Assembly: GCA_021158055.1 (NCBI GenBank)
Contig: JAGGVJ010000011.1
Coordinates: forward strand, 1 to 29,641
DNA length: 29,641 nt
DNA from: Candidatus Iainarchaeum sp.
Lineage (GTDB): Archaea > Iainarchaeota > Iainarchaeia > JAGGVJ01
Direction: 5' to 3'
The position numbers were made by a program, and so were the translations under genes. Below, piece by piece: positions 1 to 29,641 of this stretch. Position 1 is the first letter of the stretch. Each line of letters starts with the position of its first letter. The notes under the pieces were generated by a model. It was not told the DNA's origin, searched no databases, and saw only the letters and a program-made list of their open reading frames with translations.

Positions 1-3
1 CTT

Positions 4-11
4 TTTATATA
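4..11 (+). promoter_or_regulatory. Putative TATA box (TTTATATA) for the giant surface protein gene
   Basis: Consensus archaeal TATA about 90 nt upstream of ATG 101; SD-like GGTGA at 90-94. Any BRE would lie outside the window. Confidence 0.4.
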
Positions 12-100
12 GAATGTTACTTTTTGCTTACTATTATTGTTATAATGACATTTTGGAGTAAAATTAACAGTTTTAAAGTAAATTTTAACGGTGAGAGAAT

Positions 101-3100
101 ATGATGAAAATGAAATCTTTTAAAGTAAACAGCTTGTTTTTGGTTTTTATAACATTCATTGCAATACTTGCAGTAGGCCAAGCGCAAGTACTTGACTCAA
201 TGACATACACTGATCAGGAAGGATGCACCGCGAAAGTTGACGTCGGCGACGGGATTTTCAATAACAACGTGTACTGTACAGGTTGTGCGGATCCAAGGGT
301 TGTAATCGAAAAAACCGCGGATCCCGAATCTGTCGCAATGAACCCCAATGTCGAGTTGGATAAAAACACCAAAGTCACAATAACTCTCACCATAAAAAAC
401 TACAGTGGCCTTGCAATCAAGGGAACTGTCTGGGACGCTATAAGCGGAACAAACATTGAACTGGTTGATAACATAGACGGGGACATTTACAGCACAAAAA
501 CAGAAAATTACTTCAAATCAATAGAACCAACTGAAGAAGAACTAGAAACCATCAACACAGTTGTTCCCACTGCAAAAATAACAAAATACCTCCAGACTAT
601 CTATTACAACGAAATAAGCAAATTGTCAGACAAAAAAAATTACATAATGAAAATCAACGCAGTTGATTCAAAAACAAAACTTCCAAACGGGCGATTTGAA
701 ATTATCGACTCAACCACAGAAATGCTTCCCCCGGAAAACACCGGTTATCCGTGGTTTTTCCTTGACAAGCAACTGGAAAGAATGGATGGGATTTCATACA
801 AAGAATACAACTACCTTCTTTCATGGGACATCAACGTCGACAGGTGCGCTCTTGAAACAGACGGAAGTTGCCCTGCCCCGACAATCCACAAAATAGTCTA
901 CACTGTGCGGCCGCTTCAAAGAGGAACCATAAAACTTGGAAGGTCATTCCTTGAATACAAAAACAGCGTAACTGAAAATTTTGACATATCCATTCCTGAC
1001 CTGATAAACCCAATCATAAAAAAACCGGGCGAAACAGAACTGGTCAACTTAACAATCAGCAACTCAAGCCCCGAAGCAATCAGCAACCTTTCAGTCATGA
1101 TGCTTGGAGACCTGGGCTACAGGAACTGGGTAAGCTTTCCCGGACGCGAAAAACTATGCACCAGCACAGAACACGAACCAACCAACGTAAACATGTGGCT
1201 AAACCCTGATGAAACAATAGTCATGCCCGTGAAAATATCTGTTCCGGAAACAGAAACCGAAAAAGCCGCAACAGGATTATACGTGGGATACATCAACGTC
1301 TGCATTACTGACGCTGAAGACGGCCTTGACAATTTCCAGATCGGAAGAAGCCAAAACTGCAAGCACATTCCCCTGGTTGTCATGGTGGAACGGCCGCCGG
1401 AATACGGCGACCCGATAGACCTGGGTTACACAAACCACACGCCAGACGACTGCATGCCATGCTCTGACAGCCTGCTGCCTAAAGAAACATGCAGTATGTG
1501 TTCAGTACAGCAAAAAGTAACTGACGTGCTTGACAAACCAATCAACAGCGCAAACCTTGAAATAAAATACCTTGACGAAAACCTGAATCTGGTAACCGAC
1601 CATTTCACAACCGACTCAGACGGAATTGCGAACGTCACATACCCTTACGGAGAATCACTAAACTGCAGCCACACAGTAAAAGTAAGCAAATCCGACCCGA
1701 TAAACCCGAAAATGAATGAAATAACCGCTCATACCTACAGCAGGCAATGGTTCAACTGCACCCCGACAGACACAATCGTCGGATACAAACCTCTGGAACT
1801 GATAATAGAAGCGCCTTCAATAGTTGCTGCAGTCGGAGCATACAATATGATCGTAACCGCAAACATACCTGTCTTTGACGTGATATACACACAGGCAACA
1901 CGCGCTCTTTACACCACCGTAACCAGGGGAAAAACTTCCCCGCCACTGCCGCCGGAAGACCTCATTGGGGGCCCATTATGCGGAGACGGGAACATAGACG
2001 CGGGTGAAGAATGCGACCCACCGGGAACACTTAGCGGCTGGTACATACAGGGAGACACAACCACATATTACTTATGCGGACAAGACTGCAAATTGCACCC
2101 CCAACAAATAAGCGGAACCTTCAATATCTGCGACCAGCTAAAACAAGCAGCAGACAACTGCAACGAAACCGAAACGCATTACATAAAGGTTTCTGAAGAC
2201 CGTGTCTTAATCAACCCGGAAGAATCGCCGACAATGAGCGCTTACGAACACGTGCAATTAGTCGATGCCAAAGAATGCAAATTAAGCTGTCACATCGCCT
2301 GGCAAACACAAACCGACATGCATCTGCAAAACTCGCCACCACTCTACCAGATACTGGAACTTGAAGAAGAAGTGGACGCTTCTTACGAGGCACAGCCAGG
2401 GGAGTCAATAAGAACATACACCGTGACCAATCCCGAATGCAGGGCACTAAAAGACACTTACCAAGACACGTGTGTCGGAGAACCAAACCGGATACTAGGA
2501 AGGGTACTAAACCTTTCAGGAAGTGGAGGAAGCGGAGGAGGTACAGGAGGGAGTGCATGGAGCAGTCCGGCACCGCGAAGAAGAACAACCGACACCCCCC
2601 GACAGACATTTGATTCGACAGATGACTCAAACAGCCAATGCACATCTGCAAGAGACGGCTGCTGTTACCCCGTAGAGGACGGCATATGCGACCCTGACTG
2701 CGAAGGAATATACGGTTTCTGCGACACCCCTTCCTGCGTAGACACATTCACAACAGAGGCAGAAGCAGAAGCATGTTATAGCGAAGCTGTAAGTACGGTA
2801 AACTGCGCTTCTGACCCCGACTGCACAATGATTTCCTGGAACCCACCAACCATAACTGTTGCAGGAGTAAAAGTAATCAAAATGACAATCAGTGAAACAG
2901 TTGTAGTAGACGACATGCCGTTTGAAAAATCAGTTACGGTAAGTGCACATAACACCGTATCTGACGAAGCCATAGAAATGTGGGCAAGACTAACCATGGT
3001 CTGGGAAACCCCTGCAACAGGCGTCAAGAAATACGTTACACTAAACTCGGGCGGTACCGGCGACGGCAAAATGCAAATCAAACAAGGAATCGGCCTGGTT

Positions 3101-6100
3101 GGAGTCGGACAGGAATTCTCAACAGACTTCCTCCCATACTCTCCAAACAACAGTGAATTCGATGGGGAAAACAACCTGCCGACAACTGTGTATCTTACTT
3201 CAGAAGTATTTGAAGGGACATGCAACCCGGCACAACCGGAAACCCTGACAAACTGCTACAAAGGAACAAGACTCAAAATCGACACATCTGAAGAAAACGG
3301 GCTTGGACTGGGCACCCCAAGAGACGTATACTACGGGACGCTTGGAAAAGTAGAAGCGCCAATAGTCATAACCAAACCAGCCCTTCTCAACATATCTTTT
3401 GTTGAAGACATGGATGGGGACGGAGCAAACGACATCATCACCCAAGTCAACAGAGGTGAAATAATAGATGTCGGCGTCAAGGTAACCAACGAAGGAGGCA
3501 TGCCTGCAAGAAACGCATACGTGCAGCTATCCAACAAATGCATGGAAAACATCACTCCTATAACCCTTGAAGACGGTGAATGCCTCGGAACCTGTTCCCC
3601 GTTAGAAACAACCACCACCACTTGGAAAAACATCACTAAAAACTCTGAAAAACTTGAACTGGCACCTGGACAACCGTCAAGAATGGACTTCGGGACACTT
3701 GCACCGACCCAGACAGGAACAGCAGTGTTTTCAATGAAAATAAAGAAAGGAGCAGACCTGCAATACGTTTACCAGTGCTTTGAAACAAACGCTGAAAACA
3801 CGGCGCTTGGCAACCTCTACCAGTCAACCAGCACACCGCACAACATATACCTGAGGAACATCAAAGCAGGAAGCTACAGCATCTTTGTATCCCCAAGAAC
3901 CTTCGTGGCAGGAAACCTGGACATATCATACGGAAGCTCATACGTAAGCGCGCCTTTCATGATAAGCAACACAACCACGGCTTACATGAAAGACCTGACA
4001 GCAACATGCGAGGGAACAATATGTGACAACGGGATACTATCCATAAACGGACACTACTTCACGGCAGACACCTCCACACTTGTGGTGGGGAACATTGCAG
4101 GCGGAGGAACTGCACCACTGCACATAGGACTAAGGGCGACAACGTCAACAACACCCGGACTTTACTCCGGAACACTAACCCTTATCGGTCACCTGAACAC
4201 CGGGGAAAACATATTTGCCGGAATCACCATTGAAAAAAACAAAAACGGAATAATTGAATTCAAAGGAACTTCAGGAAAACCAATCAAAGAAAACACGCTG
4301 GACTTCTCTGCCGCAAAAACAGGCCTTAAAGAACAATCAATTGAATTTGTGGGGCTTGCGGGCGCAGACGAAACAATAAACTTTGAAGGCGACGAAAACA
4401 TTTTGGGAATCACTGAATTCGAAGTCACAAACGCAATAGAATTCAGCATAAAAAACCCAAACACGGGACAAGACCTAAACTCCATTGAAATAGTGGCGCC
4501 AATCCTGAAAGAAACCTCTTTCCCCATAACAGTGAAAAACAAAAACTCAAGCACTTTGCCGCTGAACTTAAAAACAAGCAATACCCGCATAATCTTCTTC
4601 AAAGATGCAGACGGCAACATAATTACAGGCATTTCACTGGCAGCTTCAGCTGAACAAACCGTTAACCTGGTAATAAAACCACCTTACGGCGCAAGATCAA
4701 TGAAATACCTGTACTATGCGGTAATTGAAAAACAGGGAGCCAGTGACACAAAAATAAACCTGCCGGTCTTCATCAATGTCCCTGTGGACATTGACATAAT
4801 ACCGGTGAAATTAACAAGAAACCTGCAAAGAGGAGACAAGTCATGTTCAATGCCACCGGAAAGCGACGCCACAGGGGAATGCACCCAGGAAGACGCGAAC
4901 ATCATAACCATGATAAACTATTCAAGGTGGCCGACAATGTCACTGATGAACTACGACTCTAACTGGATCCAGACAAACAAAAGTGAAAACCTGATCACAC
5001 TGGACGGTTACGATTCAGACATACTTGACTTCAACATAACAACCCCAACAAACATACCTCCTGGAGGATACGCAAAAAGAATCGAAATGAGTTCAGGCGG
5101 AAAAAGCAAAAATGCCCTGATATACATAAACGTGCCTGACGACACAAAAATATTCAGGGAAACTGATCAGGGAGACGAGTCGCTAAGAGCAATCATAAGG
5201 GCAACTTTTGAAAACACAACTGTTTCAGAAACAGTCAAAGTCGTGTCAGCAATAGAGCAAGCTGCAGACATTGCCTACTCAGGAATCGGAACCAACCCGG
5301 TTCCGGCTGAATGGGTACAGGTAAGCCAAAACATTCTGGCATTCACAGGCAGCTGCAGCAACTTCTCGTGCAGTGACACTTTTGATATCAGCATCAGCGT
5401 GCCTGAAGGGCAGCCACCGGCAACATACACCGGGCTCATAACCATAAACGCAAACAACAACATAAGCAGGGTATACATCACATTAATCGTGATGCCAAAA
5501 CCAATGCCTGTTACATACGAAGCATACGATTCGGACACAGGAGCAACGCAAAACCAAAGCATAACTGCGCCTGTTCACATCACATACAACGTAGAACCGG
5601 ACACGTGCGGAAACGGGCAGTGTGACGATACGGAAACGCCGACAAGCTGTCCAGGCGACTGCGGAAGCACCGGAGGGACAAGCTGCGGAAACGAAACATG
5701 TGAACCGGGACTTGGAGAAACAGCAAGCACCTGTTCTTACGATTGCACAACTGTCGCTGAAAACACTTGCGGTGACGGATACTGCGCAAGCCCTGAAACA
5801 GACATAAACTGTCCAAGCGACTGCGGAAGCACCGGAGGAACAGCATGTGGAGACAGCATCTGCGGACCCGGTGAAAACAATGACAACTGCAACGTGGACT
5901 GTATCGACGCAACTGACGAAAACGTTGTTGCAAACCCAATAATTGTCCGCACGACACCAAACTATTACGCGGCACAAATATATGACGGGACAAACGACTA
6001 TACAACCATAGACATTGCAAACAACTCACCGGCAGACAATGTAAGCTTCAAGATAACCTATGAAGAGCACAGCCAAGGGCTGCCAAGGTCATGGCTGAGG

Positions 6101-9100
6101 GCAAAAAGGGGAACAGGCGCTGAATACTTTGACATAACTGAAAGCTATTCAGACGAATTCACCTTGCTTGCGAAAAACGAAACCAACATTCCAAACGAGT
6201 CTGCAGACAAAGTAAACGAGACAAGCGTTACGATAGACATTGACGTTCCGCCGCTGACCCAGCCAGGAATTTACTCCGGAAAATTCATAATATCATCAGA
6301 GGTCTGGAGCGGGGAAACCCAGGGAGAAGGAGTGATAGTCTTTTACAACCAGGACATATTCCCATTGCTTATCAAAGTGCCGGAAAGAATCATTGTTTCC
6401 AGAAACCAGATAAACCTCACAGTACCCGACGGCACAACAAGTTCAGCAGCATCCTTTTCGATAACAAACCTCGGAGGAAAAGTCGACCTCGAAAATGTCA
6501 CAATCACAGCTGACAAAATAGGTCAAAACGCAATAGAACCGGACTGGGTCACCTTTACCCAAAACGATTTCACAGTATACAGCGGGGGAGGCACAGAAAC
6601 AGTTACCATGACTGTAACCGTACCTGAAGGGAAACCGTTCGGGGTAGCGACAGGAATGCTGAAAATAACCGGAACACTTGCCACTGCAAATGACTACAAA
6701 AACTACATAATGGTCTTCGTATCAATCCCGAAAAGACTTGCGGTTTCCTGTTCAACGTCTTCAGCTGTCAGCAGCTGTTCCACCCGCGGGATAAATGTTA
6801 ACGTACCGTCCAGCTATGTCGGAACCGGCGGTTCCGTGCCTGTCAATTTCACCGTAAGCAACACCAGACCTGGTTCAGGGATAACTGTGGGCTCAAGGTA
6901 CAGTGAAACAGGAGACGGGTTCTGGGACGATGAAAACATTTACATAGGAAGCCAGAACCAGTCAGAAGGTCCGTTTGTGACTCCTTCGCCGGTAAACCCA
7001 CAAGGCAGCCAGACTGTCCAGATGAACATAAGCATACCTGTAGGAATACCCCCAGGAACATACACAGGAAAAATAAGCTTCGAGTACCAGATGGAAAAAA
7101 TAACATTCCCGATAAAAATCTCTGTCCCGTTCGAATACAACTTCAGCTTTAACCAGACCGAAACAGAAGTATTTGACGGAACACCCACAAACATCGGCAC
7201 AATAACAACAGACGTCATCAACCAGGACACAAGCGCGATAGTTACAGTGACACAAAGGGGAAGTTCCCCGGTGTCACCGTTCTGGTTCAGAATTGGAGAA
7301 CCTGTCAAATGGCTTGTTTACGAGGGAGACAACACGCTGACTACAGACGTAAACATTACCGTGCCTGCCACAAACAGGACAACAACCAGGGCTTACTCCG
7401 GGTACATAGCAGTCGTGTTCACGGCAACCGCTACATACGACAGGATACCCTTCACAATAACCGTGAAAAACTCAATAAGCCCTGACCCGTCAAGCATAAG
7501 CCTTATTGTCGGAGACGGCGGTTCAATAACCACCGCAATCGGACTGAAAAACGAAAGCCCGAACGAATTTAACGTGTTCAACAGCGAATTTGTTGAATTC
7601 AGCCCGATCGGAGCAAGGACAATAAACACCGACTGGCTGATTTCCCAGCCCGCCAACAATGCATACTCTGTGTCAGGAGGGGATACTGACAGTGAAAACT
7701 ACACCTTTGAAGTTCCATTGTCAGACAGCATGAACTACGACTACTATGACTACTCCGGAACATACACTGGAAACGTGTACATCCGGGGAACAATAGAGAG
7801 CCAGGCATATTACTACAACGTGCCTGTAAGCATAAACATCCCAAAAAGCATGGAAGTAAGCCCGGGTTCACAGAGCATAAGCGGAAAATACGACGGTGAA
7901 ACAGCATCATTCAGCCCGTTTGTCATCAAAAACAGGTCTGCCGTAGCAATTGAAAACCTCAGCTACAATGTTCTGGAAACAGGGTTAAACCCGATTTCGG
8001 ACAGCTGGGTTTCAGGCTCTTTCGACGCAATAGCCATACCGGCTTGTGCCGACCAGTCAAACTGCAGCACAACCGACCTGAACCTGGACGTAACCCTTGC
8101 CGTGGACACTCCGCCCGGAACCTACACTGCCGACATCGTAATAAGCGGAGACAAAACAAAAGGCAGTGAAACAAAAACCGTGCTCTCAAAAGTCAGCATT
8201 GCAGTACAGGTTCTTGACAGGTTTGCAATCAAAAACAACCAGTCATCCATACTGCTGGTGACCCCGCCGGGAACAGGAGACAGCCTTGACTGCGAAGGAG
8301 TTCTCATACCAAAAGACACCGGATATCTAGACTGCAATCCTGAACTAAGCTGCGGAGACTCGGGATTCAACGACGACTGCAACCCGTGGGGTGAAGAAGC
8401 AGTAAGCTCGTTCACAGTGCAAAACCTCGGAAGTGATATAACACTGACCTGCACGCTTAACAAACAGCAAACCGGAACAATGCCTGCTGAAACAAGCTGG
8501 CTGACACTTGAAGTAGACGGCGTTGAAGTAACAAGTTCATTTACAGTATCCCCGACAAGTGAAAAAATAATCAACGTGAAAGCACAGGTGCCGCAGATAC
8601 CAAAAGGCGCTTACACTGCATCAGTTACAACAAGCTGCTGGGGGGGAGCCGACCCGATCAAAGCAAGGAACAAGACAGTGAACGTAACAATGAGCACTCC
8701 TCTTGCGTGGGGCATAAGCCCGCCGGAAAGTAACTGGACGCTAAGCACTTTCAGCTATGATTACCCGAACATGAATGAAGGAGACCCGTTGTACCTGGCA
8801 TTCACAGCGCAGTCAGTAAATGAAGCAACAGGCGTAACAGTAAGCATCGCCAACCCCTCAAGCGGCGCGTCTGCAAAAGACTGGCTGTCGCTTGACAGGA
8901 GTGTCCTGATAATTCCGAAAGGCGGTTCTGACACAGTCAGCGTGACCGGAAACGCGCCGATCGGGGCAAGCGGGGACTACTCTGCAGTGATCCAGTTTAA
9001 AACAACGCTAACAAACGAAATAAAAACCAGAACCATAAACTTCACAGTTGGAGCATCGCTTGAACTCACTTCAAGCGCGATAACGGCAAACACAACTGAA

Positions 9101-9811
9101 GGCGTTGAAACAGTGCTGACTGACGGATTCGGAGTAATCAACGGAACAACCGGAACATTCCACACCGTGACTTACTCGGTACTCGGTGCAAGCGGTGAAG
9201 GAACACTGCCAGTACAACCGGCATGGTTCGCTTTCTCCGAAGGGACAAGCGGATGGAACGGGACAAACGGCATTGACGGTGGAAACACCGGACTTGTCAA
9301 TGTGTCAATCACGCCAACATCCGGAACAACACCAGGAACATACACAGGAGACATTACAGTGACAACCAAAAGGGACATCACCGTAAACAGCGTCACGACC
9401 ACAATCACGCAGTCAAAAACAATACCTGTGACCATAACTGTCGGAAACACCCTCTCGCTTGACAAGACCTCGGTAATCAAATCTGTTGACGAAGGAACAA
9501 GCGGAACAGAAGTGATAACTGTGACAAACAACAGCACGGTTTCAGGCGTGAACATAGAAAGTGTGGATGTGTCCGGAACATGGCAGGCAAAAGGCGAATG
9601 GGTAACGGTGACACCTGCAACCCCGCAGGCAATTGCCGCAGGAACAAATACGGCGTTTACCATAACCGTGTCAGTTCCAACCCCTGGATCGTCTGGTGAC
9701 TACGCCGGAGAATACACGGGAACTGTTACCTTTGTTTCAGACAAGGGCGAATCAAAAACCGTGGACCTGATAGTAAGGGTCAATACAAGCGTTGTTATTG
9801 ACGTCTGCTAA
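101..9811 (+). CDS. Giant secreted multidomain surface protein/adhesin (DUF11/CARDB-like, BACON-like Ig repeats, Cys-rich repeats)
   Basis: 3236-aa ORF. Sec signal (MKSFK + hydrophobic + GQA/Q); DUF11-like IEKTADP..VTITLTIKN; CGDGNIDAGEECD; DGICDPDC..DPDC; DMDGDG; CARDB-like VGVKVTNEGG; about 14 repeats of W..PGxYxGxIxI; Thr/Ser-rich with many NxS/T sequons. Confidence 0.85.
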   Translation: MMKMKSFKVNSLFLVFITFIAILAVGQAQVLDSMTYTDQEGCTAKVDVGDGIFNNNVYCTGCADPRVVIEKTADPESVAMNPNVELDKNTKVTITLTIKNYSGLAIKGTVWDAISGTNIELVDNIDGDIYSTKTENYFKSIEPTEEELETINTVVPTAKITKYLQTIYYNEISKLSDKKNYIMKINAVDSKTKLPNGRFEIIDSTTEMLPPENTGYPWFFLDKQLERMDGISYKEYNYLLSWDINVDRCALETDGSCPAPTIHKIVYTVRPLQRGTIKLGRSFLEYKNSVTENFDISIPDLINPIIKKPGETELVNLTISNSSPEAISNLSVMMLGDLGYRNWVSFPGREKLCTSTEHEPTNVNMWLNPDETIVMPVKISVPETETEKAATGLYVGYINVCITDAEDGLDNFQIGRSQNCKHIPLVVMVERPPEYGDPIDLGYTNHTPDDCMPCSDSLLPKETCSMCSVQQKVTDVLDKPINSANLEIKYLDENLNLVTDHFTTDSDGIANVTYPYGESLNCSHTVKVSKSDPINPKMNEITAHTYSRQWFNCTPTDTIVGYKPLELIIEAPSIVAAVGAYNMIVTANIPVFDVIYTQATRALYTTVTRGKTSPPLPPEDLIGGPLCGDGNIDAGEECDPPGTLSGWYIQGDTTTYYLCGQDCKLHPQQISGTFNICDQLKQAADNCNETETHYIKVSEDRVLINPEESPTMSAYEHVQLVDAKECKLSCHIAWQTQTDMHLQNSPPLYQILELEEEVDASYEAQPGESIRTYTVTNPECRALKDTYQDTCVGEPNRILGRVLNLSGSGGSGGGTGGSAWSSPAPRRRTTDTPRQTFDSTDDSNSQCTSARDGCCYPVEDGICDPDCEGIYGFCDTPSCVDTFTTEAEAEACYSEAVSTVNCASDPDCTMISWNPPTITVAGVKVIKMTISETVVVDDMPFEKSVTVSAHNTVSDEAIEMWARLTMVWETPATGVKKYVTLNSGGTGDGKMQIKQGIGLVGVGQEFSTDFLPYSPNNSEFDGENNLPTTVYLTSEVFEGTCNPAQPETLTNCYKGTRLKIDTSEENGLGLGTPRDVYYGTLGKVEAPIVITKPALLNISFVEDMDGDGANDIITQVNRGEIIDVGVKVTNEGGMPARNAYVQLSNKCMENITPITLEDGECLGTCSPLETTTTTWKNITKNSEKLELAPGQPSRMDFGTLAPTQTGTAVFSMKIKKGADLQYVYQCFETNAENTALGNLYQSTSTPHNIYLRNIKAGSYSIFVSPRTFVAGNLDISYGSSYVSAPFMISNTTTAYMKDLTATCEGTICDNGILSINGHYFTADTSTLVVGNIAGGGTAPLHIGLRATTSTTPGLYSGTLTLIGHLNTGENIFAGITIEKNKNGIIEFKGTSGKPIKENTLDFSAAKTGLKEQSIEFVGLAGADETINFEGDENILGITEFEVTNAIEFSIKNPNTGQDLNSIEIVAPILKETSFPITVKNKNSSTLPLNLKTSNTRIIFFKDADGNIITGISLAASAEQTVNLVIKPPYGARSMKYLYYAVIEKQGASDTKINLPVFINVPVDIDIIPVKLTRNLQRGDKSCSMPPESDATGECTQEDANIITMINYSRWPTMSLMNYDSNWIQTNKSENLITLDGYDSDILDFNITTPTNIPPGGYAKRIEMSSGGKSKNALIYINVPDDTKIFRETDQGDESLRAIIRATFENTTVSETVKVVSAIEQAADIAYSGIGTNPVPAEWVQVSQNILAFTGSCSNFSCSDTFDISISVPEGQPPATYTGLITINANNNISRVYITLIVMPKPMPVTYEAYDSDTGATQNQSITAPVHITYNVEPDTCGNGQCDDTETPTSCPGDCGSTGGTSCGNETCEPGLGETASTCSYDCTTVAENTCGDGYCASPETDINCPSDCGSTGGTACGDSICGPGENNDNCNVDCIDATDENVVANPIIVRTTPNYYAAQIYDGTNDYTTIDIANNSPADNVSFKITYEEHSQGLPRSWLRAKRGTGAEYFDITESYSDEFTLLAKNETNIPNESADKVNETSVTIDIDVPPLTQPGIYSGKFIISSEVWSGETQGEGVIVFYNQDIFPLLIKVPERIIVSRNQINLTVPDGTTSSAASFSITNLGGKVDLENVTITADKIGQNAIEPDWVTFTQNDFTVYSGGGTETVTMTVTVPEGKPFGVATGMLKITGTLATANDYKNYIMVFVSIPKRLAVSCSTSSAVSSCSTRGINVNVPSSYVGTGGSVPVNFTVSNTRPGSGITVGSRYSETGDGFWDDENIYIGSQNQSEGPFVTPSPVNPQGSQTVQMNISIPVGIPPGTYTGKISFEYQMEKITFPIKISVPFEYNFSFNQTETEVFDGTPTNIGTITTDVINQDTSAIVTVTQRGSSPVSPFWFRIGEPVKWLVYEGDNTLTTDVNITVPATNRTTTRAYSGYIAVVFTATATYDRIPFTITVKNSISPDPSSISLIVGDGGSITTAIGLKNESPNEFNVFNSEFVEFSPIGARTINTDWLISQPANNAYSVSGGDTDSENYTFEVPLSDSMNYDYYDYSGTYTGNVYIRGTIESQAYYYNVPVSINIPKSMEVSPGSQSISGKYDGETASFSPFVIKNRSAVAIENLSYNVLETGLNPISDSWVSGSFDAIAIPACADQSNCSTTDLNLDVTLAVDTPPGTYTADIVISGDKTKGSETKTVLSKVSIAVQVLDRFAIKNNQSSILLVTPPGTGDSLDCEGVLIPKDTGYLDCNPELSCGDSGFNDDCNPWGEEAVSSFTVQNLGSDITLTCTLNKQQTGTMPAETSWLTLEVDGVEVTSSFTVSPTSEKIINVKAQVPQIPKGAYTASVTTSCWGGADPIKARNKTVNVTMSTPLAWGISPPESNWTLSTFSYDYPNMNEGDPLYLAFTAQSVNEATGVTVSIANPSSGASAKDWLSLDRSVLIIPKGGSDTVSVTGNAPIGASGDYSAVIQFKTTLTNEIKTRTINFTVGASLELTSSAITANTTEGVETVLTDGFGVINGTTGTFHTVTYSVLGASGEGTLPVQPAWFAFSEGTSGWNGTNGIDGGNTGLVNVSITPTSGTTPGTYTGDITVTTKRDITVNSVTTTITQSKTIPVTITVGNTLSLDKTSVIKSVDEGTSGTEVITVTNNSTVSGVNIESVDVSGTWQAKGEWVTVTPATPQAIAAGTNTAFTITVSVPTPGSSGDYAGEYTGTVTFVSDKGESKTVDLIVRVNTSVVIDVC
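5606..5902 (+). repeat. Four intragenic Cys-rich repeats CG[ND]xxC...ExxxxCxxDC
   Basis: CGNGQCDDTETPTSCPGDC, CGNETCEPGLGETASTCSYDC, CGDGYCASPETDINCPSDC, CGDSICGPGENNDNCNVDC; identical DNA GCGACTGCGGAAGCACCGGAGG at 5655 and 5817 (162-nt period). Confidence 0.9.
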
Positions 9812-9836
9812 GGCAGGGTTCCGCAAACCAGGATTA

Positions 9837-9873
9837 AAGAAGGGAACTTGTTTCCCTTCTTCTCTTTATTTTT
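9837..9873 (+). terminator. Hairpin + T-rich terminator after the giant gene
   Basis: AAGAAGGGAA-cttgt-TTCCCTTCTT, a perfect 10-bp stem, followed by CTCTTTATTTTT. Confidence 0.7.
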
Positions 9874-9940
9874 AACACTCTAAAAATATTTCTGAGACCC
9901 TGAAAAAATCAAATTCCGCAACGCAAAAACACTAGTATGA

Positions 9941-9948
9941 TTTAAATA
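9941..9948 (+). promoter_or_regulatory. Putative TATA box (TTTAAATA) for smc
   Basis: Consensus box about 40 nt upstream of the smc ATG. Confidence 0.5.
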
Positions 9949-9986
9949 CAAAAAAACTCTTTCTTTTAATGTAAAAAAGTGATTTC

Positions 9987-12900
9987 ATGGACATAAAAAT
10001 TGAAAAAATGATTCTTAAGAATTTCAAATCCTTTAAAAAAGGAAATGTCTTGTTCTCAGACGGGTTCAGCGTAATCGGGGGCCCGAACGGCAGCGGAAAA
10101 AGCAACATAATCGACGCCATATGCTTTGTCCTCGGAACCGGCAGCATGAAAAACCTGCGGGCTTCAAGGCTGACTGACCTTGTAAACAGCAAATCAAAAA
10201 ACGACAGCGCCGAAGTAAGCATTTACCTAAAGGAAAACGATGAAAAATACAAGGTAACAAGGATAATTGACAAAAAAGGAAAAGGAACCTACAAACTAAA
10301 CAACAAAAACACAAGCAAAACAGCACTCATCCAGTTCCTGCGAAGCAAAGGGATCTCACCAAACGGATACAACATCATCATGCAGGGAGACGTTGAAGGG
10401 ATAATCAAGATGAACTCCAGGCAACGCAGGCAGATCATCGACGAAGTTGCGGGGATTGCAGAATACGACGAAAAAAAAGAAGAGGCACTAAAAGAACTTC
10501 TAAAAGTGGAATCCAAAGTATCTGACGCAAACCTCATAACAAGCCAGAAAGAAGGCGGGATAGAACAGCTGAAAATCGAAAGGGACGACGCAATAAAATA
10601 CACCGAACTTAAAACCAGGTTGAAACGGGCAAAAGTAACAGTCATGAAAGAAGAATTCAATGTCATTAACGACAAAAACGAAACCCTTAAAAAGAAAATA
10701 TCTGTCCGCGATGAACGCATGGAAGAACTTGAAAAAAACAGGCAGGAACTCAACGAGGAACTTGGGGAAAAAGAAACGGAACTTCTGGAAATCAACAAAG
10801 AAATACTTGAAAAAGGCGAAAAAAGCCAGATAGAACTAAGCAAACTCGTGGACAACGCGCGGACACAATTAAGGATAACCGAAAACGAAGTAAACAGCAA
10901 AAAAGAAACAATCGAAAAAGGAAACGAGAAAATAAAAGAGCTTTCAGAACAAACAACTGAACTTGACAAAAGCTTCAAAGGCAAAAAAAATGAGCTTTCC
11001 CAAAAAGAAAAAGACCTTCAAAAACTCAATTCAATAACAGCAAAAAAAGAAGCAGACCTTGCGGCAGTTATAAGCATGCTTGAAAGCAAAAACACGGGAT
11101 TATTTGAAACTCAAAAAATGGTTGAAGAACTGGCAAAAAAAATAGACGAAAAAACAGAGGAAAACAACAAAATAAAAATAGACTCGGAAGCACTCAAAGA
11201 AAGAATCCAGCTTAAACAAGAGCACTTGAATGAACTATCCGGAAACGACGCTGAAAAAGAAAAAAGCACCGAAGAACTGAACGAAAAACACAACAACCTT
11301 GCAAGCGCCGAAAAATCACTGAACAAAAAAATAAGCAAACTTGAAGCTGAAATCAGCGACCTGTTCCAGCAGGAAAAGAAAATGAATTCGGAGTTTGAAA
11401 AAAACGAAAGAGACCTGAACGACGCCCGCGACAAGCTCACAAGCCTTCGCGCAAAATACCGGGCATACAAAGACGCCGGAATAGGCCCGACTCCCGCAAT
11501 AAAGCTTTTGAACGAGGCAAAAGAAAAAGGGCTTATTCAGGGGATACACGGAACCATTACCGAACTCTGCGAATACGACGCAAAATACGCGGGCGCAATT
11601 GAAGCGGCTGCCGGCGGAAGAATGTTTTTTGAAGTGGTCCGCGACGACAACGTCGCCGCCGAATGCATCAACTTCCTGAAAAAGAAAAACGCGGGAAGAG
11701 TCACTTTTATTCCCCTCAACAAAATCCGCTCAAGAAAACTCAGTGCATCTGAAGAAGCGTGCCTGACAAAACAAGGCGCAATTGACGTTGCAATCAACCT
11801 GATCGACTTCAACCCCGGCTACCTCAAAGCATTTGAAAACGTATTTGGCACAACTTTAATTGTTGACGACTTAACTGCAATGAAAAGAATCGGAGTCGGC
11901 TCTGCAAGGATGGTGACCCTCGAAGGAGACATAAGCGAGCTAAGCGGTACAATGAGCGGGGGGTCGAAAAGGAAATCCGGCGTGAGCCTGGTTGAGCTGA
12001 AAAAGATCGATGAGCTGGAAGCCAAAACAAAAGAATTTGATGCTGTCAAAAGAAACCTTGTAAGCCAGCTTGAATTTGTCCGCAGCTGCTCAAACAACAA
12101 AAGAGAGGAAAAAACCAGCCGGGAAATTGAACTGAAAGGAACCCAAGTTGAAAAAAAAACAATCAGCGAAATGATCGTGCAAAGGCAACATTCAGGTTCA
12201 GGCAACAGAGTTGACGAATTAAAATCAGAGATCTCAAAAATCAAGTCAGAAATAGAAAAGAAAAAAGAACTGCAGAAAAAAGCAGAGTTTCAATTAAAGG
12301 AACTGCGCGACAAGCGGGCTTCACACGAAAAAAAACTTGAAAAATCAAGGGACTCAAAAGACAACAAGGCAATTGAAAAAGAAAGAACTGAACTTGAAAA
12401 ACTGAAAGAGGAAAAAACCACGCTTGTTGTTGAAATAGAATCCCTGAAATCGGAAGTTGAAAAAGTTTACGATGCAAAAAACCAGTCCTTTTCAGCGCGG
12501 ATCGACGATATAACAAACGAAAACGAACTGCTCAACAATGAAATAAAAAAACGAACAGAAGAAAGCGACAAAATAAAAGAAGAACTCAGGAAAAACGAAG
12601 CTGAACTTGACAAAGTTTCAGGGACAATGCACAAGTTGAACCTTCAAAAAACCAAACTCGCAAACGAACTGGAGGAAAAAAGCAGAAGCTGCGGTAAAAT
12701 AAACCAGGAACTGACAAAGCTTGAGCGCGAAATAAACAACTTCAGGATAGAAAAAGCAAGGATTGAAACCCGTCTGGAGGATTTGCTGGCGGAATCCGGA
12801 ATGGAAAAAGAAAGCGAAGACGAAGAAATAAAACCGCTGAAAGAGCCCGTGAAAAAACTCGTTGAAGAAATCCCAAAAATAGAGGATGAATTAAGGTCTC

Positions 12901-13523
12901 TTGAACCTATTAACCTGCGCGCGATCGAGTCTTATGACGAGCAAAAAAAAGAACTTGAATATATGAAAGAAAAAATAACCCAGCTTTCAGACGAGAAAAA
13001 AGCAATACTTCAAATGATGGACACAATTGAAAGCAACCGCTATGAAGTGTTCATGAAAACCTTCAACAAAGTAAATGAAAACTTCAAAAAAATATTCAGA
13101 AAAATGGCCAACGGTGACGGCGAACTTTCCCTTGAAAACGCTTCGGATCCCCTTGAAACAGGGCTCACGATTTCTGCCCAGCCGTCAGGAAAAGAAGTGA
13201 AAAACCTGGATTCAATGAGCGGCGGGGAAAAAGCACTCACTGCACTTACCTTTGTTTTTGCAATTCATTTGTCTGAACCAGCGCCGTTTTACATCCTTGA
13301 CGAGGCAGACGCCCCGCTTGACAAGGTAAACAGTGAAAAGCTCGGGGAAATGATTAAAGAATTTTCCTCTGAAACCCAGTTCATTGCCATTTCCCACAAC
13401 GACACCATGTTCCGCTCAGCAAACCAGGTCATAGGAGTCGCTTTAAACGGCAGTGACGGCTCCTCAGTTTTGGGCCTTCCGCTTCGGGAGCACTCGCAGT
13501 CGCCTAAAAAAGTAAAAAGCTGA
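9987..13523 (+). CDS. smc: Chromosome segregation protein SMC (condensin)
   Basis: Walker A GPNGSGKSN, Q-loop IMQGD, coiled coils, hinge (GRVTFIPLN, GDISELSGTMSGG), signature MSGGEK, Walker B/D-loop LDEADAPLD, ISH; 1178 aa. Confidence 0.97.
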   Translation: MDIKIEKMILKNFKSFKKGNVLFSDGFSVIGGPNGSGKSNIIDAICFVLGTGSMKNLRASRLTDLVNSKSKNDSAEVSIYLKENDEKYKVTRIIDKKGKGTYKLNNKNTSKTALIQFLRSKGISPNGYNIIMQGDVEGIIKMNSRQRRQIIDEVAGIAEYDEKKEEALKELLKVESKVSDANLITSQKEGGIEQLKIERDDAIKYTELKTRLKRAKVTVMKEEFNVINDKNETLKKKISVRDERMEELEKNRQELNEELGEKETELLEINKEILEKGEKSQIELSKLVDNARTQLRITENEVNSKKETIEKGNEKIKELSEQTTELDKSFKGKKNELSQKEKDLQKLNSITAKKEADLAAVISMLESKNTGLFETQKMVEELAKKIDEKTEENNKIKIDSEALKERIQLKQEHLNELSGNDAEKEKSTEELNEKHNNLASAEKSLNKKISKLEAEISDLFQQEKKMNSEFEKNERDLNDARDKLTSLRAKYRAYKDAGIGPTPAIKLLNEAKEKGLIQGIHGTITELCEYDAKYAGAIEAAAGGRMFFEVVRDDNVAAECINFLKKKNAGRVTFIPLNKIRSRKLSASEEACLTKQGAIDVAINLIDFNPGYLKAFENVFGTTLIVDDLTAMKRIGVGSARMVTLEGDISELSGTMSGGSKRKSGVSLVELKKIDELEAKTKEFDAVKRNLVSQLEFVRSCSNNKREEKTSREIELKGTQVEKKTISEMIVQRQHSGSGNRVDELKSEISKIKSEIEKKKELQKKAEFQLKELRDKRASHEKKLEKSRDSKDNKAIEKERTELEKLKEEKTTLVVEIESLKSEVEKVYDAKNQSFSARIDDITNENELLNNEIKKRTEESDKIKEELRKNEAELDKVSGTMHKLNLQKTKLANELEEKSRSCGKINQELTKLEREINNFRIEKARIETRLEDLLAESGMEKESEDEEIKPLKEPVKKLVEEIPKIEDELRSLEPINLRAIESYDEQKKELEYMKEKITQLSDEKKAILQMMDTIESNRYEVFMKTFNKVNENFKKIFRKMANGDGELSLENASDPLETGLTISAQPSGKEVKNLDSMSGGEKALTALTFVFAIHLSEPAPFYILDEADAPLDKVNSEKLGEMIKEFSSETQFIAISHNDTMFRSANQVIGVALNGSDGSSVLGLPLREHSQSPKKVKS

Positions 13524-13611
13524 CAAAAAACAACAAAAAACAGTAATTGATTTTTTTTATTTGACAAAAAAGGCAAAAAAACAATTGCTATAGATTAAAA
13601 GTTATTAAACT

Positions 13612-13643
13612 AAAAAAGAGTGGGGGTGAAGTTGCCTTCACCC
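13612..13643 (-). terminator. Hairpin + U-tract terminator after rpl12
   Basis: GGGTGAAG-gcaa-CTTCACCC 8-bp stem (13624-13643) followed by CCACTCTTTTTT on the minus strand. Confidence 0.7.
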
Positions 13644-13659
13644 GCAATTTGTTTTGATT

Positions 13660-13962
13660 TTATCCGAAGAGCGCGCCAAGTCCTGCGGCTGCTTCTTCTT
13701 CTTTCTTTTCTTCTTTTTCTTCTTCTTTCTTTTCTTCAGCTGCCGGTGCCGCTTCCGCTGCCGGTGCTGCTGCGGGTGCCGCTGCAACTGCCGCGGTTTT
13801 TATTGCTTCTTCGATGTCAACACCGTCGAGAGCTGCAACCATTGCTTTTACCCGTGCGCCGTCTGCTTCTACGCCTGCGGCTTTCATTATCTTGGTTATC
13901 GCGTCTTCAGTTATGTCCTTTTTTGCTGCGTGCAAGAGCATTGCACTGTAAACATATTCCAT
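13660..13962 (-). CDS. rpl12: 50S ribosomal stalk protein P1 (L12p)
   Basis: [11 protein letters not shown] start, Ala-rich hinge, acidic tail ending GLGALFG; SD GGAGGT. Confidence 0.98.
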
Positions 13963-14084
13963 TTCATTACCTCCAGCTTATACTTTGTTCTCCTTTGTCT
14001 TTATCATTTCTTGCTTGTTTTTCTTGTATCTTAAACTTCTTTATCCATCTGCTTCTTCTGTTTTTTCAATAACATTTATTTCAT

Positions 14085-15212
14085 TCATTTCTTTGAATCT
14101 GCCAAAGTCTCCTTTTTTGACTCTTTGTCAGAAAATTTTTCTGCCGGTTCTGCCCGGGCTGCTTTGTCAGCCTTTGGCTCGGCTGAATCATCGGACTTTG
14201 GTTCTGCTGAATCACCACTTTTCGCTTCTTCAGCTGAAGATTCCTCTTTTTTTGAATCAGTTTCAGTTTCAGCTGCTTCAGCCTTCAAGTCAGTTTCAAC
14301 TGATTCAGCCGGATGTTCTTTGTCAACTGCTTCAGCTGACTGTTTCTGACCAGCTGCTTCAACTTGTTCCGGAATCACCGCGGCAAGGGCAGCTGACTGC
14401 CTGCCTGCTTTTTGAATGACTTGCGTTATCGTCTCTTTTGTGAGAATATTTGCCTCTATTGCGAGTGCGCGTGCGTCACTGAATGCTTTTGACATCATCA
14501 AAGGCAACGTGTCTTTGTTGTGTATTCCTGCATTGAACGCAAGATTAAAGGCGCTTGAATACGCTGTTGCGAAATTGCCCGCGTATTCTTCTTCGTCGAT
14601 TTTCAGGACACTGCCTGTGAAAACAGAGCCCCCTTCGCATACTGCAACAAGGTTCATTCCTACTTTAAGCGGTTCAATTTTAAGCTTTGTGAGGGCTGCT
14701 GCCACTTTATCGCTTATGACTTCGCCTGCCCTGACCACCACTTTGTCTTTTGCAACCGCTATTTTTCCTTCCTGGATTTTTGTTTCAAGCCCTGCCTGCT
14801 TGAGAACAGAAAGATCCGGTCCGGGAATCATGTCTGTTTTTCCTGCCTTGACCTTAACATCTTCCGGGGCAATTGCCCCTGCTTTTGCAGGCGCTGACGA
14901 CTTGTTTTTGTTGATTGTCGCGTAAAGCTTGAACGGGTTCATTTCAGTCATGACTATTACGCACGGTCCTTTAAAGTGAGGGATCAGCTCTTTCAGACCC
15001 TCTTTTTTTGACTCTGTTATCGCCCTTTCAAACAAGGTCTTTTTGGCCATGCGCATTTTCATGCCTGAACGCAGTGACGCCCTCATTTTCTGCAGTTGTT
15101 TTGCAGGGAGGTTTTCAAGGTTTATTATCCCGACTATCGACGGGGAAGAAATAACTTGCGACAAATCTTTTACTTCCTTGACTTTCCAGTCGGCAATTGC
15201 TGCTGAGCCCAT
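14085..15212 (-). CDS. rpl10: 50S ribosomal protein uL10 (P0) with atypical acidic tail
   Basis: LPAKQLQKMR, NPFKL, PAKAGAIAP, three AxxxAxxLA stalk-binding helices; operon position between rpl1 and rpl12. Confidence 0.96.
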   Translation of the reverse strand: MGSAAIADWKVKEVKDLSQVISSPSIVGIINLENLPAKQLQKMRASLRSGMKMRMAKKTLFERAITESKKEGLKELIPHFKGPCVIVMTEMNPFKLYATINKNKSSAPAKAGAIAPEDVKVKAGKTDMIPGPDLSVLKQAGLETKIQEGKIAVAKDKVVVRAGEVISDKVAAALTKLKIEPLKVGMNLVAVCEGGSVFTGSVLKIDEEEYAGNFATAYSSAFNLAFNAGIHNKDTLPLMMSKAFSDARALAIEANILTKETITQVIQKAGRQSAALAAVIPEQVEAAGQKQSAEAVDKEHPAESVETDLKAEAAETETDSKKEESSAEEAKSGDSAEPKSDDSAEPKADKAARAEPAEKFSDKESKKETLADSKK

Positions 15213-15215
15213 TTC

Positions 15216-15866
15216 TTACACCCCCACCTTTACAGGCGAACCCATCGTGGTTTTCACATAAATTGATTTTATGTTGACATCGCCTTTCTCAAGTTTGGAC
15301 TTCACTGCCTCGTAAACTGCGAAAGCATTGTCTGCTATCTCGTTTACAGGCATAGACTCCGAGCCGATTGAAACATGCACTACGGGCATGAACTTTCCTT
15401 TTGCGTTTGAAACAGTAATCATTGACTTTGCTCTTTTTACAATGGCTTCAAGGTTCTGGTTTGGCAAAAGCGGTTTAGGCATTTTTTTCCTGGGCCCGAG
15501 AACAACACCCCATGTTTTACCGATTTCGGCCATGAGTTGCGGTTCTGAAAAGAAAAAGTCAAATTCTTCTGCAATGTCTTTCAATGCCTTTTTGTCTTTT
15601 GCAAGTTCTGTTACCTTGTCTTTTTTTATGATCCGGTCTACTTTTCCCTGCGCTGTTTTTGCCATTGCGTCTTCTGCAAACAAACACACTTTGGGTTCTT
15701 TTCCCCTGCTCTTCGGCAAATGCACTTCAACATTGATTCTCTTTTCCGGTTTTGAAAAATCTATTGCCCTGAAATTCATGATTAAATCCACTGACTGGGT
15801 AAACTTTCTTTTCTTTGAGTTTTCAAGGGCTGTTTTTATTCCCTGCTCAAACATTTTTTTTTCCAT
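15216..15866 (-). CDS. rpl1: 50S ribosomal protein uL1
   Basis: KRKFTQSVDL, LGPRKKMPKP, NIKSIYVKTTMG; SD GGAGG. Confidence 0.97.
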   Translation of the reverse strand: MEKKMFEQGIKTALENSKKRKFTQSVDLIMNFRAIDFSKPEKRINVEVHLPKSRGKEPKVCLFAEDAMAKTAQGKVDRIIKKDKVTELAKDKKALKDIAEEFDFFFSEPQLMAEIGKTWGVVLGPRKKMPKPLLPNQNLEAIVKRAKSMITVSNAKGKFMPVVHVSIGSESMPVNEIADNAFAVYEAVKSKLEKGDVNIKSIYVKTTMGSPVKVGV

Positions 15867-15906
15867 TTTATCCCTCCTGCTTGTATTTTAGCAGTGATTG
15901 CGGGTT

Positions 15907-16377
15907 TTAAAACAACGAGTCGTGTTTTCCCTTATCTATTTCCGTTTGGATTTTTCTCGGGTCTTTTCCTTCAACAGTTATTCCCATGGAAGTTGCTGTT
16001 CCAAGCACTTCCTTGGTTTTTGCCTTGAGGGTTCCGCCGAGAAGCGAGTCGCTTTTCATTCTCGCGACCTTTGTTATTTGTTCAAGCGAAATGTCCCCTG
16101 CGACTTCAGAGCCCGGTTTTTGGCTTGCTTTCTTGAGGCCAATCTCTTTTTTGACCAGCGAGCTTGTCGGCGGGGTTCCGACTTCTATGTCAAACTCTTT
16201 TGTCTTGTCGTCAATCTTGACTTTCACGGGAACCTGCATTCCGGCAAAATCTTTTGTTTTTTCATTTATTTTTGTTATGACGTCGTTTATATTGACGCCC
16301 ATCGGTCCGAGACTTGGTCCGAGCGGTGGTCCTGCACTTGCTTTTCCTCCGTCGACCAGTGCTTCTACTACTGCCAT
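15907..16377 (-). CDS. rpl11: 50S ribosomal protein uL11
   Basis: GGKASAGPPLGPSLGPMG, GTPPTSSL, KEVLGTATSMG; SD GGTGA. Confidence 0.98.
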   Translation of the reverse strand: MAVVEALVDGGKASAGPPLGPSLGPMGVNINDVITKINEKTKDFAGMQVPVKVKIDDKTKEFDIEVGTPPTSSLVKKEIGLKKASQKPGSEVAGDISLEQITKVARMKSDSLLGGTLKAKTKEVLGTATSMGITVEGKDPRKIQTEIDKGKHDSLF

Positions 16378-16925
16378 TCAATCACCTTTTTTACCCCGTA
16401 GTTCGGGCCGCGTTGAAACGCGTTTGATTATTTTTCGGTTTTTTCTTTATTTACGTCTATTTATCTTTATTTTTTGTTGTCTGCTTCCTTGTTTCCTTGT
16501 TTCCTTGTTATTTTGTTTTCGTATTTTTAAAGCAAAAACAGTTTTTACTTAAAAACACCTTAACACTATAATACTTCAAAAAGAGTGTTTAACTCTAAAC
16601 TGCTTGTTGTATTGCTTGTTAAAAACAGCGTTTCAAGTGAAACATCAATAATACAGTGTTTTTTATATTTAAATGATTCGGACAGTGGTGTTTTAATCGC
16701 GCTTTCAGGTGTGAAGCTGCAATTATTCGCTGTTATCCATCATCTGCGTAATACTAACTATTAATATTTATTTGATTCGACAAGTGCTTTGTTTTGGTGT
16801 GCGTTGGGTGTGCTTAGCCGGGGGGATTGAATGGTTTATTTTGTCTGGTGCGGTTTGGCTTCTGCTGAGTCAGAGTTTTTTGTTCAGGTAAATCTGAATT
16901 AATTTAAATCCATTATTATTGAATG

Positions 16926-17426
16926 TCAAGTTACTTGTGTAAACGAAGATGTTCTTTTTCCCATGGGATCCTGAATCGAAAACGGCATTGAGTGGTTTCT
17001 AAACGCTGCGCTTGCGGCTTTTGAAATGCATTCCTGTGTTATGATGCTTTGGCGTGTGCTTAAATCATTGTAACGCAAAACTCTTCTTTCCCCGACCTCA
17101 AGTTCCTTTTCCACTTTCGTGGTTGCGCAGTAAGCGCCGTTGAAGTAAAAGTCATAGGAACCGCTTGGAATCGGTTCAATGCCTTTGTTTTTCACAGCTA
17201 TTACAACAGGGTTGAACATGTTGATGTCTGTGTTTTTGAGCTGGGAGTCTATCTGGATATAATATTGGCGCACGCCGATTGACTGTGCCTGGCTTCTCAC
17301 CGCAGCCTGTGAATTTTCCTGCGTGTTCGTAATCCACAAAAACACAAGGGACCCTGAAACAAGAGCTATAAACATAAGCAAAAGAAGAGTGACAAGTGAT
17401 GATGCTGGTTTTCCGCCTATAGACAT
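16926..17426 (-). CDS. Type IV pilin-like protein (minor), class III-like signal peptide
   Basis: Start moved to ATG 17426 (SD GCGGTGA). GKPA/SSLVTLLLLMFIALVSGSLVFLW; IQIDSQL..VKNKG..SGSYDFYFNGAYC parallels the neighbouring pilin. Confidence 0.75.
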   Translation of the reverse strand: MSIGGKPASSLVTLLLLMFIALVSGSLVFLWITNTQENSQAAVRSQAQSIGVRQYYIQIDSQLKNTDINMFNPVVIAVKNKGIEPIPSGSYDFYFNGAYCATTKVEKELEVGERRVLRYNDLSTRQSIITQECISKAASAAFRNHSMPFSIQDPMGKRTSSFTQVT

Positions 17427-17551
17427 TGTTTCACCGCAAACACTGAAAGTGGACAATGGAATATAAACCTTGATTAAATAACCAAAAAAAGAGATAACTG
17501 AATATTATAAAATTATAAAAACTTGACAAGAAACAGGGATTAAAAACAGTT

Positions 17552-17595
17552 GAAAAAGAAAAAAAAGAAAATAGAGCAACCGAAGCTGCCCTATT
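17552..17595 (-). terminator. cUUCGg hairpin + long U-tract after the major pilin
   Basis: Minus-strand RNA AAUAGGGCAGC-UUCG-GUUGCUCUAUU (11 bp, two G-U pairs) followed by a U-rich run. Confidence 0.85.
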
Positions 17596-17607
17596 CAGTT
17601 AAAAAAC

Positions 17608-18090
17608 TTATGCTACGAGGGTGTATTCTTCACCGACAACTCCTTCAGGTCCAGTTACTTTGAACTTATGTGAAGTTGAACTACCTGAAACATCACATGC
17701 TGCAAGAAGTGCGTCGGTGAATATAATGGTTGTTCTGTTTCCATCACCCAATGCATCCTCTGTGTCAGTATCACTACAATACTGCCCATCAACATACAAC
17801 GAATATGCTCCACTATTAATTATGCTTCCACCGATGTTCCTGATTGAAACACTAACATCTACAGCGTCAGCAACTAAATCACTATTTGCTATCTGTGACT
17901 CAATAGCAATCTGCTTGTTTTTGTTGATCTTTGTGTCAACTGTGTCTCTTACTTTTGCCTGTGTTCCGGACTGAAGTCCTACGCTCCAAATGTAAGCGAG
18001 AACTGCGGCTGCTACTGCAACTGCGACCATCAGAACGACGGCAATAACTGGAGACAACGCTCTTTTATCTTTTCTTAATATTGTCTTCAT
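17608..18090 (-). CDS. Archaeal type IV pilin (probable major pilin, Pilin_N/DUF1628-like)
   Basis: KDKRA/LSPVIAVVLMVAVAVAAAVLAYIW canonical PibD/FlaK site; IRNIG..LYVDG; strong SD GGAGGT and its own terminator. Confidence 0.92.
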   Translation of the reverse strand: MKTILRKDKRALSPVIAVVLMVAVAVAAAVLAYIWSVGLQSGTQAKVRDTVDTKINKNKQIAIESQIANSDLVADAVDVSVSIRNIGGSIINSGAYSLYVDGQYCSDTDTEDALGDGNRTTIIFTDALLAACDVSGSSTSHKFKVTGPEGVVGEEYTLVA

Positions 18091-18154
18091 TTATATTACC
18101 TCCATTTATGGAATAGAATACATCAAAGAAGTTACAATCCCTTTAAAAAGATTA

Positions 18155-18210
18155 CTGAAAAAACGACACCACTAAATAGTAACAACAGGCGCAAAACAGC
18201 GTTTTTTCAG
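18155..18210. repeat. Perfect 11-bp inverted repeat upstream of the pilin gene
   Basis: CTGAAAAAACG (18155-18165) and CGTTTTTTCAG (18200-18210), 34-nt spacer; TA-rich TATA-like stretch at 18217-18231. Confidence 0.6.
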
Positions 18211-18281
18211 GAATAATTATATATAATATATGATATAAAACTAATTTCCAAGCAAAATTCAATCAAAAAATCAAGCCGGTT

Positions 18282-20579
18282 TCAAAGCCGTTTAATGTTC
18301 ATTTGCTTGCCGGCAAGCTTGTGGAAAAACGAGTCCTTTTCTATTTTTGCCAAAACATCTTTTCTTCCGACAATGGAACGAACCGCTTTCTTTGCAACAG
18401 GAACCGAAACATTGGCAGAAGACGCAATCTTTTTTACAGAACACACGTCGCCGCTCTTCAACGCCTTGATCATTGAATAAACCCGATTGTACTCTTTTTC
18501 AGAAACCCCGCCGAACTTTGCTGAAGAATCCGCTTTTTTTATAGATGCCTCGGCTTCCTTAAGATGCGAACTGCTCTTTTTTTCCTCAAAATGCTTTTTC
18601 ACTTTCTCTGCCTTTTCCTCAACCCTCAAAACATGCGACGCAATCCTGCCGGCTTCGCTGCCTGAAAGCTTCTTCTTGTTTCCGTCAATTTTTGCCAGCA
18701 TTTTTTCAATCTGGGGCTTTGACTTGCCGATGATTTCCGGGTGAGACGCCTTTTCAACTGACTTAATCGAATCCTTGATCTCATCAAGCTGCCTTGAAAC
18801 ATTTGCCTTCACGGACTTTGCTTCAACGGCCTGTTTCCTGACCCCCAGAAGCTGTGCTTTAAGGCTGCTCAGCGAATCCGCAAAACCGGTCGAAACTTTA
18901 GTGGAGCCCGACTCAAGCGAAACCTGTTCTTTTCTCAGTTTCAGCTTCGCGTCATCAATGTGCTTGCCGGTCTTGCTTCCTGCGCCGACAGTTGAAATCT
19001 GGTTCTTGAGGCTCCTGACTGCCTTTCTTGCCTCGTCCAGATCATGCTTTGAAACAACCGCCTTTGAAGACCCGAGATGCGACTCCATTTCAGAAAACCT
19101 TTTCTCGACTTCTTTCAGGTGGCCGGCTATCCTTGCAACCCGTGTATCCTCGCTTGACTCAAACGACTTAAAACCTGATTCAATGGACTCAAGCCTGGAC
19201 TTAAGCTCGCCCGACGAAAGCTGCCCGTGATAAACATCTGCTTCAATGTCCTTTAATTTCCCGAGAACCATCGAAACATTTTTTGAAAGGGCTTCCACTC
19301 CCTTTGAAGGCGAATCCCTTTTCATTGCCGACAAGTCCCTTGAAACACTGCCAAGCTCTTTTTTAATTGTATTTACCTGCGAATCGAAATAAACTGCCAA
19401 ATCCTTGTTGGACTTCACTGCCTGCTCTGTTGCATGAAGTTCTTTTGAAAGCTCGTCAAGGGCTTTTTTAATGTCCCTGGAATCACCCGAATCCCTGCCC
19501 TGTGCGGACAACGGCTTGAGCTTGAGGAAAATGTTGTCTTCAACACCGTTCATCTTTGACTCAAGCTTGTCAAAATGAGTTTCAAGCTCTTCTATCTCAT
19601 AAGCAAACATCTTTGACAGGTCGTCGCGGCTTTTCACCTGCTTTGAAAAAGAAGAAAACCTGTCAAGAAGAGCGCTAACCTGCGTCTTAAGAACATCAAA
19701 CTTTTCCACTGAAATGCCGCTTTTTTTAATTTGGCCCGAAAGCAAACCAAGTTCATTTTCAAACTTTTTCAGCTCGTTTGACACGCCGGCCTCGATTTCA
19801 CCGATGTTTTCAGACATCTTGGAATCCAGGTCGTCAAGTTTTAACTTGACTTCAACAAGGTCTCCCTGAAGAGACTCAGTCTTGTAGATTGACGGGATTA
19901 TCCCCTTCAGTTCAGTGTCAATTGACTCAAGCTTTGAATCCAGGCCGGAAACAGTTCTCCTCAACGCGTCCATTTTTGCCAGATGTTCCCCGGAATCACT
20001 TTCCTCAAACAAGGCCTTTTCAACAGAACTTATTTCTTCGTGAGTTTTTGCAATGGATTCTTTAATGGAAGCCATTTCAGAATCAAGCTTGTCAAAATTC
20101 AAAATACCCTTGAATTCCTCGACTTCAGAAGCAATCTTTTCAATGCCCTCGCCTTCTGATTCAAGGAAAGTGATCATCTTGTCAAGCTTTTTATCTATCG
20201 CCCTGACCGTGTCAGCAGAAGACGAACCAACGGAGTTGTCAAGTTTCCCGAGGCGTTCAAGGACTTCAACCTGCGACCTTGCGACTGCTTCAATCAGCTC
20301 TGTTGTGTCAGTGTCCTCGCTCATTGAATCAGCAGCATCCAAAAGCAGGTTCATCAAGTAATCGATTTTCTCAGACAATTCCTTGTTTTCTGAAATATTT
20401 TCATTAAGCAGTGACACGGCGTCAGAAAGATTGCTCTTTGTTTGCTGCTCGCGCAAAAGCGACTTTATTTCAGAAGCCGACTCGCTGTTTTTTACTTTCT
20501 CAAACTCCTTGAGTTTTTCCCGCAGCTTGTCTCTCCTCGACTTTCCCAATTTTGACTCAGTAACAGTTTTAGTACTCAA
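18282..20579 (-). CDS. Long coiled-coil hypothetical protein with possible C-terminal winged-helix domain
   Basis: 765 aa with heptad periodicity almost throughout; no signal peptide, TM or Walker motif; C-terminal VCSVKKIASSANVSVPVAKKAVRSI HTH-like pattern; TTG start preceded by GGTG. Confidence 0.75.
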   Translation of the reverse strand: MSTKTVTESKLGKSRRDKLREKLKEFEKVKNSESASEIKSLLREQQTKSNLSDAVSLLNENISENKELSEKIDYLMNLLLDAADSMSEDTDTTELIEAVARSQVEVLERLGKLDNSVGSSSADTVRAIDKKLDKMITFLESEGEGIEKIASEVEEFKGILNFDKLDSEMASIKESIAKTHEEISSVEKALFEESDSGEHLAKMDALRRTVSGLDSKLESIDTELKGIIPSIYKTESLQGDLVEVKLKLDDLDSKMSENIGEIEAGVSNELKKFENELGLLSGQIKKSGISVEKFDVLKTQVSALLDRFSSFSKQVKSRDDLSKMFAYEIEELETHFDKLESKMNGVEDNIFLKLKPLSAQGRDSGDSRDIKKALDELSKELHATEQAVKSNKDLAVYFDSQVNTIKKELGSVSRDLSAMKRDSPSKGVEALSKNVSMVLGKLKDIEADVYHGQLSSGELKSRLESIESGFKSFESSEDTRVARIAGHLKEVEKRFSEMESHLGSSKAVVSKHDLDEARKAVRSLKNQISTVGAGSKTGKHIDDAKLKLRKEQVSLESGSTKVSTGFADSLSSLKAQLLGVRKQAVEAKSVKANVSRQLDEIKDSIKSVEKASHPEIIGKSKPQIEKMLAKIDGNKKKLSGSEAGRIASHVLRVEEKAEKVKKHFEEKKSSSHLKEAEASIKKADSSAKFGGVSEKEYNRVYSMIKALKSGDVCSVKKIASSANVSVPVAKKAVRSIVGRKDVLAKIEKDSFFHKLAGKQMNIKRL

Positions 20580-20592
20580 TAAAACACCAGTT

Positions 20593-20661
20593 CAAATTAA
20601 AGTAAATCAAATTAAAGTAAATACATTACCCAAACTAAAATAAAGTAAATGCCTTTATAAA
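20593..20661 (-). promoter_or_regulatory. TATA box (TTTATAAA, 20654-20661) with downstream direct repeats
   Basis: CAAATTAAAGTAAAT x2 (20593-20622, + strand) and a third TAAAGTAAAT (20641-20650) between the TATA box and the start codon. Confidence 0.5.
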
Positions 20662-20755
20662 TTATTTGCTTTTTTCAAACTAAAAACAATGCAAAGAACA
20701 CAAAAACCAGAAAAAATGTAACTACTTGAAAGTGGTTAACTGCCTGTTTGCTGGT

Positions 20756-21511
20756 TCACTCAATATTCGTCTCACCATTGTCCGGCATACGGGTCCAAAA
20801 AAACCATATGCCAAGGGACACAAGTATCATGCCTTCCCGCCAGATAAATATGTGGAAAAGGTCAAATACCCAGTAACCAATGTCGTGGACACCCATCATT
20901 ATTGTGGTAATTCTGACTACATTTGCAAAGTAAATCAGCGGAACACCAATCAGAAGGCCAAAAAGTTTTTTTCTAAAGCCTGCAAACGGATACCCGACGA
21001 TTAAACCGATCACCGCAAGAATGCTTATGTAGCCAACGCATTCCCTTACTATCGAGCTTCTGAAAACTGCCTGGTTTTCGTTAGAGTCCCTGAATTCCAT
21101 TACTATTGTGGGGCCCTCTTCCCCCCATTTTACATCGCTTTCCTCAAGCGCGTTGACAATGGCAGCCCTGGACTCGTCAGTGTACGCCAGAACAGCAATA
21201 AACACATCGCCGTTCTTTTGAATCAAGGGGTCTTCGCTTGCCGAAAGGGCAATTACTTTTGACACCGCTCCGTTTGAAAAATCTTTCTTCTCAAACTCGA
21301 CAATCAGATTCTTGTCTTCAAAAGTTGAAGGATAGCCGACCATGTTAAGCAGCAAAGTCGAATGAACTGACACAAGCTCTCTTACCTGGGGTATGTCCAG
21401 CTGGGAATTGGAAATAAAAAACACGACAGCTCCGAAAAAAGCCATCACCACCAAAAAAGAAAGCACATTTAGCAAAAATTTATCTTTTTTTTCAAGCCTC
21501 AAGTCAACCAA
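20756..21511 (-). CDS. Archaeosortase/exosortase family membrane transpeptidase
   Basis: Multi-TM protein with IVRECVG (Cys), ANVVRI (Arg) and FDLFH (His) in family order. Start probably TTG 21511 after GGGTG (ORF track starts at 21529). Confidence 0.85.
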   Translation of the reverse strand: MVDLRLEKKDKFLLNVLSFLVVMAFFGAVVFFISNSQLDIPQVRELVSVHSTLLLNMVGYPSTFEDKNLIVEFEKKDFSNGAVSKVIALSASEDPLIQKNGDVFIAVLAYTDESRAAIVNALEESDVKWGEEGPTIVMEFRDSNENQAVFRSSIVRECVGYISILAVIGLIVGYPFAGFRKKLFGLLIGVPLIYFANVVRITTIMMGVHDIGYWVFDLFHIFIWREGMILVSLGIWFFWTRMPDNGETNIE

Positions 21512-21586
21512 AAAAACACCCATCCACAAAAAAAATAATAATGTAATCGTATATTAACATTGCGACTGAACCAAACCCCAAAGTAA

Positions 21587-21680
21587 CTGCAACACCTCAA
21601 CAAATCCGCTGCAACAACAAACTGCTGCAACCTTATGCTGCAACCTTATTTTAGTTCCTGTATGAAAATGTATATATACA
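21587..21680 (+). promoter_or_regulatory. Divergent promoter region: CTGCAAC repeats plus BRE/TATA
   Basis: CTGCAAC x4, including tandem TGCTGCAACCTTA x2 (21623-21648), then GAAAA and the palindrome TGTATATATACA (21669-21680). Confidence 0.5.
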
Positions 21681-21780
21681 AACATCCATTTAGTTCATTC
21701 AGACTTGCGGCACCATACAAAAATACAACACAAAAAAATCATTAATCAACAGGGAAAAACCACTTCAAAAGGGAATCAAC

Positions 21781-22647
21781 ATGTTTTGCAGGAAAAGAAA
21801 AACTGTCTTAAGAGGGCTTTCAAACATAATATCATTTACTTTGCTGGTCTTCATTGCAGTGGTGCTTGTCGCAGGAATTTACGCATGGTCAAACAATCTT
21901 CTGACAACATACACGTCAAAACTTGACAGGGAAAGCACAGACACATACAAATCACTCCAGTCATCCATTACGCTGTCCCTTCCGGCATACGCGCGCGAAA
22001 ACAAACCCTACTACGCAGTGGCATACAACAACGGCAACTTCGGAGTCAAAAAACTGCGCGCAACACTCTACAAAAACTCCGGGGGAACAGAAACACCCAC
22101 AATACTTGACGAAAACCACACCGTCGCAACCACACTGAACACAGGGAAAACCGTGCTTCTGAAATTTGACTCCTACAAGCCAAAACAAGGCGACCAACTG
22201 GTTCTCTGGAGCGCAGAATACATGGCAAGGCAAACTTACAAAAGCGACATTGAATTCGTGCTTGCGTCCGGAAACGAACAAAGCACGCCGTCAAAAACAG
22301 ATGTTGACAGCGTTGATTCAAACAAGTTGGCTCTTTCAAACAACTCAAACTGCGTGGCAGCAAACACATTCGAATGGGACCTTGGAACAACAGAACCGAA
22401 AATTGACAGCATTTTCCTTGACGCGTACCTTGACGTGAACGCTTCAAGCACCATTGAAATACGCGACCAAAACGATGTGCTTGTCGAAACAGACACAGTG
22501 CAAACCCAAACCTCAGCCCACTACACTTACAACATTTCAGGCGCAGACACCTCAACACCCGCGACTTTCAAGATATGCATAAAAGAAACAAGCGGAAACC
22601 AGTTAAACATTAATTACTTAAAACCGGTGGTCATCTATGAACAGTAA
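21781..22647 (+). CDS. Type IV pilin-like protein with extra C-terminal beta domain
   Basis: VLRG/LSNIISFTLLVFIAVVLVAGIYAWS class III signal; AYNNGN motif; 288 aa. Confidence 0.8.
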   Translation: MFCRKRKTVLRGLSNIISFTLLVFIAVVLVAGIYAWSNNLLTTYTSKLDRESTDTYKSLQSSITLSLPAYARENKPYYAVAYNNGNFGVKKLRATLYKNSGGTETPTILDENHTVATTLNTGKTVLLKFDSYKPKQGDQLVLWSAEYMARQTYKSDIEFVLASGNEQSTPSKTDVDSVDSNKLALSNNSNCVAANTFEWDLGTTEPKIDSIFLDAYLDVNASSTIEIRDQNDVLVETDTVQTQTSAHYTYNISGADTSTPATFKICIKETSGNQLNINYLKPVVIYEQ

Positions 22648-23110
22648 AAAAAGCCGGAGCAAAGCCCTTTTCGGTAAAAGGGGACAGTCGCAAATGATTG
22701 CCTTTCCAATCCTGTTCGCAATACTTTTGGTCACGTGGGTTCTTTTAACTTACAGCTTTTACGACTCCTCAAACAACTCCCAAAAAGCACTAAACGAGCT
22801 CAACGACCGCCACAGGATCGAAATCCATTCCTCGTTTTCAGCCGAAAACCTGCCAGGTCCGACCAGTTCAGGCGGGCATGTAAAAAACAGCGGGGAAATC
22901 ACTTTCACAAACACAAACGCAATACTCGTGCCGTTCGACGGCTCAAATTCAACTCACTCAAAAAACCTTGGAAGGATAATCCCGAAACAAACAAAAGCAG
23001 TGTCTTTTGACCCTGCAACCATAACTTACGGAGACATTGTAATTCTCAGGTCAGTGCAAACGCACCTCGTGTCAAACATCCTGCCGCTTGAAAACAAAGC
23101 AAGCGGGTGA
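22637..23110 (+). CDS. Type IV pilin-like protein (KRG/Q class III signal)
   Basis: GKRG/QSQMIAFPILFAILLVTWVLL; VKNSGE motif; overlaps the upstream gene; SD GGTGG. Confidence 0.8.
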   Translation: MNSKKSRSKALFGKRGQSQMIAFPILFAILLVTWVLLTYSFYDSSNNSQKALNELNDRHRIEIHSSFSAENLPGPTSSGGHVKNSGEITFTNTNAILVPFDGSNSTHSKNLGRIIPKQTKAVSFDPATITYGDIVILRSVQTHLVSNILPLENKASG

Positions 23111-23266
23111 AAATAACGTTAAACGGATAACCTAAAAAATAACCTGAACTTTTATTCAGGAACAAAAGATGAAACAGATAGAAACAGGTCAACAGATAAT
23201 GTTTTTTTCAAAAAACAAAAAACATTTATAAACAACATGAAACTTTCAATAATTCAGGGCGAGATT

Positions 23267-25108
23267 ATGTCAAAAAAAACAATTTCACTAACGCAGACTA
23301 AAAAAAAACAGCCGGCCAAACAAAGATACGCATCCAAAACCGAAAAATCAGGTGTTAGAAGAAAGAAAAGACAAGAAAAACAAGCTGATCTAAAAATCGA
23401 AACCAAGGTAATACCTGAAAAAAACCTTGAATTCAAGTTATTTAATGAAGAAGCCCTTAAACTGCAGACACTGAACAAAACATCAACAATCAATAAAACA
23501 GCAATCAAAATTAAAAAAACTGACCTTGCCAAAAACAAGGTAAAAGCAATAAAAGAAAAACACGCTGACAAAAAATTTCTTGGCTCGACCGACTCAAAGT
23601 TTTTGGAATCGCTTGAAAACAAAATGAAAGCAAACCTTGTGGAAATCGAAAACTACGAAGTGCTCAAAGACACAGTGACAGTCAAAATAGTCAGCGAAGA
23701 AGGAAACTTTTATTACCTCATAAAAGAACCGCCTCTTTCAAAAAGCGAAACTGCATTGCTTGAACTGTTAAAAGAGTCGATAATACAGCTCTCGGAAGGC
23801 ACAAAGCAGCCGATCAACCAGCAGATAGACCAGGCAACCAAACGGTTCATGATCCCCATTCCAAACGAATCCCTTGAAAAAATAAAATACTTCATAAGGC
23901 GCGATTTTCTCGGGTACGGAATCATTGACGCCATAATGCATGACCCGCAAATAGAAGACATCAGCTGCAACGGGACACAAAGCCAGATCTATGTGCATCA
24001 CAGAAAATACGGTTCAATTGAAACAAACATCGGCTTTGACGAGCTGGAACAACTGAAATCATACGTTGTAAGGCTCTCCCAACAGTGCAACAAATTCATC
24101 TCCTTTGCAGAACCGCTCATGGACGGGACCCTGCCTGACGGAAGCAGGGTGCAAAGCACCTACGGCGCAGGAATAACCGTAAACGGCCCGACTTTTTCAA
24201 TAAGGAAAATCACAAAAACACCGCTGACTCCGCTGGACCTTATCCGGTTCAAGACACTGAGCCCTGAAATGGTTGCTTATTTCTGGCTTGTCATTGAAAA
24301 CAAAATGAACATGCTGATAAGCGGGGGAACAGCAACAGGAAAAACCGCAATGCTTAACTCGCTTGCAATGTTCATCCCTGAAAACCTCAAGATAGTTTCA
24401 GTGGAAGACACTTCCGAACTGAACTTAATCCACAAAAACTGGATTCATTCAATCTCAAGGCCCGGTTACGGGCCGGCTGACGCACAAGGAAACCGCTACG
24501 GTGAAGTTTCTCTTTTTGACCTCGTGAAAGCATCTTTAAGGCAAAGGCCTGATTACCTGATAGTAGGTGAAGTCAGGGGACAGGAAGCATACACTCTTTT
24601 TCAGGGAATGGCAACAGGACACGCCGGACTCGGAACATTTCACGCAAAATCACTTGAGTCAATCATTGACAGGCTTACAATGCCCCCAATAAACCTGCCT
24701 TCTTCCCTGCTGGAACTCCTGGATGTCGTTGCAATCCAGACACTTGCGCCTGAATACGGAAACAACGCAAGAAGAAGCCAGAAAGTGCTTGAAATTGCAA
24801 AAATAAGTAAAACTCACGCTTATTCAAACACTGTTTTTGAATGGAAGCCTGCCAAAGACAACTACACAATAAACAAAAAAAGCCTGAATCTGGAAAAAAT
24901 CGCCCATCATCGCGGCATGACTTACCCGGAAATAAAAAAAGAACTCAAAAGGCGCGCGAAGTTCCTTAAAGCAATGTCTGATAAAAAAGTGGACTTTGAA
25001 AAGTTCAACACCCACTTGAGAAACTACAGGAGAGACCCTGAAAACACCCTGGACAGACTCAAGGGAAAGACCAACGCCCTAAAAAAAGTTAAAGGAAAGA
25101 TTAAATGA
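23267..25108 (+). CDS. Type II/IV secretion system ATPase (VirB11/TadA/FlaI family)
   Basis: DPQIEDISCNG, LPDGSRVQ, FSIRK, Walker A GGTATGKT, VEDTSEL, RQRPDYLIVGEVRG, TGH..TFHA. TATA TTTATAAA at 23225-23232 favours ATG 23267 over 23237. Confidence 0.95.
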   Translation: MSKKTISLTQTKKKQPAKQRYASKTEKSGVRRKKRQEKQADLKIETKVIPEKNLEFKLFNEEALKLQTLNKTSTINKTAIKIKKTDLAKNKVKAIKEKHADKKFLGSTDSKFLESLENKMKANLVEIENYEVLKDTVTVKIVSEEGNFYYLIKEPPLSKSETALLELLKESIIQLSEGTKQPINQQIDQATKRFMIPIPNESLEKIKYFIRRDFLGYGIIDAIMHDPQIEDISCNGTQSQIYVHHRKYGSIETNIGFDELEQLKSYVVRLSQQCNKFISFAEPLMDGTLPDGSRVQSTYGAGITVNGPTFSIRKITKTPLTPLDLIRFKTLSPEMVAYFWLVIENKMNMLISGGTATGKTAMLNSLAMFIPENLKIVSVEDTSELNLIHKNWIHSISRPGYGPADAQGNRYGEVSLFDLVKASLRQRPDYLIVGEVRGQEAYTLFQGMATGHAGLGTFHAKSLESIIDRLTMPPINLPSSLLELLDVVAIQTLAPEYGNNARRSQKVLEIAKISKTHAYSNTVFEWKPAKDNYTINKKSLNLEKIAHHRGMTYPEIKKELKRRAKFLKAMSDKKVDFEKFNTHLRNYRRDPENTLDRLKGKTNALKKVKGKIK

Positions 25109-25962
25109 AGTTCTTTCAACAATGCCATGCCCTGCTCAGGAAACCAAAAATAACTGCGTTTAGCGAACTCAACAAGCCGATATTTAAATCAAACATAGGT
25201 TCAACCCCCTACGAATTCAAGGCCGGGCTTGTGGTTATTCCCATACTGACTTTTATTTTCACTGCCGCAGTTTCAACCCTGATAGCCATCACAGTATTCA
25301 GTATCAAACCAGACATGATATTAGTACTTTTAATCTCCACTGTTTTTTTCCTTATCTCCTTTGTTTTTGTCTATTACTACCCTGAAGAAATAATTTCCAC
25401 AAGAAACAGGAAAATAAACAGCAACCTGCCGTACGCGCTAAACTACATGTCTGCGATAATTGACGCGGGAGTAACTCCCCTCGGTTCTTTCAAAACCCTT
25501 TCCGAACTAAGTTACGGCGAAGTAAGCATCGAGTCAAAAAAACTCGTGTCCGGCACAAACCTGGGCCAGGACATGATAACCGCAATGGATGAAAGAATAA
25601 ACTACTCGCCTTCAAAAAGATGGGCAGACATATTAAACTCGCTGAAAATATCTGTCCAGTCCGGGGGAAACATCCGCCAAATGCTCGCGCAAAAAGCACA
25701 GGGGGAGCAAAAAAACCTTAGTCTTGAAATAAGCAAATATCTTGTGAAAGTCGAGACAATAACAACATTTTACATCACATTATTTGTGCTTGTGCCTCTT
25801 TTGATTCTTTTGATGGCTGCAATATTCAATGTCATAAACAGTGCTCTTGACCTGGGCGGGGACATGACATTCACAATAACAGTCCTGATATTCTTTGTCT
25901 TGCCTGCCGCAAACATGATATTTTTCATCCTGCTCAGGACAAACAGGCCAGAGGTGTTTTAA
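25105..25962 (+). CDS. Type II secretion system F / TadC-FlaJ family pilus platform protein 1
   Basis: Two TMs, INSNLPYALNYMSA..G, YGEVS.E, SPS..W, SGG, two C-terminal TMs; ATGA-type overlap with the ATPase stop region. Confidence 0.9.
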   Translation: MKFFQQCHALLRKPKITAFSELNKPIFKSNIGSTPYEFKAGLVVIPILTFIFTAAVSTLIAITVFSIKPDMILVLLISTVFFLISFVFVYYYPEEIISTRNRKINSNLPYALNYMSAIIDAGVTPLGSFKTLSELSYGEVSIESKKLVSGTNLGQDMITAMDERINYSPSKRWADILNSLKISVQSGGNIRQMLAQKAQGEQKNLSLEISKYLVKVETITTFYITLFVLVPLLILLMAAIFNVINSALDLGGDMTFTITVLIFFVLPAANMIFFILLRTNRPEVF

Positions 25963-27186
25963 GTGCACAGAAAAACCGCAAGAATACTCATCTTTTCAGC
26001 TTTGAACGCAGTCATCATTCTTCTGGCAGACATTTTCTGGTTCAACATGGAATACTTTGAACTAATGATATTTGCAGGGATAGTCATAACAATCGCTCCG
26101 GCGGCAATAGTGAATTTTCACCACTCTTCAGTAATTAAAAAAAGAGAAAAAGAATTCCCAAAAGTATTAAGCGACTTATCCCACTCGCTTGAAACCGAAA
26201 TGACCATCACCCAAGCAGTGGAGCTGGTAAGTAAAAGTGATTTCGGCGAGCTTGACCCGCAAATAGAGCGTTTGAAATACCGATTAACTGAAATGCACAT
26301 GCCTTTTAACCAGGCATTTGAAATTTTTGGAAAAGAAACAGAAAGCACTGAAATCAAGCAGTCAATCAAGGCAATTATCGGTGCGTACAACGACGGCGGA
26401 AACCTAAAAAAAGTTTTCGCTTCCATTTCAGAAAGTTCAAGGCAACTGACTACCCTGAAACTAAAACGCGAAAACAGGGCTTACACCCACATCCTTGTCG
26501 CTTACGTGATTTTTTTTATTTTCCTTGCAATAGTAATCGGTTTGACAGTTACATTTGCGGCGCTGACTAAAACAGACATGGACATTAACTTTGAAACCCA
26601 CGTAGGAAACCTGATTCCAGAAGAGTTTTCAATGCTTTTGTCAGAATCAGGCCAGACAATAAAACTATTCAAAGAAACAGGAATAGAACAAAAAATAACA
26701 GCCATCGTGAACAAAACACTTGAACCCGGCGAACCGGTGCCAAAAGGGCACAACAAAGATGACTTCCTGTTCATATTTGTCTCCCCGGACAAAGACCTGT
26801 CAATCCTTGACAAAGTGGAATACGCAGGAACAGACTACGAAATAACCGAACTTGTCGGGGCTTTAAAAGACGCTGACGGGGAAATGGTTTACTTAAAATA
26901 CGCGCTGAAAAAAACCAGGGAAGAAATACAACAAAGCCTGCTTAAAGAAAACGAAGAAATGCTCATGGGCGACATAGACAATGCATTCGGTGGTTTTTCA
27001 GACTTTCAGTACTTGTTTTTCGGCTTGAACATCATTATCGGAATATTCCTCGGCCTCTTCATCGGTGAAATAAACGAGGGAAGCTTCATTCTCGGCTTGA
27101 AACACAGCGCGATATTTGTCACCACCACAATAATCGCATTCTCATCAATTGACCTGGTCACTGAATTAATCGTGGGACTTATCTGA
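25963..27186 (+). CDS. TadC/FlaJ family platform protein 2 with a large inserted loop domain
   Basis: EKEFPKVLSDL, DFGEL, MPFNQAF, DGGNL, TM, about 145-aa soluble insert, GLFIGEINEGSFILGLKHS; GTG start with SD GAGGTG. Confidence 0.88.
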   Translation: MHRKTARILIFSALNAVIILLADIFWFNMEYFELMIFAGIVITIAPAAIVNFHHSSVIKKREKEFPKVLSDLSHSLETEMTITQAVELVSKSDFGELDPQIERLKYRLTEMHMPFNQAFEIFGKETESTEIKQSIKAIIGAYNDGGNLKKVFASISESSRQLTTLKLKRENRAYTHILVAYVIFFIFLAIVIGLTVTFAALTKTDMDINFETHVGNLIPEEFSMLLSESGQTIKLFKETGIEQKITAIVNKTLEPGEPVPKGHNKDDFLFIFVSPDKDLSILDKVEYAGTDYEITELVGALKDADGEMVYLKYALKKTREEIQQSLLKENEEMLMGDIDNAFGGFSDFQYLFFGLNIIIGIFLGLFIGEINEGSFILGLKHSAIFVTTTIIAFSSIDLVTELIVGLI

Positions 27187-27440
27187 TTTTATCCCTTGCA
27201 TGGGTAAAACAATTATCTGACAGCACTTGACAGATTGCTGCAACATAAATACACGCGCACAACCCCCGTAACACAACCCACTGCTGCACAAGCCACTGTA
27301 ACACAAAACTGCATGGCTTACGCTAAAGCCAATAGCCTTCAGATAAACAGGAAAAACCATTAAACAGTAAACAAATCAAAAACAGTGCTAAAAACAAAAA
27401 AAATGCACAAAAAAGCATAAAGAAAAAGTTAAAAAATAAG

Positions 27441-27565
27441 TGTTTGGCAACGTCATGAAGTTCCCGCTTGCTCACGCAAAGCAGTACAATTCAAATCGCT
27501 GATGAACTTAACTTCTGAGTTCGAGACGAGTTCAGGTGTTGCTCCAACGCTATGATCGCCAAACA
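27441..27565 (-). rRNA. rrf: 5S ribosomal RNA (stand-alone)
   Basis: Reverse complement UGUUUGGCGAUCAUAGCG...ACACCUGAACUCGUCUCGAACUCAGAAGUUAAG...GUACUG...GGGAAC...GCCAAACA; terminal helix UGUUUGGC/GCCAAACA; about 125 nt; T-tracts downstream. Confidence 0.93.
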
Positions 27566-27586
27566 TACCTAATACGGCATTACTCG

Positions 27587-27594
27587 TATTTAAA
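27587..27594 (-). promoter_or_regulatory. TATA box (TTTAAATA) of the 5S rRNA gene
   Basis: Consensus box 22-29 nt upstream of the 5S 5' end. Confidence 0.75.
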
Positions 27595-27611
27595 GATTAC
27601 TTGCCAAAAAT

Positions 27612-27884
27612 TCATTTCTTCAGACTCTTGATAATCTCAAGGGTTTTTTTCAGGGCCCTTTCAACATCCGCTTCGCACCTTGCACCAGTGCAAATTATTT
27701 TACCGTTTTTGAAAAGCAAAAGAGAGCTTTTTGGATCAGTAAGCTTTAGAATCAGACCTGGAAACTGTTCCGGTTCGTATTCTGCATTATCAATGCCTGT
27801 CGCAATACCATAAAGGTCAAGTTCCATTCCGAGAGAAGCACTGGCAACAATGTTCACTATAGTGTAATCTATCTTATCCGTCAT
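27612..27884 (-). CDS. tbp: Single-repeat (half-length) TATA-box-binding protein
   Basis: NIVASA.LG.ELDL, EYEPEQFPGL, PKSSLLLFKNGKIICTGA make up one full TBP repeat; 90 aa; ATG with SD GGGGGA and a clean stop. Confidence 0.9.
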   Translation of the reverse strand: MTDKIDYTIVNIVASASLGMELDLYGIATGIDNAEYEPEQFPGLILKLTDPKSSLLLFKNGKIICTGARCEADVERALKKTLEIIKSLKK

Positions 27885-27989
27885 TTAATTCCCCCTTAAA
27901 AAACCATATAAACTATATTTCCCTTTTCTGTCATATAAACCATAAAAGACACATGAGAAAATAGTTTTTAAAAAAGTATTATTTATGGG

Positions 27990-28053
27990 CTATTTATATA
28001 GACCACTATTTATATAGACCACTATTTATATAAACTGTAATCTATTTAAATAC
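27990..28053. repeat. Tandem 16-bp repeats each containing a TATA box
   Basis: CTATTTATATAGACCA x2 (27990-28021), CTATTTATATAAACTG (28022-28037), variant CTATTTAAATAC (28042-28053). Confidence 0.9.
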
Positions 28054-28375
28054 TTCTTTTTAAACAAAGCCTAAAAACATGGAAAAATGTTTAAAGAAGA
28101 AAAGAATACAAATCCAAAAGGAAAAGAAAACCGCAGCAAAAACAAAAATAAAAAACAATTAAATCAAAAATAAAGAAACACAAAAACAACGCCCTTAAAA
28201 AACAGGACCAGCTGTAATGACACATAGTTTAATTATATTTAAATAGATGACCGCGCATAATCTTATGGGGAATGCATTGACTAATAATCAAAAAAAAACT
28301 TGAATTAGAGTCATCTGTTCAAAAAAATGAAACAAAAAATTAAGACGATTTAATGATACTTATTGAGGTGAAAAA

Positions 28376-28663
28376 ATGCCTAAATCAAACGGACCAAGAT
28401 GCAAAACAAGAAACAAATTCAAAAGAGACACAAGGCAGGTAAAACCGACTCCGAACAGCATGTTGAAAGAACTTGCCCCAAACACAAAAGTCAACATACA
28501 CGTTGAATCAAGCGTTCACAGCGGAATGCCTTTCAGGAGATTTATCGGGAAAACAGGGACAATCATGAGCAAAAGAGGCTCCTGCTACCTTGTGAAATTC
28601 AAGGACTCAAACGCTGAAAAAACCATTATAGTGCATCCGGCACATCTCAAAATACAAGGGTGA
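28376..28663 (+). CDS. rpl21e: 50S ribosomal protein eL21
   Basis: SNGPRCKTR, SVHSGMPFRRFIGKTG, IVHPAHL; SD GAGGTG. Confidence 0.96.
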   Translation: MPKSNGPRCKTRNKFKRDTRQVKPTPNSMLKELAPNTKVNIHVESSVHSGMPFRRFIGKTGTIMSKRGSCYLVKFKDSNAEKTIIVHPAHLKIQG

Positions 28664-28667
28664 AATC

Positions 28668-29021
28668 ATGATCGGAAAAAAAATTACTGAATTCAAATAC
28701 ATAACAATCCCTGAAGCAAAAAAAGTGCTTGACAAAAGAGCAAAAATAGGGGAACTCGGATACGAGCAAAGGCTTGCAAGAGAATACCTAACGGAATTTT
28801 CAAGAATAAATGAAAAAGACGCAAAAAAACTCGCTGAAAAATTAAAAAAAACAGAAAAACTCTCGGAAATCGCAGTAGTGAAAATTATTGATCTGCTGCC
28901 TAAAGACGAAGACGAACTCAGGGTAATCCTTCAAAAAGAACGGTACTCGCTTGAAAAAACCGAAGTTGAAGCAGTACTTTCAGCAGTCAAAGACACACTT
29001 GGCGCAAAAGCAGAAAATTAA
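28668..29021 (+). CDS. rpo4: RNA polymerase subunit Rpo4 (F)
   Basis: YITIPEAK, LGYEQ, VKIIDLLP...DELR; conserved position after rpl21e. Confidence 0.93.
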   Translation: MIGKKITEFKYITIPEAKKVLDKRAKIGELGYEQRLAREYLTEFSRINEKDAKKLAEKLKKTEKLSEIAVVKIIDLLPKDEDELRVILQKERYSLEKTEVEAVLSAVKDTLGAKAEN

Positions 29022-29040
29022 AAATGGAAAAGAATTAAAA

Positions 29041-29595
29041 ATGGAACAAAAAATGGAAGAGTATGCAATCGTAATCGATTACATGCCTGAAGGCCGACCG
29101 CTTGACTACAAGCACGAACCAGTAGTGCAAGCAGTGGGAACCGAATACTTCACCACCCTGGAACTGATTCCAAAAAAAGACATCAAGCTTACGATAAACG
29201 AACAGATTTACATCGGAAAAGACGAACGGGAAAAAATCCAGTACATAAAAGGCAGGATAAACTACGACCAGTTAACCAACAACGCGAAATCAGAACTGCC
29301 GGTTATCCTGAAAAAACTTGTTCTGGAACAGGAAGACAAATTCGTGGACTTCATGAACAAATCAGGCTCGCTTACACTGAGAAAACACCAGCTTGAACTG
29401 ATTCCCGGAGTCGGGAAAAAACACATGCTTCAAATACTTAATGAACGGGAAAAAAAACCCTTTAAAGACTTCAAAGACATCATGGAACGGATAAGCCTCA
29501 TGCCTGACCCTCAAAAAATATTTCCGGACAGGATAATTGAAGAGCTGATGGGCAACACAAAATACCACTTGTTCACAAGACCGAAAAAAAGATAA
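29041..29595 (+). CDS. DUF655 family putative RNA-binding protein
   Basis: EEYAIVIDY, QAVG..YFTTLEL, YIGKDEREKI, HQLELIPGVGKK; conserved rpl21e-rpo4-DUF655 order. Start ATG 29041 or 29053. Confidence 0.92.
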   Translation: MEQKMEEYAIVIDYMPEGRPLDYKHEPVVQAVGTEYFTTLELIPKKDIKLTINEQIYIGKDEREKIQYIKGRINYDQLTNNAKSELPVILKKLVLEQEDKFVDFMNKSGSLTLRKHQLELIPGVGKKHMLQILNEREKKPFKDFKDIMERISLMPDPQKIFPDRIIEELMGNTKYHLFTRPKKR

Positions 29596-29603
29596 GCAGT
29601 CAA

Positions 29604-29641
29604 AGCAACCAGCTTAAACCTCAGAGCAACCAGTTTAAACC
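29604..29641. repeat. Direct repeat (21-nt period) at the window edge
   Basis: AGCAACCAGCTTAAACC (29604-29620) and AGCAACCAGTTTAAACC (29625-29641). Confidence 0.6.

Follow-up and report, generated by a model that had tools for sequence, protein, structure and literature searches.

The locus described here raises the question of whether one TBP repeat, encoded by a gene of its own, can be the sole TBP of an archaeon. Archaea and eukaryotes require TBP to initiate transcription, and the two-repeat saddle of this protein has long been ascribed to the fusion of a one-repeat ancestor that acted as a homodimer. That ancestor was still treated as a hypothetical prototype in a 2026 paper (PMC12917281), and in a 2013 survey single TBP domains were encountered only in addition to a full TBP (PMC3597702). 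The window, namely the entire 29,641-nt stretch of DNA that was analyzed, carries a gene for just one repeat. As argued below, the encoded protein is likely the organism's only TBP, with the single repeat acting as a symmetric homodimer and the direction of transcription being set by TFB and the BRE. All of the support for this reading is computational, and TATA binding, TFB docking, and direction are inferred.

Table 1 Features of the TBP locus, with positions given in window coordinates.
Feature	Position	Strand	Basis or remark
5S rRNA gene, directly 3' of the TBP gene	27442..27563	minus	RF00001, 84.3 bits, model positions 1-120/120
TTTAAATA box	27587..27594	minus	in the 48-nt spacer past the TBP stop; ends 24 nt 5' of the 5S rRNA
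Single-repeat TBP gene (S-type TBP), complete	27612..27884	minus	90-aa ORF, one PF00352 stretch
Shine-Dalgarno-like GGGGG	27891..27895	minus	6 nt 5' of the TBP ATG, read from the sequence
Two 13-nt unit copies (direct repeat D2), each with TTTATATG	27905-27917 and 27932-27944	minus	candidate TATA boxes of the TBP gene
Three 16-nt tandem units (family D1, CTATTTATATAGACCA), TATA-like core in each	27990..28037	no strand	spacing 16 and 16
Ribosomal protein L21e, oriented divergently to the TBP gene	28376..28663	plus	PF01157, E 9.4e-27
RNA polymerase subunit Rpo4/F (Rpb4 family)	28668..29021	plus	PF03874, E 1.2e-11
DUF655 protein	28951..29595	plus	PF04919, E 1.1e-61; listed TTG start overlaps rpoF

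The TBP reading frame opens with ATG and closes with TGA. The stop-to-stop frame is likewise 90 residues in length, with a TAA codon (27885-27887, minus strand) abutting the ATG on its 5' side, and readthrough of the TGA, as read from the sequence, would add just four codons before a TAA is reached. PF00352 is matched in a single stretch, whereby residues 6-87 correspond to profile positions 1-84 of 85 (E 3.9e-29), and the score of 100.8 bits versus a gathering cut-off of 22.9 satisfies membership in the TBP family. The criterion for a canonical TBP, two tandem repeats of ~180 residues in one polypeptide, is not met. Indeed, all ten NCBIfam TBP models match the protein over one half only, with scores of 65.8-93.3 bits versus cut-offs of 181-347. 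The matches to repeats 1 and 2 of the M. jannaschii TBP (2z8u) are nearly equal at 77.1 and 78.1 bits, respectively, and the protein is ~50% identical to each repeat of the solved archaeal TBPs. The motifs VNIV (N11), QFPG (F41), LLLF (F58), CTGA (T66), and EYEPEQ (residues 35-40) are all present. The four named residues and the acidic segment align with the same columns in both repeats of the M. jannaschii TBP and in repeat 2 of the P. woesei TBP, and in the printed alignments the EYEPEQFPG stretch is identical in all of these repeats. In TBP-DNA structures the conserved Asn and Thr provide minor-groove contacts and the two Phe residues of each repeat induce kinks, and the acidic stirrup of TBP is known to bind TFB/TFIIB. 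The corresponding roles in the window protein are assigned by analogy, without binding data.

The AlphaFold2 model of the 90-residue protein has a mean pLDDT of 78.5 and displays the S1-H1-S2-S3-S4-S5-H2 order that defines the TBP repeat fold, with strands at residues 6-17, 34-36, 43-49, 52-58, and 62-66 and helices at residues 24-30 and 71-89. In a fold search with this model, the top 44 matches (E <= 0.001) were all TBP chains. The best of these, 2z8u_A, superimposes with an rmsd of 1.1 Å over 76 columns and yields TM scores of 0.80 when normalized to the query length and 0.43 when normalized to the target length, that is, half a TBP. Sequence identities to 2z8u, 1pcz, and 1ais in the fold matches are 45-53%.

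The genome from which the window derives is that of a DPANN archaeon (1.15 Mb in 45 contigs, 94.93% complete, 0.05% contaminated). It contains one PF00352 match, the window gene. No second TBP repeat was found when the whole genome was searched in six frames with tblastn and the family HMM, the next-best matches having E values of 0.13 and 0.18. On the window's contig no remnant of a second repeat was detected by either method, the next tblastn matches lying at E 42 and 44 and the next HMM match at E 22. The C45 frame, which is the best remaining HMM match (E 0.18), was considered as a second repeat and rejected; it is an M29 peptidase. The best remaining tblastn match to a TBP repeat is a weak one (E 0.13) to the 33-residue C9 stretch. 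The window gene is the only TBP gene in the assembly, and given that ~5% of the genome is missing and that the remainder lies in 45 contigs, a second TBP gene may be unassembled.

The gene order DUF655-RpoF-L21e <> TBP > 5S is common to the two-repeat loci of the class and to the single-repeat loci, and L21e, RpoF, and DUF655 are conserved TBP neighbors in the relatives. The rest of the window's class has a two-repeat TBP at this locus, and 5S-like DNA is found 3' of that two-repeat gene as well in class relatives L032, L108, L113, L120, and L122. The true start of DUF655 probably lies later than the listed TTG because the Pfam match opens at residue 35. The candidate TATA boxes in the D2 copies are positioned 21-28 and 48-55 nt 5' of the TBP ATG and could be promoter elements of the gene, a role that is inferred. 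The D1 array, the third unit of which is degenerate, sits in the divergent spacer between the TBP and L21e genes; exactly 16 nt are absent at 27990 within this array in the X3-run relative discussed below. In a sigma-70 and terminator scan, sites were no more frequent than in shuffled sequences, archaeal promoters being outside the scope of that scan.

Most of what a preliminary description, made from the sequence alone, had claimed for the gene and its surroundings was borne out. The gene is exactly one repeat with its own SD, start, and stop (one PF00352 stretch, GGGGG, ATG, and TGA). The claim of a retained Asn, Thr, pair of Phe residues, and acidic stirrup held with regard to the presence of these residues, their contact roles resting on analogy. 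The flanks were said to be a TATA array and the 5S promoter; three TATA-like 16-nt units upstream and the TTTAAATA box ahead of the 5S gene were indeed found, and their promoter roles are inferred. The claimed lack of a second-repeat remnant in the flanks also held and was extended to the entire genome.

Contigs from other sequencing runs bear on whether the gene is intact and maintained. The X1-run contig (11,921 nt) covers positions 26900-28700 unbroken with three differences, and the X2-run contig (27,978 nt) runs through the TBP gene. A third contig, X3, is from another study, is 1,390 nt long and ~93% identical, and preserves the order 5S, one-repeat gene, L21e. All eight listed substitutions between X3 and the window within the TBP reading frame fall at third codon positions. 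Note that this tally covers the listed substitutions, another 53 differences being present in the full 1,801-base stretch. An 89-residue protein from a 1,390-nt contig differs from the window protein by I31V, a conservative change, and by the lack of the last Lys, and four further 89-residue forms come from other assemblies. These checks relied upon Logan contigs rather than raw reads, and thus provide no depth across the gene. Logan contigs are built from 31-letter words and would break at a stretch of that length shared by two repeats. Given that the same one-repeat gene is present in other contigs and that the listed differences are at third positions, the gene can be taken as neither the product of a collapsed assembly nor a remnant in decay. 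On the basis of these third-position differences and the one conservative residue change, it is under purifying selection, and this in a class whose other members have a two-repeat TBP at the locus.

The family to which the window protein belongs, referred to here as the S-type TBPs of DPANN, was delimited in this analysis and is not a published one. Its members are encoded by complete genes with one PF00352 repeat, display 60-70% identity, and occur in genomes without a two-repeat TBP. The window protein meets these criteria, being 61-70% identical to members of 89-134 residues in a genome with no two-repeat TBP. Each of the eight members scanned contains a single PF00352 stretch, and an alignment of 24 single-repeat TBPs reveals 38 invariant columns, including N11, F41, F58, T66, and EYEPEQFPG. 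Complete single-repeat TBPs vary from 89 to 183 residues, some with Lys-rich tails, and are the sole TBPs in all ten genomes checked, none of which contains a two-repeat TBP. Six of these ten genomes have one such gene, and the other four (G041, G042, G044, and G046) have two that are unlinked. The two genes of a pair have 56-72% identity and separate into two sets in the repeat trees, and their products are among the TBPs closest to the window protein (63-69% identity). Within the Micrarchaeia-like class, a single repeat match was counted by hand in 137 of the 384 genomes that bear a TBP, and a complete single-repeat protein is the sole TBP in at least 80 and perhaps in all 137. All other TBPs seen whole in the window's own class consist of two repeats, and the source genome is thus exceptional there. 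A search of 1.84 billion representatives returned 5,595 matches at E <= 0.001; it ranks by summed score, such that two-repeat proteins fill the list and single-repeat forms cannot be counted. The single-repeat TBP is in all likelihood a widespread architecture in DPANN archaea and the sole TBP in many species. Neither a sole single-repeat TBP nor the large family was reported in the open-access literature searched, which excluded supplements; such genes could be listed in those to PMC3597702 and to comparative-genomics papers on DPANN. Annotation pipelines label these genes "TBP" or "hypothetical protein," and the missing half goes unremarked.

Modeling of two copies of the window protein resulted in ipSAE values of 0.64, 0.63, and 0.64 as compared to 0.01 for the best control. 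Among proteins solved as pairs of one chain, 20 of 30 attain the ipSAE mark, as compared to 1 of 23 solved as single chains. The partner pLDDT is at least 87, and the contact agreement is at least 94%. The modeled interface is formed by residues 3-18 together with residues 63, 65, 71, 74-75, 78-79, and 82, with S1 lying against S1' and residue 12 contacting residue 12. It should be noted that solved TBP chains contain this packing internally, which may lift the score, and that the calibration did not use the alignment applied here. Homodimerization is likely, as predicted by the model in the absence of oligomeric-state data.

In the proposed mechanism, two identical chains would pair in an antiparallel manner via their S1 strands, with the H2 helices as backing, and would rebuild the ten-stranded saddle that in canonical TBP is made by two fused repeats, the two-fold symmetry now being exact rather than approximate. 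The homodimer would bind TTTAWATA-type boxes upstream of the genes in the source genome. Its two identical EYEPEQFPG stirrups would enable the one TFB of the genome to dock at either end, and a purine-rich BRE beside the box, read by TFB, would fix the direction of transcription. The TATA box of M. jannaschii is described as nearly symmetrical, with its orientation supplied by the BRE (PMC2602779), and therefore a symmetric TBP needs no new mechanism.

The other components required by this mechanism are present in the source genome. It has one TFB of normal form, a 302-residue protein comprising a Zn ribbon and a pair of TFIIB repeats. Within 120 nt upstream of 878 gene calls, TTTATATA was seen 26 times versus 3.2 expected and TTTAAATA 30 times versus 4.6 expected, TATA-like 8-mers being enriched 6-8 fold. 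The 42 forward boxes examined are preceded, at 3-7 nt, by an A/G-rich stretch, with nothing comparable on the downstream side. These promoter and BRE counts rest on crude gene calls, and the BRE analysis on n=42 sites. That TFB, the TATA-like boxes, and the purine-rich flank work jointly with the single-repeat TBP is inferred, there being no functional data.

The preliminary description had offered three readings of the gene, namely a homodimeric TBP, one half of a split TBP, and a regulatory paralog or decoy. Of these the homodimer fits best, on computational evidence only, because no second repeat is found in the 94.9%-complete genome, the locus is orthologous, selection is purifying, the family is one of conserved sole TBPs, and the two-copy model passes its controls.

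The rival that survives best, although unlikely, is that the window gene is half of a two-gene TBP, with an unlinked single-repeat paralog lying in unassembled DNA and the working factor being a heterodimer or a mixture of homo- and heterodimers. In its favor, 4 of the 10 single-repeat genomes have two unlinked genes, the window protein groups (87/93) with the set located away from the L21e locus, and the assembly comprises 45 contigs with a completeness of 94.9%. Against it, no second repeat was detected in the genome at any threshold, and there is one gene only in 6 of the 10 genomes and, by hand count, in 137 of 384 Micrarchaeia-like genomes, too many for incompleteness alone. Additionally, the window gene occupies the syntenic L21e locus, the home of the other paralog set, which renders its grouping in a 90-column tree weak evidence, and the homodimer model passes its controls. 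A split TBP thus remains open only in the form of an unassembled single-repeat paralog, as in the four related genomes. Considerably less likely is a regulatory paralog or decoy, similar to haloarchaeal TbpA, that accompanies a canonical two-repeat TBP absent from the assembly. Single-domain paralogs alongside full TBPs are known in Halobacteria (PMC3597702), and the canonical gene would have to be hidden in the missing ~5% of the genome. However, the window gene occupies the canonical TBP locus of its relatives, a two-repeat TBP was found in none of the ten genomes with such a gene, and the family shows no variation at the DNA-contact and stirrup residues. An assembly artefact, in which a two-repeat gene collapsed via a stretch common to both repeats, is all but ruled out: exact words of 31-89 nt, as seen in 21 of 100 two-repeat relatives, would suffice to make a short-read assembler skip one unit in frame, but the X1 and X2 contigs cross the gene unbroken, the diverged X3 relative has the same layout, and four further 89-residue forms exist elsewhere. 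Equally close to exclusion is a decaying remnant in an organism that has given up TBP or relies on that of its host, for although DPANN genomes are reduced and many are host-dependent, the reading frame is unbroken and is accompanied by an SD and a TATA-like box, the eight listed differences are at third positions with one conservative residue change, 38 columns are invariant in the family, and TFB and TATA-rich promoters are retained.

How the single-repeat TBP arose is less clear. In the repeat trees, the N- and C-repeats of these lineages group together and with the single-repeat proteins (starred support of 98 and of 100/98) and not with the N- or C-repeats of other archaea, and a tree forcing all N-repeats against all C-repeats is rejected (p-AU 0.017). 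The place of the window repeat itself is unresolved; no starred clade holds it, and its grouping with the paralog set away from the L21e locus conflicts with its L21e-locus synteny with the other set. A check for a chimera with an N-repeat head and a C-repeat tail, made against the two repeats of the class, rested on four diagnostic columns only, which read N, C, N, N along the chain. In a tree of the neighboring genes, the single-repeat lineages lie in basal polytomies of both clades with three changes, and therefore the direction of change, repeat loss or gain, cannot be read from it. The exact DNA words of 31-89 nt mentioned above, which the two repeats share within distinct two-repeat relatives, are taken as gene-conversion tracts and provide a route between the one- and two-repeat forms. 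Secondary in-frame loss of one repeat through recombination between near-identical tracts is a more likely origin than a pre-duplication relic, and the data do not settle the matter. In a bolder reading, the single-repeat TBP would be a surviving pre-fusion state, the Micrarchaeia/Iainarchaeia-like ancestor, or an older one, having used a homodimeric one-repeat TBP, from which two-repeat TBPs would have arisen on more than one occasion via tandem duplication with fusion. This would explain the grouping of N- and C-repeats with single-repeat proteins, the rejected N-versus-C tree, and the basal single-repeat lineages. It is considered unlikely because gene conversion between repeats explains the same trees more simply.

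Whatever its origin, a sole TBP with one repeat resembles the proposed ancestor of a universal transcription factor and provides natural proteins for direct tests. Among the issues that could be addressed with them are the binding of a symmetric dimer to TATA DNA, the setting of direction by TFB and the BRE alone, and what the later asymmetry added. The gene-conversion tracts in two-repeat relatives suggest that the repeat number of an essential TBP is still changing. Marker-based completeness checks may count single-repeat TBP genes as fragments.

With respect to known systems, there is a distant resemblance to the TBP-like N-domains of RNase HIII and DNA glycosylase, which have the same helix-grip half-saddle fold but are parts of enzymes; RNase HIII structures 3asm and 2d0a gave weak fold matches to the window model (E 0.33-0.37, TM 0.40) and no sequence match. 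The divergent monopartite proteins with a TBP domain that occur in Thermococcales and elsewhere in Euryarchaeota contain ~91-96 residues, are distantly related to the TBPs of their own genomes, and coexist with them (PMC3597702, Table 3). The window protein is of about the same size and is likewise one domain encoded by its own gene, but at ~50% identity to TBP repeats it falls outside a group defined by only distant similarity to such repeats and by a separate sequence cluster. In 14 of 40 relatives, frames of 94-155 residues with a weak match to one domain (E 1.1e-7 to 5.6e-4) occur alongside a normal TBP, and such matches are absent from the source genome; these probably belong to the divergent monopartite family, membership being inferred. 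Haloarchaeal TbpA has a single TBP domain close in sequence to real TBPs, is not essential, and is found beside full-length TBPs of the same species (PMC3597702). On the basis of that published description rather than a sequence alignment, the window protein is similar in being a free-standing single domain close to real TBPs and different in that no other TBP is found in its genome, and it is encoded at the canonical TBP locus and comes from DPANN rather than Halobacteria. A further comparison is with the canonical archaeal TBPs from M. jannaschii (2z8u), P. woesei (1pcz and 1ais), and S. acidocaldarius (1mp9), each composed of two fused PF00352 repeats of ~180 residues in total. The window protein matches 2z8u at E 1.2e-45 and has in common with these TBPs the repeat family, the fold, the Asn, Phe, Phe, and Thr positions, the EYEPEQFPG stirrup, the genomic locus, and a TFB partner in the genome. 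Whereas their saddle is contained within one polypeptide, that of the single-repeat TBP would require two chains and would be exactly symmetric, with two identical stirrups.

The features of the TBP locus are collected in the table below. The gene encodes a protein with one PF00352 repeat, rather than the two fused repeats of canonical TBPs. The match extends over residues 6-87, corresponding to profile positions 1-84/85 (E 3.9e-29, 100.8 bits; Pfam, cut-off 22.9). Measured from stop to stop, the frame has the same length, 90 aa, and because a TAA sits directly 5' of the ATG it cannot be any longer. Were the TGA read through, a TAA would end the frame after four more codons. All ten of the NCBIfam full-length TBP models align on one half only, with scores of 65.8-93.3 bits against cut-offs of 181-347. 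Repeats 1 and 2 of the M. jannaschii TBP match the protein equally well (77.1 and 78.1 bits; solved-structure sequences), and those of the P. woesei TBP match at 67.6 and 71.4 bits, respectively. The AlphaFold2 model (mean pLDDT 78.5) displays the S1-H1-S2-S3-S4-S5-H2 order of a TBP repeat and superposes on half of 2z8u_A with an rmsd of 1.1 Å over 76 columns (TM 0.80 and 0.43, normalised to query and target length, respectively).

Features of the single-repeat TBP locus and its flanks
Feature	Position	Strand	Remarks
407-aa membrane protein, T2SSF domain	25963-27186	plus	PF00482, E 8.6e-12
5S rRNA gene	27442-27563	minus	3' of TBP gene; 84.3 bits
TTTAAATA box	ends 24 nt before 5S rRNA gene		3' of TBP gene; from sequence
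TBP ORF	27612-27884	minus	ATG start, 90 aa
GGGGG run	6 nt 5' of TBP ATG	minus	from sequence
Two 13-nt units bearing TTTATATG	5' of TBP gene		repeat analysis
Three tandem 16-nt units, each with TATA-like core	27990-28037		divergent spacer TBP/L21e
L21e, Rpo4/F and DUF655 protein genes	beyond 16-nt units		divergent from TBP gene

The preliminary description, made from sequence alone, had claimed exactly one repeat with its own Shine-Dalgarno sequence, start and stop, and this held: the 90-aa frame is closed, with the GGGGG run, the ATG and the TGA in place. The residues it had singled out, N11, F41, F58, T66 and EYEPEQ, are all present in conserved columns. By analogy with known TBPs, they would contact DNA or the partner factor TFB. 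Its statement that the flanks hold no remnant of a second repeat also held and can be extended to all six frames of G000, the assembly carrying the window. G000 consists of 1,147,527 bases in 45 contigs (94.93% complete, 0.05% contaminated) and contains a single PF00352 match. No further TBP repeat was found in it with tblastn using the protein or with a single-repeat-family HMM run over 25,889 six-frame pieces; the next-best E values were 0.13 and 0.18, respectively. The frame at 0.18 was rejected as a second repeat, as it belongs to an M29 peptidase. Within the limits of this incomplete, 45-contig bin, the gene is the only TBP detectable. A single TFB gene is likewise present; its 302-aa product has two TFIIB repeats and a Zn ribbon.

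The order DUF655 <- RpoF <- L21e <> TBP recurs at two-repeat loci of G000's class, and thus the one-repeat gene occupies the exact site of the class's two-repeat gene. Gene order shows this to be the canonical TBP locus. Loci L032, L108, L113, L120 and L122 of the class also have 5S-like DNA 3' of TBP. The 40 nearest genomes available are all related to G000 at the same-class level only; in 38 of them a single open frame, 184-333 aa long, holds two adjacent PF00352 matches, and two lack any match. For the whole class (215 genomes including G000) a match is present in 200 and two or more matches in 195, and the four genomes besides G000 with a single match are all truncated by contig ends. The architecture was verified directly at 31 loci of the class, which has 411 matches in all. 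The profile search over genome and relatives that had been suggested at the outset was thereby run, with one repeat in G000 and mostly two-repeat TBPs in its class as the outcome. On the far side of the 5S gene, the T2SSF gene ends ∼255 nt from the 5S 3' end; its product is likely, from the domain match, a pilus or archaellum platform protein. A ∼93%-identical relative, from sequencing run X3, has exactly one fewer of the 16-nt units (missing at 27990), and the copy number of the array therefore varies. The array could be a stack of TBP sites, perhaps autoregulatory, for which there are no functional data.

Modeling of two copies of the protein gave ipSAE scores of 0.64, 0.63 and 0.64, against 0.01 for the best control. 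Among proteins of solved structure, 20 of the 30 that are paired copies of one chain attain the mark, or pass level, for this score, and so does 1 of the 23 single-chain cases. Partner pLDDT values are at least 87, and contact agreement between runs is at least 94%. The calibration is only approximate with a custom alignment, and the pass may stem from memorised TBP structures. The modeled interface includes residues 3-18, 63, 65, 71, 74-75, 78-79 and 82; residue 12 of each chain faces its counterpart, and the interface is predicted to be an antiparallel S1-S1 pairing with H2 behind. In canonical TBPs the saddle has S1 and S1' as its central strands, and the two-chain model would therefore rebuild it, a prediction made without a superposition. 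The homodimer with two TFB stirrups proposed in the preliminary description is supported by this model and by no experiment.

Upstream of 878 crude gene calls, TTTATATA was seen 26 times versus 3.2 expected, and the TTTAAATA box 30 times versus 4.6. The motif TTTAWATA occurs 69 times forward versus 47 times as its reverse complement. The region 3-7 nt upstream of 42 forward boxes is A/G-rich (A 47-66%; T 4% at -7); no such pattern was found downstream of these boxes. In PMC2602779 the TATA box of M. jannaschii is described as nearly symmetrical, with orientation supplied by the BRE, the element beside it, and a symmetric TBP thus requires no new principle. In the proposed mechanism, two identical one-repeat chains would pair via S1 to form the saddle of a canonical TBP. 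Such a fully symmetric TBP would carry two identical stirrups, and TFB, by reading the BRE, would pick the side. This chain from homodimer to TATA to TFB/BRE is likely but inferred, the dimer being a model prediction without binding data.

Within the 49-158-aa size range, many complete proteins, of 89-134 aa, share 61-70% identity with the window's TBP, and 38 invariant columns are common to 24 single-repeat TBPs. Some single-repeat genes lie on contigs of 0.69 and 1.08 Mb. Lys-rich tails, N- or C-terminal, occur in some of the 89-134-aa proteins, and one 183-aa representative has a basic tail of ∼95 aa. Lys/Arg-rich tails of 30-95 residues at either end were noted in proteins P0213, P0077, P0114, P0065 and others; they resemble histone tails in look and are absent from the window's protein. 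In a scan across species genomes, at least 600 stretches matched and at least 596 were confirmed. Of the best 80 loci, 10 have a complete single-repeat ORF and 70 have two repeats (one frameshifted, one truncated at a contig end). At locus L028 (3959-4661) the second repeat is spread over two overlapping frames, a frameshift or sequencing error. Each single-repeat ORF scanned has one PF00352 stretch (8/8). Whole-genome searches found a two-repeat TBP in none of the 10 single-repeat genomes (0/10; completeness unstated). Six of these carry a lone gene; the other four carry an unlinked pair of single-repeat genes: G041 (L101/L013), G042 (L102/L014), G044 (L018/L103) and G046 (L033/L104). Copies L101, L102 and L018 lie at the L21e-RpoF-DUF655 locus, L033 of the same set is on a 1.2-kb contig, and the partner copies are elsewhere. 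Mutual identities within pairs are 56-72%; each pair could be a natural two-gene TBP or two homodimers.

The class of genome G043, one of the 10 single-repeat genomes, is separate and Micrarchaeia-like. In 401 genomes sampled, 384 had a match, and 137 of these had exactly one repeat match (hand count). For at least 80 of the 137 the match lies within a 92-168-aa open frame. The 150 matches of this class with the best E-values comprise 120 in frames of that size and 30 in 185-312-aa frames; being the top of a ranking, they are not a fair sample, and a few short frames near contig ends are possibly truncated. Two unpublished genomes, G519 and G313, enter the tallies only. A ∼1 Mb contig, G258:C1, carries three single-repeat genes, located near 448 kb, 894 kb and 1,045 kb; G258, G270, G276, G322 and G334 each have two or three, with no two-repeat gene among their matches. 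Two TBP-like proteins have more repeats: P0125 (272 aa) has three, the first two nearly identical, and the eukaryote-like P0126 (376 aa) has four, with the pair repeated. These may be true extra duplications or assembly or gene-model artefacts.

In trees of individual repeats, based on ∼95 columns, the single-repeat proteins fall with both the N and the C repeats from these DPANN groups, and the N and C repeats of Thermoplasmatota, Woesearchaeota-labelled records and other archaea form a separate clade (support 98*, 97*, and 100/98* in a careful 81-row tree). Forcing all N against all C repeats cost 46.6 log-likelihood units (p-AU 0.017); this test was made after the tree was known, with the textbook hypothesis as the constraint. 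Across all loci, the two repeats within a protein are 37-73% identical to each other, and the range in outgroup records is 37-55%; the nine highest values (64-73%) all belong to Micrarchaeota-labelled records. Concerted evolution could account for the trees, and so could recurrent duplication of a one-repeat gene. The former is directly supported by exact DNA words shared between N and C repeats: words of at least 31 nt occur in 21 of 100 distinct two-repeat genes (longest 89, 80 and 55 nt), and for 25 of the 100 none of 200 synonymous-codon resamplings gave a word as long. Such words, likely the product of gene conversion between halves of an essential gene, were noted at loci L041, L040, L028, L006 and others (up to 89, 80, 55 and 47 nt). 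Unequal recombination at identical tracts could delete exactly one repeat, in frame.

A careful tree of three neighbor proteins has two clades (99/98*). In the first, the window joins two two-repeat families and a trio of single-repeat genomes in the basal polytomy; in the second, the basal polytomy contains single-repeat lineages. Three changes of repeat state are implied (2-4 in bootstraps), with no direction indicated. The window's TBP shares 49-69% identity with single-repeat proteins from other genomes, 40-62% (median 56) with its class's N repeats and 42-58% (median 54) with the C repeats; in the repeat trees it was not found nested within either class clade. On this evidence, a reduction in G000's lineage that is secondary, yet old, is favored. 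Retention of an older one-repeat state is not excluded.

A remnant or an assembly collapse would be alternative explanations of the gene itself. Because the repeats of two-repeat relatives share such long words, collapse is a real risk in this group, and the words are a hazard for short-read assembly of its TBP genes; Logan contigs are built with 31-letter words. A Logan contig of run X1 (11,921 nt) covers all of 26900-28700, differing at three bases and by an additional C that follows 27920, and a 27,978-nt contig of run X2 runs across the TBP gene. These two are not independent support, since either run may be the source sample. The X3 contig (1,390 nt), from another study, aligns to 27398-28700 with 58 differences, retains the order 5S - one-repeat gene - L21e and lacks 3 nt, in frame, at 27616. 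All eight of its substitutions listed within the ORF are at third codon positions (hand arithmetic); this count leaves out 53 more differences found along the whole 1,801-base stretch. Besides the window's own 90-aa form, the protein's 90%-identity cluster holds four forms of 89 aa, all from other assemblies; one of these, from a 1,390-nt contig inferred to be that of X3, has I31V and lacks the final Lys. The extra C at intergenic position 27920 is present in the X1, X2 and X3 contigs, and the window thus likely has a 1-nt deletion error there.

By the preliminary description, the reading would fail if reads revealed a collapsed two-repeat gene, or if close relatives had a full TBP at this locus and this copy showed relaxed selection. 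Full TBPs are indeed found there in the class; relaxed selection is not supported (8/8 listed X3 changes third-position). A remnant is opposed by these substitutions and by the conserved layout in X3. Collapse is opposed by the unbroken contigs, not raw reads, in which the one-repeat gene is intact. The gene is very likely neither.

Two DPANN genomics papers record TBP merely as present, PMC7221094 does not mention single repeats or homodimers, and monopartite prototype is still the term used in PMC12917281 (2026). No report of a sole single-repeat TBP was found in the open-access literature searched, where such a protein is apparently undescribed. PMC3597702 states that evidence for highly ancient single-domain proteins is lacking and describes a divergent euryarchaeal single-domain group that coexists with normal TBPs. 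In 14 of the 40 relatives, a normal two-repeat TBP is accompanied by weak, lone PF00352 matches (E 1.1e-7 to 5.6e-4, 94-155-aa frames), for example at G032:C1:531657-531857 and G037:C3:15861-16061, with none in G000; they probably represent this divergent monopartite family. The same paper describes haloarchaeal TbpA, a non-essential single TBP-domain protein close to TBP. Whereas TbpA accompanies full TBPs, the window's gene is the sole TBP found in G000.
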